Notes under the pieces: model-generated
What the model saw: the letters and a program-made list of their open reading frames with translations, nothing else
Told to the model about the DNA's origin: nothing
Database searches by the model: none
In this document: in pieces, positions 1 through 64,000 of the stretch
How the letters are laid out: the number at the start of each line of letters is the position of its first letter
Position numbering within the stretch: position 1 is the stretch's first letter
Made by a program: the position numbers and the translations under genes
From: Candidatus Margulisiibacteriota bacterium
GTDB taxonomy: Bacteria; Margulisbacteria; WOR-1; JAKLHX01; JBAZKV01
Length of the DNA stretch: 64,000 nucleotides
NCBI GenBank assembly: GCA_041650635.1
Contig: JBAZKV010000002.1
Location: forward strand, 47,844-111,843
Direction of reading: 5' to 3'

Positions 1-555
1 CGGCACGCCTTTATTTTTCATAACCGCCACCGGTTCTTTTTCAAGTACCATTTTCTCCATTTCGGTATCGGAACTCATCGACCCGGCAGAGATAGCCACA
101 TTATCCCTTTCAAAAGACAGTCTGTCCTTTGCGTATATTTTCTTGTCGTCAAGGGACCAGACAAGCGAAGCTGTCTCGAACCTGGATATCCCTTCATAAC
201 CTAGGGGGGAAAAGACCTCTATGCTTTTCTTTTTCATGTCCCAAAACACCTTTGGCGCTATTATATTGAGAGACGGTTTCCCGTCCTTAAAAAAAATGCC
301 GTGGATGCGGTCCAATTCCGCTTTTTGGGTAGAATTGTTGATATGAGAGGATTCAGCTCTTATTTCCCAAAACTTTACCCCTCCGGCTATTTCGGAAAAA
401 ACCGCCTCCTTCATCGACAGGTCAGACCTCTGTTTTTGGGATTCAAGTTTGTTCGAGATCCTTTTGGCAAGGTCCTTTTCCGGAGTAAATACCGCCCAGA
501 CAAAAACAAGAGAAAGGACTACGGCAAGGGCAATAAGAGAGGTTCTGCTGTTCAT
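1..555 (-). CDS. membrane-anchored periplasmic protein, possibly LptC-family; 3' end runs off the window
   Basis: Minus-strand reading frame from ATG (plus 553-555) gives MNSRTSLIALAVVLSLVFVWAVF... (N-terminal TM helix then a soluble domain) with no stop before position 1. The overlapping plus ORF 301..624 has no coherent features. Confidence 0.35.
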   Translation of the reverse strand, partial: MNSRTSLIALAVVLSLVFVWAVFTPEKDLAKRISNKLESQKQRSDLSMKEAVFSEIAGGVKFWEIRAESSHINNSTQKAELDRIHGIFFKDGKPSLNIIAPKVFWDMKKKSIEVFSPLGYEGISRFETASLVWSLDDKKIYAKDRLSFERDNVAISAGSMSSDTEMEKMVLEKEPVAVMKNKGVP

Positions 556-556
556 T

Positions 557-1171
557 TTAGTAGCCGAGGGCTTTTAGCCTCAGCGCTTCCATTGTTTCGG
601 CAAATCCGGCGGCAGGACGGTTGATCTTATAGTATCCCTGTCCCAGTCCCAGATGGAAAGCCGCGACATTTGAATCTATCGAGATGGCTTTTTTCATGTG
701 GTCAATTGCTTCATTCCATTTGTTCTGCTCGGCATAGATTATCGCCATATATCCCCAGGGCCACGGGCTGCCCGGCTGAATAGCGGCAATATTGCGCATT
801 TCCTGGAGGGCATAATCCTGATAGCCGCCAAAATAGTAGGCAAAAGCCAGCCGGAACCTTGTCCGCCAATCGGAAGGGTTCTTGCTGACCATGGGATAGT
901 ATCTTTCAATAAGTTTTCTTGCGTAAGCGGTCTTATTTCCCGCCAGATCGGCCGTCTTTTTAAGCTGGTCCAACCCCTCCTGTATCTTATTGGTGTAGGC
1001 ATAGGTTATAGCAAGGTCAAAATGCGCGTCAGGGGATGCCGGGCTGGCGGACAGGGCCGCCTCCTTTTTGGAGATCTCGCTCCTGAATTCCGGGGTCATG
1101 ACCCAGGCAAACGAAACGGAGCAAAAGATCATAAGCGCTAAGATAACAGCTGCACATTTTCCTGTTTTCAT
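557..1171 (-). CDS. TPR-repeat protein with signal peptide
   Basis: Signal peptide MKTGKCAAVILALMIFCSVSFA followed by repeated ~34-aa helical units (AxxxY/W patterns) typical of tetratricopeptide repeats. Confidence 0.65.
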   Translation of the reverse strand: MKTGKCAAVILALMIFCSVSFAWVMTPEFRSEISKKEAALSASPASPDAHFDLAITYAYTNKIQEGLDQLKKTADLAGNKTAYARKLIERYYPMVSKNPSDWRTRFRLAFAYYFGGYQDYALQEMRNIAAIQPGSPWPWGYMAIIYAEQNKWNEAIDHMKKAISIDSNVAAFHLGLGQGYYKINRPAAGFAETMEALRLKALGY

Positions 1172-1201
1172 AGGGTATTATTATAACATTAAAGGGCCCA
1201 A

Positions 1202-1798
1202 ATGAAAAAAGTCAGAATAATAAAAGCCTTCACAAAAGCATCGATAAGAACAGCCGCCCGCAAAGCCGCTCAAGAGCTTAAAGCGGGCCACCTTATCATA
1301 TTCCCGACAGATACTGTCTACGGCATCGGGGCTGACCCCGGAAATCCCCAAGCCGTGAGAAGACTGTTCAAGGCCAAACAAAGGCCCCTTTCCAAGCCTT
1401 TTCAATTGCTTGTCGGCAGCCTGCAACAGGCAAAGAAAGCAGCCAAAAAGATCACCAAAGAGGCTGCGGCACTGATGGCTTCCAACTGGCCGGGCCCTCT
1501 GACAATAGTTGTGGAGAAAAATAAGCAGGTGCCTGATACCGTGACTTCCGGACTTAAGACCGTCGGCCTGCGCCTTCCTGACCACCCTGTCGCCCTTGAG
1601 ATAATAAAAGCCTTTAAAGGACCTGTCGCGGCCTCTTCTGCCAACCTTTCAGGCAAAAAACCTCCTAGGACCGCACGGGAAGCCGTCCTACAGATCAAAG
1701 ACAAAGCGTCGCTGGTCATTGATTCGGGAAAAACTTTAAAAGGAGTTCCCTCAAGGATAGTTGATGCAACAGGAAAAAAACTTAAGGTGCTTAGATAA
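1202..1798 (+). CDS. tsaC: L-threonylcarbamoyladenylate synthase (YrdC/Sua5/TsaC family)
   Basis: 198 aa with HLIIFPTDTVYGIGADP and SSANLSGK motifs characteristic of the YrdC/Sua5 fold. Confidence 0.8.
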   Translation: MKKVRIIKAFTKASIRTAARKAAQELKAGHLIIFPTDTVYGIGADPGNPQAVRRLFKAKQRPLSKPFQLLVGSLQQAKKAAKKITKEAAALMASNWPGPLTIVVEKNKQVPDTVTSGLKTVGLRLPDHPVALEIIKAFKGPVAASSANLSGKKPPRTAREAVLQIKDKASLVIDSGKTLKGVPSRIVDATGKKLKVLR

Positions 1799-1809
1799 TA
1801 GGCCTGCTT

Positions 1810-2511
1810 TTAAGAAAGTATCTTTGAAGCTTCCCGACAAAATTCTTCAAGGTCCGCAGAACACCCAAAAGTCGAAAGATTATGAATAAGATGAATCTCT
1901 GCTTCGCCGTTCGCTCTGAACGACAAAAGGCGGGACTGCAGCCCAAGGGCTTCTTTAAGCAGGGCAAGGGTTTCTATATGCATGATGTCCGAAACCGTGC
2001 CATGCCCCATTCTGAGACGGTATACCGAAAACTCCCCGACTGTCAGAGGCTCCCTGTAAGGCACCTTCATCGGGCCAAAGATCTCCCCCGTATCCTGATA
2101 GTATGCGCCAAGCCCGCTTTCCCATACGGCATGAAGCAGATCGCTGCTTTCATGAGGCTCCTCAGCTCTTAAAAGCTGGGGATAATAGATATAGGACAAA
2201 CCCCGCGGATAAAAACCCATCACATGTTCTCTAAGTAACGGAAGAGAAGCCGGAGACTCATCCCTTACCGCATTAAAGAACCGATAACAGTTCATGAATT
2301 CCGTATGGGAGACCCCCTGGAACCTGAAAAGACCGAACTGCTGGTCAGTTATTTTGATCAGCGCCCCCGAAATGGCGTTCATACACGCTGTCGAAAGATA
2401 GGTCGCTCCGGTGCGTTCGGGGCTGACCCTGAATAATTCGCGGCTTGCCAGTATAGCCGCCTGGGTATTACCGGATTTTATTATATCAAAGACTCCTGAC
2501 GGGCATCTCAT
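1810..2511 (-). CDS. hypothetical protein
   Basis: 233-aa ORF with normal local composition and no family-diagnostic motif that I recognise. Confidence 0.4.
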   Translation of the reverse strand: MRCPSGVFDIIKSGNTQAAILASRELFRVSPERTGATYLSTACMNAISGALIKITDQQFGLFRFQGVSHTEFMNCYRFFNAVRDESPASLPLLREHVMGFYPRGLSYIYYPQLLRAEEPHESSDLLHAVWESGLGAYYQDTGEIFGPMKVPYREPLTVGEFSVYRLRMGHGTVSDIMHIETLALLKEALGLQSRLLSFRANGEAEIHLIHNLSTFGCSADLEEFCREASKILS

Positions 2512-2568
2512 AGAAGCCTCCTTAATACTTGTCGGTATTTTTGCGCGTGGATTTCAGAACGAAAGAGG

Positions 2569-3768
2569 TTAAAAGGTCAGAGCCACCTCATACCACTGGG
2601 TAACGACTACTTTGCCCTGGTCGGGGTCATAGGCGCGCTTGGCATTGGCGATAACCTGCGTAAAGGGATTGACTTTATAGCCCAGTTTTGTGGTTATTAT
2701 GGCGCCTTCTCTAAGGTCAAGGCTTCTTGCATCCACAAAGTTAGGCTGATAGTAACCTGCGGCGGCAAAATACTGACTTCCAAGGTTGGCCGAAGCCTCG
2801 GCCTTAAGGGCACTGTTGCTCCCGTTGTAGCCCTCCAGCACCGCCCAGAATTTGGCGGCGCCAAGAACATCCCCCGTCAGGGAAACCTTATAACCGTCCC
2901 TGCTGATGCCGGCTGCTTCGTAAGAAACAATGTCGACCGGGTTGGTCTCATATTCCTCGTTGTAGTATTCAGGAACAAAGTCGCGGTCCAGATATCTTTT
3001 TTCCGCCTTAAAATTGAGCCTAGCCAGCGCCACATCGTATCCCGCAGAAATACCTGCAGAAAGGCCTCCCCCATGATTGTTAAGCCTGGCATATTCCGCA
3101 AAGAGGATCGAATTCAGGAAAAAAGGAGCCATAGCATCAACTCCCCAGCCTGATTGTGAGGGAAATACCTTCTGGGTCCCGTCCGGCTTTATCTGGTTGA
3201 TACCGTCAGCATCGCAGACAAAATACTGTCCTAAGGTAAGGTAAGGCAGGACCTGCTGCGTTGCCCTCGCGCCGTAAACCCTTGACCAGGTGCCCAGAAC
3301 CTCTATGCCGTAAATGCCCTTCTTATAATATGCCCTTAAGCCAGCCTGCTGGTCCGAAGGTATCAGCCCTCCCTTTAAGACCGTTGTATAATTGCTCATC
3401 AAAAGACCTGCCCCGTAGGTAACATTGCTGAGCAGCCCGTACCTTGCGCCCCAGTCCGGGGTCGCATATTCCAGGTATCTCACCACCATACTGTCTATCC
3501 CGACTTTATCTCCGTTGTACAAAGGCACATTGATATCAAAGCCCAAACCCAGTGCGCCGTATTTGAAATCCGGGTTCCATCTGAACACCGGGGCCGAAAC
3601 CCCTCCGTTGTTCACGATGCCAAAGCCGCCGGCATTGGCAAATGTTCCCGCCATCAGCGGCCTGGTTGAAAGGGGATCGACAGAAACAGAGAACAGATTG
3701 ACCGGATCGGCCGCTTGCGCTGCTTGAATTAACCCCGCCAACAGAATAACGGCCAGCAGTTTTTTCAT
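2569..3768 (-). CDS. outer-membrane beta-barrel protein (porin-like)
   Basis: Probable true start at MKKLLAVILLAGLIQAAQA (signal peptide). The protein is G/Y/N-rich with alternating hydrophobic residues and a C-terminal ...ALTF (terminal Phe typical of OMPs). The 26 upstream codons of the ORF are an artefact of reading through a heptamer DNA repeat. Confidence 0.6.
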   Translation of the reverse strand: MKKLLAVILLAGLIQAAQAADPVNLFSVSVDPLSTRPLMAGTFANAGGFGIVNNGGVSAPVFRWNPDFKYGALGLGFDINVPLYNGDKVGIDSMVVRYLEYATPDWGARYGLLSNVTYGAGLLMSNYTTVLKGGLIPSDQQAGLRAYYKKGIYGIEVLGTWSRVYGARATQQVLPYLTLGQYFVCDADGINQIKPDGTQKVFPSQSGWGVDAMAPFFLNSILFAEYARLNNHGGGLSAGISAGYDVALARLNFKAEKRYLDRDFVPEYYNEEYETNPVDIVSYEAAGISRDGYKVSLTGDVLGAAKFWAVLEGYNGSNSALKAEASANLGSQYFAAAGYYQPNFVDARSLDLREGAIITTKLGYKVNPFTQVIANAKRAYDPDQGKVVVTQWYEVALTF

Positions 3769-3793
3769 CTTCCCCTCTCCTCTTTTCAATTTC

Positions 3794-3842
3794 TCATTGG
3801 AAATTGGTAATTGGTCATTGGAAATTGGCAATTGGAAATTGG
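3794..3842. repeat. 7 tandem copies of heptanucleotide [T/A/C][C/A]ATTGG
   Basis: tcattgg aaattgg taattgg tcattgg aaattgg caattgg aaattgg, read directly, 26-74 nt upstream of the porin start on the minus strand. Confidence 0.9.
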
Positions 3843-3855
3843 ACATTTCCCCGCA

Positions 3856-5400
3856 TCAGTGTCTAAAATGCCTTCTCCCCGTGAACAGCATGACCATCCT
3901 GTTCTTATCCGCCGCTTTGATGACCTCTTCGTCCCTTATAGAGCCTCCGGGCTGTATTATAGCCGATATCCTGTGTTTTTTGGCAAGTTCCACCGAATCA
4001 GCGAACGGGAAATAGCCGTCCGATGCCATAACAGCCCCGGAGCAGGAGCTTCCCGCCATTTCCAGCGCTATCTTTGCGGACCCCACCCGGTTGGGCTGCC
4101 CTGCTCCTATCCCCAAGGTGGCGCCGTTCTTGGCAAGGACTATAGCATTGGATTTTACGAACTTGCAGATGCCCCAGGCAAAGAAAAGATCCTCGATCTC
4201 CTTCAGAGAGGGCTGCTTTTTGGTTACCGTCCTGATGTCGGATATTGTAAGCTCTGCCCTGTCGGCTTCCTGGACAAGGAAACCTCCCGCCACTTTTTTA
4301 AAGTCGCATCTTGTGCTGCGGTTAAAATCCGCCGGGCATTTTATCAGGCGCAGGTTCTTTTTTTCGCAAAGCACAGAGAGGGCACCTTTTGAGAACTCCG
4401 GGGCTATGATGACTTCCGCAAAAAGCTTGAACATTTCGCGCGCGGCACCTTCGTCAACTTCCCTGTTGCAGGCGATTATCCCCCCATAAGCGGATACGGG
4501 ATCGCATTTGAGCGCTTTTTGATAAGCGTCCCTGACCGATCTTGAAGTGGCCACTCCGCAGGGATTATTGTGTTTTACGATGGCGACCGTCAGGTCGGCA
4601 AAGTAATTGACGATGCCGTAGGCTGCTTCCATGTCCAGGATATTATTGAACGACAGTTCTTTGCCGTGGAGCTTACGGATGTCAACGAGGCCCCTGCCCT
4701 CTGACCTATAAAAAGCCGCCGGCTGATGAGGATTTTCTCCATAGCGCAGGTCCATTTCTTTTTCCAGTTTCAACATCATTTCCTTTGGAAAGGATTCGGT
4801 ATCCTTGACCGGCGACAGATAGGCGCTGATGGCCTCGTCATATCTGCCGGTCAAAAGGAACGCCTCCCTCTGCAGTTCGATATTGGTAGCCAGGCTGATC
4901 ACGGAAGAATTGGAACCTAGCTCTTTAAGGATCCTGTCGTACTGGTCGGGGCTGGTGACAACGGAAACATGCCTGTAATTTTTTGAGGCCGCCCTTATCA
5001 TGGCGGGACCTCCGATGTCGATGTTCTCTATGGCCTCTTCGTGGGTGAATTTTTTCCTGGCCACCACTTTTTCAAATGGATAGAGATTGATAACAACCAT
5101 GTCTATCTGAGGAATGCCGTATTTCGAGAGCATCTTCATGTGAGAGGGATCGTCCCTTAAAGCAAGAAGCCCGCCGTGGATCTTTGGATGAAGCGTCTTT
5201 ACCCTTCCGTCCATCATTTCCGGGAATTTGGTTATTTTGCTGACCTCAATAACTTTGACGCCTGCTTTTTTGAGCTCCCTAAAGGTTCCCCCGCTGGCTA
5301 TTATTTTGAACCCGTGTTTTTCAAGCCCCTTGGCAAACGGCTTGATCCCCTTTTTGTCGAACACGCTTATCAACGCGTACCTGGCCTGCTTTTTCTTCAT
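3856..5400 (-). CDS. purH: bifunctional AICAR transformylase / IMP cyclohydrolase
   Basis: 514 aa. N-terminal MGS-like domain (ALISVFDKKGI...ASGGT) followed by the AICARFT domain; this is the canonical PurH architecture. Confidence 0.9.
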   Translation of the reverse strand: MKKKQARYALISVFDKKGIKPFAKGLEKHGFKIIASGGTFRELKKAGVKVIEVSKITKFPEMMDGRVKTLHPKIHGGLLALRDDPSHMKMLSKYGIPQIDMVVINLYPFEKVVARKKFTHEEAIENIDIGGPAMIRAASKNYRHVSVVTSPDQYDRILKELGSNSSVISLATNIELQREAFLLTGRYDEAISAYLSPVKDTESFPKEMMLKLEKEMDLRYGENPHQPAAFYRSEGRGLVDIRKLHGKELSFNNILDMEAAYGIVNYFADLTVAIVKHNNPCGVATSRSVRDAYQKALKCDPVSAYGGIIACNREVDEGAAREMFKLFAEVIIAPEFSKGALSVLCEKKNLRLIKCPADFNRSTRCDFKKVAGGFLVQEADRAELTISDIRTVTKKQPSLKEIEDLFFAWGICKFVKSNAIVLAKNGATLGIGAGQPNRVGSAKIALEMAGSSCSGAVMASDGYFPFADSVELAKKHRISAIIQPGGSIRDEEVIKAADKNRMVMLFTGRRHFRH

Positions 5401-6008
5401 TCCTTTATTATCACCTTTCTGTCTTTGATGTTGACCCTGCCTTCCGATATCAATTGTATCGCCTTTGGATACAGTTTGTGCTCTTCTGTAAGTATCCTGG
5501 CGGACAGAGAAGCTTCTGTATCACCGGGCAGCACCGGCACGGTCTTTTGAAGGATTATCGGCCCCGTATCGCAGCCCTCATCGACAAAGTGGACCGTACA
5601 GCCGGACTCTTTTACTCTTGCCTCGATCGCCTGCCTCTGCGCATGAAGTCCCGAAAACGACGGAAGCAGCGCGGGGTGGATGTTTATGATCTTCCATTTG
5701 TATTTTTTTATTATCTCCTGCCCCACTATCCTCATATAGCCGGCAAGGCAGATAAGACCCGGGCTATAGGAATCTATTGTCTTAAGCAGCTGCGCTTCGT
5801 AGGCTTTTTTATCGGAATAATCCTTGTGGTTTACTACCACAGCCGGTATGCCGTGCTTTTTTGCCCTTTCAAGGCCCTGCACCCCCGGCACATTCGAGAT
5901 GACCGCCTTTATCTGTGCCGAAACCTGTCCGCTTTTTACGGCATCAATTATTGCCTGAAGATTTGATCCCCGTCCGGAGATGAGGATGACCAGATCTATT
6001 TTTCTCAC
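5397..6008 (-). CDS. purN: phosphoribosylglycinamide formyltransferase
   Basis: 203 aa with ILISGRGSNLQAII and the formyl-transferase core (HPALLPSFSG). It overlaps purH by 4 nt, indicating an operon. Confidence 0.85.
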   Translation of the reverse strand: MRKIDLVILISGRGSNLQAIIDAVKSGQVSAQIKAVISNVPGVQGLERAKKHGIPAVVVNHKDYSDKKAYEAQLLKTIDSYSPGLICLAGYMRIVGQEIIKKYKWKIINIHPALLPSFSGLHAQRQAIEARVKESGCTVHFVDEGCDTGPIILQKTVPVLPGDTEASLSARILTEEHKLYPKAIQLISEGRVNIKDRKVIIKE

Positions 6009-6101
6009 CGCATTTGAATTATAGCATACCGAAATCAGCCTCCAGATCTTACGATATATAGGTAAGAGGGGTAAGAGGACGGCAGAGAAAGGAGAGAGAA
6101 G

Positions 6102-6719
6102 ATGGCAGAAGTATCAAGAGCTCAATTGGACAGACAGATGGCGGCTGCAAGAGCACAGGGACAAAGGAACAACACCATAACAAGAAGATGGGAAACAGCC
6201 TGTCAGGTTGTTAGGTTCATCGCAATGATCCCTCTTTTGCCGCTTACTTTGACAGGTTGCGCAGGGGCTGGGCCTGCATCAGGAACCGCGCCGGCACCGC
6301 AATCGAGGCTTGCCATAGACCAGAGCGGCAATGTTCATGTTTTTGTCGGGAACAAGGAAAGGACCCTTTATAAGGAGCCAGGTCAAGTACCCACAGAGCC
6401 AAAAACAATAGTGCTTTTAAGCGAGTCTACCCAGGCCGAAGTGCTTACTCTTTATGTAAACTCCAACGGCCTGCTCAAAATGCATAGAACATATACGCAA
6501 AGCTGCGGAAGCGGGACAGATCACAAAATGAAAGTGTCCGAGTACAGGACAGGAAATGCCATACCCCCCGATGCAAAGATCCTGAAAGACGTTAAACAGG
6601 TGACCGGCTGGCACTACAAAGTCGCAGTTGATGCCCAGGGCATCATTTATTCTTATATAGTAAATGACATCACCGGCCAGAGCCCTATAGCTCAAGGCGG
6701 AGGAACAATAATCTACTAG
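6102..6719 (+). CDS. hypothetical lipoprotein
   Basis: 205 aa with a hydrophobic stretch ending in LTLTGCAG (lipobox-like). Confidence 0.4.
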
Positions 6720-6801
6720 TGATCTCACGCTAATAAGAAGGGCATCCTTATCAGATGCCCTTTTTGTTGCACCCGGACGCTCCAAATGTTATTATTTCTT
6801 T

Positions 6802-7845
6802 ATGAACTACAAAGGTCTCATCGACAAATACAGGCATCATCTTCCCGTCACGGACAAAACGCCGGTTATTTCTTTTTTTGAAGGCAACACTCCCCTGCTT
6901 TACGCGAAAAGACTCAGTGAAAAAACCGGGCTCAAAGTTTATTTAAAGTACGAGGGCGCAAACCCCACAGGGTCTTTTAAGGACCGCGGAATGACGATGG
7001 CGGTAAGCAAAGCCCTGGAAAAGGGTTTTAAGGCGGTTGCCTGCGCCTCAACAGGGAACACTTCGGCATCCGCGGCCGCCTACAGCGCAAAAGCCGGGCT
7101 GGACTGTATCGTGGTAATCCCTGGAGGAAAGATAGCGCTGGGCAAACTTGCTCAGGCCCTGATGCACGGGGCAAAGGTCTTTGCCATTGACGGCAATTTT
7201 GACAGAGCTCTAGAAGTGATCAGGGAGCTGTGCTCAAACTACCCGATTGAATTGGTCAACTCTATCAACCCTTACAGGATAGAAGGGCAAAAGACGGCCG
7301 CTTTTGAGATCTGCGATTTTCTCGGCTCTGCACCAGACTATCAGTGCATGCCGGTCGGGAACGCCGGCAACATCACCGCCTACTGGAAAGGCTATAAGGA
7401 ATACAGGGATAGAGGAAAAATAAAGGCTCTGCCAAAGATGCTTGGATTTCAGGCGGAGGGATCTGCCCCGATAGTGCTGGGACATCCGGTGGAAAAACCC
7501 GAGACCGTGGCCACCGCGATCAGGATCGGCAATCCTGCCAGTTGGGACAGCGCGGTTAATGCGGCAAAAGAATCCGAAGGTTCTATCAGAATAGTGACCG
7601 ATGAAGAGATACTGGATGCTTATAAACTTGTGGCATCGACCGAGGGAGTTTTTTGTGAGCCGGCTTCTGCCGCCTCCATAGCAGGTCTTTTGCGGTACGG
7701 CAAAGATATCCCGAAAGGCGCAACAGTTGCCTGTATACTTACCGGGCACGGTTTGAAAGACCCCGATAACGCTGTTAAAAAGGGCAGCGCCCTCATAAAA
7801 GCGCCTGCCAGCGCCAAAGAGATCGCAAAACTGCTGGGATACTGA
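6802..7845 (+). CDS. thrC: threonine synthase (PLP-dependent)
   Basis: 347 aa with FEGNTPLL...[14 protein letters not shown] (PLP-lysine motif) of the short-form threonine synthase. Confidence 0.85.
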
Positions 7846-8993
7846 TGCCTGTTGTTTCTATAGTACGCTGCAATTCCTATATAGAAGCAGAGATCGAAAG
7901 GTCCGTAAAAGAAGCCGTTGACCTTATAGGGGGCATCTCTTCCTTTGTCAGGCCCGGCCAAAAAGTGCTCCTTAAGGTTAATGCGCTGATGGCAAGCGCG
8001 CCCGAAACCGCCTGCCCCACCCACCCCGCCGTGGTAAGTGCCGCGGCAAAATTCGTTCTGGACCTCGGAGCCGTACCCGTGATCGGCGACAGCCCGGGAG
8101 GATCAAAGACCGTTTTTGGTCATGTTTTCGAAACCTGCGGCTACAATAAAGTTGCTAAGGACCTCAATATAAAGACCCAGGACCTGAAAAAACTGCCCGT
8201 TAAGCAGGTCAATATTAAGCTCAGGAAGAAAACGATCAGCGTTCCGGTGGCAGACCTTTACGGAAGTTTTGACTCGGTCATCAATCTGCCCAAGTTCAAA
8301 ACTCATATCCTGACCGTTACTACCGGAGCCGTAAAGAACATGTTCGGCTCGGTGCCCGGCTTCTACAAATCAAGGCTGCACTTTATCGCGCCCGGGATCG
8401 ATGATTTTTCTTCCGTACTGCTGGAAGTATATAGGAACTCTCTGCCCTCCCTGACCATAATGGACGCGGTAGAATCCATGGAGGGCAACGGCCCCTCCGG
8501 GGGAAGAGCAGTAAAGACGGGAACCGTCTTTGCCTCTGACAGCGGCCTTGCGCTTGACATCGTATCTGCCCGCTGTGCGGGCTTCGAGCCTGCTGAACTT
8601 CCGGTGCTTGAGGCCGCAAAAAGAGCCGGTCTTGACACTGAGATCTCCGGTATCAGGACCGTCGGGATACAAATTACAAAAGGTCTCTTTGGCAGGTTCA
8701 AAAAGCCCGTCAGTGTTTACAGGCTTACAAAAAGGGTCCCTGCCGTGCTGATAGACGGGTTCGGCTTTATACTTAGGAGCATCAAGAACCTGCCGCAGAT
8801 CGATAAAAAGAAGTGTATCGCCTGCCAGACCTGCGCCGTCAGCTGTCCGGCCGGATGCATCACTATTGTAAAAGACGCCAGATATGATATAAACTATAAC
8901 AAATGCGTGGCGTGCTTCTGCTGCCACGAACTGTGTCCGGAAAAGGCCGTCAAGATAAAAAAGAGCCTGCTGGCCCGCGTTTTGTCGTTATGA
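7845..8993 (+). CDS. DUF362 domain protein with C-terminal 2x[4Fe-4S] ferredoxin domain
   Basis: The N-terminal region resembles DUF362. The C-terminus has CIACQTCAVSCP and CVACFCCHELCP cluster motifs. Its start overlaps the thrC stop (TGATG). Confidence 0.55.
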   Translation: MPVVSIVRCNSYIEAEIERSVKEAVDLIGGISSFVRPGQKVLLKVNALMASAPETACPTHPAVVSAAAKFVLDLGAVPVIGDSPGGSKTVFGHVFETCGYNKVAKDLNIKTQDLKKLPVKQVNIKLRKKTISVPVADLYGSFDSVINLPKFKTHILTVTTGAVKNMFGSVPGFYKSRLHFIAPGIDDFSSVLLEVYRNSLPSLTIMDAVESMEGNGPSGGRAVKTGTVFASDSGLALDIVSARCAGFEPAELPVLEAAKRAGLDTEISGIRTVGIQITKGLFGRFKKPVSVYRLTKRVPAVLIDGFGFILRSIKNLPQIDKKKCIACQTCAVSCPAGCITIVKDARYDINYNKCVACFCCHELCPEKAVKIKKSLLARVLSL

Positions 8994-10255
8994 ACCAGGA
9001 AAAGCTAGACATAGTTATAACGTCCAACAGCCCGGGGGAGTTATACTCCTTTGTTCGGCCCTGCGTAAAAAGCATCAAAGCACTGCTTCCCTCAGCCAGG
9101 ATAATCCTTGTCATAATGCCCTGTCAGTATGCCAGCGGCAGGGAAATAGAGGTGGCAAGAAGTTTTGAGGGAGTCTACGAGATCATTTTCCCTGAAGAGT
9201 TCAGGGCTTGGATGTTCAAGAACAAGCCCCCCAAAGGCATTACTTTTGCACAAAAAGGAGTACTGTTATATCTGGGAGGGGATCTGTTCCAGGCGGGACT
9301 GCTTGCAAAAAGACTCGGCTACAGGGCCGCTGCCTACATCAACGACAGGTTCGGCTGGAACAAGCTCTTTTCCAGATTTTTTGTCGCCGATGACAGGATG
9401 GCTGCAAAAGCCGCAAGAAAAAGGATATCAAAAAGCAAAGTAAGAGTGGTCGGAGATCTGATGGCGGACGGGCAAAGAGAAGAGGTCTCAAAAGAAAAAT
9501 GGGGGCTTGATCCAAACAGGCCGGTCGTAACTTTTATGCCGGGCAGCCGGAGCGCGCACGCAAAGCATATGGCGCCGTTCTTTGTAAGGACGGCGGAATT
9601 GATGAAAGAAAAATGCGAAGCGCAGTTCGTCCTGGGACTATCCCCCTATATCAACCTTGCCTCTCTGGAAAAACACCTTAAGACAGTACCTGACAGCATG
9701 ATAAAAGAAGGTCTGGGCTCTTCAGCCAGGCTCTCAGTCGAGAACGGTCAAAACTACCTCATTTCTCAAGCCGGGTCCAGGCTGCTGATAATGGACCGGG
9801 CCCCTTATGAGGCTATGGGAGTTAGCGATCTTATCCTGACCATTCCGGGGACCAACACAGCGGAGGCCGCCTCGATGGGCAGGCCTATGCTGGTACTGCT
9901 TCCGCTTAACAAAACCGAGGTGTTGATCTTTGACGGCCTGGTCGGAATTGCCGGGAACCTGCCTTTCGTAGGAGGAGGAATAAAAAAACTGACCGCCTAT
10001 GTGCTCAACAGGCTTGTCAAATACACCGCCCTGCCAAATATCAAGGCGGGGAGTTTTGTGGTGCCGGAATTAAGGGGCAGATTGACCCCCGCACAAACAG
10101 CCGATAAAGCGCTCGGACTGCTTCAAGACAAAGCGCTTCTGGAGAGGACCTCAACAGCGCTGAGGGCCGTCATGGGAAAACCGGGGGCTTCAAAAAGAAT
10201 AGCCGAGGAAGTCTCCCATATGCTGAATATGTCCGGCGGTCCAAATTTGTTATAA
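8990..10255 (+). CDS. lipid-A-disaccharide synthase-like glycosyltransferase (LpxB family, GT19-like)
   Basis: Start ATG overlaps the upstream stop (ATGA). It has an N-terminal SNSPGE motif and a central MPGSRSAH motif, which resemble the GExSGD and LPGSR signatures of LpxB. Confidence 0.5.
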   Translation: MNQEKLDIVITSNSPGELYSFVRPCVKSIKALLPSARIILVIMPCQYASGREIEVARSFEGVYEIIFPEEFRAWMFKNKPPKGITFAQKGVLLYLGGDLFQAGLLAKRLGYRAAAYINDRFGWNKLFSRFFVADDRMAAKAARKRISKSKVRVVGDLMADGQREEVSKEKWGLDPNRPVVTFMPGSRSAHAKHMAPFFVRTAELMKEKCEAQFVLGLSPYINLASLEKHLKTVPDSMIKEGLGSSARLSVENGQNYLISQAGSRLLIMDRAPYEAMGVSDLILTIPGTNTAEAASMGRPMLVLLPLNKTEVLIFDGLVGIAGNLPFVGGGIKKLTAYVLNRLVKYTALPNIKAGSFVVPELRGRLTPAQTADKALGLLQDKALLERTSTALRAVMGKPGASKRIAEEVSHMLNMSGGPNLL

Positions 10256-10265
10256 TGATACGCAT

Positions 10266-11990
10266 ATGAAACTCTTGGCCCGCCTTCTTTCATATGTCCG
10301 GCCGTACACGGGACAGCTGTTCCTTGCCTTTATCTGCATGATCTTCTTTTCCCTTTGCAACATGGCCGTCATCCCCCTGGTAAGCCAGGTCTCCAAAGCG
10401 GTCTCCGACAGGAACTTCCCTTTTTTGAACTCTCTCATAGGCGCAGTGGTCCTTGTATTTTTTGTAAAGGGCATCTTCCAGTACGGGCAGGCGTATCTGT
10501 CCTCTTTTATCGGCCAGAGGGTGGTAACCGACCTGCGGGTCAAGATCTTTGGCCATCTGCAGGACCTGTCGCTGAGCTTTTACAGCAGGTGGAAGACCGG
10601 GGAGGTGATGTCCAGGGTGATAAACGACATCTCCATGATACAGAACGCCATCGTGGTCAGCGCCACCGAGATCCTGCCGCAGCTTTTGACGCTCGTCGGG
10701 GTCCTGAGCTATCTCTTTTATCTTAACTGGCAGCTTACTCTCATGGCCCTGCTGACCGTGCCGGTCTTTGTGCTTACCATCTCAAAGTTCGGTCAGCAGA
10801 TGAGGGAGATAGGACGCAACGCCCAGAAGAAGATAGCCGACATTTCTTCCATTCTGCAGGAGACCATCTCGGGAGCAAGGATCGTCAAATCGTTCACCAT
10901 GGAAAAGCACGAGGTAAGGCGCTTTGCCCGCGAGAGCGAACACAGCTTTGGCTGGTCCATGAAAGAGGCCCAGATAGACGCCACTCAAAAACCTCTTATC
11001 GCTTTTCTGCAGGTGCTTGCGGTTGTAGCGGTCATCTGGTACGGCTGTTTTCAGGTGGTGGCCGGAACAATGGCCTCTCAGGACCTGATAGCGTTTTTTG
11101 CCGGCGCCGTCCTTTTGATAGACCCCGTCATTGTCATCTCAAAGATCAATATCACCATGCAGAGAGCTCTGGCATCTGCCGAAAGAGTATTTGAACTCAT
11201 AGACATAGTGCCGGAAATAAAAGATGCCAAAAACGCAAAGGACATGGGCAGGATAACGGGAGATGTGGAGTTCAAGAATGTAAGTTTTTGCTATGATAAA
11301 GGGCCCGAAGTGCTCAAGAACATTGATCTGGGCGTCAAAGCGGGCTCCAGCCTTGCGATAGTGGGGCCTTCCGGTTCCGGTAAGACCAGTTTTGTCAACC
11401 TGGTGCTGAGATTCTATGATCCTTTATCTGGCACAGTGATGGTGGACGGGATCGATATAAAGACGGTCAAACTGGCCTCGCTTCGCGATCAGATGGCCGT
11501 GGTCCCTCAGGAAACGCTTCTTTTTACAGCAACGATAAAGGAGAACATAATTTACGGGACGCCCGGCGCAAAGCTTGAAGCTGTGATCAGCGCGGCAAAG
11601 GCGGCCAATGCCCATGATTTTATTATGGCGCTCAAGGACGGCTATGATTCTCATGTGGGGGAAAGAGGCATGGCCCTTTCGGGAGGGCAAAGGCAGAGGA
11701 TAGCGATCGCCAGAGCCATACTGCGCGACCCAAGGATCCTTATACTTGACGAAGCGACTTCCTCCCTGGACACGGAATCCGAGCGCCTTATTCAGGACGC
11801 GATGTCCCGCCTTATGAAAGGCAGGACGACTTTCATCATAGCGCACAGGCTATCGACCATACAGAACGCGGACAGGATCATCGTGCTCAAAGAAGGTTCC
11901 GTTATCGAGGACGGCACACACGAAAGCCTGATGGCAGGCGGCGGCTTCTATAAGAACCTCTACGAGTTGCAGTTCAGCAGTCAACAATGA
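10266..11990 (+). CDS. msbA: ABC transporter permease/ATPase, lipid A exporter MsbA-like
   Basis: 574 aa. Six-TM exporter domain followed by Walker A GPSGSGKTS, ABC signature LSGGQRQR and Walker B ILILDEATS. Confidence 0.75.
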   Translation: MKLLARLLSYVRPYTGQLFLAFICMIFFSLCNMAVIPLVSQVSKAVSDRNFPFLNSLIGAVVLVFFVKGIFQYGQAYLSSFIGQRVVTDLRVKIFGHLQDLSLSFYSRWKTGEVMSRVINDISMIQNAIVVSATEILPQLLTLVGVLSYLFYLNWQLTLMALLTVPVFVLTISKFGQQMREIGRNAQKKIADISSILQETISGARIVKSFTMEKHEVRRFARESEHSFGWSMKEAQIDATQKPLIAFLQVLAVVAVIWYGCFQVVAGTMASQDLIAFFAGAVLLIDPVIVISKINITMQRALASAERVFELIDIVPEIKDAKNAKDMGRITGDVEFKNVSFCYDKGPEVLKNIDLGVKAGSSLAIVGPSGSGKTSFVNLVLRFYDPLSGTVMVDGIDIKTVKLASLRDQMAVVPQETLLFTATIKENIIYGTPGAKLEAVISAAKAANAHDFIMALKDGYDSHVGERGMALSGGQRQRIAIARAILRDPRILILDEATSSLDTESERLIQDAMSRLMKGRTTFIIAHRLSTIQNADRIIVLKEGSVIEDGTHESLMAGGGFYKNLYELQFSSQQ

Positions 11991-13126
11991 AAATACTATT
12001 TCTTTCCAACGGGCACGGCGAGGACCTTATAGCCGCAAGGCTGATAAAGGAAATGCCGCAGCAAGAGATCGCGGCGCTGCCTATAGTGGGCGCGGGGCTT
12101 CCCTACGAAGAACTGGGGATCCGCATACTTGGCCCAAGAAAATCCCTGCCAAGCGGAGGTTTTATTTACCAGAGTTTTTCAAATATGATCAGGGATATAG
12201 CTTCAGGACTTGGCAAGAACACTCTGGACCAGATACGCGTCCTTAGGCAGCAGAAGGCGGAATTTGACCTTGCGGTCTGCGTTGGGGATATCGTTCCCGT
12301 CATCGGAGCGCTGTTTTCCGGTCTTTCCTTTACGTTCATGGGCAGCGCCAAATCCGATCATTATGATTACAGCTATACTCCCTGGGAAAAATTCATTCTA
12401 AAGAGATACTGTCTTATGAGCTACCTTAGAGACCAGAAAACTGCTGATAATTTTGCAAAAGCAGGCATAAGGTCCGCTTATCTTGGAAATCCCATGATGG
12501 ATTGCTTCGAAGTGACAGGTGAGGATTTTGGCCTGGACAAAGAAACCCGCATTGTGGGAATACTGCCGGGCAGCAGACAGGACGCTAAATTGAACCTCGA
12601 AGACATACTGGCCGCGGCAAAAGAATTGGACAAGCTCGCAGAACGACAAAACATCAAGATCGCATATTTAGTATCAGTTGCCCCAACCCTTGACATGACC
12701 GAGCTAAAGACGGCCCTGAGCAGACTTGTCCCAAGCGCAGTCGAGGGAGTTGAAGGACCGGGACTTAAACTGATCTGTACACCAAAATTCGGCGATATTC
12801 TTAACCGCTCGGACATAATAATAGGCCTTGCCGGCACCGCCAGCGAACAGGCGGCCGGAATGGGAAAGCCTATTGTGGCTTTTGCCGGAAGAGGCGTTCA
12901 ATACACGGCTTCCTTTGCCAAAAGGCAGACCCAGCTGCTGGGAGAAGCCCTGTCGGTAGTAAAAAGGGACCCTTCTGCGGTAGCCGGCGAGGTATTGTCC
13001 ATACTGACCGACACAAAGCGTCATCAAAGAATGTCTGAGGTTGGAAGGTCAAGGGTCAGCGGAAGAGGCTCCAGCAAAAGAATTGCCGAAAGCATACTAT
13101 CTCTTGCCGGGGCCCGTCCCAAATGA
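11987..13126 (+). CDS. lipid-A-disaccharide synthase-like protein (second LpxB-family paralog)
   Basis: 379 aa with N-terminal LSNGHGEDLIAARL and ILPGSRQDAKLNLEDI motifs, which resemble the two LpxB signature regions. It overlaps the msbA stop. Confidence 0.5.
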   Translation: MKILFLSNGHGEDLIAARLIKEMPQQEIAALPIVGAGLPYEELGIRILGPRKSLPSGGFIYQSFSNMIRDIASGLGKNTLDQIRVLRQQKAEFDLAVCVGDIVPVIGALFSGLSFTFMGSAKSDHYDYSYTPWEKFILKRYCLMSYLRDQKTADNFAKAGIRSAYLGNPMMDCFEVTGEDFGLDKETRIVGILPGSRQDAKLNLEDILAAAKELDKLAERQNIKIAYLVSVAPTLDMTELKTALSRLVPSAVEGVEGPGLKLICTPKFGDILNRSDIIIGLAGTASEQAAGMGKPIVAFAGRGVQYTASFAKRQTQLLGEALSVVKRDPSAVAGEVLSILTDTKRHQRMSEVGRSRVSGRGSSKRIAESILSLAGARPK

Positions 13127-14220
13127 GGCTGGCATATGACCTTCTGGACCCGTTGGAATATAGCGGATCGGCTCTGATCCTTGCTCTGACAGGCTGCTAT
13201 CCAAAAGTTCATCAGTCAGTGTTCGTTCAGGGAAGGAAGAACAGAAAAAAGATAGAGACCCTTCCGGGCGCCTTATTTGAACCGGACAGAGAGGCAAAAA
13301 GCGATTTCCCCTGGCTGAGAAAAGAGGCCGGACTTGCCTTCAAACTGGCGGAAGAACGGACAGACATACTGCTCTGTCCCGGGCCCCGTCTTACCTTGAG
13401 ACAACCGTGCAAGACCGCGGTCCTTATACCTGACCTCGACCACATGATCTTTCCGGAGCACGGAATAAGAGGCTTAGAGAACCGCATCAGATGGTCCATC
13501 CAGAAGACCGCCGTAAAAAAATCCAACCGGATCCTCACCTATTCTTCTTTTTGCGCTAACCACATCTCAAGGCTCCTTGGAGTTGCTCCCTCAAGGATAG
13601 CCAAGATACCTGCCGCTGCGGACGGCAAAATGGCCCCTGTTTATGACAGGGACCTGATCGAAAGAACAAAAAAAGAGAACGGGATCAGCGGAGCGTACCT
13701 TATCTTTGCGGGCGGGTCGTCAAAAAAGAAGAATTTGAACGACCTGGCAGAAATACTGAAGCTTTTTCCCGATCTGCCTCGTCTGGTCGTTTCGGCAGAA
13801 GTGGACGAAGAACTAAAACGCCTGCTTGCCGGCGCCAGGCTTATCTTTACCGGCTTTAAGAACAGGACAGAGTTGGCCGCCCTGTATTCAGGCGCGATCG
13901 CCTATGTGACGGCTTCCAGTTATGAAGGCTTTCCCTGGGGGGCTTTTGAAGCAATGTGCTGCGGAACTCCTTCGGTCGCGTATGACAATTCCTCTTTCGG
14001 GGAAATACTGGGAGGCTCCTGCCTTCTGGCCGAGAATTCATCAAAGTCCTCGCTGGCAGCGGCAATAAAAAAGATCTGCAGGGACGGGCAACTAAGGCTA
14101 AAACTGCAGGCGCTTTCGCTGGAAAGGGCCAGGGCTTTTTCGCCCGAACAAGCCGCCAAAGAGGCGATGGAGGTGTTTTCTTCCATCCATAAGGAAAGTT
14201 ATTTTCCGGATGAAAAATAA
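13123..14220 (+). CDS. glycosyltransferase family 1 (GT4-type)
   Basis: C-terminal EGFPWGAFEAMCCGTPSVA, the E-x7-E-type GT1 motif. Confidence 0.7.
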   Translation: MRLAYDLLDPLEYSGSALILALTGCYPKVHQSVFVQGRKNRKKIETLPGALFEPDREAKSDFPWLRKEAGLAFKLAEERTDILLCPGPRLTLRQPCKTAVLIPDLDHMIFPEHGIRGLENRIRWSIQKTAVKKSNRILTYSSFCANHISRLLGVAPSRIAKIPAAADGKMAPVYDRDLIERTKKENGISGAYLIFAGGSSKKKNLNDLAEILKLFPDLPRLVVSAEVDEELKRLLAGARLIFTGFKNRTELAALYSGAIAYVTASSYEGFPWGAFEAMCCGTPSVAYDNSSFGEILGGSCLLAENSSKSSLAAAIKKICRDGQLRLKLQALSLERARAFSPEQAAKEAMEVFSSIHKESYFPDEK

Positions 14221-15301
14221 GACGAACATAAAAGCTCTGATAGAAGGGTCTTCTCTGCTGGAAAAAAGCTCTGAAGCCGGGCAGTATACTAAAAATCTGA
14301 TCGAGGGTCTGGGCTTTCTTGAAAAAAAAGATCTTTTCTATGTCCGCTATCCGCTATCCTGCCTCTTCAGGAAAAGCCTGCTCAAGCTGAAACAGCATAA
14401 CATTAAGCCCAAAAGAACATTTTTGCCGGGGGGCCTTGATCTCTATCACGACGCCTCGATGTCCTTTGCCATGAACAGCACTAAACCAATAAAGCGCATC
14501 TCCACCCTGAGAGGCTTGACGGTTCTATCCTCGGAAGGCCTGACAGATGAACATTTAAGAAGCATAAAGCGCGCACATCTAATGGCGTTGCTCCCACTTC
14601 AAGACGCTGTAATAGTAAGTTCAGAAAGAGACAGGCAGATCCTCCAGCAGGAATTCAACGAGCCCCATTCAAAGATAAGGCTGATCGAACAGGGGATCGA
14701 GCCTTATTTTGCTCCGGCTAATTCCTACGAGATCTCGCTCATCAAGGCCAGGTATTCTATCGCCGGAAGATACATCCTGTTTTGCGGCGACCTTGACGAA
14801 AAGAACAACATAAAGAGGCTGCTGGAAGCCTACAGCGCTCTAAAATATGAGTCCCCTCCCCTGCTGGTCCTTGCGGGAGAGACGGGCTATCTTATGGAAA
14901 GCCTTTCACGGTCGCTATCATTGCTGGGGATCGAAAGAACGGTAAAACAGCTTAAACAGGTCAAAAGAAAAGAACTGCCGGCGCTGCTTTCCGGAGCCGA
15001 CTTTCTTGTCTGCCCGGCCGTTGATGCCGGTTTTGCCCTGCCTGTGCTGGAGGCCCTTTCCTGCGGCTGCCCGGTCGTTGCATCACGGGACACTGCCGCA
15101 GAAGAAACGGCGCTGGACTGCTGTGTGTCTGTGCCGGCAAACGACCCTGAAAAGCTTGCAGATGCCATCCGGGCCCTTATGTCGGATGAAAAATTGAGGA
15201 CCTCTCTTTCCCAAAAAGGGCTTTTGCGCGCAAAAGAGTTCTCTGTCACAAAAATGGCGTCAAAAACCTTACAATTGTACAGGGAGGTCTTAGAAAGGTG
15301 A
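14210..15301 (+). CDS. glycosyltransferase family 1
   Basis: PVLEALSCGCPVVASRDTAAEE motif region; length is typical of a GT1 GT-B fold protein. Confidence 0.65.
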   Translation: MKNKTNIKALIEGSSLLEKSSEAGQYTKNLIEGLGFLEKKDLFYVRYPLSCLFRKSLLKLKQHNIKPKRTFLPGGLDLYHDASMSFAMNSTKPIKRISTLRGLTVLSSEGLTDEHLRSIKRAHLMALLPLQDAVIVSSERDRQILQQEFNEPHSKIRLIEQGIEPYFAPANSYEISLIKARYSIAGRYILFCGDLDEKNNIKRLLEAYSALKYESPPLLVLAGETGYLMESLSRSLSLLGIERTVKQLKQVKRKELPALLSGADFLVCPAVDAGFALPVLEALSCGCPVVASRDTAAEETALDCCVSVPANDPEKLADAIRALMSDEKLRTSLSQKGLLRAKEFSVTKMASKTLQLYREVLER

Positions 15302-16485
15302 AACTGCTGATACTTGCCAGGATGACATCGGCTTTTTCCGGCAACACCGTTAATGTAAAACCAATAGGCGGCAGCGAATCCGCCCTTTTTTATCTCTGCA
15401 GGGAACTGGCGGCGCTTGGGCACGAAATAGAGATCTTTAACAACTGCGGCAAAGAAGCAGGCATTTACGAAGGGGTAAGATACGAACAGTTCACCACGCT
15501 TGCGGACCTTGTTAGACGCTCAAAAGAGAAGGAATACGATATCTTCATTTCCTTCCGCGATCTTCCGGCCTTCCTTTTCCCTATAAAAGCAAAAAAGAGG
15601 ATCTGGTGGGGACATGATGATTTTTCCAATGTCTGGAATTACAGCGACCTTCGCGCTCCTTTGGGAAAAGCCTTCCTTAAGTTGGCCGGTTTTTTGACGG
15701 ACCGCTTCTGCGACAGGCTGTTCGTTGTAAGCAAGTGGCTGGAACAGCTCTGCACGGACCTTCTGGGACTTGACGACAGCAAGATCTATGTCACAAAGAA
15801 CGGGGTATATTTGCCATACTTTAACAACCCCGAACCTGAAGGTTCGGCTCCAATTATTCCCGGAGCCGACTCTTTAGAGTCGGGACGGGATCCAAACCGT
15901 TTAGTCTACACCTCCGTCCCCGCAAGGGGGCTCGATATCCTTCTTGACATTTTTCCGAGGATAAGGAAAAGCGTTCCCGAAGCCACCCTGCATGTCTACT
16001 GCGGCTGGGACCTTGGAATGCTAAAAGAAGAGGATAAGAAACTGGCTCAGACACTGTATGACAGGACAAACCAGCCGGGAGTCGTTAGGGAAGGAACAAA
16101 GAAGCACTCGGACCTTGCAAAGGACCTGCTCAAGTCATCATTGATGTTATACCCCAGCCATCCCGTACCCCGAGCGGGTTTCTTTGCGGAAACTTCATGC
16201 ATTGCCGCGCTTGAGGCACAAGCCGCGCTCTGCCCGGTGATCGCTTCAAAAAGAGGCGCGCTTGCCGAAAGCATTGTTGATAAGAGGACCGGCCTTCTTA
16301 TCGAGGGCGATCCTTACAGTGCGGCTTTCAAAGACAGGTTCGTCGCCGAGACGGTTGAATTGCTCAAGGACCCCGAAAGACTATCCGGAATGAGGGTATC
16401 AGCAAAAGAGTATATCCGCGACAATTATTCCTGGGAGCTTATTGCAAAAGAATGGACACTGGAGTTTGAAAGGATGCTTAAGTGA
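15298..16485 (+). CDS. glycosyltransferase family 1
   Basis: ALEAQAALCPVIASKRGALAESIVDKRTGLL motif region (GT1 C-terminal domain). Confidence 0.65.
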   Translation: MKLLILARMTSAFSGNTVNVKPIGGSESALFYLCRELAALGHEIEIFNNCGKEAGIYEGVRYEQFTTLADLVRRSKEKEYDIFISFRDLPAFLFPIKAKKRIWWGHDDFSNVWNYSDLRAPLGKAFLKLAGFLTDRFCDRLFVVSKWLEQLCTDLLGLDDSKIYVTKNGVYLPYFNNPEPEGSAPIIPGADSLESGRDPNRLVYTSVPARGLDILLDIFPRIRKSVPEATLHVYCGWDLGMLKEEDKKLAQTLYDRTNQPGVVREGTKKHSDLAKDLLKSSLMLYPSHPVPRAGFFAETSCIAALEAQAALCPVIASKRGALAESIVDKRTGLLIEGDPYSAAFKDRFVAETVELLKDPERLSGMRVSAKEYIRDNYSWELIAKEWTLEFERMLK

Positions 16486-17396
16486 AAAAAAAGCTGTTCG
16501 CCACCGGCATGGGGGGATGCGTGGGGCACTACCTTTTTGACGAATTTGCCAAAAGGGGCGACCTTGACCTGACTTTTCTGCTGCGAAGCCCTCAAAAGGT
16601 CAAATACAGCCTCAACGGCATAGATGTGATACAAGACGACCTTAAGAACATAGAAAAATACGCTTCCAAACTAAAAGAAGCCGACCTTGTCGTTCACCTT
16701 CTTGCCGACTGGGGCACAGAGCTGGGCAATTACGATCAGACAAAAGCGCTTTTAGGATATCTTGATCCCTCAAAGGTTAAAAAGATAATATATTTTTCGA
16801 CAGCCAGCATCCTGGGCCGGGACAACAGGCCGGACAAGGAGGCTCTTTTATGCGGCACGCCATACATAAGAGGCAAGTATAAGATGCACGAAGAGCTTAG
16901 TTGTTCTCCGCTCAGAGAAAAGATCATCACTCTATATCCTACCTGGGTGCTCGGAGGGGACCATTTACACCCCTATTCACACGCTTATCTTGCTCTTAGG
17001 AACTCCATGACTTGGCTAAAACTGCTGTCCTTTTTTGACCTTGACCTTAGGTTCCACTTTATCCACGCAAAAGATATAGCCGGGGTAACACAACATCTTC
17101 TGTTCAACGAGACCGGAGAAAATGAGTTCGTCCTGGGAACAAAAGAAATCACCGTCGGAAAGCTTTTGGAAGGCTTTGCCGCCGCCTCAGGGTTCAGGCC
17201 TCCGTTTCGGATAAAGCTGGGATCAGGAATTGCAAAAGTACTAGACGCTGTCTTTGGCGGCAGGCTTGCCCCCTGGGACAGGCACTGCTTAAAGACCTAT
17301 CATCAGAATTACCGGACAGTGGAGCCCTCATCCTTTGGCCTTGAGACCTCATTCCCGTCCATAGAGAGCATAGTTAAAGACCTGCTGAAAAGTTAG
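16482..17396 (+). CDS. NAD-dependent epimerase/dehydratase family protein
   Basis: N-terminal Rossmann motif ATGMGGCVGHYL; ~300 aa, consistent with a short-chain dehydrogenase/epimerase fold. Confidence 0.55.
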   Translation: MKKKLFATGMGGCVGHYLFDEFAKRGDLDLTFLLRSPQKVKYSLNGIDVIQDDLKNIEKYASKLKEADLVVHLLADWGTELGNYDQTKALLGYLDPSKVKKIIYFSTASILGRDNRPDKEALLCGTPYIRGKYKMHEELSCSPLREKIITLYPTWVLGGDHLHPYSHAYLALRNSMTWLKLLSFFDLDLRFHFIHAKDIAGVTQHLLFNETGENEFVLGTKEITVGKLLEGFAAASGFRPPFRIKLGSGIAKVLDAVFGGRLAPWDRHCLKTYHQNYRTVEPSSFGLETSFPSIESIVKDLLKS

Positions 17397-17408
17397 TGCT
17401 GCCGCCGA

Positions 17409-18044
17409 TCAGATCTTCTTTATCTCAAAATTCCTGCTGTCGGGGTTGTTGAGCCAGGAGGAGATAGTGTGCCCGTTCTTATCTTTTTCCGTTACAAGAG
17501 CAGTTCTTGCCGCGGTATCAAAGACCTCTTTAAGGGCGGGATCGCACAAAGACCAGTCAATGTCCGGGGCAAACGGCGAGATCCCCGCTTCACAGCCCGG
17601 GCTCCAGGTCCCGGAACATTGATATTCTATCTGAGAGTCTTCGGGAAATACATTCCCGTGGGCAAACCCTACAGGGACCCAGATCCATTCTGCGCAGGGA
17701 TCCTCCGGTTGAGAAGGTATGTCATAGGCTATTATCTTGCCGAAAGTCTTTGACGCCTTCCTGATGTCCAAAACCAGATCTATCATCCTGCCCCTTACGG
17801 TGCGCACCAGTTTTCCCATGTACGGATTCCACTGGAAGTGGAGCCCTCTTATAGTGTTCTTGCGGGAAAAGCTCTCATTGGCCTGCAAAAACTGCACATC
17901 CTTAAAAAAGCTCAGTTTTGGATCGTTCTTAATATCATTTGCATTAAAGATCTCGGCAAAATAACCGCGGTGATCTGTAAAACGCGCGAATTTGATCACC
18001 TTTACATCTTCTATTGCCAGGCTTTTGACTTCAAGTATCTTCAT
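17409..18044 (-). CDS. dTDP-4-dehydrorhamnose 3,5-epimerase-like cupin (RmlC family)
   Basis: FTDHRGYFAEIF and RGLHFQ motifs, as in RmlC. It has a C-terminal extension relative to typical ~180-aa RmlC. Confidence 0.6.
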   Translation of the reverse strand: MKILEVKSLAIEDVKVIKFARFTDHRGYFAEIFNANDIKNDPKLSFFKDVQFLQANESFSRKNTIRGLHFQWNPYMGKLVRTVRGRMIDLVLDIRKASKTFGKIIAYDIPSQPEDPCAEWIWVPVGFAHGNVFPEDSQIEYQCSGTWSPGCEAGISPFAPDIDWSLCDPALKEVFDTAARTALVTEKDKNGHTISSWLNNPDSRNFEIKKI

Positions 18045-18099
18045 AATGACCCTGTTTTAGGGCTCCGTGCTATAATTATACCATTACTGGATCTTCCAA

Positions 18100-19080
18100 A
18101 TGACAGATATCAGCGTTGTAATACCCACATTTAACAGAAAAGACATCCTTAAGAGAACTCTGGAGGCTTTGCTGGACCAGACATATCCAAAAGACAAATA
18201 CGAGATCATAGTAGTGGATGACGGGTCCAGTGAAGATATAAAGAGGATGGTAGAGGATCTGCGCGCTGGCAGGGGTAAGGACCGGTTTGAAACCGGTCCC
18301 AACATCACCTATCTCCGCCAAGCAAGCGATAAAAAAGGCCCTGCCGCCGCCAATAACCTGGGGATCAACAAGGCATCTGGAAAATATATCCTATTGCTCA
18401 ATAATGATGTGATCGCGGACCGCCGTTTGATAGAGGAACATATGATGTCGCATGTAAGGGCGGAAAATCATTCGCCCCAACAAGGCCTCATCGTCCAGGG
18501 CCGCGTTATCAACACCTCCAGCCTTGAAGACCTAAAACAGGAACACAAGGGCTATTCCGGAGGCTACAGCAATATCTCTTTCGGGTATTTTACCACCTGG
18601 AACCTATCCGTAAAAAAGGATATTCTCATAAAAGCCGGATTGTTTGACGAAGACTTCAGGCATCTCTGCTGGGAGGATGTGGAGTTCGGCTTTAGGCTGC
18701 GAAAGATGAAAGTTAAACAGGTCAACAACAAAAACGCCTTTGGATATCACTTTAAGCACGAGTTCTTTGTCAGGGACATTGGAAAGGTAAAAGAAAAATC
18801 GCTCAACATGGGCGGCAACGCTATGATCTATTACAGAAAGCACCCCTGTCTTGAGGTAAAGATCTCAACGGAGTCCTTCTGGCTCCCTATGGCCATTCAC
18901 GGGATTCTCTCCTTTTTTGTCAGAGCGGCAGGCAGCAAAAGGCTTTACGGTCTAATGAAGGGACTGGAGGATAATAAGAACTACAGGCTGCTTGCTTTTG
19001 TTGTGGGTTTGTCCGGCAAATACTGGTACTGGAGCGGAGTAAAAAAGGCGCTTGCTTTAAAAAGAACCCCTGAAGCATGA
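18100..19080 (+). CDS. glycosyltransferase family 2
   Basis: SVVIPTFNRKDIL...VVDDGSSED, the classic GT2 N-terminal signature. Confidence 0.7.
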   Translation: MTDISVVIPTFNRKDILKRTLEALLDQTYPKDKYEIIVVDDGSSEDIKRMVEDLRAGRGKDRFETGPNITYLRQASDKKGPAAANNLGINKASGKYILLLNNDVIADRRLIEEHMMSHVRAENHSPQQGLIVQGRVINTSSLEDLKQEHKGYSGGYSNISFGYFTTWNLSVKKDILIKAGLFDEDFRHLCWEDVEFGFRLRKMKVKQVNNKNAFGYHFKHEFFVRDIGKVKEKSLNMGGNAMIYYRKHPCLEVKISTESFWLPMAIHGILSFFVRAAGSKRLYGLMKGLEDNKNYRLLAFVVGLSGKYWYWSGVKKALALKRTPEA

Positions 19081-19973
19081 AATTATCTATCTGCATAGTA
19101 AGCTGGAATGTTGCCGAATTGCTCGAAAAATGCCTTGTATCCATAAAAAAACATCCTCCTAAATGCGCTTTTGAGATCATTGTAGTGGACAACGCCTCTA
19201 AAGATATGTCACCCGATGTCGTCGGCCTGTTCCCTGAGGCAAAACTGATACAAAACACAAAGAACCTCGGGTTTTCTGCAGCCAACAATCAGGCAATAAA
19301 AGAAAGCTGCGGAGAATATGTTCTTTTTCTTAATCCGGACACAGAGGCAGCACCCGGAGCGCTGGACGAACTGGTCTCGTTCCTGGACGGCCAAAGCAAA
19401 GCTGCGGCCGTAGCCCCAAAGCTCCTTAACCCGGACAAAAGCCTGCAGCGGTCCTGCATGGGGTTCCCCACCCTGGGGGCTATGGCAATGAGACAGCTGT
19501 TCATCGAACAGCTCTGGAGAGGCAACCCTTACACAAAAAAATATCTGATGACAGACCTGGATTATGACAGGTCCTCGGAAGTGGACCAGCCCATGGGCGC
19601 CTGTCTTATGGTCAGAAAGAATGTCCTTGAGCAGGTAGGCACCTTTGACGAGCGCAGCTTCATGTTCTTTGACGAAGTCGATCTCTGTTACAGGATAAAA
19701 AAGGCGGGACTAAAAATATTCTTTACCCCGGAGGCGCAGGTGATCCACCACGGGGGAAGCTCAATAAAAAAATGGGGGGTCCTTAACCTTGGCAGGCACT
19801 GGAGCCGCAGCAGGAACCTCTATTTTAAAAAACATCACGGCACGGCGGCCCTGGCAGCGCTTTACTTTTTTGATCTTTTAAGAGCGCTCATTTTTTTGAC
19901 CGTCGGCGCGGCAATAATTACTGCAGCAAAGACCGCTATCGATATCCACTGGGAAGCGGTAAGACCAAGATAA
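19077..19973 (+). CDS. glycosyltransferase family 2
   Basis: SICIVSWNVAELLEKCL...VVDNASKD GT2 signature. The C-terminal hydrophobic tail overlaps the convergent lgt. Confidence 0.65.
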   Translation: MKLSICIVSWNVAELLEKCLVSIKKHPPKCAFEIIVVDNASKDMSPDVVGLFPEAKLIQNTKNLGFSAANNQAIKESCGEYVLFLNPDTEAAPGALDELVSFLDGQSKAAAVAPKLLNPDKSLQRSCMGFPTLGAMAMRQLFIEQLWRGNPYTKKYLMTDLDYDRSSEVDQPMGACLMVRKNVLEQVGTFDERSFMFFDEVDLCYRIKKAGLKIFFTPEAQVIHHGGSSIKKWGVLNLGRHWSRSRNLYFKKHHGTAALAALYFFDLLRALIFLTVGAAIITAAKTAIDIHWEAVRPR

Positions 19974-20614
19974 TGGTTTGAATAATCCCTGACAAATTCA
20001 TTAAGGAAACGATAAACACAATAAAGTCCGGCTCCCCATATCAGTACCTGCCCATCGTATTTTTTTCTGTCATATATTGATATCAGGACAAGGAACAGCA
20101 CAAGACCGGCTAAAGAGGAATACAACTGAGTGGGATGGACAAAGAGCTCCTCACCCGGAAAGCGCACAGCCCAAGGAAGGCTGCATTCAACCCCCGAACA
20201 ACAGCCCCTCAAAAAGCACCCTATCCTGCCTATGGAATATCCTATGGCGGCCGATAACGAAGCTATGTCAAGACACTTAAGCGCGGAAAGCCGGTGCTTG
20301 TTCGCAGAATAAAAAAGCGCTGCTGCGGCAAAGATCAGACCGCCGTAAAACACCATTCCTCCTTCCCAGAAGGCCAGGACCCTCAGAGGGGCGCTCGTAA
20401 ACTCATCCGGAAATCCGATCACATAAAAAAGCCTTGCTCCGATAATGCTTGCCAGCATCACTTGAACACAGATGTCCAGAACGGTATCAACTGATATGCC
20501 TTCTTTTTTGGCGCGCTGCAAGGCTACAAGGATCCCCGCGGCAAATGCAATAGCCACCATAAAACCCCAGGAATACACCATAACCGGGCCAACAGCAAAA
20601 AGAACCGGATGCAT
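19862..20614 (-). CDS. lgt: prolipoprotein diacylglyceryl transferase
   Basis: 250-aa polytopic membrane protein beginning MHPVLFAVGPVMVYSWGFMVAIAF, with conserved Lgt-like G-rich loops. Confidence 0.8.
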   Translation of the reverse strand: MHPVLFAVGPVMVYSWGFMVAIAFAAGILVALQRAKKEGISVDTVLDICVQVMLASIIGARLFYVIGFPDEFTSAPLRVLAFWEGGMVFYGGLIFAAAALFYSANKHRLSALKCLDIASLSAAIGYSIGRIGCFLRGCCSGVECSLPWAVRFPGEELFVHPTQLYSSLAGLVLFLVLISIYDRKKYDGQVLIWGAGLYCVYRFLNEFVRDYSNHYLGLTASQWISIAVFAAVIIAAPTVKKMSALKRSKK

Positions 20615-21081
20615 TACTGACTTACCCGCGCATGTTTTTGCATGCTCTTTCCTATGATATAAGCCGCGACTATCGTGGCCACGCCCAGATTTATACAGAC
20701 ATCCGCAAGATTGAAAACAGGAAAGAACCTGAAATCTATCATGTCAACCACAAATCCCCTGAAGACCCTGTCAATAATATTGCCCGCGCTCCCGGAGAGC
20801 ACAAGGATAAGTCCAACCCTGTAATAGACCTTTTCCTGAGGAATCCGCCTCATCGCATACAGGAGGAACAGCGCCGCTAAAGCCGCTGCCCCTATCAGCA
20901 GAGCATTGCTTCCCTGGAACATCCCGAAAGCAGCTCCCGTATTCCTTACATAGGTGAGATGAAGAATATTTTGCACAAGGGGAAAGCTCTGGCCGGGCTT
21001 CATTAGTGCCAGAACAAGGGCTTTTGCGGTCTGATCGGCAAGGATCGCCAGCGCCGCAATAAGATAATACGGCCTCATCAT
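20614..21081 (-). CDS. lspA: lipoprotein signal peptidase (signal peptidase II)
   Basis: 155 aa with ADQTAKALV...NTGAAFG and a catalytic-Asp region (NIIDRV). Adjacent to lgt. Confidence 0.8.
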   Translation of the reverse strand: MMRPYYLIAALAILADQTAKALVLALMKPGQSFPLVQNILHLTYVRNTGAAFGMFQGSNALLIGAAALAALFLLYAMRRIPQEKVYYRVGLILVLSGSAGNIIDRVFRGFVVDMIDFRFFPVFNLADVCINLGVATIVAAYIIGKSMQKHARVSQ

Positions 21082-21353
21082 CTATTGACCGCGGCATTGA
21101 CAAATTCAACCAGCTGAGCTATGTAGGCGCCGAGTATTGGGACCTGAACGAATGATTTTAAAAGGTTTATCAGTATAAAAACCACAAGAGCGAAAACAGC
21201 GGTCATTCCCACCGCTGTTCCAAGACCTCTGGCGGTCCCGGCAAGAAAATTCATCCAGAAAAGCTTCCAAGGCCGGTTAAGAAGTTCAACATATCCGGCA
21301 AAATTAGCTTTTTCCAACTGTCTTGCCACCCTATCCATAATTTTGTCTTCCAT
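21078..21353 (-). CDS. small membrane protein (DUF-type)
   Basis: 91 aa with two predicted TM helices; overlaps the lspA start by 4 nt. Confidence 0.4.
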   Translation of the reverse strand: MEDKIMDRVARQLEKANFAGYVELLNRPWKLFWMNFLAGTARGLGTAVGMTAVFALVVFILINLLKSFVQVPILGAYIAQLVEFVNAAVNR

Positions 21354-21355
21354 GT

Positions 21356-22759
21356 TCAGTACCTGTAGTGTTCCGGCTTAAAAGGGCCTTCTACCGGGAC
21401 CCCTATGTAGTCGGCCTGTTCCTTGGACATCCTGGTCATTTTTACGCCGATCTTTTCCAGATGCAGGCGGGCAACCTCTTCGTCAAGCCTTTTTGGAAGC
21501 CTGTAGACCCCGACTTTGTATTTACCCCTGTTCTTCCACAGGTCTATCTGCGCCAGCACCTGGTTGGTGAAAGAGTTGGACATGACAAAGGAAGGATGCC
21601 CCGTGGCGCATCCCAGGTTTACCAACCTTCCTTCAGCAAGCAGAAAGAGCTCTTTGCCGTCAGGAAAAATGTATTTGTCCACCTGAGGCTTGATGTTGAC
21701 CTTCTTGATGCCCTTATATGCTTCCAGTTCTGCCACCTGTATCTCGTGGTCAAAATGCCCGATATTGCAGATGATGGCCTGGTCCTTCATTCTTTTCATG
21801 TGCTCTATGGTTATCACATCGCGGTTGCCCGTGGCCGTAACATAGATATCCGCTGTCCCCAGGGTATCTTCCACCGTCGTAACCTCATATCCTTCCATTG
21901 CAGCCTGCAGAGCGCAGATAGGATCGATCTCCGTCACTATTACCCTTGCGCCAAGGCCTCGTAGGGACTGGCAGGAGCCCTTACCGACATCCCCGTAGCC
22001 GCATATAACAGCCACCTTTCCGGCAAACATCACATCCATAGCCCTCTTTAGGCCGTCTCCGAGAGACTCCCTGCATCCGTATAGATTATCGAATTTCGAT
22101 TTGGTCACCGAATCGTTGACATTTATTGACGGGACCAGCAGTTCTCCTTTTTCAAGCATCTGATAAAGCCTGTGTACTCCTGTGGTGGTTTCCTCGGATA
22201 CTCCGACCCATTCTTTTACTGCGCCGGACCATTTACCGGGAGATGAGCTTTGAATGCGTTTCAGCGCTTTTTTCAGCTCTGCCTCATCCTCGCTTGACGA
22301 TGGCATATCAAGAATGGAGGGGTCTTTTTCTGCGGCATAGCCTTTGTGCATCATAAGGTTGGCATCTCCGCCGTCATCCACTATAAGCTGCGGCCCCTTG
22401 CCCCCGGGAAAAGTAAGGGCCTGTTCGGTACACCACCAGAAGTCTTCCAGGGTCTCCCCCTTCCAGGCAAAGACAGGCACGCCGTTCTTTGCTATAACAG
22501 CGGCCGCGTGGTCCTGTGTAGAGTAGATGTTACAGCTTGCCCATCTTACATCCGCGCCGAGAGCCGTAAGGGTCTCTATCAGAACGGCTGTCTGGATGGT
22601 CATGTGCAGCGAACCCATAATGCGCACGCCCTTGAGCGGTTTTTTGGGCGCGTATTCCTGCCGGATAGACATCAGACCGGGCATTTCGTGCTCTGCTATT
22701 TCAACCTCCCGCCTTCCAAAATCCGCCAGGCCAATGTCTTTTATCTTGTAATCCGCCAT
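21356..22759 (-). CDS. ahcY: adenosylhomocysteinase
   Basis: Probable start at [33 protein letters not shown]-binding GYGDVGKG motif and the full-length SAHH architecture are present. Confidence 0.9.
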
Positions 22760-22770
22760 TTTCCCTCCTC

Positions 22771-25455
22771 TTATTTTACGGCTTCCTGGCACCTTAAGCA
22801 GATGCCGCCTTCTCCTACCCCGTTTACATAGCGCCAGCACCTCTGGCATTTTTTGCTCTGAGTCGGGACCGCAGACACAGAAAAGCTTTCTCCCTCCCGA
22901 AGCGATACCGAAGAAACCAGGAATATGTCGGCAAGCTCCATCTCAACTTCTCTCAGCGGCCGCAGGTCTTTTTCCGCTCCGCTTACCATTATATCGCATT
23001 GAAGGAACTGGCTGACTTTTTTCTGAGCCCTCAGTTCTTCCACTTCCTTATAAGCCTTTGCACGCACCTCAAGAACCTTTTCCCATCTTTCTTCAAGTGC
23101 CGTATCAAGCCAGCCCGGCTCAACCTCCGGAAAGACCTGGTCTGTGCCGTCTTTGCCGCGGGCAAGAAGAAGGTCCTGCGCGGTAAAACCAAGTATCGGG
23201 GACATCATGGACACCATGGAATCCAGGATCTTTTCCATAACATACTGACAGGAGATCCTTCTCTTGGAATCCCTGCTGTCGCAATAGAGCCGGTCCTTTA
23301 CAATGTCAAGATAAAAGGTCGACAGGTCACTGACGCAGTAATCATAGAGAGTATGGTAAACGATGTGGAGCTCAAATTCCTCGTAGGCCTTCTCCACTCT
23401 CTTTATGACCTGTGCAAGACGCAACAAAGCGTATCTGTCCAGTTGGGTCAGTTCTACTTTGTCTGATACCGGATGAGGCGGAAGGTTGCTCAAAAGGAAC
23501 CTGCAGGTGTTCCTTATCTTTTTAAAGCCTTCGTTTATCTGTCTTAGAATGTTCTTTGAAACGGCCATGTCATTGCGGAAATCGGTCGAGGCCACCCACA
23601 GGCGCAGAACATCCGCGCCGTACTCATCTACCACTTTTTGGGGGTCGACCACATTGCCCAGAGATTTGCTCATCTTTTTGCCTTTTTCGTCTATCGTAAA
23701 TCCGTGGGTTAGGACGGATCTAAAGGCGGCTTCCTTAAAACCTGCCACCGAGGTAAGTATCGAGGTCTGGAACCAGCCTCTGTGCTGGTCTGAGCCCTCC
23801 AGATACAGGTCAGCAGGCCAGGAAAGCTCTTTTGAACCCTTTAGCACGGAATAATGTGAGGACCCTGATTCCAGCCAAACATCCATAATGTCGGTTTCCT
23901 TTGTGAACTCTTGGCCGCCGCATTTTTCGCATTTGGTCCCTTTGGGAAGGATCTCTTCGGGGCTTTTATCGAACCAGGCATCGCTACCCAGCTTCTTCAT
24001 CAGTTCTGCCGCGGCTTTGTTAAAAGCTCCTTTAAAGTTCGGGGAGCCGCAGCCCTTGCAATAAAAGGCCGGTATCGGAATGCCCCAGGATCTCTGCCTT
24101 GAGATACACCAATCCGGGCGGGATTCCACCATTGCCCTTATCCTGTTCTGCCCCCAGCCGGGGATCCAGGTGATCTTTTTTATCTGCTCAAGCACGCGGT
24201 CCCTTAAGCGGTCGTGGTCGACAGCGATGAACCACTGTTCGGTGGCGCGGAAGATGACAGGCTTTTTGCATCTCCAGCAGTGCGGATACGGGTGTTTTAG
24301 CGTTTCATTCCCAAGCAAAGCGCCTCTTTCACTAAGCAGGTCTATTATCGGCTGGTTTGCTTTCCAAACACTGACCCCGGTAAATTGAGGGACTTCTTCG
24401 GTAAAGCGCCCCTTTTCGTCAACCGGCATAATAATAGGAAGTTTGTATTTGAGCCCCACCTTGTAGTCTTCGTCCCCGTGCCCTGGAGCTATATGGACGC
24501 AGCCTGTGCCTGTTTCAAGGGTAACGAACTGGTCAAGGACCACTTTTGAATCCCTGTCAATGAACGGATGCCGGCAGACGATCCCTTCCAACTCCGAGCC
24601 TTTGTACTTTTTGACAACTTCATAACTGCTCCAACCCATCTTTTTGGCAGCGGACTCAAGCAGCTGCGATGCCACTATAAAATTGCTGCCGCCGGTCCTG
24701 ATCTCGCTGTATTCGTACTCCGGGTGCACCGCTATGGCCACATTGGACGGAAGCGTCCACGGGGTCGTGGTCCAGATCACGAATTTGTCAAACTTGACAA
24801 AGATCGCGTGGGAATCATCCTCCTCATATTCTATTTCGGCTTCTGCCAGAGCAGTCTCGCAATTGGGGCACCAGTGTATAGGTTTAAGCGCTTTGTAGAT
24901 ATAGCCTTTGTCCGCAAGTTTTCCGAATAGTTCCACGACACCGGCTTCATATCCGGGGTTTAGAGTAAGATAAGGGTTGTTCCACTCGGCACGGATCCCC
25001 AGCCTTTTGAACTCCTTTTTCTGGAGCTCTACATATTTGAGAGCGTACTGCCTGCACTTCTGGCGGAACTCTATAGTGGACAGGGTCGATCTTCTGACAG
25101 AGAGCTCTTTTAAAAGCTGGGTTTCTATCGGAAGCCCGTGGCAGTCCCAGCCGGGAACAAAAGGCGAATCAAATCCGCGCATCGTCTTGTATTTGACAAC
25201 AATGTCCTTGAGTATCTTGTTGAGAGCATGGCCCAGGTGAATATCGCCGTTGGGGTACGGAGGTCCGTCATGAAGAATGAACTTCTTCCTTGCTTCTTGA
25301 CCCTTACCCTGAGCGAGCGGCTTGTGCCGAGCGGAATCGAGGCAAGCGAGTCGAAGGGCTTCCCATAAGGCAAGTATCTCCGGCTCCCTGGTCTTATGGT
25401 CATACTTGATGGGGAAATCCGTCTGGGGAAGGTTCAAAGTATCTTTATAAGCCAT
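22771..25455 (-). CDS. ileS: isoleucine--tRNA ligase
   Basis: 894 aa with HIGH-type [14 protein letters not shown], a KMSKS region (KMSKSLGN) and a C-terminal zinc ribbon (CQRCWRY...CLRCQEAV). Confidence 0.9.
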
Positions 25456-25595
25456 GCAAAAATTATAACATAGATATATATACTACATCTTCTTCATGAA
25501 CCGCTACCCTCCCGGGCATTATTCACCGCAAAAATGGTATTTAGCGTCAAATTTAACGATAATTATTTGTAGGGGGGTCTGGACTAAAAATATAC

Positions 25596-27329
25596 TTGGA
25601 GAAGGATAATACGATGAGATTAGAGCAAGGTCTGCAGATCGGCGGACAGTCAAAAGCAGGATCAGCAAGGCTCAAAGTTGTGGAGCGCGATCCCAGGACT
25701 GTTCAGGGTTCAGAAAGACCTTTGGAAAGCGGGCCGTCTGCGGTTGAGCGTTTAGAACAAAGGCCCAAAGTGACGGATTTTTCTCAGGATGATATCGACA
25801 GGACCGCATATTTTGAGGGATTCCCTCCTGAAGATTACCGTATTATAGCCAGAATTACCCGGGATATTCTAAGGGAATCCGATCTCAGCCGCTTCAAGAC
25901 TTCTAAAGAACTGTCTGCATTTATGAAAGAAGAGCTGCTTAAAAGACTTGAGGGCTATCCACAAGTAAAAGACATATTCCAGAGGCATCTTGCCCGTCCC
26001 GAAATGGCTGGGCTGGTTGCGGAAAAGAGAACACAGCTTCTTGATTATACGTTTTCAGGTATGAGCAGGGAAGACCGCGCAGCATTGATGAAGCCGATAG
26101 AGGACGCGATCAATAAGGCCGTGGGGGCAGGCACGCCTTTAGAAAAAGCGTTGGTTTCCTATGATGTGCAAAAGGCCTATTTTGACATGGAAAAGATCTT
26201 ACAAAACATCCCCCTATATAAAGACGCTCTGGCCGAATTGCTTTCAAAGGATAAACTGTTTGAAGAGATATTCGCCTTCCAGGAGGGTTTCAGGGCGCGG
26301 GAAATGGCACAGGGTCCTGTGGGCAGACCCATTATCTCCGCCTTAGTATATTCATATACGGATGACAAAGATAGCAAGGAAGCTCTTGGCAAACTGGGGA
26401 TCGACACAAAACGTCTTGGCAGAGAACAAGCTAGAAGACTGGCAGTTTTAGGAGGTTTGGAACAGGATGAAGCGTCCGCCATGTTAAACGGCCTTAAGGA
26501 CATTAGATCCAGCAAAGCGTATGTGGTCAGCCTGGATGTTAAAAGCGGCATAGAGGCTCACCTTGCTGAAAAGCCGTTAGCTTTGGCCGCCTATAAAAAA
26601 ATGCTGGAGAATACCAGGCCGATCCCGGAGCTTGGCAGGATAACCTATAAGAGGATGCTGGACACCCAGATAGAGATGCTTCACGCTCTGCCGGACGGAG
26701 AAGAAAAACAGGCCGCCATCAGGCACTGTGAAGAAAGCCTGGAGGCTTTGAAAGCGGTGCCGGACAAAGAAGTGGGTATGTCTCTGGTGCAAGCCGCATA
26801 TATAGAACTTAAGGAGCTTGAGGAAGGGGCCCGCAGGGTACTGTCAAGTACTGACAACAAATATAGAGAAATGGTCGCGACTTATGAGGATGTAAAGTCC
26901 CTTTATGCCCAGAAGCTTTTCTGCGACTGTATAAGAGACCCTCAGACTAAAGAGGCCATAGGCGCAATGGAATGGGATGCCGATAAGATGAGCTTTCTTT
27001 CTCCAGAGGATTTGATGTCCGCTATTTCCGCAAAACTTGGTTCTGCAGAACTGTCAAGGGACCAGAAACAGCGGCTTAATTACCTTTTGGCTTTATGTTT
27101 CGAAGAAGCGGGCAAAGTCCAGGAGGTCGGAGCTTTTCAAAGTAAAATAGGCATGTATGAAATTGGATTCAGGAACGAATTGTATAGAAGTATGAGGGCA
27201 GAGATCGCAAAAAGGCCGTATGGTGCAAGCCTTGTCGCCATCTGCGACTCGCTGATTGATGTTGAACTCAAAGAACTAAATGAATTGTTCCAGCCCCCTA
27301 AAACAAACGAACAGATCCTGTCGGTTTAA
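25596..27329 (+). CDS. hypothetical protein (577 aa, helical, charged)
   Basis: Long ORF with local codon usage. No signal peptide and no recognisable catalytic motif. E/K/L/A-rich, suggesting an alpha-helical or coiled-coil protein. Confidence 0.5.
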   Translation: MEKDNTMRLEQGLQIGGQSKAGSARLKVVERDPRTVQGSERPLESGPSAVERLEQRPKVTDFSQDDIDRTAYFEGFPPEDYRIIARITRDILRESDLSRFKTSKELSAFMKEELLKRLEGYPQVKDIFQRHLARPEMAGLVAEKRTQLLDYTFSGMSREDRAALMKPIEDAINKAVGAGTPLEKALVSYDVQKAYFDMEKILQNIPLYKDALAELLSKDKLFEEIFAFQEGFRAREMAQGPVGRPIISALVYSYTDDKDSKEALGKLGIDTKRLGREQARRLAVLGGLEQDEASAMLNGLKDIRSSKAYVVSLDVKSGIEAHLAEKPLALAAYKKMLENTRPIPELGRITYKRMLDTQIEMLHALPDGEEKQAAIRHCEESLEALKAVPDKEVGMSLVQAAYIELKELEEGARRVLSSTDNKYREMVATYEDVKSLYAQKLFCDCIRDPQTKEAIGAMEWDADKMSFLSPEDLMSAISAKLGSAELSRDQKQRLNYLLALCFEEAGKVQEVGAFQSKIGMYEIGFRNELYRSMRAEIAKRPYGASLVAICDSLIDVELKELNELFQPPKTNEQILSV

Positions 27330-27336
27330 CAGCCTT

Positions 27337-29844
27337 TCAGGCCAGCATCTGCCCGTGGACCGAAGGGGGGTCGATTTCGTGCCTTCTTGCCTTTGACGGC
27401 CTTTCTTCTTCTTTTTCGCTTTCAAAGGAGATGTTAAGCTCGCTCCTTACCTGGTCCTCCTTGTGTTCCAGTATCCCTTTTGGCACCTTGGTCAAAGCGG
27501 TTTTGAGAACATCGTCCATGTGCTTTGCCGGTACAAAGTCCATCTTAAGGTCGCCTTTGAACTGCTTTTTTATCTCTTCAAGGTCTTTGGTGTTCTCGCA
27601 AGGAAAAACCACCGTTTTTATCCCGGCTCTTTTTGCCGCCAGGAGTTTTTCTTTTAACCCTCCTATCGGAAGGACCCTTCCGCGCAGAGTTATCTCCCCG
27701 GTCATGGCCACCTCTCTTTTGACGGGGATCCCGGTAAGAGCCGAAGTAAGCGCGGTTGCCATGGTGATGCCGGCGGACGGACCGTCTTTGGGGACCGCGC
27801 CTTCCGGCACATGCACATGTATGTCAACTTTTCTGTAAAAATTCTCTTCAAGCCCGAGAGCGCTGGCCCTGGACCGCACAAAGCTCATCGCGGCCTTTGC
27901 GCTCTCCTGCATCACATCGCCCAGCATTCCCGTAAGTGTCAGGCTGCCCTTGCCGTTCATAACGGTGACCTCTATCGGTATCGTGTCCCCTCCCACTTCG
28001 GTCCACACCAGCCCGGTAACCGCACCCACCTGGTCCTTTTCTTCGGCAATGCCGAAGGAATGCCTGGAGGGCCCCAGATATTCTTTTAGGTCCTCCGGCT
28101 TGATGTGTTTTGCTTCGTCCTTTTTTCTCTTTACCATTGCGGTGGCTGCCTTGCGCAGGACCGTATCGATCGTCCTTTCCAGATTCCTGACACCGGCCTC
28201 CCTTGTATACTCGCGTATTATCTTGAGAAGGGTCTTGTCCTCAAAACTGATGAGGTCTTTAGAAAGACCGTGCTTCCCCAGGGCTTTGGGCAGCAAGTGG
28301 TCCTTGGCTATGCCGAGTTTTTCCTCTTCTGTATAGCCGCTCATCTCTATTATCTCCATCCTGTCGCGCAGCGGCCTGGGGATGGGCTCTATCGTGTTGG
28401 CCGTGGTAATAAAGAACACATCCGACAGGTCAAAGGCCACTTCAAGATAGTGGTCAGAAAACTCTTTGTTCTGCTCGGGATCAAGCACTTCCAGTAGCGC
28501 TGCGGCAGGGTCTCCCCTGAAATCATTGCCCAGTTTGTCAATTTCGTCCAGAAGAAAAACAGGGTTATTTACCTTTACCTTTGCAACGGACTGGATTATC
28601 CTTCCCGGCATGGAACCCACATAGGTCCTGCGGTGGCCCCTTATCTCGGCCTCGTCCCTGACACCGCCCAAAGAAATGCGGGCGAACTTTCTCCCTATGG
28701 CCCTTGCTATCGATTTTCCCACTGATGTCTTGCCGACCCCCGGAGGCCCCGCCAGACAAAGAATGGTGCCGGCCATCTTTCCCGTACGCTCCAACACGGC
28801 AAAATATTCAAGGATCCTCTCTTTTACCTTGTCCAGGCCAAAATGATCTTCGTTAAGTATCTTTTCAACTTCAGCGATATCGATCCTGCTTTTTGTCTTC
28901 TTCTTCCACGGCAGGTCTATTATCCAGTCAAGGTATGTGCGGATGACGGTTGCCTCGGCCACCATTGAGGGCATCTTGGAAAGCCTCTCGAGTTCTTTTT
29001 TTGCCTTTTCTTTTACCTCATCCGGCAGTTTTGCGGCCTCCAGCTTTTTCCTGTACTCCCCTATCTCGGGCGAGGCGTCCTCGTCCTCAACCCCCAGTTC
29101 GTCCTGGATCGCCTTGAGTTTTTCTTTAAGATAATATTCTTTCTGGACCCTGTCTATCTGCTTCTTCACCTTGCCCTGAAGTTTTTTTTCTACCTCAAGC
29201 ACCTCTATCTCTTTTGCGAGCATTTCGGAAAGCTTTTTCAACCTCTTGATCACAGGCACCGCTTCAAGGATCTGCTGCTTTTCTTCCACCTTTAAGGTCA
29301 GATACGATGCCACCAGGTCAGCCAGACGGCCGGGGTTTTCCACATTGATTATGGACATCAGGGTTTCAGAAGGTATACGCTTGTTCAATTTTACATAGTT
29401 CTCAAAATTCTTTATCACCACCCGGACCAGCGCTTCTATTTCGACAGAAACATCCGTTTCTTCGGGCAGGCGCGATATCTTGACCTTGTAGTACGGGTCG
29501 TCCTGCGTAAAATCCTCTATCTTTACTCTTGCGACCCCCTCAACAAGCACTTTTGTGGTGCCATCGGGAAGTGCCACCATCTGGACCACCTCAGCCAGGG
29601 TACCTATAGAGCAGATATCCTTCGGGGATGGTTCTTCTATATCTTCGGACCTCTGCGATGCGAACACAATAAGGCGTTCCTTTTCTATCGTGTCCTCGAG
29701 CGCCTTTACGGATTTGCTGCGGCCTATAAAGAGAGGGACTATCATCTGGGGAAAGACCACCATGTTCCGGAGCGGGATGAGAGGAAGTTCGTCCTTCCAC
29801 TCTACCGGGGGCTTGGCTGGAGGGGTTTTTTCGGCCTTTTCCAT
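27337..29844 (-). CDS. lon: ATP-dependent protease Lon
   Basis: 835 aa with LON N-domain, AAA+ Walker [10 protein letters not shown], and protease-domain catalytic PKDGPSAG and K. Confidence 0.9.
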
Positions 29845-30464
29845 TATTTTTTGCCTTTTACGGTATCCGCAGTTCTTTTAATTTTGCCCGCTTCAAGGAC
29901 TTCGTCTATCAGGCCGTACTTGACCGCTTCTGCCGGGGACATGTAGAAGTCCCTGTCTGTATCTTTTGCTATCTTTTCTATGCTCTGGCCTGTATGTTTG
30001 GCAAGGATAGCATTGAGAAGGCCTTTTATCTTGATTATTTCCTGCGCCTGTATCTCGATGTCGGTTGCCTGCCCCTGGGCGCCTCCAAGCGGCTGATGGA
30101 TCAGGACCCTTGAATTGGGAAGGGCAAACCTTTTGCCTTTGTTGCCCGCCGCAAGAAGCAGAGCACCCATGCTGGCCGCCTGCCCCACACAGATGGTAGA
30201 AATCGGCATCTGCACATACTGCATGGTGTCATAGATCGCCAGCCCTGCCGTCACGACCCCTCCGGGAGAGTTTATGTAAATGTAAGCCTCTTTGTCCCTG
30301 TCCTCTGCCTGAAGGAACAGTATCTGGGCGATTATCAGGTTGGCAATGTCATCGTCTATGGCGCCCCCGATAAAGATTATCCTTTCCTTTAGAAGCCTGG
30401 AATAGATGTCGTAGGCTCGCTCTCCTTTTGAGGTCTGTTCTATGACCATTGGAAGGACCGTCAT
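29844..30464 (-). CDS. clpP: ATP-dependent Clp protease proteolytic subunit
   Basis: 206 aa with [12 protein letters not shown]...INSPGG and catalytic Ser/His/Asp context. Confidence 0.9.
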
Positions 30465-30482
30465 GACTTGCTCCTTTCGAGG

Positions 30483-31763
30483 CTATTTTATCTTAGCATC
30501 CCTGACTATAATGTCCATAGCTTTTCTTCTAAGCAAATGGTCTTTGATATAGTCCCTTACAGCGGGGTTGGAACTGTAGTCCTGCAATTGGGCTCCGGAT
30601 TCCAGAGCCGCGGCTTCTATCTCTTTCTGGAGCTCTTCTTCGCTCACTTCTACGCTTTCGGCCCCGGCTATTGCGCGAAGCACCAATTTGGCTTTGGCCC
30701 TTGAGGAAGCCCCCTGAAAAAGCTGGGACCTGAAAGCTGTCATGTCGATCTTTCTGCTGGCAAGATAGCCCTCCAGCGTCAGACCTGACCTTTCCAGATT
30801 GGCTCTGGTCTCATCCGCCATAGAATCGATCTCCCTCTCCACGATGGAGCGCGGGATATCGACTTTGCTTTCCGAGGAAACAGCCTCGAGCAGAGCGTCT
30901 TTAAGCCTTGCGTCCTCTTCCAGTCTTGCGGACTCTTCAAATCTCCTGCGCAGATCGCCCCGGTACTCTTCCACGGTCTTAAAAGAACTTATCTTGGAAA
31001 CATATTCATCATTAAAGTCCGGCAAATTCCTTTCGATGAGTTTATTCAGCGACACTTTAAAATCCGCCCTCTTGCCGGCGAACCTGGGAATAAAATAGTC
31101 CTGCGGCAGGTCAACGGAGAACTCTTTGGAAGAACCTATTTCCATTCCGTAAATGTTCTTGTCAAAATCCGGTGCTATCCGGTTGTCGCCCAAAAGTACG
31201 GGCAGGGACCTCTGGCTTAGGTCTTCCTCCTGCTTTCCCTCACAGGAGCCTTCTATGTCGAGTTCGGCTATGTCGCCTTCACGGGCTGCCCTGTCCCCGA
31301 CTTCTTTAAGCTGGGCGCTTTGCTCAAGAATGGACTTGATATACGCATCAAGGTCTTTTTCCTCGATAGTTCTTTCTTTCTTTTCCGCCTTAAGCCCTTT
31401 GTATTTGCCAAGTGTAACTTCCGGTTCAACATCCACTTCAACACCTAAAAGACAGGACTCTTCGTCCTTGACAGAGACAACCTTATAAGAAGGATAATCC
31501 ACAGGACGGAGTCCTGTTTCCTTGAGGATAGCGGGATATGCTTCCTGCATTATGAAATCCGCGGCCCTGTCGTTGATCGCGCTCTTGTCGAACTGCTTCT
31601 CCAGCATCGACTTGGGGGCCTTGCCGGGCCTGAACCCGGGTATCTTTACGCTGCGCGCGGCCTCTTTATAGACCTTATCAACCGCCTGCAGATATTCTTT
31701 ATAATCCACCTCGAACTCAAGTGATACCCTGCTGCCGTTCTTTTCCTGCTTGACGATTTTCAA
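30483..31763 (-). CDS. tig: trigger factor
   Basis: Probable TTG start (plus 31761-31763) 7 nt after an AAGGAGAG RBS, giving (M)KIVKQEKNGSRVSLEFEVD. A PPIase FKBP-like domain is present (GFRPGKAP). The longer ORF to 31829 reads through a tRNA-Gly fragment and is rejected. Confidence 0.8.
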   Translation of the reverse strand: MKIVKQEKNGSRVSLEFEVDYKEYLQAVDKVYKEAARSVKIPGFRPGKAPKSMLEKQFDKSAINDRAADFIMQEAYPAILKETGLRPVDYPSYKVVSVKDEESCLLGVEVDVEPEVTLGKYKGLKAEKKERTIEEKDLDAYIKSILEQSAQLKEVGDRAAREGDIAELDIEGSCEGKQEEDLSQRSLPVLLGDNRIAPDFDKNIYGMEIGSSKEFSVDLPQDYFIPRFAGKRADFKVSLNKLIERNLPDFNDEYVSKISSFKTVEEYRGDLRRRFEESARLEEDARLKDALLEAVSSESKVDIPRSIVEREIDSMADETRANLERSGLTLEGYLASRKIDMTAFRSQLFQGASSRAKAKLVLRAIAGAESVEVSEEELQKEIEAAALESGAQLQDYSSNPAVRDYIKDHLLRRKAMDIIVRDAKIK

Positions 31764-31783
31764 AAGCCTCTCCTTTATAAAAA

Positions 31784-31814
31784 AAGCGGGAGAAGGGACT
31801 TGAACCCTCGACCT
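31784..31814 (-). repeat. 31-nt duplicate of tRNA-Gly(GCC) 3' half (T-arm plus acceptor 3' strand), followed by T7 run
   Basis: aagcgggagaagggacttgaaccctcgacct is identical to 31979-32009; there is no matching 5' half. Confidence 0.85.
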
Positions 31815-31979
31815 CGCTTCGCTCTCCATAGGGGCTCCGCCCCTCTGGCGGCCCTCGGCAAGCTCGGGCCTGTCACCCCTTAAGGGAAACTCCCGTTTCC
31901 CTTAACAACCCTTCCCAGGTCGAGATAACATTGCTCTTTATCCGGCCATAATCCATCAGCCTTAGGCCTTAAGCCAATA

Positions 31980-32051
<72 letters not shown>

Positions 32052-32193
32052 TTGTCCTGAGCGAACGAAGTGAGTCGAAGGACACCTCGACTCTCATTCA
32101 ACTCTCTTATCTGGATTATAGCAAAAAGGAGAGAGGGCTTCAATAAAGCCCTGCGTGTTATATAATGGAGACAATAAAAAGGGGGAAAACATC

Positions 32194-32475
32194 ATGATAG
32201 ATTATACGGTGGTTGAAGGCAAAGAAAAAGCGGATGTCACACTGTATGCTCTAAGCACCTGCGGCTGGTGCCTCAAGACAAAAAAACTGCTTAACTCGCT
32301 CGGGATCAAGTACAGATATGTGTATGTTGATAAGCTTGACGAAAAAGAAAGTACAGAGGCGGCAAAAGAGATATTAAAATGGAATCCGGACGAGTCCTTC
32401 CCTACCCTTGTCATAGACAACAGCAGCTGCATACTCGGTTTTGACGAAGAAAAGATCAAGGAAAAACTGGGATGA
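32194..32475 (+). CDS. glutaredoxin-like thioredoxin-fold protein
   Basis: Start at MIDYTVVEG; CxxC active site (STCGWC); ~93 aa, resembling glutaredoxin or NrdH. Confidence 0.6.
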   Translation: MIDYTVVEGKEKADVTLYALSTCGWCLKTKKLLNSLGIKYRYVYVDKLDEKESTEAAKEILKWNPDESFPTLVIDNSSCILGFDEEKIKEKLG

Positions 32476-32954
32476 CGGACGCGCAGGCCCTGGTCTCAAA
32501 ACTTAAGACGGATGCAAAGGCCGGGGGTTATTTTATCAACCCGGATGAGGAATTGACCGGCATCCTGGCCAATGGGCTCCTGACGAATGAAAAAAGGTAC
32601 GGCTATATGGCCTGCCCCTGCCGCCTTGCAAGCGGCAGCAAAGAAAAAGACCTTGACCTCATCTGTCCGTGCGATTACAGGGACATCGACCTGACCGAGT
32701 TCGGCTGCTGCTATTGCGCCCTTTATGTTTCTAAAGAGATCTACGAAGGCAAAAAGAAAGCCTCTTCAATACCGGACAGGAGGAAAAAAGCAATGAAAGA
32801 ACAGAAAAAACAGGACATTAAACCGCTTTCGGGAGAACTCAAATATCCCGTGCTGCGCTGCAAGGTATGCGGCTATCTGTGCGCAAGAGAAAGCGCCCCG
32901 GAGATCTGTCCGGTCTGCAAGGCAGGAAAAGAAAGGTTTGAGAGATTTTTATAA
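32472..32954 (+). CDS. ferredoxin:thioredoxin reductase catalytic-subunit-like domain fused to rubredoxin-like zinc ribbon
   Basis: CPCR...ICPC...CCYC cysteine pattern as in the FTR catalytic chain, plus C-terminal CKVCGYLC...CPVCKAG (rubredoxin-type CxxC pairs). Confidence 0.5.
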   Translation: MTDAQALVSKLKTDAKAGGYFINPDEELTGILANGLLTNEKRYGYMACPCRLASGSKEKDLDLICPCDYRDIDLTEFGCCYCALYVSKEIYEGKKKASSIPDRRKKAMKEQKKQDIKPLSGELKYPVLRCKVCGYLCARESAPEICPVCKAGKERFERFL

Positions 32955-32959
32955 AATCA

Positions 32960-33319
32960 ATGACCACCTTCAAAGAATCGGACCTTATTGAAAAATTCAT
33001 CCGCTCAAGCGGCCCCGGCGGGCAGAATGTGAACAAAGTATCTACCGCAGTCTATCTAAAGCACATTCCCACAGGTATTGAGGTCAAATGCGGAAGAGAA
33101 AGGTCGCAGGCGCTTAACCGCGCTCTTGCCAGAAAGCTTTTGCAACAGAAAATAGAGAATATGCTCCTGGGCAAACGATCGGCGCAGCAGCAGAAGTTTG
33201 AAAAGATAAGAAGACAAAAGAGAAGAAGGTCGCGGCGCTCCAAAGAGAAGATGCTGAAAGATAAAAAGATCGTTTCTATCAAGAAAAAATCCCGAAAGAT
33301 ATTGTTTAGCGAAGAATGA
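32960..33319 (+). CDS. arfB: peptidyl-tRNA hydrolase ArfB (alternative ribosome-rescue factor)
   Basis: 119 aa with GGQ motif (SSGPGGQNVNKVSTAV) and a basic K/R-rich C-terminal tail. Confidence 0.7.
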   Translation: MTTFKESDLIEKFIRSSGPGGQNVNKVSTAVYLKHIPTGIEVKCGRERSQALNRALARKLLQQKIENMLLGKRSAQQQKFEKIRRQKRRRSRRSKEKMLKDKKIVSIKKKSRKILFSEE

Positions 33320-33901
33320 TCAGGCGCGTTTCTTTTTCTTTGCCACCGAAAAACCGAATTTTCCTACCTGCCTTCCAAGCGCGTAATATCTTCCGTGGCA
33401 ATAGGCGATCACTCCTGCTTTATCCATCCTGAAAGCCCCGGCCCGGTCTAGGAATCTTTTGTCCGCGTGGACAGCAAGCACTTTTGAGATGAACATGTCG
33501 TGGGTCCCAAGACTTTTTATATCAACTACTTTGCATTCTATGTTAAGAGGGCTTTCCTTTATCAGAGGGGCTTTTACCTGCGATGCTTCTGATGCTGTCA
33601 GCCGCAGGCTTTTGAACTTGTCCAGGTCCCTGCCGGATTTCACCCCGCAAAAGTCCGCCGCAAAGGCAAGCTTTTCGGTTGCAAGGTTTAGGACGAATTC
33701 TTTTCTATTTTTAAGTATCTCATAGGAATGCCTTATAGGGCGCACAGAAATGGAAAGCATCGCCGGCTCAGAACAGATGGTTGCGGTCCATGAGATCGTG
33801 ATGATGTTATACCCGTCTTTTTCTGTACCGCAGGAAACCATTGCCACCGGCAGAGGGTAAAGCATGGTCCCGGGCTTCCATATCTCTTTTTCTGTGTTCA
33901 T
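33320..33901 (-). CDS. flavin reductase-like FMN-binding protein
   Basis: 193 aa; the N-terminal LYPLPVAMVSCGTEKDGYNIITISW matches the flavin reductase-like split-barrel domain. Confidence 0.6.
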   Translation of the reverse strand: MNTEKEIWKPGTMLYPLPVAMVSCGTEKDGYNIITISWTATICSEPAMLSISVRPIRHSYEILKNRKEFVLNLATEKLAFAADFCGVKSGRDLDKFKSLRLTASEASQVKAPLIKESPLNIECKVVDIKSLGTHDMFISKVLAVHADKRFLDRAGAFRMDKAGVIAYCHGRYYALGRQVGKFGFSVAKKKKRA

Positions 33902-33912
33902 TTGTTAATATC

Positions 33913-33996
33913 TGCCGGAGAGAGGATTTGAACCTCCAAGCCCTTTCGGGCACATGATCCTAAGTCATGCGCGTATGCCAATTCCGCCACTCCGGC
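33913..33996 (-). tRNA. tRNA-Leu (anticodon TAG)
   Basis: Reverse complement GCCGGAGTGGCGGAATTGG...CATGACTTAGGATCATG... with a long variable arm and anticodon TAG. Confidence 0.8.
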
Positions 33997-34136
33997 CAGT
34001 CTGCCAGCTTGCCCGCCGAAGCCCCTCGATTTACTCGGGGCGTAGGCGGGTTCCACCACCGCGGCGTAGTTTGATTATAACCCATGGAAATTGAATTTTT
34101 CCACAAAAATTGACGATATATCAGAAGGATCATTAA

Positions 34137-35087
34137 ATGGTATCGCCAGCAAAATATGTGCCCGGAAGAGAAATTGCATTCTACGACTTTGGCAGGACCT
34201 GCGCCTCAGGCAACAGGATCATACCCCGGGAGATCGCGCTTTCGTCCCGAAAGTTTATGAGCGGTTTGCTTCAGCCAGGCACAGAGTGGCCCCGGCTCCA
34301 GGAAGGCATACTCGCAGGAAGCGAGACAGCCCTAAAAGGTTTTCTTACGGCGCTGACGCTGTCGTTCTCCGATGTCAGAGGCCCGGTCTATCCCAAAAAG
34401 CCGCTGCTTGGCGAAACGGACGCCTGCCGCCTTGCCGCAAAAATAATGGACAAAGCCGTATTGCACACGCCAAGCTATTATGACCATGAAGAAGAGGAGT
34501 TTAATCCGGAATTCCTGCTCGGTATTTCCGGGCTCAGGGGTTCTGCACTTTTACCGATTTTTAGATGTGCTCACGAGGTCGCACACAACGCTTTAAAGCT
34601 GTCCTTTAATATGGATGCGGGAAACCGCATTCTGGCGGCCCTGCACGAATATGACGCGGATGTCAAAGCTCATGCTCTTATCGAATCAATGGGGTGCGGA
34701 GCTTTAGCCCATGAGGATATAGCGCAGCATTACACTTACAGCTATCACTATTCAAACGCGGAAAACCCCGGGATGGACAGGATCCCCAATAGATATGACG
34801 AAGGAAGAGGCGCTGTATTCCCGCTTATGAGGTCAAAAAAAGTCTCTTGGGCGGATGCCGCCGTGCTTCTGAGCGGGATAGAAAAGGCCATGGCAGAAAA
34901 CCGGAGGCTGCCTTCGATGTCCGGGATCTCCTTTTTCCATTTGTCGCTCTGCAACGGAAGAATCGAGTTTGACACTGATAGGATAGCAGAGTGGGTAAAG
35001 GGAGGACTTTTTGTAACAAGATTCCACCTCGTCCAGGACCCTATAGAGGAAGACTGGGACCCTTATAATTTTATAAGTGTTTATTGA
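34137..35087 (+). CDS. hypothetical protein with HExxH motif (possible zinc metallopeptidase)
   Basis: 316 aa containing CAHEVAHNAL (HExxH) and no other recognisable domain. Confidence 0.4.
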   Translation: MVSPAKYVPGREIAFYDFGRTCASGNRIIPREIALSSRKFMSGLLQPGTEWPRLQEGILAGSETALKGFLTALTLSFSDVRGPVYPKKPLLGETDACRLAAKIMDKAVLHTPSYYDHEEEEFNPEFLLGISGLRGSALLPIFRCAHEVAHNALKLSFNMDAGNRILAALHEYDADVKAHALIESMGCGALAHEDIAQHYTYSYHYSNAENPGMDRIPNRYDEGRGAVFPLMRSKKVSWADAAVLLSGIEKAMAENRRLPSMSGISFFHLSLCNGRIEFDTDRIAEWVKGGLFVTRFHLVQDPIEEDWDPYNFISVY

Positions 35088-35133
35088 TCATCCCGGCCCG
35101 GCCCCGTATATCCGGCGCCGGAGCTCAAGGGCC

Positions 35134-35331
35134 TTATTTTTTTGCAAAGAATCTCCACAGAGGCCGCGCTGCCGCTGCTGCCGTAAGCAATACCAGCATC
35201 AGATAGCTGATATCCAGCAGCTGCACAAAAAGCTTGACGATCACAATAGTAAAAAAGAAAACAGCCAGTTTGGTAAGGGCTATGTCCCAGATATCCATAT
35301 TCTGCGTCATTTTGCTGAGCCTATCCATCAT
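35134..35331 (-). CDS. small hydrophobic protein (uncertain)
   Basis: Internal Met start gives a ~65-aa peptide with one TM helix. The longer ORF upstream overlaps the repeat/junction region. Confidence 0.2.
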   Translation of the reverse strand: MMDRLSKMTQNMDIWDIALTKLAVFFFTIVIVKLFVQLLDISYLMLVLLTAAAAARPLWRFFAKK

Positions 35332-35475
35332 ATACTTCCCCTCCCCTCCTGAATTTTTGACATGGACCCGTGTTGAGAGTATATAACACAAGGCTTTGGA
35401 CTGCAATGCTGAGGGACCCTGAGCGATCCTGAGCAACGAAAGTAGTGAGGAGTCGAAGGGGAGTCGAAATGTGCG

Positions 35476-35531
35476 CCTCAACAATAATTCTAAAACTATC
35501 GGTCTGATCTCTCTGATTATACCTAATGCCA
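35476..35531. repeat. inverted repeat A (left copy), 56 bp perfect, ~95 bp imperfect (35476-35563)
   Basis: Reverse complement is identical to 39761-39816. The imperfect extension shares the terminal gaaatattgggcg. Confidence 0.9.
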
Positions 35532-35682
35532 TACATGGCTGCAAGAAGCGAAATATTGGGCGGCTTGGTCGCAAGAAATAATGTTCGGGCTTTGCTCCTC
35601 CCACACCCTCCGCAAAGCCCTATTGCTTTTGATGATGGCGGGGAGAAATCAGACCTTAATAAATACCTAAAATCGATATCAG

Positions 35683-36888
35683 TTATCTGAAGATTTTTCT
35701 TATAACATCCTTAATTTCTTTGAAAGACATATCATATTTCAGGCTTAAAGATAGTCCCTTATTAATCACATGCACAAATGACTCCTTTGAATATATAAAT
35801 TCACCGGCTCTTAAAGATTCCTCTATGGTTTCTGCTTTTGCCAAAAGACATATCAATTGGTAATCCTTATCAACATATTGGTAATTTCCATTCTTGTGCG
35901 CTTTATTTGAATGTTGGCTTGGCGTTAGCTTTATTAAATTCTCTGTATAATGGGCCAATTCCGGAAATTTATTTTTTGGAAATATGTGATGGACCTGAGT
36001 CGCCTGGCCATTTCCCCAAGTATCATGTATTTCGCTATCCAAATATTTCGCTTTAATAATATTAACTGCTTTTTGTGTTAGATAATGATCATAACCTGTG
36101 TTTTGAGATACTAAGATATCTTCCGACTCCTGTCTTGATATCTTCTTTGATTCCTGTCTTGAAATTCCCTTTGCTTTCTTTACATCCCGCCAGTTGATCC
36201 GGTTATACATTAAATCGCTATAATGAAAAGGATGTTTTGACGCTTTACCTGCTTCACTTCCAGGCAAACCATTTTCAACTGCATAAATATTGAATATTTT
36301 AGGGAATATTCTTTTTGGTTCAAAGTCTTTCTTAATGGAGGTGTTTCCTTTGATAAATCTTTCAAACCTGTTTTTAATTCTTATATATTCGGCCGCATAA
36401 TCATCACCAACATCACAAATTGTTTTATAATTTTCAAAATACGCCATTAGCCCGCTGTCTCTTAACACCTTTTCTATATAATCGCACAAAAACACATATG
36501 CGTTTCTATCTTTAAATGCTATATATTGTAGAATCTCTGGACTAACAATTTTAAAGTAATTCTTTTGCCCCCTCCTCTTGCAAGAAAGAACACCTGCATA
36601 GGACAACGCTTTCAATGGCTGTTGAATAAATTTGTCGTACTCATGTTTTGCAGCTGGGTTTTTTACCGATGGCTTGTTAAAGACAGCCTTAACGTTCTCA
36701 TTAAAATATTGTGAGTCCCAAATATCCTGAACAGTAAATTCCTTATTTATATCCGACCCCACAACATTTATCGCGCAATCCGCAATAATCGAGAGGACGT
36801 CAGGAGTGACTTTCTGATCCATAAAACGAGCATCATGTGTCTTTCTTATATCAAGGTCATTAATATTTAGATATGATCTGATGTCCAT
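35683..36888 (-). CDS. putative restriction endonuclease (HNH-like C-terminal motif), partner of fused methyltransferase
   Basis: 401 aa, AT-rich and atypical for the window. Immediately downstream of the MTase and co-oriented with it (MTase stop 36890, R start 36888). The C-terminus ...QVHHIFPKNKFPELAHYTENLIKLTPSQHSNKAH is compatible with an HNH (H-N-H) nuclease core. Confidence 0.45.
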   Translation of the reverse strand: MDIRSYLNINDLDIRKTHDARFMDQKVTPDVLSIIADCAINVVGSDINKEFTVQDIWDSQYFNENVKAVFNKPSVKNPAAKHEYDKFIQQPLKALSYAGVLSCKRRGQKNYFKIVSPEILQYIAFKDRNAYVFLCDYIEKVLRDSGLMAYFENYKTICDVGDDYAAEYIRIKNRFERFIKGNTSIKKDFEPKRIFPKIFNIYAVENGLPGSEAGKASKHPFHYSDLMYNRINWRDVKKAKGISRQESKKISRQESEDILVSQNTGYDHYLTQKAVNIIKAKYLDSEIHDTWGNGQATQVHHIFPKNKFPELAHYTENLIKLTPSQHSNKAHKNGNYQYVDKDYQLICLLAKAETIEESLRAGEFIYSKESFVHVINKGLSLSLKYDMSFKEIKDVIRKIFR

Positions 36889-36889
36889 A

Positions 36890-39403
36890 TCACACTTCTT
36901 TCATTATTCCAAAAAAGTGGACAGAATTACTGTCAATATTTAGCGAGCGTGTCCCATAATTTCTAGCTATCGAATAATATTGTTCAAATTCTTCTGAATT
37001 ATAATATTCCAAATCCTTTAATGTTACAGGACGGCTTCCATTTTTGGGGGTTAGTATAGCAACGGACCCGTCAGATATTGAATTTTTTGGCATAAAACAA
37101 GCCCTAGGGTAATATGTTAAATTCGGGACGAGAATTGCATCTTTTCGGTTTATGTATTCATGCACTTTCAAAAATGAAGCATCATCTATATAAGTATCAT
37201 AGTTATTGATGCTTAATACTTTATTGCTGCCTATATTCCTTGACTTCAATACTCTAATTTTGCCTTTATTTGAAGTAATCTTCTTTGTAATTTGCCTGTC
37301 ACGAAATGCCTTAAAAATCCCCAGATGCATTTTGTTTGACACACTGTCAAAGTATTCATTTCTGTATATCACCCAATACGGATATCTATCTGATGTTATA
37401 TACTGCTGATTTTGATAGTTCACGGATTCATTCACATATGATTCAATCTTGGTTTTTCCATTATCTTTTTTTTGTCTTACCCTATTGATAATCATGCTTA
37501 CGGTTTCGATCTTTACCCCTTTAAATGCCTCTTCACCATAATCAGTAATTTTGGCTATTGATTTAGAGGCTATTATATTCCGTGTAACATCATACTCAGG
37601 TGAATTTATAAGGCTTTTTGGAACAATTAAAGCGACCACATTACCTATATCTAAAGATTTTTCCATGAAAAAAGAAAACAAATTATTCGATTTTCTATTC
37701 TTGGCACTGCTCTTATATTCCGCTAGCAACTCTTTATTGTTTGATATCTTTTTGAACGGAGGATTCCCTATTATGACATCGTATGAATTATCAAAGGAGT
37801 GTTTGAGATAGTCCGCGTGGATAAAGTTTATACGTATATTTGAAGGAACATTTAGCGCCTTAAGTAAATATCTAAGCACATCCAGAGCCTCTTTTTCCAC
37901 ATCAATCACATCAATAACAACTTCAGGGATACTCTTATATTTTTCAATCAATATTGGCAAAAAGTTGCCCGCACCAACGGATGGTTCAAGAATTCTTATC
38001 TTCTGGTACTTTTCAGCAGCAGGCAAGTCATTTATCATCGTAAAACATATGTCTTGTCTTGTATAATAAGCTGCATTTTCCAATCTTTTTGAATTTGACA
38101 ATTCTACAATCTTCGATAAAGCAACAAAGCCCAACCGCTCAGGATTATTCTTCACAAACATTTTTAGCTTATTAATATTATGGAGATCATACTCGCTAAT
38201 TATTTTGCTTATGTTTTTGTCGTTGATTGGCGGAAACAAAGTAGTTTTCTTAATGTTTTTTGCAATTTGATGAAAAATAATTGTTGGAACTGCTTCACCG
38301 ATTGATTGGCGAATGTTCATCTCTTCTTTTCTTAATATTTCCCTTTTCTCATTAATTGATAGTTTATTCAAGAGTTTTTCGTCAGCATCAAGCCACCTAA
38401 AACTGTCAGGAATAGACATCATTATCATTAATTCTCTAATGCTGAAGACCCTATTGTCCTTTGGATGAATTGTATTTTGGCTTGCCAGAATATCATTTCT
38501 TGTATGGACACATGGGGCAGGCTTGTCCCAATAGCACCTGCTATATTTATCTCCATTTTTATTGGCATTACACACAATAACTCCGCCTATTTTTTTGTGT
38601 GGGATATTATTCTTGTTTGTATTATTAAAAGCAGACTCTCCCTCCTTAATATCTTTAATCCAATTCAACATGTTTTGATTATAGGAACGAAACCCGTGAA
38701 AGATATCATTTGGAGATATATCTCCCATTGCTTTTAACTCCGGCAAATGACCTATTGCCTTTCGCAGAGTACTTTCTTTTTGTTGTTTTGGGAATATGTC
38801 ATAGGGAGAAATATCAAAGATATCTTTTCTTGAGCCTATAACAATAGTCCTTGTTCTGCTTGAGGGGCTACCATAATCTTTAAAATTTACGATCTTAAAC
38901 AATATATGATATCTCCCGCCAAGGTTATTCTCAATCGCATCTCTGATTTTTTTTGATTTTCCGTCAAGATCAATGCATTCCGTTGTCAAAAATGATCGAA
39001 CATTCTCAAACACAAAAAATCTTGGGTTTAGTTCTTTGGTTATTTTTATCGACTCGATAACTAGAGAATTCCTGCATTTCTCATTTTTCTTTTTATGATT
39101 AGCTACAGACATGCCTTGACAAGGAGGTGTTGCAAGAATAACATCGAGCTCTTTTAAATCGTATTTATTCTTATATAAATTGTATTCATCATAAACCTTG
39201 GATTTTGTAATATGATTGGTAAGGTCACCACAGATATATCCTGAATCAATATTGCATTTATGATTTCTTCTCTGGATGTTTAAGCGTTTCTCTATTATCT
39301 CTACGGTTGCTATGCAGTTGAATCCCTCAATCTTAAACCCATAACATCCGATGCCAGCCCCGCTGAATAAACTTATATATGTTAATTTCTTATTTTTCAT
39401 CAT
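36890..39403 (-). CDS. fused DNA methyltransferase: N-terminal C5-cytosine MTase domain plus C-terminal N6-adenine (gamma-class, NPPF) MTase domain
   Basis: N-terminal half has motif I LFSGAGIGCYGF, motif IV ATPPCQGMS (catalytic Cys) and motif VI FVFENV. C-terminal half has an AdoMet motif EPSVGAGNFL followed by IGNPPFKKI (motif IV of amino-MTases). Confidence 0.75.
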   Translation of the reverse strand: MMKNKKLTYISLFSGAGIGCYGFKIEGFNCIATVEIIEKRLNIQRRNHKCNIDSGYICGDLTNHITKSKVYDEYNLYKNKYDLKELDVILATPPCQGMSVANHKKKNEKCRNSLVIESIKITKELNPRFFVFENVRSFLTTECIDLDGKSKKIRDAIENNLGGRYHILFKIVNFKDYGSPSSRTRTIVIGSRKDIFDISPYDIFPKQQKESTLRKAIGHLPELKAMGDISPNDIFHGFRSYNQNMLNWIKDIKEGESAFNNTNKNNIPHKKIGGVIVCNANKNGDKYSRCYWDKPAPCVHTRNDILASQNTIHPKDNRVFSIRELMIMMSIPDSFRWLDADEKLLNKLSINEKREILRKEEMNIRQSIGEAVPTIIFHQIAKNIKKTTLFPPINDKNISKIISEYDLHNINKLKMFVKNNPERLGFVALSKIVELSNSKRLENAAYYTRQDICFTMINDLPAAEKYQKIRILEPSVGAGNFLPILIEKYKSIPEVVIDVIDVEKEALDVLRYLLKALNVPSNIRINFIHADYLKHSFDNSYDVIIGNPPFKKISNNKELLAEYKSSAKNRKSNNLFSFFMEKSLDIGNVVALIVPKSLINSPEYDVTRNIIASKSIAKITDYGEEAFKGVKIETVSMIINRVRQKKDNGKTKIESYVNESVNYQNQQYITSDRYPYWVIYRNEYFDSVSNKMHLGIFKAFRDRQITKKITSNKGKIRVLKSRNIGSNKVLSINNYDTYIDDASFLKVHEYINRKDAILVPNLTYYPRACFMPKNSISDGSVAILTPKNGSRPVTLKDLEYYNSEEFEQYYSIARNYGTRSLNIDSNSVHFFGIMKEV

Positions 39404-39411
39404 ATTTCCTA

Positions 39412-39702
39412 TTAAAAAACAAAAAACCTACGCATTTTCTGCGAGGTTTTACTTATTTTCATGTGGAGGTTTCCCCCTCGGAACTCACCACGTATTTGCA
39501 CATATTTATATAATACTTTTTGATAAGTGTCAATGTCTTTATTTGATTGCTCTACTTGAATGCGGCTCTTACCATTATTGATATCATTATGAATTATTGC
39601 AAGCCCATCTGCAAGATACCAAATATTCAATTTCATTAATTTAGAAAAATCTCGATATCGGTATTTATTGCTTGGCGGGCGCACATTAGAGTGGGCGGTC
39701 AT
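39412..39702 (-). CDS. hypothetical small protein upstream of the MTase
   Basis: 96-aa ORF on the same strand as the restriction-modification genes, with no recognisable motif; it may or may not be real. Confidence 0.25.
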   Translation of the reverse strand: MTAHSNVRPPSNKYRYRDFSKLMKLNIWYLADGLAIIHNDINNGKSRIQVEQSNKDIDTYQKVLYKYVQIRGEFRGGNLHMKISKTSQKMRRFFVF

Positions 39703-39760
39703 AAGGAAGCGCCCGCCATATAACGAAACCGCCCAATATTTCTTTAATATGGGCCGTACT

Positions 39761-39816
39761 TGGCATTAGGTATAATCAGAGAGATCAGACCGATAGTTTT
39801 AGAATTATTGTTGAGG
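39761..39816. repeat. inverted repeat A' (right copy)
   Basis: Exact reverse complement of 35476-35531. Confidence 0.9.
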
Positions 39817-39945
39817 CGCAGTTGATTATTGTTGCGAACTAATGTTCCGCAAGGTTTTTCTTCAGCAGTTTTTAACTTCCCTTTTTCATTTTTAAAAGCA
39901 CTATCAAGGCGGCTTGGGGCTGGGTGGCGGCAGCCCCAAGCCGCA
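39815..39945. repeat. inverted repeat B' (left copy); continues imperfectly to ~40064
   Basis: Reverse complement of 43706-43840 (119 nt perfect plus 1-mismatch extension); contains a 12-bp-stem GC hairpin (ggcggcttgggg...ccccaagccgcc). Confidence 0.9.
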
Positions 39946-39959
39946 GAAAGATGCTCTTC

Positions 39960-40064
39960 CTAGCACAATTCTTTTTTCTTATCGCCATTTAAGAAGGCGG
40001 GCTCGTAATTGGCGCTGTCCAACAGTGCTACTTCTATTGCCTCTTTAGAATAAATTAAAAGATG
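39960..40064 (-). pseudogene. inverted, diverged partial copy of the serine-recombinase gene 3' end
   Basis: Minus-strand translation ...HLLIYSKEAIEVALLDSANYEPAFLNGDKKKELC* parallels the recombinase segment ...KALIYSKEAIEVSLLYSANDSPAFENGSKKKELS... Confidence 0.5.
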
Positions 40065-40269
40065 TGCCTTTTTGAGCTGAAATATATTGTCCTCTCCCTG
40101 TTTTCCCAGTTTATCATTTCCCCGCTTTTCGCTGTCAAGTTGGGACCGATCTGATCGGTCCCAACTGCTCCAGTCAGCTTCGACTCGCCTGCGCGGCAAT
40201 GAGACACATAGCTCCGGCTCGCTCATCCTCCTTCCGCCCCTACGGGTGACAGCGGCGGGGAAATGATCC

Positions 40270-40827
40270 TTGATTCTCAAGGAGGTGTCGTATATGTCTA
40301 TTCACCGTTTGGCAGGGGTTGTGGGGTCCCGTTCTCTTCCGGTTCGTTTTGCTCCGCTCGTTGATCAGGTTGTGTCTTTGCTTCTGTCTCGCGGGTTTGA
40401 TGTGGCTTCGGGCGGCGCCGTGGGCGCTGATCAGTTTGCTTTGTCTGCTCTCCTTGGTTGCGGCGCTTCATCTCGCGGCGTTATTCATTCAGCCTGGTCT
40501 TCTATTGCGGGTTTCCCCTCCCAGGTCCGCGCTGATGTGGTTCGGTTCATTGCGGCCGGGGGTCGCGTGGTCTGGGGCTCTGCTTCTGCCGGTTCTCCCC
40601 GCTCTGTTGCCGTTTCTGCTCTTCTTGGCCGCAATAGGCGTTTGGTTTCCGCATCCTCTGTCATTGTTGCCTTTCTTCACGGGTCCTCGCGCGGCTCTCT
40701 TTACACAGTTCGTCAGGCTGTTTCCCGGGGCGTTCCTGTCATCGTCTTTCTTTGCGGCTCAGGTGCTTATATCCCATTTGATCTTTCCGCCTATTGCCAC
40801 ATCTTTAATTATGCTTCAGGAATTTAA
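40270..40827 (+). CDS. DprA/Smf-like Rossmann-fold (SLOG-type) protein, compositionally foreign
   Basis: SGGAVGADQFALSALLG (cf. DprA GGAxGxDxxAHxxAL), VVWGS and TVRQAVSRGVPVIVF regions. The coding strand is almost devoid of A, and the protein has no Lys or Glu after residue 5. Confidence 0.45.
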   Translation: MILKEVSYMSIHRLAGVVGSRSLPVRFAPLVDQVVSLLLSRGFDVASGGAVGADQFALSALLGCGASSRGVIHSAWSSIAGFPSQVRADVVRFIAAGGRVVWGSASAGSPRSVAVSALLGRNRRLVSASSVIVAFLHGSSRGSLYTVRQAVSRGVPVIVFLCGSGAYIPFDLSAYCHIFNYASGI

Positions 40828-40867
40828 CTGTGTTGACTTTTACCTGCAACTTTTGTACAATAAAGCC

Positions 40868-41203
40868 ATGTTTGGCAATAGGATCAGAGAACTTAGGAAT
40901 AAAGAAGATCTTACGCAAAGAGAATTTGCCAAGAAGATTGGGATCGATTTTACATACTTAAGCAAAATCGAGAACGGAAAAATGGATCCTCCTTCAGAAG
41001 CAACAATAATGAAGATGGCTGAGGTCTTGAAGGTGAATTCTGATGAATTATTGACTCTTGCAAAGAAATTTCCTAAAGATTTGAATGATATCTTGCATAA
41101 GAACCCGCGAACGATCGAACTTCTTCGTGCGATTCAGTCAAAAAGGATAACTGACGACGAAATCGATAAATTATTCGATAGGATTAAACACGAAAAACGA
41201 TGA
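40868..41203 (+). CDS. XRE-family helix-turn-helix transcriptional regulator
   Basis: MFGNRIRELRNKEDLTQREFAKKIGIDFTYLSKIENGK is a classic Cro/C1-type HTH. The 5' 550 nt of long ORF 40319..41203 is an alternate-frame artefact over the dprA-like gene. Confidence 0.7.
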   Translation: MFGNRIRELRNKEDLTQREFAKKIGIDFTYLSKIENGKMDPPSEATIMKMAEVLKVNSDELLTLAKKFPKDLNDILHKNPRTIELLRAIQSKRITDDEIDKLFDRIKHEKR

Positions 41204-41925
41204 AATATATCTCATACGATAAAATCGAAACTTTGACCGAGCAAAGACTTTGCGAATATGAAAGTAAATTCGGTCAGATAGTTTCGCCTCCGATTCCCAT
41301 CGACAAAATAATTGAAAGATTATTCAGCCTGCGTATTCTCTGGGAAAATATTCACGAAGAAGATGGGGAGGTGATCCTCGGTGGTCTTCGTCCGAACGAG
41401 AAGCAGATTGTTCTGAATGATTCGAGAATGCCTCTTTTTAATAAATATGAAGGATTAGAGCCTTTTACAAAGGGCCATGAGTTGGGGCATTGGGACTTGC
41501 TCGAGGAAAAAGATTTGATTGGCCACCAGATGTTCAACTTTTTGACAAAAAGCAGCTTTGTTTTGAGGAGTTCATCTGATAAAGATGCCGAAAAAGTCAG
41601 AGTGCTAATTGCAAATCTTTGGAAAGGACCTGATTTCTACAAAGTAATAAAATCTATTGAAGGCAAAAAAGATGATGCAATTACAAAAAGAATTATTGAC
41701 AGATATGCAAGTACCCTTTTGATGCCAAAACATCTGATAAAAAAAGTTTGCGCAACTCTTGATATTTTGAGCTGGAGCGATCTATATAAGCTACGTAAAA
41801 TCTTTAATGTGACAATTTCTGCCCTTACCGTGAGGCTTCAACAGCTGAATATGATATACATTGATAACAAGAAAATCTATAAGTCAAAGGAGGATGCAAT
41901 CGGTCAATTAGCCCTAATAAGATAG
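41200..41925 (+). CDS. ImmA/IrrE-family zinc metallopeptidase (COG2856-like)
   Basis: HELGHWDL (HExxH) about 90 aa from the N-terminus. The gene overlaps the XRE stop (ATGA), the typical XRE-ImmA pair organisation. Confidence 0.55.
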   Translation: MKYISYDKIETLTEQRLCEYESKFGQIVSPPIPIDKIIERLFSLRILWENIHEEDGEVILGGLRPNEKQIVLNDSRMPLFNKYEGLEPFTKGHELGHWDLLEEKDLIGHQMFNFLTKSSFVLRSSSDKDAEKVRVLIANLWKGPDFYKVIKSIEGKKDDAITKRIIDRYASTLLMPKHLIKKVCATLDILSWSDLYKLRKIFNVTISALTVRLQQLNMIYIDNKKIYKSKEDAIGQLALIR

Positions 41926-42022
41926 GATTCGAGCATCGCCCTATTAGGGCATTTTTTATAAGGTCGATGTTGCAGTTGAATATCAACGCAACAAATAAGG
42001 GCGATAGATAATTACGAAAGGG

Positions 42023-42304
42023 GTGATTGACGTGGCTACACAGTCGGAAATAATTGCGGCTATCGAGCAGCGAGTAACTACTTCCAAGACAGTACAGTAT
42101 TCCATTTGGACTATAGGGATAACAGCTGATCCAAAACAACGAAGAGATCAACATGAATCTGATGGAAAAAACACAGCCCACTGGATGCATTGGAAAGCTG
42201 ATTCAGAAACGATAGCAAGGAATGTTGAAAAATACTTCCTAAGTAAAGGCATGAAAGGTGACGTAGGCGGAGGAATTTATCCAACATACGTTTATATTTT
42301 CTAG
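42023..42304 (+). CDS. hypothetical small protein
   Basis: 93-aa ORF between immA-like and recombinase genes, with no recognisable motifs. Confidence 0.25.
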   Translation: MIDVATQSEIIAAIEQRVTTSKTVQYSIWTIGITADPKQRRDQHESDGKNTAHWMHWKADSETIARNVEKYFLSKGMKGDVGGGIYPTYVYIF

Positions 42305-42378
42305 CCAGTTTTGTATCCCAAGGGTATTGCGTTAAATGCTCTACCCTTGGGGGCATATAAAGAAAGGAGAACAAGCGT

Positions 42379-43896
42379 ATGAAAGCCGCTATCTATACGA
42401 GGGTTTCTACCGATGGACAGGCCGAGGTCGAGTTTAATTCGTGCGAGACACAGGAGATCAAGATCAGGTCGTTCATATCAAGCCAGAATGATCTTGAGGT
42501 CCATAAGGTCTATTCCGACCAAGGATATACAGGAGCCAATACAGACCGGCCTGCCCTGCAGGAGATGATAGGCGACATACAGAATGGGAAGATCAATCTT
42601 GTTATCGCGTATAAGATCGACCGCTTAACAAGATCTCCTAAAGATTTTTATCAGCTTATTGAGATCTTTGAGCAATACAACGTCAGTTTTATATCAGTCA
42701 CGGAAAGATTTGACACCTCTACCCCATCCGGAAGGCTTTTGAGGAATATAATGCTCACTTTTGCCCAATTTGAGCGTGAGCTCATCAGCGAAAGAATAAA
42801 AGACAAAATGTTTGAACGCGCTAAAAAGGGCTTTTGGTGCGCCGGAGTAACGCCTTTCGGCTATAAGAGAGAAAACAAAAGGCTGGTAATTGAACCAAGG
42901 GAAGCGGATATTATTAGGACCATATTTGAAACCTTTGTTTCAACAGGGGTCTTGGCTGAAGTATATGAGCTGTTAAAAAAGAAAAAGATGTTTGGCAGGA
43001 ATGGACTGCCCATATTGAAAACCTGCATTTCTTACATCTTAAGGTCCACAGTTTATGTGGGAAAGGTCAGGCATAACGGGAATTTTTATAAAGGTTTGCA
43101 TGAGCCGCTTATTTCAGAAGAGCTCTTTCAAGAAGCTCAATTATTATTTAAGCCACTTAATAAAAAAAGCAAAGTCTTTAACTATACGCTATTTCCGGGA
43201 TTGGTCAGGTGTAAAGAATGCGGCTCGGTTATGACATCAGTTTTTACGAACAAATTCAGCAACGGCAAGCGGGTAAGGTATTTTTATTATCGCTGCACAT
43301 CAATAGTAAAAAGAGACGGATCGTTCTGCGGCATCAAACAGGTAAGCTCCGACAGATTAGACTCATATATCGTTGATAATCTCGATAAAATAGCAAAAAA
43401 TCAGCAGTACCTGGATAGTTTGATTTTTATGCTCAATAATCAGGCCAAGGGTAGGCAAATTGGGGTCGAACCAAACGGGGACGGCTCTTTTTATACCTCC
43501 GAAAGAGTGCGCGAGATCATAGGAAAGATCGTTAAAGCCTCAAAACTGCAAGGAAATGTTGAAAAGAGGGCTGTCATAAAAAGGCACATCAAGGCATTAA
43601 TTTATTCAAAAGAGGCAATAGAAGTATCCCTGTTGTACAGCGCAAATGACTCGCCCGCATTCGAAAATGGCTCTAAGAAAAAAGAATTGAGCACGGAAGA
43701 CCATCATTCGGCGGCTTGGGTCTGCCGCCACCCAGCCCCAAGCCGCCTTGATAGTGCTTTTAAAAATGAAAAAGGGAAGTTAAAAACTGCTGAAGAAAAA
43801 CCTTGCGGAACATTAGTTCGCAACAATAATCAACTGCGCCATGTTGGATTCGAACCAACGGCCCGCTGCTTAAGAGGCAGCTGCTCTACCAACTGA
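42379..43896 (+). CDS. large serine recombinase (resolvase/invertase N-domain plus recombinase domain plus zinc ribbon)
   Basis: MKAAIYTRVSTDGQ (catalytic Ser region), a ~150-aa resolvase domain, a recombinase domain and CKECGSVM...YYRC zinc ribbon. The final ~65 codons read through inverted repeat B, a GC hairpin and tRNA-Lys (..VGFEPT..), so the true stop probably lies earlier. Confidence 0.8.
   Translation: MKAAIYTRVSTDGQAEVEFNSCETQEIKIRSFISSQNDLEVHKVYSDQGYTGANTDRPALQEMIGDIQNGKINLVIAYKIDRLTRSPKDFYQLIEIFEQYNVSFISVTERFDTSTPSGRLLRNIMLTFAQFERELISERIKDKMFERAKKGFWCAGVTPFGYKRENKRLVIEPREADIIRTIFETFVSTGVLAEVYELLKKKKMFGRNGLPILKTCISYILRSTVYVGKVRHNGNFYKGLHEPLISEELFQEAQLLFKPLNKKSKVFNYTLFPGLVRCKECGSVMTSVFTNKFSNGKRVRYFYYRCTSIVKRDGSFCGIKQVSSDRLDSYIVDNLDKIAKNQQYLDSLIFMLNNQAKGRQIGVEPNGDGSFYTSERVREIIGKIVKASKLQGNVEKRAVIKRHIKALIYSKEAIEVSLLYSANDSPAFENGSKKKELSTEDHHSAAWVCRHPAPSRLDSAFKNEKGKLKTAEEKPCGTLVRNNNQLRHVGFEPTARCLRGSCSTN
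43706..43840. repeat. inverted repeat B (right copy); similarity continues inward to ~43590
   Basis: 43722-43840 is perfectly reverse-complementary to 39815-39933. The outer end includes the last 6 nt of tRNA-Lys. Confidence 0.9.
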
Positions 43897-43907
43897 GCTA
43901 ATGGCGC
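43835..43907 (-). tRNA. tRNA-Lys (anticodon CTT)
   Basis: Reverse complement GCGCCATTAGCTCAGTTGGTAGAGCAGCTGCCTCTTAAGCAGCGGGCCGTTGGTTCGAATCCAACATGGCGCA; the anticodon loop CTCTTAA gives CTT. Confidence 0.8.
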
Positions 43908-44036
43908 AAAACTAATAAACCTTCACTGCCTAGCACTGAGCGACCCCGAGCCCTGTCGAGGGGGAGTCGAAGTGCTAATGGCGCAAATAAGAAAGCTTTC
44001 AAATAAAATTATAACATGACACAACGGGGCAAATGG

Positions 44037-44585
44037 TCATCTTCTTCTCTTGTCCGCAAGCGAAAGGATGCCGATCGCCAAAAATCCTCCTGCCAGAGCG
44101 GTAAGCAGCTGCGGCCAGGTCATCATGACGGCAACGGCCTGAGGGATGTCCACAGCCTGCAGCCTGCCGCCCACCAGCAGAGTGACCGGCCTTGCCATCG
44201 TTATGGATACCATCATATACAGGAAAACAGCCTTAAGGAAAGCGCCGCCACAAACTGCAATGAACCTGCCCTTTTGCATCAAAGCGTTGTACACACTTAC
44301 ATATATGGCATTACTGATCACAATAAAGGGGACCATAACAAGGAGAGCAATAGGCAGCACCGCAGAGAAGGATGCTACTATAGGAGTGATGAGCCCCAGC
44401 ATAATAGCCCTTTCCACCCCGCATTTTTCGGTGCAGATTATGAGTATCATGTTCACGATAACGCCTGTTATCATCTGAGGCATCCCGAACAGGATAAAAA
44501 GTATTGCGGCAAGCCCCAAAAGGAGCGCCTGGACCTGGCTCGAGACTTTTGTCTGTTTTAAGATACCCTCTGAAGCATTCATCGT
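44037..44585 (-). CDS. ECF-transporter S-component-like membrane protein (possibly QueT-type queuosine-precursor transporter)
   Basis: Start at MNASEGILKQTK; ~180 aa with 5-6 TM helices. Located next to queH. Confidence 0.4.
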   Translation of the reverse strand, partial: TMNASEGILKQTKVSSQVQALLLGLAAILFILFGMPQMITGVIVNMILIICTEKCGVERAIMLGLITPIVASFSAVLPIALLVMVPFIVISNAIYVSVYNALMQKGRFIAVCGGAFLKAVFLYMMVSITMARPVTLLVGGRLQAVDIPQAVAVMMTWPQLLTALAGGFLAIGILSLADKRRR

Positions 44586-44608
44586 GTTTTCTCCTTTCCT
44601 GATATATC

Positions 44609-44682
44609 TGCGCCCGGCGGGATTTGAACCCACAACCTACAGCTCCGGAGGCTGTCGCTCTATCCAGTTGAGCCACGGGCGC
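44609..44682 (-). tRNA. tRNA-Arg (anticodon CCG)
   Basis: Reverse complement GCGCCCGTGGCTCAACTGGATAGAGCGACAGCCTCCGGAGCTGT...GGGTTCAAATCCCGCCGGGCGCA. Confidence 0.8.
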
Positions 44683-44722
44683 ATGAATAGATTATAGCAA
44701 CCAAAAAGAGCGCAGTCGAATG

Positions 44723-44796
44723 TGCGCTTGGGGCGACTCGAACGCCCGGCCTACTGCTTCGAAGGCAGTTGCTCTATCCAACTGAGCTACAAGCGC
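44723..44796 (-). tRNA. tRNA-Arg (anticodon TCG)
   Basis: Reverse complement GCGCTTGTAGCTCAGTTGGATAGAGCAACTGCCTTCGAAGCAGT...GGGCGTTCGAGTCGCCCCAAGCGCA. Confidence 0.8.
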
Positions 44797-44808
44797 GTGC
44801 CCGGTTAA

Positions 44809-45333
44809 TTATCTAATACTGTACCTGCATCCGCAATAGTTCTGGCAGTATAGTCCGTTTTGCTTAGCAAAATCGTGCGTCTTCTTGAACCCGTCCTGTT
44901 TCTTAAAATCGTATTTAAGGAAGGTATCCCCTCCCGCTCTCCCGCCCTCCTGCTCTACTGTCTTAGCGTTCTTATGCGGACTTACGGTCAATGTAGAGGT
45001 AAAGAAAGGGATATTGAGCTTCCTAGCCATTCTTGCCGTCTCTTCGAGCCGCATTTGGAAGCAGACCGTACACCGCAAACCGCCTTCCGCCTCGGTCTCA
45101 AGGCCCTTGACTTTTAAAAACCATGCATCGGGATCATATTTGCCTTCTATAAGATCAAAGTTCAGCAGCTGCGACACTTTTTGGGCCACAGTGAGTCTTC
45201 TTATGTATTCTTCTTCAGGCTGGATGTTGGGATCATAAAAGAAGCCTGCGACCTCATAACCGTCTGAGCGGAGTTTTTCTACCGGCCAGGAGGCGCACAC
45301 CCCGCAGCAGATATGGAGCAGGACCTTTTTCAT
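44809..45333 (-). CDS. queH: epoxyqueuosine reductase QueH (DUF208)
   Basis: MKKVLLHICCGVCASWP... with the conserved HxCCxxC N-terminus and later CTVC/CGC cysteines of QueH. Confidence 0.7.
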   Translation of the reverse strand: MKKVLLHICCGVCASWPVEKLRSDGYEVAGFFYDPNIQPEEEYIRRLTVAQKVSQLLNFDLIEGKYDPDAWFLKVKGLETEAEGGLRCTVCFQMRLEETARMARKLNIPFFTSTLTVSPHKNAKTVEQEGGRAGGDTFLKYDFKKQDGFKKTHDFAKQNGLYCQNYCGCRYSIR

Positions 45334-45430
45334 AAGATCCCGACGCTAAAGACCTCGACGAGCTCGGTCGAGTCGCGTCGGCTCCTGTCCGGAAAAACCG
45401 GAGCCGACCTTTTAAGGTCGGGTCGTTTTT

Positions 45431-45946
45431 TCACTTTAGGTCTTTGTAAATGCCGCTGTAGCCCTGCGCAACTTCGCTGATGCGCGAAAAGGCCAGCTGC
45501 AGCACTCTGGCGTTCTGTTTAAGATCAAGCCCCTGGGGATTTTCTACCACCAAAAGGAATTCGCTCTTGCCGCAAAATCCCGCGTCCCAGATCCCGTTCT
45601 GGGTAAAGGCCCCCGCTCTCAGCAGCGTTGTCCTGGTAAAAGCAAACCCCATAAGGTCGTTGGGGATATTGACGGTCTCGTTGGTCCTGACCTTGTAGGC
45701 GCCTTTTTTAAGATGCCACCAGCCAAAGGGATCCTCCGGAGCCCCTTTTTCTGGCATCATCTCCCGGCATTCCGGAAGCGCCCTTTCCCTGTTGGAAAAA
45801 TCAACGGCTCCACGACCGGTAAATTCGAATATCTTTTCAACTGTCAGGTCAAAGCCGTTCTGCGTCAGCTGTTTATCAAGCGAAAAATAGCCTTCTATGA
45901 GATTCTCTCCCTTTATCAGTTCTTCTATTTCGTGTTTGCTGAGCAT
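45431..45946 (-). CDS. dCTP deaminase/dUTPase-family protein
   Basis: GIWDAGFCGKSEFLL resembles the G-x-I-D-x-G-Y-x-G-E motif of the dUTPase/Dcd beta-barrel. Confidence 0.5.
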   Translation of the reverse strand: MLSKHEIEELIKGENLIEGYFSLDKQLTQNGFDLTVEKIFEFTGRGAVDFSNRERALPECREMMPEKGAPEDPFGWWHLKKGAYKVRTNETVNIPNDLMGFAFTRTTLLRAGAFTQNGIWDAGFCGKSEFLLVVENPQGLDLKQNARVLQLAFSRISEVAQGYSGIYKDLK

Positions 45947-45956
45947 TGTTGCCTTT

Positions 45957-46334
45957 CTATGTCAGAGCTCTTTTTACTTCGTCAGGGATCTTTAGCAGTT
46001 TTAATGCCGGGTCAACGCAGGCCATAATTGTCTTTGCTTTTGCAACTGTTTTTCCGTCCTGGTTCTTAATAACGCAATCAAACACGATCTTGATCTTTTT
46101 TATTTCCGAAATGACCGTCTCTGTCTCAAGGATGTCCCCGTACTTTGCGGGAGCCTCATAGTCTATTTCCTGCCTTGCGACCGCAAACCATATCCCGCTG
46201 TCTGCCAGGGCTTTTACATCAAGGCCTTTGCTCTCAAGATATTCAGTTCTTGCCTCTTCAAGATATTTAAGATAATTGCCGTAATAGACCACCCCGCCGC
46301 AGTCGGTGTCGTGATAATAGATTCGTGTTTTCAT
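45957..46334 (-). CDS. acyl-CoA thioesterase (4HBT/YbgC-like hot-dog fold)
   Basis: 125 aa; YYHDTDCGGVVYYGNYLKYLEEART matches the YbgC/4HBT N-terminal motif. Confidence 0.65.
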   Translation of the reverse strand: MKTRIYYHDTDCGGVVYYGNYLKYLEEARTEYLESKGLDVKALADSGIWFAVARQEIDYEAPAKYGDILETETVISEIKKIKIVFDCVIKNQDGKTVAKAKTIMACVDPALKLLKIPDEVKRALT

Positions 46335-46765
46335 TATAGCGCCGATATGTCCTTTGCTTTGACCGTGTTTATTCTGTTCTTAATAAGGATCTTCACCGCT
46401 TGCTGCGGGTCTTCAAAGCGGAACACCATGAGCGCTTTGTCCGTATGTTTTTCGACAAAGCCGTACATATACTCGAGGTTCAAATCGTTGTCGTCAATAA
46501 CTTTCAGGACCTTTGCCAGACCTCCCGGCTCATCTTCGACCTCAACAGCCACTATCTCGGTAGTTTCTGCGGTAAACCCGGCCTCTTTGAGGGCATTTGC
46601 AGCGGCATCGGGCCTGTCCGTAACCATCCGCAGTATGCCAAAGTCGCTGCTTTCCGCAATGGTCAACGCCTTTATATTGACACAGGCCTTGCCCAGAACG
46701 CTGCTAACCTCATAAAGGCGCCCTTTCCTGTTCTCCAAAAAAACCGAGATCTGGCAGATCAGCAT
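46334..46765 (-). CDS. ACT-domain protein
   Basis: Two ACT-like beta-alpha-beta-beta-alpha-beta units (ISVFLENRKGRL...; VAVEVEDEPGGLAKV). Confidence 0.55.
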   Translation of the reverse strand: MLICQISVFLENRKGRLYEVSSVLGKACVNIKALTIAESSDFGILRMVTDRPDAAANALKEAGFTAETTEIVAVEVEDEPGGLAKVLKVIDDNDLNLEYMYGFVEKHTDKALMVFRFEDPQQAVKILIKNRINTVKAKDISAL

Positions 46766-46778
46766 GGCTAATGCCCTC

Positions 46779-48080
46779 CTATGTTTTCCTTTTATCGATC
46801 ACTCTGCTGGCTTTACCCTCGCTTCTTGCAAGGGACCTCGGCTCCACCAGTTTTACCCTGGCAAAGATCCCCAGCACCGATGCCATCTCTTTCCGTATCT
46901 TTTCCTCGAGTATGTTCATCTTTTTTATCTCGTCAGAAAATATCTTCTGGTCAACCTCCACATGTATCTCTATTTCGTCAAGCTTTCCCTGCCCCCTGTC
47001 GACCACTATCTGGTACTGCGGTTTTACTCCTTCTATGCTCAAAAGCACATGCTCTATCTGTGAAGGAAAGATATTGATCCCCCGCACTATTATCATGTCA
47101 TCTGTCCTGCCCTTGATCTTGCTGATGCGCGGCAGCGTCCTTCCGCACCTGCACTTCTTGTGGTCAATGCTCACTATGTCCCTTGTCCTGTACCTGATCA
47201 GGGGAATGCCTTTTTTGGTCAGCGTCGTTATCACAAGCTCTCCGCTGTCGCCTTCTTTGGCCTCCCTGCCCGTTGCGGAGTCTATCACCTCGGGATAGAA
47301 CAAGTCTGAGAACACATGAAGCCCTGCCTTATAAGAGCATTCCTGCGCTACTCCGGGACCGATTATCTCGGACAGGCCGTATATATCAAGGGCCGTCATT
47401 TTCCAGGAGGCTTCAAGGTCCTTTCTTATCGATTCGCTCCAGGGCTCTGCGCCAAAGACCCCTATTTCCCATGAGCTTTTTCCTGTATCCATCCCCATTT
47501 CTGCAGCTTCCTCTGCCATATACAGGGCATAGCTTGGCGTGCTCGCAAGGATCCTTGGCTTAAAGTCCTCCATCAGTTTTAGCTGTCTTTTAGTCTGTCC
47601 TGACGAAGCCGGTATGACCACAAGACCCATCTCCAGCGCGCCGTAGTGGAGTCCAAGCCCTCCGGTAAAAAGGCCGTAGCCGTAAGCCACCTGTATCAGA
47701 TCGCCCGGGTTGGCTCCCGCGCAGCAAAGAGCCCTTGCGACCACTTTGGACCAAAGCTTTAGATCATCTTTTGTGTATCCCACCACGGTCGGATTTCCTG
47801 TGGTGCCCGAAGACACATGTATCTCCGCCAGGCTTCTTAAAGGGACAGAAAACAGCCCGAAGGGATAATTGTCCCTAAGATCTTCTTTTGTGGTAAATGG
47901 AAGTCTTGTTATATCGGATATATCGTTTATGGAACCCGGCTTTACCCCTAACTCATCGAACCTTTTTCTGTAAAAAGGACTGTTCTCGTTAACATACCTG
48001 ACCGTCTCTTTCAGGTTGCGGGACTGCAGGTCCTTTAAGGCACCGGCTTCCGCGCATTCGACCCGTTCTTCCCATATCAT
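46779..48080 (-). CDS. paaK: phenylacetate-CoA ligase family protein (PaaK/F390-synthetase-like adenylating enzyme)
   Basis: 433 aa; N-terminal ...NSPFYRKRFDELGVKPGSINDISDITRLPFTTKEDLRDNYPFG is characteristic of PaaK. Confidence 0.75.
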   Translation of the reverse strand: MIWEERVECAEAGALKDLQSRNLKETVRYVNENSPFYRKRFDELGVKPGSINDISDITRLPFTTKEDLRDNYPFGLFSVPLRSLAEIHVSSGTTGNPTVVGYTKDDLKLWSKVVARALCCAGANPGDLIQVAYGYGLFTGGLGLHYGALEMGLVVIPASSGQTKRQLKLMEDFKPRILASTPSYALYMAEEAAEMGMDTGKSSWEIGVFGAEPWSESIRKDLEASWKMTALDIYGLSEIIGPGVAQECSYKAGLHVFSDLFYPEVIDSATGREAKEGDSGELVITTLTKKGIPLIRYRTRDIVSIDHKKCRCGRTLPRISKIKGRTDDMIIVRGINIFPSQIEHVLLSIEGVKPQYQIVVDRGQGKLDEIEIHVEVDQKIFSDEIKKMNILEEKIRKEMASVLGIFARVKLVEPRSLARSEGKASRVIDKRKT

Positions 48081-48562
48081 TGAACCGCTCTCCTTCCCTC
48101 ATCAAAAGCAATGAGGTTTTCCTTTAAATGCTTTTCAGAAAACACCTCTTTTACTGCTTTTTCCCAGCTGTTGCGGCTTATTCCCAGGTGAACTGACAAG
48201 GCACCCAGGATAAAGGTGTTCATCAGTTTTTTATTGGTAACTGCTAAGGCCGCTCTGTCTATTAACGGGATGAGATCCCTTCCCTGCTGCGCCAGGTATC
48301 CCAGCCTGTTCTCCCCCTCGTTCTTTTGAAAAGCCACAAGGTAATCGGCTCCGGCATACGGGATCAGCGGAGAAAAAACCTCTTTGCCGTAGCGGACATG
48401 CGATTCAACAGAGCCGCCCCTTTGAGACATTCCGTGGACCTCCGATTTTTTTGCGTGAAAACCATCGTTGATGGCCGCTTTTGCGCATATCTCTGCCGCT
48501 GACAGGACCCCCTGCCCTCCTATTCCGCAGAACAGAATATTAACGGTCTCTTGCTTTTTCAT
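48077..48562 (-). CDS. iorB: indolepyruvate:ferredoxin oxidoreductase beta subunit
   Basis: Start at MKKQETVNILFCGIGGQGVLSAAEI...SEVHGMSQRGGSV (pyruvate-oxidoreductase gamma-like fold). Confidence 0.7.
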   Translation of the reverse strand: MKKQETVNILFCGIGGQGVLSAAEICAKAAINDGFHAKKSEVHGMSQRGGSVESHVRYGKEVFSPLIPYAGADYLVAFQKNEGENRLGYLAQQGRDLIPLIDRAALAVTNKKLMNTFILGALSVHLGISRNSWEKAVKEVFSEKHLKENLIAFDEGRRAVQ

Positions 48563-50118
48563 TTTCTTTTTTCCAGAAGAACGCACGGCTGTCTTGCTAT
48601 GATGACCGACAATTTCTTTTCGTTCAATCTTTGTTTGATAAGTTCTTCCAGCTTCTCCGTATCCTGGCAGGCAACCACATCAACATTATCGGCTCCGCAG
48701 GCCTTGCAAAGGTCTTCCAGTATCAGTTTTTTTGTAATCTTTCCTTTTAAAGTGATGCCGACCGCCGGATGCGGCTGATTGCCGGTCATAGCAGTGGTCC
48801 CGTTATCAAGAATGATAAGGACTGCGTTCGTTTTGTTATATGCCATGTCTATCAGCCCCGGAACACCGGAGTGGACAAAAGTCGAATCACCTATCACCCC
48901 AACTATTTTTTCACCTAGTATTTTTGAAAAACCCTCAAGAAAAGTCGCCCCGCTGCCCATGTCAAGCTGGGTATGGAGCGCTTCAAAAGGAGCGGAATAC
49001 GCCAGAGTATAACACCCGATATCTCCGGTGACCGTCACTTTTAATTTTTTCAGGATAGTAAACACATTTATATGAGGACATCCTGGACACAGGACGGGGC
49101 GTTTTTCTTTCTGCTCTCTGTATGGCTTTTCTTTTCCTTCTATTATCAAAGGGATGTATTCCGGCTTTAACTCCCCCAGGCAGAATGACTTATACTTTGA
49201 AATGGGCCTGATGCCCATGGCCGCGATCTGGTCCTGCATAAAGGGCTCAAGCTCTTCAACAACATAAATGACATCAACCGTTTCCGAGAACTTCCTGATC
49301 ATTTTTTTAGGAAGAGGGTTAGAAAGACCTATCTTAAGATAAGAAAAGTCGGGATACATCTCTTTGCAATAAAGATATGACACCCCGGTTGTTATTATTC
49401 CGGCCCGTTTGGAATTCATCTCGGCCCTGTTGAACTCAAAAGAATCGCTGAACTTTTCAAGCCTTGCCAGTTTTTCATGAAGTTCTTTATGCCTAACAGT
49501 GGCATTCTTAGGGACCATCACATATTTAGAGGCATCAACTTTAAACTTCTTATTGGGAACGTCTTTTCTGGTTGAAACATCAAAGTTCTCTTTGGTGTGG
49601 GCTATCCTGGTCGTTATCCTTATCATTACCGGCAGATCGTACTCTTCGCTCATCTCAAACGCTTCTTTTGTCATCATATAGGCTTCATAGGGGGAAGAAG
49701 GCTCAAGCATGGGAAGCCCGGCAAATCTGGCTATATACCTGTTATCCTGTTCGCTTTGGGAGGAATGAAGCCCCGGATCATCCGCCGAAACAACGACAAA
49801 ACCAGCATTTATTCCGGTATATGCGGATATCATGAGGGGATCCATCGCCACATTTATCCCGACATGCTTGGCAGCAAAAAGCGACCTCGCGCCTGCAATA
49901 GAAGCCGCAAGGGCTACTTCGTAAGCGATCTTCTCGTTAACGCTCCATTGGCTGTCAACTTCGTCAAATCCCGCAAGGTGTTCCAGTATCTCTGTGGCAG
50001 GTGTACCCGGGTAGGAAGCCGCAAATTTGAGCCCTGCTTCATATGCTCCGCGGGCAATGGCTTCGTCCCCCGAAAGAAAAACATTTTTGCGATTATTATG
50101 CGCGGCCATTTTTTTCAT
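48559..50118 (-). CDS. iorA: indolepyruvate:ferredoxin oxidoreductase alpha subunit
   Basis: 519 aa with TPP-binding GDIGCYTL...GDSTF motifs and C-terminal CxxCxxC 4Fe-4S motifs (CKACGADN...). Confidence 0.8.
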   Translation of the reverse strand: MKKMAAHNNRKNVFLSGDEAIARGAYEAGLKFAASYPGTPATEILEHLAGFDEVDSQWSVNEKIAYEVALAASIAGARSLFAAKHVGINVAMDPLMISAYTGINAGFVVVSADDPGLHSSQSEQDNRYIARFAGLPMLEPSSPYEAYMMTKEAFEMSEEYDLPVMIRITTRIAHTKENFDVSTRKDVPNKKFKVDASKYVMVPKNATVRHKELHEKLARLEKFSDSFEFNRAEMNSKRAGIITTGVSYLYCKEMYPDFSYLKIGLSNPLPKKMIRKFSETVDVIYVVEELEPFMQDQIAAMGIRPISKYKSFCLGELKPEYIPLIIEGKEKPYREQKEKRPVLCPGCPHINVFTILKKLKVTVTGDIGCYTLAYSAPFEALHTQLDMGSGATFLEGFSKILGEKIVGVIGDSTFVHSGVPGLIDMAYNKTNAVLIILDNGTTAMTGNQPHPAVGITLKGKITKKLILEDLCKACGADNVDVVACQDTEKLEELIKQRLNEKKLSVIIARQPCVLLEKRK

Positions 50119-50131
50119 TATACCGCAAAAC

Positions 50132-51280
50132 CTATGAGCGCAGATTGTCCAGCATCCTTGCCCTGTCGCAGCGGGAAAGTTTTGTTTTTTTAACGACTTT
50201 AGAGAAGAATTCTATCGTACTGTCATATGTGGGGCGGTCAACGGGATAAGGGGTAGCGTCCTTGCCGCCGTGAGCAAAAGAATATCTGGCGGGGTCCTCG
50301 TAAGAAGCATTGGCTCCGTAGATCACCTCCGACACCAGAGAGAGCGCTCTGATGGTCTTTGGCCCGACTCCTTCTTTTGATAGCAGTTCTTCATAGCTGG
50401 CGGGCTTTTCGTCGCACAGTTTGAACAGGATCTTTTCCAGATATTTGCTCTTTGAAAAATCCTCATTCTCTACCGGGTGATGCTCAAATTCCCTGTCCGG
50501 CAGTTTAAGCAGTGTTGTTTTTTCTCCCCTGTGTTTAAAGGAGACCATCTTAGAGTATTCGCTGTAATGCCTGCGAAGCAGTTCGATGTCTTTCATCAAA
50601 GTATTGAACCCTCCGCGCACAAGCTCCGTGCTAAGGGCCCTGTTCTTTGTGCTGTTTTTTGCTGTCAGGTCAAGGGCAGGAACTTTGACCTGGCTGGCGA
50701 TGCCGGAGTGCGGCTCGCATACCAGGTCTGTTATCTTTTCGGAATACCAGTGGTACCTGCGCGCGGTGGCATTCTGCGTGTTCATACCCTGCTGTACCAC
50801 CGCCCAGGCCCCGCCGCAGGAAAAGAAAAAAGCGTGGTGATATATCTGAAAGCCGTCCTGGATAAGAGAGCTGTCCACCTTGGCCGCCATCTTTGAGTTG
50901 TAGACCAGGTTCTCACCTCTTTTGTCAGGAAGGCTCAGGCGCTCCGCCCAGCTCCGTATCTCTTCCGGGGTCTTTCTGGAGGTTTTACCTTTGCCGCCGC
51001 AGATAAAAAGCCCGAGCCGTCCTTCCATACCTCTGATCGCTTCCTTCAGTGCGGCAGTGAGTATCGTGGTCAGCCCGGAAGCGTTCCAATCAAACGCAAG
51101 TACCGTGCCAAGCGACTGGAACCAGACGGGATCCCCTATCCTTTTTATGAACTCCCCGCTGCCGTGCTCCTCTATGATGACCTCCATCATCTCTCTTCCA
51201 AGGAGAACCATCCTGTCAAAGAGCCATTTGGGGCATTTTCCCGTATCAAGAGTAAAAGTGGCGATGCCGCGGTCGATCAT
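50132..51280 (-). CDS. DUF763-like protein
   Basis: 382 aa; the N-terminal ...TFTLDTGKCPKWLF resembles the DUF763 family's conserved start. Confidence 0.4.
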   Translation of the reverse strand: MIDRGIATFTLDTGKCPKWLFDRMVLLGREMMEVIIEEHGSGEFIKRIGDPVWFQSLGTVLAFDWNASGLTTILTAALKEAIRGMEGRLGLFICGGKGKTSRKTPEEIRSWAERLSLPDKRGENLVYNSKMAAKVDSSLIQDGFQIYHHAFFFSCGGAWAVVQQGMNTQNATARRYHWYSEKITDLVCEPHSGIASQVKVPALDLTAKNSTKNRALSTELVRGGFNTLMKDIELLRRHYSEYSKMVSFKHRGEKTTLLKLPDREFEHHPVENEDFSKSKYLEKILFKLCDEKPASYEELLSKEGVGPKTIRALSLVSEVIYGANASYEDPARYSFAHGGKDATPYPVDRPTYDSTIEFFSKVVKKTKLSRCDRARMLDNLRS

Positions 51281-51298
51281 TGGAGCTAAATTATAACA

Positions 51299-52486
51299 CT
51301 ATTCGGAAAGGTCAATATCAGGCATGCAAAAATGCGCGACACTTGCCGTCCTAAGCCCGTCGGCAAATTCGCGGCCTCTTTCTCCCCGTTCTGCCACAGC
51401 CCTTATTATTTCCTCCCGGCTTTGCAAAGGCAGCTCAGCGATCCTTCCAAAAACATTAAGGTAATCGGAGAGATCCAAAAGCCTCAAATTTCGCCTTTCT
51501 AGGCCTTCTAACTCAAGATAAGCGGCTCTGGCCGGTATATAGACAGGGGTATCTTCCTGCCAGGCAGGCCTGATAAACCTCTCTGCAGCCATAAAAGCGG
51601 TAAGGTCCGCGTACTCTTTCTGAATAGGTTCTCTGACGGCCATGGCATAAACTCCAGAATAGAGGTTATCCCGTTCTACGCTTCCAAGAGTCCCTGCGTA
51701 ATGCCTCACTATTTCTGGATTCCTCTGCAAAATGGCAGAAAGCTCATGCGCCGCGTCCCAGGGAGTCTGCCCCCCGCCAGAATAAGACAGCAGGCTTGAC
51801 AGAGTATCTGCGGCTCTTTCCCCTTTTGAGTCAGAAAGCCTTTCCCGTAAAGCGGATAATCCCCTAAAAGCATAGGCAGGAGCGAATTTTGCCGACAGCA
51901 TCAGCCCGGCCAATGCTCCTCCTCCCACAATATAGGGGTCCTGGCCAAAAATGCCTGCCAGGCCCGCCCCGGCTCCCAATCCCAAAAAACCTGACATTCT
52001 GGTTATCGAGCTCTTTAGTTTGGTGTCCGACCAGCCGTTCGCAAATCTCGGAGTATCAAATAAAAGCCCGAAATTATTCTCGTTAAAAAGGTTCTCTCTA
52101 ATTTCCGATGCCGCCGGTCCTATTATTTCTACCTCGGCGCCCCGCCCCCCGAGAAGAAAAGGAAGTTCCCAGGGGCTTCTGCAGACAGCGGCATATACGG
52201 AATAAGTCAGCTCTCTTTCCGAGACATTATAAGCAGCGACCTTAACCACCCCTGACCTTTCAAGACAACCGGCCAGTTTTGGAAAAGCCGAGATCCCGCC
52301 GACCTGATGTTCAAGCATCAGTCTCCCGTTCTCGGCATGGAAGGCCATCGGCATCTGCCTGCTGACATCCGAAAACTGCCTCAGGAACCTTAGAGCTCCT
52401 GCCGGCGGATCGGCGGTATACCTATCAGCCTGCCCGGCCGTAACAATGCGTAAAGAAGGGTTCACCGATATCTTTATAAAACTCAT
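51299..52486 (-). CDS. hypothetical protein
   Basis: 395-aa ORF co-oriented with and just upstream of the DUF763 gene; it has a glycine-rich segment (GLGAGAGLAGIFG) and no other recognisable motif. Confidence 0.4.
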   Translation of the reverse strand: MSFIKISVNPSLRIVTAGQADRYTADPPAGALRFLRQFSDVSRQMPMAFHAENGRLMLEHQVGGISAFPKLAGCLERSGVVKVAAYNVSERELTYSVYAAVCRSPWELPFLLGGRGAEVEIIGPAASEIRENLFNENNFGLLFDTPRFANGWSDTKLKSSITRMSGFLGLGAGAGLAGIFGQDPYIVGGGALAGLMLSAKFAPAYAFRGLSALRERLSDSKGERAADTLSSLLSYSGGGQTPWDAAHELSAILQRNPEIVRHYAGTLGSVERDNLYSGVYAMAVREPIQKEYADLTAFMAAERFIRPAWQEDTPVYIPARAAYLELEGLERRNLRLLDLSDYLNVFGRIAELPLQSREEIIRAVAERGERGREFADGLRTASVAHFCMPDIDLSE

Positions 52487-52599
52487 AGAGGTCTCCTTTT
52501 GCTGAATGAGCGGACATCAGTTTATCGATAAAACACCGGCAGGATTTCACCAAGCTCAATAAGAGAACCTATTGTTTGACACGGATGCGTAAGTTTTGA

Positions 52600-52986
52600 C
52601 TACTTTTTTATGTTCGCCTCGACCGCTTTCAGGAGTTCATCGGGCTTTATAGGTTTTTCCAGAAGCGCTGCTACCGGCAGATAGTCCGGGTCCGGCTCAA
52701 AACCAAAAGGAAGGTTCATGTCCTTTCTGATACCGGTTATCATGATGACCGGCAGGTCCCTTGTAGAGGCCTCATTCTTGAGGTTCTTTGCAAGATCAAA
52801 GCCTTCGGTCTTACTTGACATCATGACATCAAGCAGCATGAGGTCCGGCTTTTCTTCTTTGGCTTTTGCAAGGCCTTCCGTTCCGTTGGAGGCCGAGACA
52901 ACGCTATAGCCTTTTGATTCAAGTATCGAAGCCATAGCCTCGACAAAATCCATATCATCATCAACTATCAATATTTTCCCTGCCAT
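52600..52986 (-). CDS. single-domain response regulator (CheY-like receiver)
   Basis: ILIVDDDMDFVEAM...LMLLDVMM with the phospho-acceptor Asp context; 128 aa. Confidence 0.8.
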   Translation of the reverse strand: MAGKILIVDDDMDFVEAMASILESKGYSVVSASNGTEGLAKAKEEKPDLMLLDVMMSSKTEGFDLAKNLKNEASTRDLPVIMITGIRKDMNLPFGFEPDPDYLPVAALLEKPIKPDELLKAVEANIKK

Positions 52987-53032
52987 TATTAGTCTCCTTT
53001 CGGGATTATATCATACGGCCCAAAGGCCGCGC

Positions 53033-53494
53033 CTATTTTTTGCGGTAGCTCCTGATTATCTCTTTTATCTTTTTTGGCGTCAGTTCACCGTAGATCTTAT
53101 CGTCTATCATGACGACAGGGGCGATCCCGCAGGCCCCCAGACACCTTGCCTCGGCAAGCGAAAAGAGGTTGTCCTCGGTGGTGCCGCCCACCCCTATTTT
53201 GAGCTCTTCCTTGATCGCGTTTAGAACATCATCTGCGCCTTTGACATAACAGGCGGTGCCCAGACAGACGGAGATAACATGTTTGCCTTTTGGCTTAAGG
53301 TTAAAGTAATGGTAAAAGGTCGCCACCCCCCAGATATGGGCGGTGGGAATGTTCATGGAATCGGCCACTTCGTCCATTACCGACCTGTCAAGGTAGCCGA
53401 ACAGTTCCTGGGCTTTATGCAGTATCGCTATAAGATAGGATTCCGGGTTTTCTTTCTTCTTTACCTGCTCTATGTATTCTTTTAGTCTTTCCAT
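53033..53494 (-). CDS. NuoE-like [2Fe-2S] subunit of bifurcating hydrogenase (HydC-type)
   Basis: CLGTACYVKGADDV...CLGACGIAPVVMID, a thioredoxin-like [2Fe-2S] ferredoxin motif. Confidence 0.75.
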   Translation of the reverse strand: MERLKEYIEQVKKKENPESYLIAILHKAQELFGYLDRSVMDEVADSMNIPTAHIWGVATFYHYFNLKPKGKHVISVCLGTACYVKGADDVLNAIKEELKIGVGGTTEDNLFSLAEARCLGACGIAPVVMIDDKIYGELTPKKIKEIIRSYRKK

Positions 53495-53495
53495 T

Positions 53496-55268
53496 TTATC
53501 TTGCCTTTATGTTGCGGCTTATTATGCCTCTCGGCTCCTTTTTGGCATAATGAGTATGCAGAAGTTTGTGCGCCATAGGAGAAAGCGGCCTTCCGAGAAA
53601 ATCCTTATAGACCCTTTGTATGTCAGGATTTTCATGGCTCCGTCTTATCGTCTTGTTCCTGTCAAGGTCATAAAGCGCCTGCGCTCTTTTTGCCAGACAG
53701 GCTTCGTCAAGCGGGATTGAGTTGATACCTGAATAAGGCTGTCCTCCCCCGCCTATGCAACCACCGGGGCATCCCATTATTTCTATAAAATGGAACCTGT
53801 CGGGCTCTTTTCTGGCAATATCAAGAAGATCTGCGGCATTGCCCAGCCCGTGGGCCACCGCTACTCTTATTTCCTTGCCGTCCATCATGAGTTTTCCTTC
53901 TTTGATCCCTTTCATTCCCCTTATGCCATCCACTTCTATATTGACGAGAGTCTCCCCGGTATAAAGCTCATAGGCGGTCCTGATGGCGGCTTCCATAACC
54001 CCGCCGGTGGTCCCGAATATCGCGCCCGCTCCGGAAGAAAGGCCCAGAGGAGCGTCAAATTCCTCTCCTTTAATATTGACTAGGTCTATGCCCACGGATT
54101 TTATCATCCAGGCAGCTTCTCTGGTGGTGATGACCGTATCAACCCCTCTAAGACCGTCAACAACCAATTCAGGTCTGGCCGATTCATACTTTTTAGCCGT
54201 ACAGCACATTACTGCAACGCTGAAGACCTCTTTTGGTTCTCTTTTAAGTTTTGCGGGAAAATAGGTCTTAAGCAGGGCTCCCATCATTGACATTGGCGAC
54301 TTGCAAGTAGAAATGTTATCTATAAGATCAGGGTGGAACTGTTCCATGCATTTCATCCAAGCGGCGGAACAGGAAGTTATCATAGGCAGTTTGCCTTTGC
54401 CCTGGAGCCTTTCAAGGAATTCGCTTGCTTCCTCCATTATCGTAAGGTCGGCTCCGAACTGGGTGTCAAAAACATAGTCAAAGCCCAGCTTGCGCATTGC
54501 CGCGGCCAGTTGTTTTTCCATGTTGGTCCCGGGCGGCAGCCCAAAAGCCTCTCCAATGGCAGCCCTTACCGAGGGCGCTATCTGCACCGCTTTCAGAAGA
54601 GATTTGTCGTCAAGCTTTTCAAAAACATCCTGCGTATAGTTCTTTTCCACAAATGCGGCCGTGGGACAGACATTTATGCACTGCCCGCAGGCGGTGCAGA
54701 CCGTTTCGGTAAAAGGCAGGTCGTAAGCGGGCATGACAACGGTCTTAAAGCCTCTGTGCGCGTGTCCTAAGGCGCTCACCTTTTGCAGTTCGGAGCAGAT
54801 GCGCACGCACCTGCCGCAAAGGATGCACTTGTTGGGGTCCCTTACAACTGAAGTCGAAGAAACATCTTTCTGGTATTTCTTTCTCTCGCCCTCAAAATGC
54901 CTTTTCTTTATCCCCATAGAGTAGGCAAGCCTCTGCAATTCACAGTTGCTGTCCCTTTCGCAGGTGTGGCAGTCCTGCGGATGGTTGTCCAGGATAAGCT
55001 CCACTATATCCCTTCTTGCCCTGCGCAGTTCCTTTGTTTCGGTATAGATCTTCATCCCGTCGGCGACAGGGAAAGAGCAAGAGGCCACATAATTTTTCTG
55101 TCCATAGACCTCAACAATACAGACCCGGCAGGCCCCTTCTATGGAAAGCCTCGGATGGTAGCAGAGCCTCGGTATTTTGAACCCGACCGTATCGGCAGCC
55201 TGCATTATGGTCTGGTTGTCTTCAACCTCATACGGTTTGTCGTTAATAAAAACTTTTATCTTTGCCAT
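53496..55268 (-). CDS. hydA: [FeFe]-hydrogenase catalytic subunit (HydA-type) with N-terminal 2Fe-2S and 4Fe-4S ferredoxin domains
   Basis: H-cluster motifs L2 VMCCTAKKYE and L3 EIMGCPGGCIGGGGQP are present. L1 reads ITSCSAAW instead of the canonical TSCCPGW. Confidence 0.75.
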   Translation of the reverse strand: MAKIKVFINDKPYEVEDNQTIMQAADTVGFKIPRLCYHPRLSIEGACRVCIVEVYGQKNYVASCSFPVADGMKIYTETKELRRARRDIVELILDNHPQDCHTCERDSNCELQRLAYSMGIKKRHFEGERKKYQKDVSSTSVVRDPNKCILCGRCVRICSELQKVSALGHAHRGFKTVVMPAYDLPFTETVCTACGQCINVCPTAAFVEKNYTQDVFEKLDDKSLLKAVQIAPSVRAAIGEAFGLPPGTNMEKQLAAAMRKLGFDYVFDTQFGADLTIMEEASEFLERLQGKGKLPMITSCSAAWMKCMEQFHPDLIDNISTCKSPMSMMGALLKTYFPAKLKREPKEVFSVAVMCCTAKKYESARPELVVDGLRGVDTVITTREAAWMIKSVGIDLVNIKGEEFDAPLGLSSGAGAIFGTTGGVMEAAIRTAYELYTGETLVNIEVDGIRGMKGIKEGKLMMDGKEIRVAVAHGLGNAADLLDIARKEPDRFHFIEIMGCPGGCIGGGGQPYSGINSIPLDEACLAKRAQALYDLDRNKTIRRSHENPDIQRVYKDFLGRPLSPMAHKLLHTHYAKKEPRGIISRNIKAR

Positions 55269-55272
55269 TACC

Positions 55273-57063
55273 TTATGTCCTGTCTATCGCACTAAATTTG
55301 CAGATCTTGTAGCACTGCCCGCATTTTATGCAGAGGCTCTGGTCTATCTCGTGCCTGTTTTTTGGGCTGCCCGATATAGCATTGACCGGACAGGCCCTGC
55401 GGCAGGCCCCGCAGCCCGTGCATTTTTCGTTTATCGTATAGTTCATCATGTAAGTGCAGACCCTGGCCCTGCATTTTTTGTCCCTGATATGCTCTTCATA
55501 CTCAGCCCTGAAGTTTTTTATGGTGCTCAGTACCGGATTGGGAGCGTTCTGCCCCAGTCCGCAGAGCGAGGCCTTTGTTATCATGGTGCCAAGCCTCTCA
55601 AGTTTTTCAATATCGCCTTCCTGCCCTTTGCCCTCCGTTATTCTGGTCAGTATTTCAAGCATCCTCTTGGTGCCTTCGCGGCACGGAGTGCACTTGCCGC
55701 AGGATTCGTTCTGGGTAAATTCAAGGAAGTATTTTGCTATATTGACCATGCAGCTGTTCTCGTCTATAACTATCATGCCGCCCGAACCCATGATGGAGCC
55801 GGCTTTCTGCAGCGACTCGTAATCTATGGGCGTGTCCAGGAATTCTTCGGGAAGACAGCCTCCGGACGGGCCTCCCGTCTGAACCGCCTTGAACTTTTTG
55901 TTGCCGGGGATGCCTCCTCCGATATCGTAGATGATCTGCCTTAAAGTTGTCCCCATCGGGACCTCTACCAGCCCTGTGTTCTTTATGTTGCCCGCAAGCG
56001 CGAACACCTTTGTGCCTTTGCTTTTGCCCACGCCTATCGAAGAGAACCAGTCGGCCCCGTCAAGGATTATCACCGGGATATTGGACCAGGTCTCCACATT
56101 ATTGATGCAGGTCGGTTTTCCAAAAAGTCCCTCAACAGAAGGATACGGCGGCCTGGGCCTGGGCATTCCGCGCGAGCCCTCTATCGAATGCATGAGTGCG
56201 GTTTCTTCGCCGCAGACAAAGGCTCCCGCCCCGAGCCGTATCTCTACATCAAAAGAAAATCCCGAGCCCAGTATGTTCTTCCCTAGAAAGCCTTCCTGAT
56301 ATGCCTGTTCTATTGCTTTTTCTATTCTTTTTATCGCAAGAGGGTATTCTGCCCTGATGTAGATAATGCCTTTTGTGGCGCCTATAGCATATCCGCCTAT
56401 TATTATCCCTTCAAGAACGCTGTGGGGATCGCCCTCTATCATGCTCCTGTCCATGAACGCTCCCGGATCGCCTTCGTCCGCATTGCAGATGACATACTTG
56501 ATGTCGTTCTTTTGCCTGGCGGTAAGTTCCCACTTTATGCCGGTGGGAAATCCTGCTCCCCCGCGTCCCCGCAGCCCGGATTTTCTGACTTCCGCAACCA
56601 CTTCCTCGCTTTTCATGTCGGTCAGCACCTTTGCCAAGGCTTCATATCCGCGCACCGAAAGATAATCGTCAATATTTTCCGGGTCTATAACCCCGCAGTT
56701 GCGCAGCGCTATCCTCATCTGCCGCCCAAAAAAGTTAACATCCCCAAAAACCCTGAAGAACCTGTTATAAAGATGGTCTGTCTGGATAGTAAGCTCTGCC
56801 ACGGGCTTTTTGAGGATGATATGCTCATCAAATATCTTCTTAACATCCTCGGGCTTGAGGTTGCCGTAGACCGTATAACCCGGATTAACGATGAGGATCG
56901 GCCCCTTTGAACACATTCCCAGACAGCCGGAAAGGTTAAAAGTCACCTTTCCCGAAAGCCCTCTGGCTTCTATCTCTTTTTCGATCAGTTCCTTGATCTT
57001 TTTAGATTCTTTTTGGATGCACGAAGTCCCGTCGCACAAGGTTAGATTGAATTTTCTCGCCAT
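55273..57063 (-). CDS. NuoF-like NAD(P)H/FMN-binding subunit (HydB-type) with C-terminal 2x[4Fe-4S]
   Basis: NADH-binding GAGFPTGIKWE region; SLBB and 4Fe-4S motifs (CGKCTPCREG); C-terminal CTGCGACRRACP and CIKCGQCYKICK. Confidence 0.8.
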   Translation of the reverse strand: MARKFNLTLCDGTSCIQKESKKIKELIEKEIEARGLSGKVTFNLSGCLGMCSKGPILIVNPGYTVYGNLKPEDVKKIFDEHIILKKPVAELTIQTDHLYNRFFRVFGDVNFFGRQMRIALRNCGVIDPENIDDYLSVRGYEALAKVLTDMKSEEVVAEVRKSGLRGRGGAGFPTGIKWELTARQKNDIKYVICNADEGDPGAFMDRSMIEGDPHSVLEGIIIGGYAIGATKGIIYIRAEYPLAIKRIEKAIEQAYQEGFLGKNILGSGFSFDVEIRLGAGAFVCGEETALMHSIEGSRGMPRPRPPYPSVEGLFGKPTCINNVETWSNIPVIILDGADWFSSIGVGKSKGTKVFALAGNIKNTGLVEVPMGTTLRQIIYDIGGGIPGNKKFKAVQTGGPSGGCLPEEFLDTPIDYESLQKAGSIMGSGGMIVIDENSCMVNIAKYFLEFTQNESCGKCTPCREGTKRMLEILTRITEGKGQEGDIEKLERLGTMITKASLCGLGQNAPNPVLSTIKNFRAEYEEHIRDKKCRARVCTYMMNYTINEKCTGCGACRRACPVNAISGSPKNRHEIDQSLCIKCGQCYKICKFSAIDRT

Positions 57064-57420
57064 TTATTTGATCACCCATTCGCTGATAACTTCCCCGCCC
57101 TTTATGTGACGCTCGATTATTTCTTTTGCCCTCTCGGCCGTCACCTTTCCGTATTTTACGGGGATCTTTCCTTCTTCCACCACTTCTACGGTGGGTTCAA
57201 GGTTGCATCTGCCGGCGCAGCCCTTCTGGCTCAGGTACATGTCAAGCTGCCCTTTTGAAGCCGCGTTTTTAAAGATCTCCATAACTTCTTTAGACCCTGC
57301 CGCTATCTCGCAGGTCGCCATCCCGACATAGACCCTTTTTGTGGAAAGGAAACCCTTGCCAACTATCCTGTTTATGGCTTCCGCCCTTTTCTTTTTTACT
57401 ATTTCGATCGGAGTCGCCAT
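57064..57420 (-). CDS. thioredoxin-like [2Fe-2S] ferredoxin
   Basis: 118 aa with CEIAAGS...GCAGRCNLEPTV cysteine pattern. Confidence 0.6.
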   Translation of the reverse strand: MATPIEIVKKKRAEAINRIVGKGFLSTKRVYVGMATCEIAAGSKEVMEIFKNAASKGQLDMYLSQKGCAGRCNLEPTVEVVEEGKIPVKYGKVTAERAKEIIERHIKGGEVISEWVIK

Positions 57421-57430
57421 CTGGCCTCCT

Positions 57431-59290
57431 TCAGCTGTTTTGCGCTATTTCAAAAATGAACGAATTGCCGTTGTCTCTGGACTCCACCCGGATGCTGCCG
57501 CCGTGCTTTTCAATTATCTGCCTGGATATGAACAGCCCGAGCCCGGTGCCTTTATTCTTTTTGGTCTCCGGATTGTCCAGCCTGGAAAACCTTTTGAACA
57601 GCCTCTGTGTTTCTTCGCCGGTCAGCGGTTTTCCATCGTTATAGACCTCTACTTTTATTCTATCACTTTCTTGAACGCAGTTAAGGGACACTTTGCCATT
57701 GGCGGAGCCGTATTTGACGGCATTTCCGACAAGATTGTTGGCAACGATCTGCATCAGATTGAAGTCCGCACGGACCTTTATCCCCCTCGCTATGTTGTTC
57801 TCTATCACGATACTCTTTTCTGCGGCCGGTTTAAAAAATTCCTGAACGCTCTGGTCCAGCAGGTCCTCGCCCAGGAGAAGATCGGTCCTGTTCACGGGCA
57901 TCTCGTCCTTTTCTATCCTGGACAGGTTGAGAAAGTTCTTTACTGTAGAGTCAAAATACTCCAGGTTCTTTACCACGGAATCGAGGGCTTTTCTCTGCTT
58001 AAAATTGATCATCCCCAGGAAACCGTCCCTGACGCTGTAGGCGTGCAGCATTGTAGAGGCAAGAATGCCCTTGAGTTCGTGCGAAACAAATCCGACAAGG
58101 TCAAGGTACCTGATGTTAGAATCCTTGAGAGTTCTTTCCCTTTCGGACAACTGCACGGCCATAAGGTTGAAAGACCTCGCGAACTTGTTAAGTTCTTTTA
58201 TCGGCGTTCTTGTCATTACCCTGAAAGCAAGGTCCCCTCCCGAGATCTTTTCGGTAGCCTCCAGCATTCTGTCGATGGGCCGTGTCATGGAAAACTCGAG
58301 AAAGAACGCAAGAAGAGCGGCAAAGACGGATGCCACTGCCACTATTCCCAGGAACATGATAAGAATGTTCCTCTTCATGTCCCTGAAAGGCTCTTCAAGC
58401 GTCCCCACATAAAGGATACCGATGACCTTTCCTTCTATGTCCCTGATAGGCTCATACGCGGTAAGATACCAGTCGGTAACGACAAAGGCCCTGTCAAACC
58501 ACCTGCCGCCCTTTACCGCCACCCTTTCGTAAACATCTTTTGAGATGCGGGTCCCCAGGGCTCTGCTGCCCTGACGGTCAAGGACATTGGTCGCGATCCT
58601 GACATCGTCCTGAAAAATGGTGACCGTGCCCAAAGGTTTTCCTTTGTAGAGCTGTTCCTCAAAAACATAGCCGCGCACTGCATCCACAAGCTGAAGGTCC
58701 CTGTTAAGAAGCCTTCCGCCGTAGATCACCTTATCCACTTTACCCGCGCTATCATAAGATAAAGGAGATGCACAGCCTATGGCCATGGCGTTTTCAAGCT
58801 CTTTTCTTTCGGTAGGCAGTGCCATGGGGGTGTTGACCAGCGGCATTCTTGCCCTTTCATAAAGCTCTGCACCCATCTTTTTCAGTTCGTCCTTATCGAT
58901 TATCCTGGTGCCTCCGGCAGAAGCCCCCGTCTCAAAGGCCCGTTTTACTATCTCGCTTTTGACAGAGGGCAGTTCGGAGCGTTTAACTATATCAAGGTAG
59001 TCCAGCCTGAGTTTTATCCTGATGCTTTTGAGGTCGCTTGGTTCTCCCATAAAAGAGAAGACATCTTTGAGCTTTTCTATCTCTGCATTATAGAATTTGC
59101 GCGCTATCGTAATATCGCTGACCATCTGCTTCTGCTCTCTGCCGACTATGTTGCTGTTGATCACATAGGCGCCAAAAATACCCACTAGCAGAGCAAGCAT
59201 AGTTATAACAAGCAGAAAGGAGTAGATTATTCTTGTTCTGATGCTGGTCGGCTTCATTGTCCTTGCCTTATTTGAAGAGTTGCCTGCCAA
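57431..59290 (-). CDS. sensor histidine kinase (periplasmic sensing domain, HAMP, HisKA, HATPase_c)
   Basis: N-terminal TM helix, a ~270-aa extracytoplasmic domain, a second TM, HAMP, H-box VSHELKGIL, and N/G boxes (NLVGNAVKYG, GTGLGL). Confidence 0.8.
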   Translation of the reverse strand: MAGNSSNKARTMKPTSIRTRIIYSFLLVITMLALLVGIFGAYVINSNIVGREQKQMVSDITIARKFYNAEIEKLKDVFSFMGEPSDLKSIRIKLRLDYLDIVKRSELPSVKSEIVKRAFETGASAGGTRIIDKDELKKMGAELYERARMPLVNTPMALPTERKELENAMAIGCASPLSYDSAGKVDKVIYGGRLLNRDLQLVDAVRGYVFEEQLYKGKPLGTVTIFQDDVRIATNVLDRQGSRALGTRISKDVYERVAVKGGRWFDRAFVVTDWYLTAYEPIRDIEGKVIGILYVGTLEEPFRDMKRNILIMFLGIVAVASVFAALLAFFLEFSMTRPIDRMLEATEKISGGDLAFRVMTRTPIKELNKFARSFNLMAVQLSERERTLKDSNIRYLDLVGFVSHELKGILASTMLHAYSVRDGFLGMINFKQRKALDSVVKNLEYFDSTVKNFLNLSRIEKDEMPVNRTDLLLGEDLLDQSVQEFFKPAAEKSIVIENNIARGIKVRADFNLMQIVANNLVGNAVKYGSANGKVSLNCVQESDRIKVEVYNDGKPLTGEETQRLFKRFSRLDNPETKKNKGTGLGLFISRQIIEKHGGSIRVESRDNGNSFIFEIAQNS

Positions 59291-59348
59291 AAACCGCGGC
59301 TGTAATTATTATATACCATACGAACGCCATTAGTGCTAGAATATTGCC

Positions 59349-60365
59349 ATGATAAAAAGCGATCATTACAGGACAGCCACCTTTATAGCGCTTCTGGTGA
59401 TATCGACGCTCCTTTTTCTGCTTCTGCTGAGGCCGTTCTTTAAGCCGATCGGGGTCGCGTTCATAGGCTCCATCCTGGTATACCCCATGTACAAGTGGGT
59501 CAGTTCGGTCTCAAGGTCGAGGACATTCGGCGCTTCGGTAAGCGTGCTCACTCTTATAGCCGTGTTTGTGGCGCCTCTCATATTCTTAACCTACGAGATC
59601 TACAAAGAGCTTACCGATCTTCTCCTGCTCATGAGGGGCAGCTACAGCCCGGAATATGTAGGCAGGCTCGCCGAGGCCGCAAGGTCCCTGCCCGGCGCTT
59701 CGGAAGTAATAGCAGGCATTAATGAAACCGCCCAAAGAACGGCCTCGTATTTTGCCGCCCAGGCTTTTTCTACGATTAAGAACATAATCTGGTTCCTGGT
59801 AGAGATATTTGTGGTGCTCATAACAATATTCTTTGTCCTAAGGGATTCCTCTTCTCTGCTTGACAGGACTCATGCCCTTTCCCCGTTCAAGAAACATGAG
59901 ACCGACACGGTCCTTAACAAGATCAGGGACACCATTTATGCCACGGTGTTCGGCGTGGTAGTGGTAGCCATGGTCCAGGGGTTCATCGGAGGATTGGGCT
60001 TTGCCATGCTGGGCCTGGAGTCTCCCGTCCTTTGGGGCTGTGCGATGGCCCTGCTGGCCATGATACCTTTTCTCGGAGCGCCTGTGATCTGGTTCCCCGC
60101 TGTCGTCTATCTGTTCCTGCACGGACAGTTCCTGAGCGCTGTGTTCCTCTTTTTGTGGGGGGCTTTTGTGGTGGGGCTCATCGACAATGTGCTAAGGCCG
60201 CTGATAATAGGAGGAAAAGCCCGGCTGCATTCCCTGCTTGTTTTTTTCAGCGCCTTCGGAGGCATAATACTTCTGGGGCCCGCCGGAATATTCTTTGGCC
60301 CTATAATCCTGTCCATAACGCTGGTGCTGGCTGATTTTCTGGAAAAGAAGATAAAGGAATCGTAG
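59349..60365 (+). CDS. AI-2E family transporter (PerM/UPF0118)
   Basis: 338-aa polytopic membrane protein with the conserved region ...IPFLGAPVIWFPAVVYL...GLIDNVLRPLIIG. Confidence 0.7.
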   Translation: MIKSDHYRTATFIALLVISTLLFLLLLRPFFKPIGVAFIGSILVYPMYKWVSSVSRSRTFGASVSVLTLIAVFVAPLIFLTYEIYKELTDLLLLMRGSYSPEYVGRLAEAARSLPGASEVIAGINETAQRTASYFAAQAFSTIKNIIWFLVEIFVVLITIFFVLRDSSSLLDRTHALSPFKKHETDTVLNKIRDTIYATVFGVVVVAMVQGFIGGLGFAMLGLESPVLWGCAMALLAMIPFLGAPVIWFPAVVYLFLHGQFLSAVFLFLWGAFVVGLIDNVLRPLIIGGKARLHSLLVFFSAFGGIILLGPAGIFFGPIILSITLVLADFLEKKIKES

Positions 60366-60368
60366 CCA

Positions 60369-61154
60369 GTGCCAAGTCGCGGCCGCACAGGAATGCTCAA
60401 AGCCATAAATAGACTCCGCCCTGTTCTGGCATTACTCCTGCTGCCGTTCTTTTTTGGCTGCGGGGTCTTTGCTCCGGGACCTTCTACAAAACCGTTCTTC
60501 ACCGACCCTGTCGAAAAGATCTCCCTGACCTCTTCCCCAAGCCTGACACTGAGCCTGTTCTGCGAAGCGCAGGCCCTGGACCCTCTGGTCTTTAGGACCG
60601 GCACACGGGTCCACATGGGTTTCTGGTCCCTTTATCCCAACCGAGCAAACCTTGCAAGGGTGATCGATGCCATAAACTCGGATACAGGTTCAACGCCTTT
60701 CAACAAAGCCATCTGGGACGAAGGAACTGCCACAGCTTCTTCGATGCAGTTCCCTTCTTATATAAGGATGAACGATGAGTTCTGGTATGAGAGAGCCTCT
60801 GCCTCGGGAGGTACTGTAACATTGACCATTGAAGGCGTCACCTATTCCTACACAGATCCCCATCCAGTGACCTTTGCTCAGGCAGACACCATCTGGGGAC
60901 AGTACTCACAAAGATATACTGATCTTGCGCCTTTAATAAGGCGATCAACGGGTCTTACCCCGGAAGCGCGGTGCTTTGTTGAAGGCGCCAAGTCAAACAG
61001 GGTCTTTTACACATATGAGCTGCCGCAGCTTGAACAACTTGAGGCCGGCGGGGACATAATAGTCTATTTTGCGTCAACTTCCGAAGCGGATTGGAAAACA
61101 CCTGCCGACTGGGTGGAAGGCACCAAGAACGCTCCTACACCTGTTGCTCCTTAA
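60369..61154 (+). CDS. hypothetical lipoprotein
   Basis: Signal peptide with lipobox FFGC; no other recognisable domain. Confidence 0.45.
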   Translation: MPSRGRTGMLKAINRLRPVLALLLLPFFFGCGVFAPGPSTKPFFTDPVEKISLTSSPSLTLSLFCEAQALDPLVFRTGTRVHMGFWSLYPNRANLARVIDAINSDTGSTPFNKAIWDEGTATASSMQFPSYIRMNDEFWYERASASGGTVTLTIEGVTYSYTDPHPVTFAQADTIWGQYSQRYTDLAPLIRRSTGLTPEARCFVEGAKSNRVFYTYELPQLEQLEAGGDIIVYFASTSEADWKTPADWVEGTKNAPTPVAP

Positions 61155-61330
61155 GGATTCTCTTTGATTTTGGGGGTAAGGTCAGACATGGAAGCTCTGC
61201 TTAATTGATCTTTGACCGATTGATTGTTCTTGTCGGGGATTTCTTCTAGTAGTCTAGTAGTGAGGATATGTCAGAATTAAACCGAAATGAAACTTTGTAA
61301 ACCGGGGATTTTTCAAAAACAAATGGCATT

Positions 61331-61408
61331 CTTTCCTTGTCCTTGTTCTTGACCTTGTCCTACGAACAAAAGCATACACCATTAAAGGACAAGGACGAGG
61401 ACAAGGAG
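61331..61408. terminator. long imperfect hairpin, likely bidirectional terminator between lipoprotein gene and tRNA cluster
   Basis: ccttgtccttgttcttgaccttgtcc ...loop... ggacaaggacgaggacaaggag; T-rich runs flank it on both strands. Confidence 0.35.
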
Positions 61409-61460
61409 ACTCACAAATACTTTATTAGGCTAAGTAATAATGGATATGCTTTTGTGAGTC

Positions 61461-61535
61461 TGGGGTGGCTATCGGGATTTGAACCCGGACTAACGGGACC
61501 ACAACCCGTCGTGCTACCGTTACACTATAGCCACC
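61461..61535 (-). tRNA. tRNA-His (anticodon GTG) with encoded G-1 and CCA
   Basis: Reverse complement G-GTGGCTATAGTGTAACGGTAGCACGACGGGTTGTGGTCCCGT...GGTTCAAATCCCGATAGCCACCCCA. The extra 5' G pairing with C73 is the tRNA-His hallmark. Confidence 0.8.
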
Positions 61536-61543
61536 GCGCATTT

Positions 61544-61617
61544 CGTCCCCGGGGCGATTCGAACGCCCGGCCTACAGCTTAGAAGGCTGTTGCTCTATCC
61601 AGCTGAGCTACGGGGAC
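61544..61617 (-). tRNA. tRNA-Arg (anticodon TCT)
   Basis: Reverse complement GTCCCCGTAGCTCAGCTGGATAGAGCAACAGCCTTCTAAGCTGT...GGCGTTCGAATCGCCCCGGGGACG. Confidence 0.8.
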
Positions 61618-61760
61618 ACTTCGACTCGCTATGCTCGCTCAGTGTTCATTCTACACCGCACAAACATATTCCATCCTATAAGCCCCGAGCCTGTCGAGGG
61701 GCTACGGGGACTCGTCCTGAGCGAACGAAGTGAGTCGAAGGACACTTCGACTCCGCCCAA
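61618..61760. repeat. hairpin-forming repeat cluster (motif A ccccgagcctgtcgagggg plus motif B gtcctgagcgaacgaagtgagtcgaaggacac) between tRNA genes
   Basis: acttcgactc at 61618 and its inverted partner gagtcgaagg at 61731. Motif B recurs at 32054-32093 and in degenerate form at 35418-35462 and 43935-43975. Motif A recurs at 43944-43962, and a similar hairpin (cccctcgatttactcgggg) lies at 34018-34040. Confidence 0.7.
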
Positions 61761-61769
61761 CAAAAAAAG

Positions 61770-61841
61770 AGCGGGAGAAGGGATTCGAACCCTCGACATC
61801 CTGCTTGGAAGGCAGGAACTCTACCGCTGAGTTACTCCCGC
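61770..61841 (-). tRNA. tRNA-Gly (anticodon TCC)
   Basis: Reverse complement GCGGGAGTAACTCAGCGGTAGAGTTCCTGCCTTCCAAGCAGG...GGTTCGAATCCCTTCTCCCGCT. Confidence 0.8.
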
Positions 61842-61877
61842 TTGCTCCGCTCGGTGCAAGCTTAAAGAAAGTATAAC

Positions 61878-61951
61878 ATCGGGCCGACGGGATTTGAACC
61901 CGTGACCTCACGCACCCCAAGCGTGCGCGCTACCAAGCTGCGCTACGGCCC
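61878..61951 (-). tRNA. tRNA-Pro (anticodon GGG)
   Basis: Reverse complement CGGGCCGTAGCGCAGCTTGGTAGCGCGCACGCTTGGGGTGCGTG...GGTTCAAATCCCGTCGGCCCGA. Confidence 0.75.
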
Positions 61952-61970
61952 GACTTTGCTCTTTCTTAGA

Positions 61971-62044
61971 TCGGGGAGACAGGATTCGAACCTGCGACCC
62001 CCTGCTCCCAAAGCAGGTGCGCTACCAAGCTGCGCCACTCCCCG
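61971..62044 (-). tRNA. tRNA-Pro (anticodon TGG)
   Basis: Reverse complement CGGGGAGTGGCGCAGCTTGGTAGCGCACCTGCTTTGGGAGCAGG...GGTTCGAATCCTGTCTCCCCGA. Confidence 0.75.
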
Positions 62045-62116
62045 TCACGAGCAAGCAACATTTAGTCGAGGAACTCCCCGTCCGAATTAATTATAACACC
62101 TGGGGCGTGCTATCAT

Positions 62117-63079
62117 TTGGACATGAAGGATATCTGGGCAAAATTAACGCATGAAGCGGTCATTTCCGCTGCAGAAAAAGAAACGGGGAAGACTCTCAAT
62201 GGTTTCTGCCTAAAAAGGAACAGCTACATCAACAGGGTATTTGAGCTGGAGGACTCTAAAACAAAGCAGCGCTATATTGCCAAGTTCTACCGCCCGGGCA
62301 GATGGGACAGCGATACTATACAGGAGGAGCAGGACCTTTTGTCCCATCTTAAGGAACTGGACCTTCCCGTGATAGCTCCCATAAAGGCTAAAGGAAGGTC
62401 CCTGTTCCGGTTTGACGGCATCTATTTTACGCTGTCCCCGAGGATGGGAGGCAGGGCGCTGGATGAGTTCAGCGACGAAAGATGGGAGGAGACAGGCCGC
62501 ATCATCGGCAGGATGCACCTTGCAACCCAAAAAAAAAGCTCTGCCCAGCGCGCCGTCTGGCGCCCGCAAAAGGCCACCGAGGCACATCTTAAGACCCTCC
62601 TTTCCGGCGGGACCGTCCTGCCCGACTATAAAGCACCTCTGGAAAAGGCAGCCCGCGCGTTTATCGAAGCCTTTGATCCTCTCTTTAATGACAGAGAGCT
62701 GTTCCTGATCCATGGAGATATCCACCGCGGCAACTTCATTCATCGACCGCAGGAAGGCGTATATGTCATAGACTTTGACGATATCTGCACCGGGCCTGCC
62801 GTACAGGACCTGTGGATGCTTCTCCCCGACAAAGAGGAGAACTGCAGAAAAGAGATCGAGCTTTTTTTAAAAGGTTATCAAACTTTTAGAAAATTCGACT
62901 TATCGGAACTTGACCTGATACCCGCGCTCAGGATAATGAGGATGGTCCATTTTGCCGCCTGGTGCTCCGTTCAAAAGGGGGAGCCACACTTTGAACAGAG
63001 CTTTCCCAAATGGGGAGACCAGAAATACTGGAACGAACTTATCCGGGAGATGAACCGCCTTATTTTTTTTCAAGAATAG
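62117..63079 (+). CDS. srkA: stress-response Ser/Thr kinase SrkA/RdoA (YihE family)
   Basis: NSYINRVFELED...YIAKFYRPGRWDS...EEQDLL and HGDIHRGNFI / VIDFDD catalytic motifs, typical of RdoA/YihE. Confidence 0.7.
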   Translation: MDMKDIWAKLTHEAVISAAEKETGKTLNGFCLKRNSYINRVFELEDSKTKQRYIAKFYRPGRWDSDTIQEEQDLLSHLKELDLPVIAPIKAKGRSLFRFDGIYFTLSPRMGGRALDEFSDERWEETGRIIGRMHLATQKKSSAQRAVWRPQKATEAHLKTLLSGGTVLPDYKAPLEKAARAFIEAFDPLFNDRELFLIHGDIHRGNFIHRPQEGVYVIDFDDICTGPAVQDLWMLLPDKEENCRKEIELFLKGYQTFRKFDLSELDLIPALRIMRMVHFAAWCSVQKGEPHFEQSFPKWGDQKYWNELIREMNRLIFFQE

Positions 63080-63659
63080 ATAACAGATACTTGCGCGTTC
63101 TTCTAAAAGCGATGCCCCTGTGCGATATTCTGTTCTTTTGAGCCGTTGATATCTGGGCAAAAGTTTTATGGGTCCCGAAAGGAACAAAGACAGGGTCATA
63201 TCCGAAACCGCGCTTTCCTTTTAACTGACAGATAATACTTCCTTTGACCTTTCCTTCGATCGTCTTGATCTTTTTCCCGGGCCTTGCAATGGCAACGGCG
63301 CAAACAAAACAAGCGGTCCTTTTACCTTCGGGGAACCCTTTCATCACGCGCAGAAGTTTTTCGCACAACCTTTTTGGGGTGGCGGGAGGAGCAACGAACC
63401 TGGCAGACCTTACCCCCGGTTTTTTGTTGAGCGCGTTAACACAGAGCCCGCTGTCATCCGCGATAGAAACAAGCCCGAGTTCCTTCTCCACTGCTCTTGC
63501 TTTTTTTACCGCGTTCTCTTTGAAGGTCCTTCCGTTCTCCGACACTTTTATCTTTTTGGGGAAATCCGAAAGAGAGGCTATTTTTAAACCTTTTATGTCC
63601 AGGATCTTCCCTATTTCCCTGACCTTGTCCTTATTTGAAGTCGCAAGAACTATCTGCAT
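63060..63659 (-). CDS. rdgB: non-canonical purine NTP pyrophosphatase (RdgB/Ham1)
   Basis: MQIVLATSNKDKVREI...; SIADDSGL and GFGYDPVF motifs. Confidence 0.8.
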   Translation of the reverse strand: MQIVLATSNKDKVREIGKILDIKGLKIASLSDFPKKIKVSENGRTFKENAVKKARAVEKELGLVSIADDSGLCVNALNKKPGVRSARFVAPPATPKRLCEKLLRVMKGFPEGKRTACFVCAVAIARPGKKIKTIEGKVKGSIICQLKGKRGFGYDPVFVPFGTHKTFAQISTAQKNRISHRGIAFRRTRKYLLSILEKK

Positions 63660-64000
63660 TTGAGGGCTTTTGCTCCTATGTCCCTGCGAAAATACATATC
63701 CTCGAATTTTATCTTTGCGACCGCCGCATAAGCATTATCAACGGCGTCTTTGACCGAGCCACCGAGCCCCGTAACGCCAAGCACTCTGCCTCCCGAAGTG
63801 ACCGTGCCGCAGCCCGCCGAGGAGGTCCCAGCGTGGAACACGACAACATCCTTCATGGCCGCTGCAGCATCCAGCCCTTCGACAATGAACCCTTTGCCGT
63901 ATTTGCCGGGATATCCGCCTGAAGCCATCACCACGCAGACCGAGGACTTTTTGTCCCACTCAATAGTAACCTGCGACAGCCTTTCGTCAATGACCGCCTC
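63650..64000 (-). CDS. purD: phosphoribosylamine--glycine ligase, C-terminal part (gene continues beyond window)
   Basis: Translation ...VVFHAGT...GGRVLGVTGLGGSVKDAVDNAYAAVAKIKFEDMYFRRDIG matches the PurD C-domain. The frame stays open beyond 63934 to the window edge. Confidence 0.7.
   Translation of the reverse strand, partial: EAVIDERLSQVTIEWDKKSSVCVVMASGGYPGKYGKGFIVEGLDAAAAMKDVVVFHAGTSSAGCGTVTSGGRVLGVTGLGGSVKDAVDNAYAAVAKIKFEDMYFRRDIGAKALKCR

Follow-up and report, generated by a model that had tools for sequence, protein, structure and literature searches.

Two abutting genes on the reverse strand of the window (the whole 64,000-nucleotide stretch of DNA analysed here, from a Margulisiibacteriota metagenome-assembled genome) raise the question of whether they form a restriction-modification (R-M) pair and, if so, to which family the pair belongs and which site it would attack. 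An initial annotation, made from the sequence, had proposed a Type II(S)-like pair composed of a C5-cytosine plus N6-adenine fusion methyltransferase (MTase) and an HNH-type endonuclease candidate, and had suggested that its specificity is likely new. Both open reading frames lie where that annotation placed them (Table 1). Our reading is that they very probably constitute a Type IIS R-M system, a member of the Hin4II/HpyAV family borne on an island that was acquired horizontally, with enzymatic activity that we infer.

Table 1. Coordinates of the R-M genes and of the island features around them
Feature	Position	Strand	Basis or detail
Fused DNA methyltransferase, 837 aa	36890..39403	(-)	ORF list, Pfam, PADLOC
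Type IIS-type restriction endonuclease (REase) candidate, 401 aa	35683..36888	(-)	ORF list, PADLOC, homology
M-R junction	36888..36892	(-)	MTase stop TGA 36890-36892, single base 36889, REase ATG 36886-36888
24-nt tandem duplication within REase gene	36125..36172	(-)	direct repeat D9; encodes KGISRQES followed by KKISRQES
Left arm of 98-nt inverted repeat around R-M cassette (arm P')	35472..35569	(+)	repeat search
Right arm of 98-nt inverted repeat, 86% complementary	39723..39820	(-)	repeat search
Large serine recombinase gene	42379..43896	(+)	Pfam Resolvase, Recombinase and Zn_ribbon_recom domains
tRNA-Lys(ctt)	43834-43908

The fused methyltransferase and the candidate endonuclease

The methyltransferase is laid out as a C5-cytosine MTase (aa ~1-390), a helical connector (~391-465) and a gamma-class N6-adenine MTase with a C-terminal target-recognition region (~466-837). 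Pfam places PF00145 at aa 8-386 (7e-39) and PF07669, the Eco57I-type N6A MTase family, at aa 526-625 (1e-13). The m5C domain contains FSGAGIG (13-19), PPCQGMS (93-99, with the catalytic Cys95), ENV (133-135), R183/R185 and GEAVP (369-373), and the m6A domain contains EPSVGAGNF (473-481) and NPPF (547-550), so that every motif of the two sets noted in the initial annotation is present. Across the aligned homologues motifs I, IV, VI, VIII and X, together with EPxxGxGxF and NPPF, are invariant or almost so. Judged by these motifs, the protein is a natural fusion of m5C and gamma-class m6A domains, and neither catalytic set is damaged. A dead C-terminal half, which had been raised as a possible objection, was rejected: its EPSVGAGNF and NPPF are intact, its AdoMet and catalytic motifs are conserved and PF07669 matches it. 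We note that the start chosen by NCBI is the second ATG, which gives a protein of 836 aa.

The downstream 401-aa protein is predicted to consist of a helical/winged-helix recognition region (aa 1-~238), a disordered linker (239-262, where the pLDDT of the AF2 model falls below 50) and a C-terminal beta-beta-alpha-Me (HNH) core. The H-H...N...H pattern reported earlier for its C-terminus corresponds to H300/H301/N317/H326 and is kept in 123 of 126 full-length cluster representatives; among 60 homologues these four residues, along with E316 and H331, are invariant save for one N317T. In the AF2 model (pLDDT 84) a strand at 298-301, a strand at 318-321 and a helix at 323-330 form the predicted beta-beta-alpha arrangement around the motif. 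Independent profile libraries give the HNH fold weak statistical support: the Pfam HNH profile PF01844 reaches E=0.053, under its gathering score (38 of the 60 family members are likewise sub-threshold), the PADLOC profile of the HNH protein PtuB reaches 3.4e-4, and hhalign of the REase family profile against the colicin E9 (ColE9) DNase, at a non-significant E=0.11, nonetheless puts the catalytic residues in register. No PDB chain was matched by sequence even at E<=10, with either the REase or a profile of 60 sequences as query, and Foldseek of the AF2 model against the PDB had no match under E=0.29; what it did return were weak winged-helix similarities in the N-terminal region. We regard the absent Foldseek match as neutral on the HNH assignment, given that the nuclease core spans just some 35 residues. 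The sequence evidence supports the downstream protein as an HNH-type restriction endonuclease candidate.

The two genes are separated by a single nucleotide (...GTG TGA t ATG GAC), as the initial annotation had it; a gap of this size also separates the two genes of the closest relative (L083) and those of Ureaplasma diversum (L086). The fused MTase is one open reading frame directly upstream of an REase homologue in 65 of 80 genome loci, most of them with an M-R gap of 1-14 nt, and 8 further loci are cut by contig ends. Abutting on the same strand, M and R are probably co-transcribed and translationally coupled. A sigma-70 promoter scan of the cassette returned 18 sites against 19.9 in shuffles, and we therefore claim no promoter for it.

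Family assignment and the surrounding island

The PADLOC Type II profiles match the pair with E values (1e-236 for the MTase, 1.4e-98 for the REase) that place an R-M assignment far beyond chance. PDLC03277 covers the whole methyltransferase (1-835/823), PDLC03370 matches its aa 5-385 and PDLC03382 its aa 400-835, while the REase_II profile PDLC03488 matches the 401-aa protein. These best-matching, REBASE-derived profiles have the protein lengths of HpyAV and Hin4II; for instance, the three MTase profiles, of 823, 387 and 445 positions, agree exactly in length with M.HpyAV, M1.Hin4II and M2.Hin4II as published. Over 388 aa the REase shares 39% identity (E=6e-83) with a 418-aa U. diversum protein, P0463, of a length like that of Hin4II and named "restriction endonuclease Hin4II" in NCBI/UniRef, a name that is itself an annotation by similarity; the link was made through a homology search seeded with P0290. 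No non-nuclease family matches the 401-aa protein, which answers the other objection that had been foreseen. The MTase that adjoins P0463 is 48% identical to the window's over its full length, and 46% in the target-recognition (TRD) regions. The catalytic spacing of the 401-aa protein, 1/16/9, equals that of H294-H295-N311-H320 in HpyAV.

Clustering at 50% identity divides this large family into 559 clusters, and 354 species genomes contain relatives. The window's system belongs to a Bacteroidota-dominated clade whose members are 54-60% identical to it, and about 35-39% identical to the Hin4II-like clade; Chan et al. reported 33% identity to HpyAV for a Bacteroides representative of the group most like the window's proteins. 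A name look-up of ten 50%-cluster representatives of Hin4II/HpyAV-like length returned unnamed metagenome proteins in every case. On its sequence, the R-M pair is an intact and ordinary member of a characterised and very widespread bacterial family.

The pair sits in a low-GC, 8.4-kb serine-recombinase island at a tRNA-Lys gene, bracketed by inverted repeats. The left arm starts with a TGCGCC core, adjoins flank box B (35452-35471) and looks like the attL of the island. The right arm is contiguous with an inverted copy of the 3' end of the recombinase gene (39815-40058), and the two together make up an attP-like P-core-P' junction in inverted orientation. The 3' end of the recombinase gene itself lies within a 244-nt repeat arm (43597-43840) that abuts the tRNA-Lys; as listed, its reading frame runs into the tRNA, and its true C-terminus is therefore uncertain. 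When JGI metagenome contigs were scanned for exact matches to the P' arm of the island, no copy was found.

The significance of the locus lies mainly in annotation. The 401-aa protein has over 2,000 relatives, and like it most of them are "hypothetical protein" entries at NCBI, although the family has been characterised biochemically; transferring the names of Hin4II and HpyAV would improve many of these entries. The locus also shows that the family reaches candidate phyla (Margulisiibacteriota and Patescibacteria) and travels on small integrative islands. Beyond this the R-M pair matters little, introducing no new mechanism and opening no long-standing question.

Recognition site, cleavage and competing explanations

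In the mechanism we propose, protection of an asymmetric site on both strands would fall to the single 837-aa protein: the C5-cytosine domain at its N-terminus would methylate a cytosine on one strand (CCTTC in characterised members), and the gamma-class N6-adenine domain at its C-terminus an adenine on the opposite strand (GAAGG in those members). The 401-aa protein would bind the same site, when unmethylated, through its N-terminal helical/winged-helix region and make its cut a few bases away on one side, using one HNH (beta-beta-alpha-metal) centre of the ColE9 type, in which, by analogy with HpyAV, H301 would act as general base, H300 and H326 as metal ligands and N317 as the structural asparagine.

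Characterised members of the family place m5C on CCTTC and m6A on GAAGG, and cleave at 6/5 (PMC2816704; PMC3936762). Members at 31-48% REase and 42-57% MTase identity, from Helicobacter pylori, Haemophilus influenzae and Neisseria meningitidis, all act on CCTTC/GAAGG (PMC2816704 and PMC3936762, among other sources), the basis being cleavage in H. pylori and H. influenzae, the methylome also in H. pylori, and GAAGG methylation in N. meningitidis. GAAGG is moreover among the most widespread 6mA motifs of gut bacteria, in line with the breadth of the family. By analogy, the window's system probably recognises CCTTC or a one-base variant of it, and its REase may be expected to cut at 6/5 as do HpyAV and Hin4II. 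Two earlier suggestions do not survive this comparison: the domain order and sizes, thought to differ from those of characterised examples, are exactly those of HpyAV/Hin4II, and because these proteins are homologous over their full length a same or near-identical site is expected rather than a new one.

The part of the window that belongs to the host shows no significant depletion of CCTTC/GAAGG (178 observed, 193 expected, z=-1.5), which, for a Type IIS system that looks recently acquired, we take as neutral and not contrary. The supplements of Blow et al. 2016 hold no GAAGG entry for any species in our locus list, and for CCTTC they list a single entry, Lactobacillus plantarum AG30 M1/M2.LplAG30I.

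Alternatively, this system, and possibly all of the Bacteroidota-dominated clade to which it belongs, might share the family and mechanism and yet have a site other than CCTTC (a one-base variant, for instance), or a cut distance altered by the 8-aa linker duplication. The modest identities to the Hin4II-named REase and in the MTase TRDs would allow the former, and the duplication, unique among the 60 aligned homologues, would allow the latter; if true, either would amount to a novel specificity or reach for a Type IIS enzyme, useful as a reagent. We consider this explanation unlikely, although it is the best of the alternatives, given that members as distant as those cited above all act on CCTTC/GAAGG, that GAAGG is as common in gut bacteria as the breadth of the family would suggest, and that the duplication falls within a predicted disordered segment between domains.

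It is more doubtful still that, with both genes intact, the restriction half is inactive or silent and the locus serves as a solitary double methyltransferase. R genes of this family are known to decay, HpyGORF49P having acquired a stop codon and the N. meningitidis gene an inserted transposase (PMC2816704, among other sources), the 8-aa duplication might perturb the enzyme, and a promoter could not be assigned with confidence. Against this, the REase reading frame is full length with every catalytic residue in place, the tight M-R junction is conserved, and the low-GC island looks recently acquired, so that there would have been little time for decay.

Finally, many HNH nucleases are modification-dependent or come from mobile elements, and the 401-aa protein is unclassified by Pfam, but we reject as highly improbable the notion that it is an HNH nuclease of the methylation-dependent (Type IV-like) or homing type with no more than a neighbour's relation to the methyltransferase, in view of its full-length homology to a family in which HpyAV and Hin4II act on unmethylated CCTTC, their cutting being prevented by the cognate fusion MTase, the strict M-R synteny in at least 65 of the 80 loci, and the failure of Pfam and Foldseek to detect an SRA, EVE or other modified-base reader domain in it.

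Comparison with known systems

The closest characterised counterpart of this presumed Type IIS system is HpyAV of H. pylori 26695 (hp0053/hp0054), which recognises CCTTC, cuts at 6/5 and has M upstream of R; M.HpyAV is an 823-aa protein with C5 followed by N6A, and R.HpyAV is a 419-aa protein with a C-terminal ColE9-like HNH (PMC2816704; PMC3936762) whose H294, H295, N311 and H320 were verified by mutagenesis (PMC2816704). Like HpyAV, the window's pair has a single fusion MTase of similar size with the C5 domain first and the gamma-class N6A domain second, a same-strand M directly upstream of R, and an REase of ~400-420 aa with a predicted C-terminal HNH whose four catalytic residues have the same spacing. 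Unlike that of HpyAV, its REase is 18 aa shorter and has the 8-aa linker duplication, and the pair lies in a different phylum and in a low-GC island.

The Hin4II-annotated locus of U. diversum resembles the window's in having a fused MTase, of 836 aa, and in its M-R gap, whereas Hin4II of H. influenzae RFL4 has two separate MTase genes (M1, 387 aa; M2, 445 aa). A split MTase is also found in an Acinetobacter plasmid relative (L001). The colicin E9 DNase has the same HH...N...H register around a core that is predicted to be beta-beta-alpha in our REase as well, but the H-to-N spacing of the latter is one residue longer and its core is embedded in a sequence-specific enzyme. Alw26I, Esp3I and Eco31I (GTCTC-core) share with the window's pair the Type IIS logic of an asymmetric site whose two strands are protected by m6A and m5C respectively, and Alw26I and Esp3I have fusion MTases too. 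These enzymes nevertheless probably belong to a different protein family, the window's pair matching the Hin4II/HpyAV profiles instead, and according to the initial annotation their domain order and sizes are not those of the window's pair.

A fused methyltransferase and a candidate HNH nuclease

Two abutting minus-strand ORFs lie exactly where the initial annotation placed them, separated by 1 nt at a junction that reads GTG-TGA-t-ATG-GAC in the window sequence. They encode a fused DNA methyltransferase (MTase) and a candidate restriction endonuclease (REase), the latter labelled 'hypothetical protein' in the NCBI record of a 130-kb contig from a Candidatus Margulisiibacteriota MAG, with which the window shares 100% identity. 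At its start (39401-39403) the MTase ORF reads ATGATG, and the NCBI record of the protein (P0121) counts 836 aa from the second ATG; the ORF list and the initial annotation have 837 aa.

Coordinates of the restriction-modification (R-M) genes and island features in the window
Feature	Position	Strand	Details
MTase	36890..39403	-	837 aa, ORF list
REase candidate	35683..36888	-	401 aa, ORF list
Island region	35452-43987		holds the 8.4-kb low-GC island, at 3' end of tRNA-Lys(ctt)
tRNA-Lys(ctt)	43834-43908		
Large serine recombinase ORF	42379-43896	+	island
DprA-domain ORF	40270-40827		185 aa, DNA_processg_A (2.4e-11), island
XRE-type HTH gene and 241-aa ORF	~40870-41925		HTH_3 (4e-16); ORF with HELGH; island

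Pfam places a C5-cytosine methylase domain (PF00145) at MTase residues 8-386 (7e-39) and an Eco57I-type N6-adenine methylase domain (PF07669) at residues 526-625 (1e-13), with generic AdoMet-fold matches at residues ~465-565. Across 12 homologues, with identity down to 48%, the m5C half retains FSGAGIG (motif I), PPCQGMS (motif IV, Cys95), ENV (VI), R183/R185 (VIII) and GEAVP (X), and the m6A half EPSVGAGNF (motif I) and NPPF (motif IV), all invariant or nearly so. Domains and motifs alike confirm the m5C and gamma-class amino-MTase sets originally read from this one protein, and a dead C-terminal MTase domain is ruled out by the conservation of the m6A diagnostic residues.

The C-terminal H-H...N...H pattern first noticed in the 401-aa protein is likewise borne out by conservation: H300, H301, E316, N317, H326 and H331 are retained among 60 homologues, with one N317T as the sole exception, and the pattern occurs in 123 of 126 full-length family representatives. 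A PADLOC Type II REase profile matches the protein at E=1.4e-98. An AF2 model based on the 60-sequence alignment (mean pLDDT 84, pTM 0.77) predicts an N-terminal region, mostly helical, that includes two beta-hairpins (101-114, 209-220), a disordered linker (residues 239-262) and a C-terminal part that places H300-H301 on strand 298-301, N317 directly before strand 318-321, and H326 in helix 323-330; the arrangement so predicted is that of a beta-beta-alpha-metal site. Independent statistical support for an HNH domain is weak. Pfam HNH reaches E=0.05 and is sub-threshold in 38 of the 60 members, PADLOC PtuB scores 3e-4, and hhalign of the family profile against ColE9 (a sequence 100% identical to PDB 1bxi_B) gives a statistically weak E=0.11 with the catalytic residues all in register. 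Foldseek with the whole chain against the PDB returned no significant match; its weak hits were winged-helix structures aligned with the N-terminal region. The kind of system recognised initially, an R-M pair with an m5C + m6A fusion MTase and an HNH-type nuclease candidate, was correct and its features are real.

An imperfect 24-nt tandem duplication at 36125-36172 (REase aa 239-254; copies 79% identical) encodes KGISRQES followed by KKISRQES. It falls in the linker, predicted to be disordered, that joins the recognition and HNH regions, and is absent from all 59 other homologues aligned. REase linker length could in principle alter Type IIS cut distance.

A putative mobile island at tRNA-Lys

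The R-M cassette has a G+C content of 34% versus ~50% in its surroundings. A core, (C)TGCGCC, is found at the left edge of the island (35472), between a unique flank box (35452-35471) and the left arm P'; at the right-hand edge (43834-43840, the final bases of the tRNA), flanked by the recombinase-side arm P and by the tRNA body; and mid-island (~39820), where P and P' join inverted in an attP-like P-core-P'. Inverted repeats therefore flank both modules: one of 98 nt (86% complementary) encloses the R-M cassette, and one of 244 nt (92% complementary) the recombinase module. In sequence, the outer junctions resemble the attL and attR of an island of the serine-recombinase type, one whose insertion restores the 3' end of the tRNA. 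The internal site, in inverted orientation, may have been left by a second element; alternatively, the att-like sites may allow segments to invert. Arm P' had no match in a scan of JGI metagenome contigs.

The flank box, GTCGARGGGGAGTCGAARTG, has a second copy (90%) at 43955-43987, about 47 nt past the 5' end of tRNA-Lys, followed directly by 13-14 nt identical to the tRNA-Lys 5' end region; together these may mark a past integration or excision event at tRNA-Lys. As mechanically listed, the recombinase ORF runs on into the oppositely oriented tRNA-Lys gene, and an inverted copy of the ORF's last ~250 nt lies at 39815-40058; the true C-terminus of the recombinase is therefore uncertain.

The likely true start of the HTH gene lies near MFGNRIRELRNK, and the gene overlaps the 241-aa ORF by 4 nt. 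The two resemble, in sequence, an XRE + ImmA/IrrE-like metallopeptidase pair; Pfam gave no match for the 241-aa ORF. Downstream of the closest R-M relative (L083) lies a faint Peptidase_M78 gene. The segment carrying the DprA-domain ORF has a host-like G+C of 51%, unlike the remainder of the island. DprA in H. pylori reportedly alleviates restriction of incoming DNA, and a link between this ORF and its R-M neighbours is entirely speculative.

Distribution and gene linkage

At 90% identity there are >2,000 REase clusters and >5,000 MTase clusters, and a fused MTase of ~835-855 aa is the rule among relatives. These were located in 354 species-representative genomes, chiefly of Bacteroidota (Flavobacterium, Prevotella, Chryseobacterium and others), with further hosts in Patescibacteria, Ignavibacteria, Planctomycetota and one archaeal MAG; plasmids of Acinetobacter and Psychrobacter carry more distant members, one of which has split MTases. 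Among the best 80 loci from these genomes, 65 have the REase immediately preceded, in the same orientation, by a single fused MTase ORF without interruption, the gap being mostly 1-14 nt, and eight more end at a contig edge and are compatible with that order. The MTase domains are in separate ORFs or frames at two loci, the m5C part stands alone at three, and one locus each has the MTase on the opposite strand or lacks upstream sequence. At some Bacteroidota loci (L011, L017, L037, L038; also L034, L040, L053) the two genes are ~550 nt or ~150-190 nt apart versus the usual 1-14 nt, which suggests an inserted small gene or element.

Kinship with HpyAV and Hin4II

HpyAV of H. pylori 26695 and its H. 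influenzae isoschizomer Hin4II recognise CCTTC, cut at 6/5, and have the MTase gene upstream of the nuclease gene in the same direction (Chan et al. 2010, PMC2816704). Searched exhaustively, 1.84 billion cluster representatives yielded a REase family of 559 clusters at E<=1e-3 (207 at E<=1e-30). One homologue, P0290 (422 aa, HH at 296-297), is 39% identical to the window REase (E=1e-67) and was the seed of the search that reached its close relative P0463 (418 aa), named 'restriction endonuclease Hin4II [Ureaplasma diversum]' in NCBI and UniRef, itself an annotation by similarity. The window REase aligns with P0463 across both the N-terminal and HNH regions (39% identity over 388 residues, E=6e-83). 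In U. diversum an 836-aa MTase precedes the REase with the same 1-nt gap; translated with code 4, it is 48% identical to the window MTase over its full length, ranging from 36% in the inter-domain connector to 71% in m5C motifs IX-X, with both target-recognition regions at 46%. This full-length homology therefore places both window genes, as judged from sequence, in the Hin4II/HpyAV family.

We infer the enzymatic activity, recognition site and cut distance of the window pair from sequence features and homology. By analogy with HpyAV, the REase N-terminal region would read an asymmetric site and the flexible linker would set one HNH centre a short way (a few base pairs) downstream, with H301 as the putative general base, H300 and H326 as metal ligands and N317 orienting the base. 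The fusion MTase would hemimethylate each strand by different chemistry and so protect the host.

With regard to the site, the H. pylori and H. influenzae REases are 48% identical, and both act on CCTTC/GAAGG (PMC2816704). NEIS0295 (M.Nme15193I) of N. meningitidis cc11 places m6A on GAAGG and is classed as Type IIS; identity between its FAM18 counterpart and HpyAV is 42% for the MTase and 31% for the REase. Since the characterised or methylome-assigned members, though mutually distant, all act on CCTTC/GAAGG, we would expect CCTTC or a close variant here by analogy, and a changed recognition site or reach seems to us unlikely. GAAGG belongs to the four 6mA motifs most widely spread among human-gut MAGs, where it is not tied to these genes (PMC12118455), a prevalence that fits the abundance of the family. 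Counts of CCTTC/GAAGG in the window, 178 against an expected 193 (z=-1.5), are uninformative as to avoidance.

The initial annotation held that domain order and sizes differ from those of characterised examples, overlooking the HpyAV/Hin4II family, which matches in every architectural respect. A PADLOC Type II MTase profile of 823 positions spans the entire fusion (E=1e-236) and two more, of 387 and 445 positions, each match one half; these are the published lengths of M.HpyAV, M1.Hin4II and M2.Hin4II (PMC2816704). M.HpyAV, shown by SMRT sequencing to place m5C in CCTTC and m6A in GAAGG, is classed 'Gamma, 5mC' (Krebes et al. 2014, PMC3936762), the class initially deduced for the window MTase. 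In R.HpyAV (419 aa), mutagenesis confirmed a ColE9-like HNH site made up of H294, H295, N311 and H320 (PMC2816704), and its catalytic spacing of 1, 16 and 9 is identical to that of H300, H301, N317 and H326. The window pair is a further member of an already characterised family.

Follow-up and report, generated by a model that had tools for sequence, protein, structure and literature searches.

The window, a 64,000-nt stretch of a Candidatus Margulisiibacteriota genome, contains a DprA-like gene that opens a 4-kb serine-recombinase element with 244-nt inverted ends, located at a tRNA-Lys gene. The features of the element, of its leader and of the adjoining cassette are as follows.

35472..39820, no strand: second cassette, with a type II restriction-modification system but lacking a recombinase; it separates the host flank from the recombinase element
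39815..40058, no strand: left terminal inverted repeat, which copies the 3' end of the recombinase in inverted orientation and adds 7 nt from the 3' end of the tRNA
40108..40266, minus: conserved long hairpin, candidate Frpo-like single-stranded-DNA promoter (DNA fold, covariation, hexamer scan)
40138-40133, 40116-40114 and 40113-40108, minus: candidate promoter parts of the hairpin, TTGACA, extended -10 TGA and TAAACT, respectively (hexamer scan)
40279..40287, plus: ribosome-binding site AAGGAGGTG for the ATG at 40294 (direct sequence reading)
40294..40827, plus: DprA-like gene, stand-alone Rossmann-fold domain of 177 aa with an A-depleted coding strand (composition, Pfam, AlphaFold2, Foldseek)
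40833-40861, plus: the XRE gene's own sigma-70-like promoter, TTGACT-17-TACAAT (promoter scan)
40868..41203, plus: XRE-family HTH regulator (HTH_3, E = 5e-17)
41200..41925, plus: ImmA/CapP-like HExxH metalloprotease, partner of the XRE regulator (PADLOC capP, E = 1.3e-13; PHROG metallo-protease match; HELGH motif)
42023..42304, plus: 93-aa ORF inside the element (ORF list; without family match in profile searches)
42379..43896, plus: large serine recombinase (Resolvase, Recombinase and Zn_ribbon_recom domains)
43597..43840, no strand: right terminal inverted repeat, partner of the left repeat
43834..43908, minus: tRNA-Lys(CTT), the integration target (ARAGORN, Rfam, junction sequences)

The neighbours named in the preliminary description, an XRE regulator, an ImmA-type protein and a recombinase, were all recovered. 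The terminal repeats (39815-40058 and 43597-43840) are 244 nt long and 92% complementary, with the outer ~130 nt identical, and the left one is conserved in 13 related loci. The recombinase reading frame crosses the right repeat into tRNA-Lys, the last 7 nt of which are duplicated, in inverted orientation, at 39815-39821. The best NCBIfam match of the recombinase is the CcrB model (E = 4e-58), at 197 bits and below the family cut-off of 900. As in other large serine recombinase integrative elements, the Resolvase, Recombinase and Zn-ribbon recombinase domains lie at one end and read into the attachment site, but the present elements differ in having terminal inverted repeats of 218-244 nt that include the recombinase's own 3' end, in an attachment site that would be perfectly palindromic, with a CG core, if the ends were joined, and in their insertion at the 3' ends of many different tRNA genes in either orientation (compare L013 and L016). 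No recognisable transfer genes, relaxase or oriT were found in the element. Fusion of the recombinase through the A-poor region in a circular form was considered and is unlikely, as stops occur in every frame of the left repeat and leader. The second cassette has inverted ends of 98 nt (35472-35569 and 39723-39820) that, if joined, would yield the palindrome GAATTATTGTTGAGG[CG]CCTCAACAATAATTC, and its restriction-modification genes were matched in PADLOC-type searches (REase_II, E = 1e-98; MTase_II, E = 1e-236).

Composition and fold of the DprA-like gene

The open reading frame at 40270-40827 (558 nt, TTG start) is present as listed, and the true start is likely the ATG at 40294, 6 bases past the predicted ribosome-binding site; its GGAGGT is invariant in the leader alignment. 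From this ATG the gene consists of 8.2% A (44 of 534 nt), 28.1% C, 27.3% G and 36.3% T. Over all 534-nt intervals of the 64 kb the fraction of A has a mean of 0.249 (sd 0.045), and the lowest value, 0.075, falls at the DprA-like gene, compared with a minimum of 0.154 elsewhere. The scarcity of A in the coding strand, 8.2% against ~25% for the window, is stronger than first described; the GC content, initially put at ~60%, was measured at 55%, compared with 34-40% in the surrounding island. The product contains neither Lys nor Glu in its 177 residues, as had been reported, and 83% of them belong to the ten amino acids with A-free codons (F, L, S, C, W, P, R, V, A and G). The alternate frame across the gene (ORF 40319-41203) is indeed open, and 3-8 stops are found in one more plus frame and in all three minus frames, where they persist because 44 A remain. 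This copy is among the less extreme members of its family.

The product is confidently identified as a DprA Rossmann-fold protein, which bears out the DprA/SLOG-like fold first assigned to it. It matches Pfam DNA_processg_A (PF02481) over profile positions 45-186 (43.2 bits, cut-off 29.6), and its AlphaFold2 model (pLDDT 91.7) has ShosA (8zva, E = 4.5e-9) and Helicobacter pylori DprA (4ljk, E = 1.6e-7) as best PDB fold matches by Foldseek, with TM values of 0.72-0.74 (0.73); LOG and ThsA-SLOG structures are distant fold matches only. With DprA/Smf and ShosA it shares the Rossmann fold and the motifs GSR, SGGAxGAD, RNR and SRGS...T, but unlike canonical DprA it consists of the core domain alone (~175 aa), without SAM and winged-helix domains, and scores 32.9 bits in the DprA equivalog model TIGR00732, below the cut-off of 191 for a canonical orthologue. 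A further difference from DprA and ShosA is that the gene, throughout the window's family, is A-depleted and borne by mobile elements. The one distant DprA-type relative of canonical length that was checked (L041) is not A-depleted, with 28% A overall and a fraction of 0.29 at fourfold-degenerate sites against 0.37 in its neighbouring genes.

Within the close family the GSR, RNR and SRG motifs are invariant. R13, R113 and G134 do not vary even in extreme members, N114 is kept by the close family and missing from extreme members, and D46, a critical residue with an A-containing codon, is retained everywhere. R13, R113, N114 and G134 appear to match R52, R143, N144 and G164 of the H. pylori DprA pocket, by motif-based mapping and not by explicit alignment. 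In that protein a thymine is inserted in the conserved pocket, and the measured Kd values are 31 nM for dT35, 370 nM for a random 30-mer and 1200 nM for dA35 (PMC3950713). We propose that the product binds single-stranded nucleic acid and probably interacts with RecA. The suggestion that the gene belongs to a nucleotide-signalling conflict system did not hold: no nucleotide cyclase or other generator and no effector domain was found near it in the window and related loci, no ShosT/PsyrT-type (phosphoribosyltransferase-type) toxin gene lies beside it in the window or in 30 related loci, the PADLOC matches to ShosA and PsyrA are weak (E = 3e-7 and 6e-6), and its conserved partner across loci is the large serine recombinase.

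Selection on nucleotides across the family

Depletion of A is common to more than 240 homologues in several bacterial phyla. Among 120 homologues listed, Lys averages 0.5% and Glu 1.3%, and Asn, Thr, Met and Ile are likewise nearly missing from the DprA-like proteins. Every close homologue is depleted, in hosts of 35-60% GC; in 26 close loci the gene has 3-13% A against 21-34% in the flanks, more distant relatives go down to 0.3-1.8%, and A content in the family forms a continuum from 20% to 0.3%. The A-poor tract keeps to the cistron, its end being the stop codon or the ribosome-binding site of the next gene. In extreme members the 5' UTR and terminator hairpin are also A-free (L048 and L051 have such hairpins past the stop codon), sometimes together with the ribosome-binding site and start codon: some combine GTG starts with ribosome-binding sites without A, and in some A is confined to one Asp codon and the stop codon. 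One gene per locus is affected: a scan of ~640 kb comprising the relatives' loci and the window, and of seven additional loci on mobile elements, showed no other A-free stretch, high-GC hosts being left aside. Neither the genes co-transcribed further downstream (the recombinase, preceded by XRE or a small ORF) nor other early genes, for example ArdA, are A-depleted, and Margulisbacteria-type leaders hold A mostly inside hairpin helices. Within integrative elements the gene occupies an edge or an early position, in two cases accompanied by ArdA. No family was matched by the small ORFs downstream or by the genes next to extreme members. A phage origin was set aside, with no match in IMG/VR to the family profile (the broader alignment A2 being too divergent for scanning) and none by tblastn in GenBank phages.

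The avoidance of A acts on the nucleotide sequence, both at synonymous sites and in dinucleotide context. At fourfold-degenerate third positions A accounts for 4.8%, against 21% in neighbouring genes; AGY makes up 4.6% of Ser codons (vs 32%), AGR 11% of Arg codons (vs 52%), and CAA occurs once in 140 Gln codons. All 25 conserved fourfold-degenerate columns vary, nearly always among T, C and G only, and synonymous sites are saturated (median pS 0.58) in a family with a dN/dS of 0.23. An overlapping second reading frame as the source of constraint was rejected on the variation at the third position of every one of these columns and on the dN/dS. The depletion of A-ending codons is 23-fold after G (GGA, CGA), 8.5-fold after T and ~3-fold after C. 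Across codon boundaries, the degenerate base that precedes an A-starting codon is G in 1 of 162 cases, compared with 19% otherwise (p = 2e-13), and C in 64%, compared with 24% otherwise (p = 6e-25). A moderately depleted clade displays the same cross-codon pattern, which is missing from the background genes used as control.

In the sense strand the order of avoidance is GA far above AA, then TA, then CA. Each of the other three bases takes the place of A, T being preferred at degenerate sites, and G at these sites is not consistently lowered and is enriched in L046, L048 and L051. A general avoidance of purines, by which a pyrimidine-poor template would be poorly bound by SSB, RecA or DprA, was set aside on this behaviour of G. 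Lys and Glu have been lost because the nucleotide A is avoided, the dependence on cross-codon context excludes explanations from tRNA or amino-acid usage, and the choice of C before remaining A is a signature of selection, not of loss. The skew is functional and not accidental, one of two possibilities raised in the preliminary description, and selection is seen at synonymous sites and in dinucleotide contexts; the lysine-targeting modification suggested there as its cause is not supported, since synonymous sites and cross-codon contexts are shaped too. On the template strand, a GA footprint of the RNA reads as TC. The GT-rich strand showed no consistent enrichment of shared DNA motifs, Chi-like or other, and this reading was dropped.

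A candidate promoter in the leader hairpin

The long hairpin in the leader, on the template strand of the gene, looks like a single-stranded-DNA promoter. Its DNA fold has z = -7.8 in the window and -7.0 in L008, and compensatory changes affect 20 of the 39 predicted pairs, several of them within the 19-bp closing helix, where such changes are seen in 10 loci; for L048 and L051 the hairpin folds fall short of statistical significance (z = -1.7 and -0.7). A layout of TTGACA, 19-20 nt including a bulge of 4-5 nt, and TGn-TAnnnT occurs in 19 of 26 loci, compared with 0.65% of shuffles. The predicted fold pairs the first T of the -10 hexamer and leaves AnnnT single-stranded at the base of the stem, and the promoter elements in the folded strand point into the DprA-like gene. 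A known structured RNA in the leader was ruled out, with no Rfam match at E <= 1.

The concept of a single-stranded-DNA promoter is that of Frpo (PMC11541004). As in the Frpo/ssi promoters of conjugative-plasmid leading regions, a long hairpin lies 5' of the first early gene, the -35 and -10 elements would be presented in a folded single strand, and the folded strand is the template of the gene. The comparison concerns layout and not sequence similarity. It differs from Frpo in that the host element is a 4-kb serine-recombinase element without relaxase or oriT, and in that the candidate -10 hexamer is placed where the stem passes into single strand and is preceded by an extended TGn.

Possible reasons for excluding adenine

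As a tentative explanation, to which we assign a probability of about 35%, the DprA-like gene is an early gene expressed while the element is single-stranded, and its message has been selected to resist purine-A-directed attack on single-stranded RNA. It stands first in a small integrative element; it would act in establishment, and its transcription would start at a hairpin promoter whose fold arises only in a single-stranded template. Long-term selection would have purged A from the transcript, above all A preceded by a purine, and the A-poor message would be a poor substrate for adenine-directed attack on single-stranded RNA, with DprA-like protein still being made while other messages are inactivated. 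Among HEPN RNases, Csm6/Csx1 cut at purine-A, and the attacking agent may be such an RNase or a CmdT-type ADP-ribosyltransferase, which modifies GA. CmdT ADP-ribosylates the N6 of adenine in GA dinucleotides of single-stranded RNA and spares structured RNA (PMC11618068). The resemblance of the gene's footprint to CmdTAC is suggestive and in specificity only: the most avoided dinucleotide is the CmdT target, and the A of Margulisbacteria-type leaders lies mostly in helices, the kind of RNA that CmdT spares, but AA and TA are also avoided in the DprA-like genes. Messages can escape RNA toxins by lacking their recognition element, as ACA-less mRNAs withstand MazF, and the DprA-like transcript would similarly remain translatable; it differs in that a whole nucleotide and not a motif of 3-7 nt has been removed, at the price of a protein rebuilt from about ten amino acids, and in that it is a large natural family. 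The trait points to a previously undescribed way to keep one message expressible under attack on single-stranded adenines. We infer the expression in a single-stranded phase, the level of RNA at which selection acts, the identity of the agent and the need for this protein under attack, the last of which would follow the logic of an antidote or rescue factor. With downstream genes and ArdA unaffected, the model needs a reason why only the DprA-like protein must be made under attack.

Since GA on RNA is TC on the template, thymine-directed attack on single-stranded DNA is also compatible with the footprint, and a T-free template may have been selected instead, with attack, for instance ADP-ribosylation by a DarT-type enzyme at T followed by C or T, blocking RNA polymerase elsewhere. 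We consider this unlikely. The candidate promoter would act on the single-stranded template strand, the sense order GA, AA, TA, CA reads TC, TT, TA, TG on the template, and the tolerated context, TG, is the one outside the DarT motifs (TNTC, TTTW); the A-free 5' UTRs, with A-less ribosome-binding sites and GTG starts in some members, also fit an unblocked template. However, the DarT motifs need two or three T, and on this account an isolated GA, in a gene so poor in A, would not call for the ~40-fold avoidance observed, A-free terminator hairpins (L048, L051) would be needless if only the ORF had to be transcribed, and the remaining template of the element is T-rich and would stay blocked.

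Slightly less likely still is that the composition mirrors the protein's own nucleic-acid preference, the A-free, pyrimidine-rich message or sense strand being its best binding lattice. The protein could then regulate its own translation, as phage T4 gp32 does, or be loaded beside its own gene, and the trait is indeed confined to the DprA-like family across elements of very different kinds. The DprA pocket accommodates pyrimidines, and poly-dA is bound ~40 times more weakly than poly-dT (PMC3950713). The conserved residues appear to match the H. pylori pocket (by motif mapping, not by explicit alignment), but extreme members lack the pocket Asn, there is no avoidance of G, which is even enriched in L046, L048 and L051, and the contrast between GA and CA has no basis in known binding data. 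Autoregulation, moreover, would need only the translation-initiation region, not a whole protein made from ten amino acids.

We also regard as rather improbable that the protein is an antidote to a base-specific poison whose target its own message lacks, in either of two forms. A DprA/SLOG-fold enzyme might reverse the ADP-ribosylation of RNA adenine or single-stranded-DNA thymine, using the conserved base-binding pocket and the invariant Asp46 as in the related LOG N-glycosidases; or the protein might sequester the cyclic oligoadenylate that activates adenine-cutting RNases. If either were true, the A-free gene would be the one message expressible from the incoming single strand under attack, and the remainder of the element would owe its rescue to the DprA-like protein.

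A localised, strand-specific adenine hypermutation that eroded A, with selection keeping the essential A only, is more improbable again; it might proceed by error-prone reverse transcription of the gene's own transcript and recombination back, or by damage caused by the protein. The continuum of A from 20% to 0.3%, the replacement of A by all three bases with T favoured at degenerate sites, and the retention of A only in functionally critical codons (D46 everywhere) recall such a process, and diversity-generating retroelements mutagenise adenines with T favoured among the replacements. Yet the 3-4 kb elements contain neither a conserved reverse transcriptase nor a second template copy of the gene, so that such a retroelement was rejected, and on the 3' side the depletion ends at most a few bases from the stop codon and gives way directly to A-rich sequence. 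The downstream co-transcribed genes are untouched, and C is actively selected before remaining A.

Very unlikely, in our view, is a transcript made for ATP scarcity, as caused by ATP-degrading defence effectors or (p)ppApp-synthesising toxins, in which RNA polymerase would need ATP at few positions of the first cistron. Only the leader and promoter-proximal cistron are A-free while downstream genes are normal, and in extreme members A disappears from the 5' UTR, terminator, ribosome-binding site and start codon, as would be expected; but ATP supply does not predict a difference between GA and CA, tRNA charging in translation itself takes ATP, and other early genes lack the adaptation. Targets in translation or in the protein, that is, independence from tRNAs that anticodon nucleases cleave (Lys, Glu, Gln, Asn, Tyr, His, Asp) or escape of a lysine-free protein from lysine-directed modification, have little left in their favour: Lys, Glu, Asn, Thr, Met and Ile are nearly missing and the element integrates into tRNA genes, but the synonymous and cross-codon dinucleotide effects lie beyond the tRNA or protein level, the untranslated leaders and terminators of extreme members are A-free, and the cross-codon context test with its control largely refutes explanations at the level of tRNA, codon or lysine. 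Recent import from a compositionally distant donor with host adaptation pending, the other possibility raised at the outset, would account for a GC content of 55% in an island of 34-40% but has next to no probability, given a trait maintained family-wide in many hosts of 35-60% GC, a strand asymmetry (A 8%, T 36%) unlike a genome-style composition, sharp gene borders, and saturated synonymous sites (pS 0.58) from which A is still excluded.

The searched literature held nothing relevant on adenine-free or adenine-depleted genes or on DprA in leading regions, and natural protein-coding genes that exclude one of the four nucleotides do not appear in it. The A-free gene represents a new design principle for genes, and it indicates that about ten amino acids suffice for a DprA domain to fold, which is relevant to protein engineering. 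The host element, an unusual tRNA-targeting serine-recombinase element with palindromic ends, may interest genome engineers, and the upstream hairpin, as a candidate promoter, would extend single-stranded-DNA promoters beyond conjugative plasmids. Composition alone offers a simple screening signature for other "poison-proof" genes, and the avoidance of GA over CA is a footprint able to identify the attacking agent. Taken together, these genes imply that single-stranded nucleic acid is under strong, widespread and base-specific pressure while mobile elements become established.

Adenine content of the DprA-like gene and its relatives

The open reading frame at 40270-40827 named in the preliminary description exists, and the gene probably starts at the ATG at 40294, which is preceded by the ribosome-binding site AAGGAGGTG. 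Its coding strand contains 8.2% A, 28.1% C, 27.3% G and 36.3% T, a GC content of 55% rather than the ~60% first estimated, and no other 534-nt stretch on either strand of the 64 kb scanned falls below 15.4% A. A second, much weaker A-poor stretch lies at 59932-60186 (minimum 8.8% A in 240 nt). The 177-aa product does lack Lys and Glu, as had been noted, and 83% of it consists of amino acids encodable without A; the alternate frame is also open into the XRE gene, because A is so scarce.

More than 240 homologues were retrieved in a protein search; they are about 175 aa long, show 63-90% identity and, where a source is named, come from Margulisbacteria, Saganbacteria and WOR-1 MAGs. Among the 120 homologues listed, Lys and Glu make up 0.5% and 1.3% of the pooled residues. 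Across 26 loci from species-representative genomes the gene contains 3-13% A (≤10% in 24 of them) and its flanks 21-34%, and several single genomes carry 2-6 copies. Depletion is moderate (16-21% A) in the homologues of Marinamargulisbacteria, at about 45% identity, and at fourfold-degenerate sites their A is 2-3 times below that of neighbouring genes. Far more extreme relatives were found by a cluster-representative search, with proteins composed to 93-99.5% of the ten A-free amino acids (F, L, S, C, W, P, R, V, A and G); DNA was obtained for seven of them, and L046, L048 and L050-L052 lie at the edge or in the early region of other integrative elements.

Table. Extreme A-poor relatives (L046-L052): A in the gene, and setting where noted
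L046: 0.5%; tyrosine integrase and XRE regulator
L047: 1.8%
L048: 0.3%; ArdA and many small ORFs
L049: 1.4%
L050: first 178 codons A-free, rest of the ORF of normal composition; defence island
L051: 0.9%; ArdA and many small ORFs
L052: 1.4%; prophage-like

The surroundings of these seven genes contain 17-28% A, and the only A-containing codon kept in all of them is that for the Asp of the GxD motif. Two extreme genes start with GTG, and the ribosome-binding site of L048, GGGGGTG, contains no A. High-GC hosts aside, the DprA-like gene is the only A-poor stretch of this kind in each locus. In L050 (10001-10942, an Ignavibacteriae MAG) the A-free tract stops short of the ORF end, its 178 codons being followed, with no stop between, by 135 codons whose product resembles a signal peptide or membrane segment; either the stop codon has been lost or the two parts are naturally fused.

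Selection, sequence context and borders

At fourfold-degenerate third positions A accounts for 4.8%, against 21% in neighbouring genes (24 genes pooled). Ser is encoded by AGY in 4.6% of cases (32% in neighbouring genes) and Arg by AGR in 11% (52%), and only one of 140 Gln codons is CAA. Purifying selection acts on the DprA-like genes (median dN/dS 0.23), and their synonymous sites are saturated (median pS 0.58). The third position varies in 25 of 25 conserved fourfold-degenerate codon-family columns, almost only among T, C and G, which shows that A has been kept out over the long term. A second reading frame constraining the sequence was rejected on the variation of these same columns.

Depletion of A-ending codons depends on the second base, being 23-fold after G (GGA, CGA), 8.5-fold after T and about 3-fold after C. 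When the next codon starts with A, the degenerate base before it is G in 1 of 162 cases against 19% elsewhere (p = 2e-13), T in 35% against 52%, and C in 64% against 24% (p = 6e-25). This preceding-base effect is also present in the moderately depleted clade, and none was found in background genes of the same loci; since it spans codon boundaries, tRNA usage and amino-acid choice cannot be its source. The context effect suggests that a reader of single-stranded nucleic acid is involved, one that would dislike, in order, GA, AA, TA and CA, equivalent to TC, TT, TA and TG on the template (minus) strand. On the sequence evidence, the avoidance acts on the nucleic acid and not on the protein. In the family alignment Asp is GAT 55 times and GAC twice, with no T/C preference in His or Tyr, so the base 3' of an unavoidable GA seems to matter too.

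When the loci are lined up at their conserved N-terminus, mean A drops from 0.15-0.23 just 5' of the gene to 0.02-0.13 across the ORF (mostly ≤0.1) and returns to 0.21-0.40 within about 30 nt past the stop. The C-terminal KEV conserved in most members is the ribosome-binding site of the next gene (AAGGAGGT). In the extreme members the A-free tract reaches 40-70 nt 5' of the start, and further in L051 and L052, and in L048 and L051 it also includes the terminator hairpin past the stop; co-transcribed genes downstream are A-rich from their first bases. At 9880-10000 of L052, A is also missing from about 90 nt 5' of a canonical TTGACA-17-TATACT promoter, which gives the impression that an A-free leader was there first and the promoter was placed inside it later.

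The mobile element and the leader hairpin

The gene lies in a low-GC island at about 35500-43840 that adjoins tRNA-Lys(CTT) and consists of two cassettes, the XRE, ImmA-like and recombinase neighbours described earlier all falling within cassette B.

Table. Features of the island (window coordinates)
35472-39820: cassette A, with 98-nt inverted ends, between the host flank and the recombinase element
39815-43840: cassette B
39815-40058 and 43597-43840: 244-nt inverted repeats ending cassette B, outer 130 nt identical
40294-40827 (+): gene 1, DprA-like gene
Gene 2: XRE regulator with its own promoter
41200-41925: gene 3, ImmA/CapP-like HExxH protease (HELGH motif; PADLOC capP, E = 1.3e-13)
Gene 4: 93-aa ORF
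Gene 5: large serine recombinase, its ORF extending into the tRNA

If joined, the ends of cassette B would form a perfect palindrome, CAACAATAATCAACTG[CG]CAGTTGATTATTGTTG. Terminal inverted repeats of 218-244 nt contain the recombinase's own 3' coding end (in the window and in the related loci L001, L002, L008, L012, L013, L015-L017 and L019), and its C-terminal tail would differ between the integrated and circular forms. In the window the outer ~130 nt are 100% identical and the inner parts of the repeats have drifted apart, a pattern suggesting that the ends still undergo exchange or conversion. CapP, a regulator protease of CBASS, is activated by single-stranded DNA; paired with the XRE protein, the ImmA-like protein may make expression of the recombinase depend on single-stranded DNA or on DNA damage. 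Cassette A encodes a type II restriction enzyme and a fused 5mC and N6A methyltransferase, has no recombinase and has ends that would form a CG-centred palindrome of their own; it has the look of a non-autonomous passenger that a related recombinase mobilises.

In related genomes the core comprises the left repeat, the DprA-like gene, a 60-80-aa ORF, the recombinase and the right repeat, abutted by a tRNA gene that varies by copy (Ile, Ala, Met, Lys, Tyr, Val, Glu or Arg). Over L001-L029, insertions occupy the 3' ends of at least eight tRNA species, with several copies per genome, and two tRNA-Tyr copies (L013 and L016) lie in opposite orientations. This implies that the attachment site is symmetric and that targets are recognised flexibly.

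The 150-290 nt separating the left repeat from the gene fold into a long hairpin (DNA fold z = -7.8 in the window and -7.0 in L008), whose 19-bp closing helix shows many compensatory changes across ten aligned loci. Its most conserved blocks, read on the template strand, are TTGACA, 19-20 nt and TGn-TAnnnT, an arrangement that 19 of 26 loci share, compared with 0.65% of shuffles. Folding pairs the -35 element, the TGn, the first T of the hexamer and the spacer, which a 4-5-nt bulge shortens, and leaves the AnnnT of the -10 hexamer unpaired at the base of the stem. In duplex DNA the hexamers are directed away from the gene with an over-long spacer, and no ordinary promoter was found on the plus strand 5' of the gene. 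Sigma-70 holoenzyme binds fork-junction DNA, duplex to about -12 and single-stranded beyond, tightly, a geometry similar to that of the window hairpin. The leader looks like a candidate single-stranded-DNA promoter which, when the template strand is single-stranded, would place RNA polymerase on the gene's template, following the logic by which Frpo promoters operate in the leading regions of plasmids (PMC11541004). A comparable arrangement, CTTGAC(A/G)GAAGnTGG followed by TATAAT or TATGCT at the base of a stem, is seen in L048 and L051, whose A-free tract starts at that stem, but these folds are not significant by themselves. A perfect 13-bp palindrome at 40150-40176 (GTTGGGACCGATC...GATCGGTCCCAAC) forms an internal arm of the window hairpin, in a part of the leader that is variable in other loci. 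The motif GGGTGACA, with an A-run some 8-10 nt on, is common to Margulisbacteria-type leaders and those of two distant A-free relatives (L047 ~1822-1829, L049 ~207-214).

Protein family and possible explanations

The DprA relationship first proposed is borne out by a Pfam DNA_processg_A match above threshold and by a confident AlphaFold2 model (pLDDT 91.7, built on 20 family members) with a DprA-like fold. The top PDB matches are ShosA, a DprA-like antitoxin, and Helicobacter pylori DprA (TM about 0.73), with LOG, molybdenum-cofactor carrier and ThsA-SLOG structures ranking far lower. Judged by profile, the window protein is a stand-alone core domain and not a transformation-protein orthologue, since its TIGR00732 score is 32.9 bits against a cut-off of 191. 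Invariant family motifs are GSR, SGGAxGAD, GRNRR and SRGSxxT. In H. pylori DprA, the most conserved pocket (Y108, R143, N144, G164) receives a thymine, R52, K137 and R143 are important for binding, and affinity for poly-dA is about 40 times below that for poly-dT (PMC3950713).

Any explanation must be strand-specific and A-specific, with a context effect of GA far above CA, and must cover one cistron with its untranslated flanks only, in one gene family. We tentatively favour, at a probability of roughly 35%, selection for a message that offers no target to an adenine-directed agent: early expression of the gene, probably off single-stranded DNA, would yield an adenine-poor message that escapes attack on single-stranded RNA. 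Purine-A-cutting HEPN RNases are one possible agent. Another candidate, and a documented case of adenine-directed attack, is CmdT, which ADP-ribosylates adenine N6 of GA dinucleotides in single-stranded but not structured RNA and thereby blocks translation (PMC11618068).

It is unlikely that a thymine-free template is instead what is selected, as a shield against T-directed, DarT-like attack on single-stranded DNA; this fits the promoter model and the pattern of TC, TT and TA versus TG, but explains less well the avoidance of isolated GA and the A-free terminators. Somewhat less likely still is self-referential binding through the protein's pyrimidine pocket, which accounts for the restriction to the DprA-like family and leaves the purging of the whole ORF and the context effect unexplained. 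Localised adenine hypermutation is improbable, since the 3' border is sharp, C is actively chosen before A and the elements lack a reverse transcriptase. ATP-sparing transcription, which does not predict the preceding-base dependence, is more improbable again. A cause at the level of tRNA or lysine, including the avoidance of lysine-targeting modification suggested earlier, is contradicted by the cross-codon context test and very improbable; recent transfer from a distant donor, also suggested, is contradicted by a trait that is family-wide and long maintained, and its probability is negligible.

The favoured reading is weakest on why the DprA-like protein alone should need protection; a natural answer would be that it acts as the antidote or rescue factor. 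The literature searched describes neither bacterial genes free of or depleted in adenine nor leading-region DprA-like genes, and offered no precedent for whole-gene exclusion of one nucleotide with a dinucleotide footprint. Within a known fold the DprA-like protein forms a new subfamily, and the element that carries it in the window is a new variant among serine-recombinase elements.
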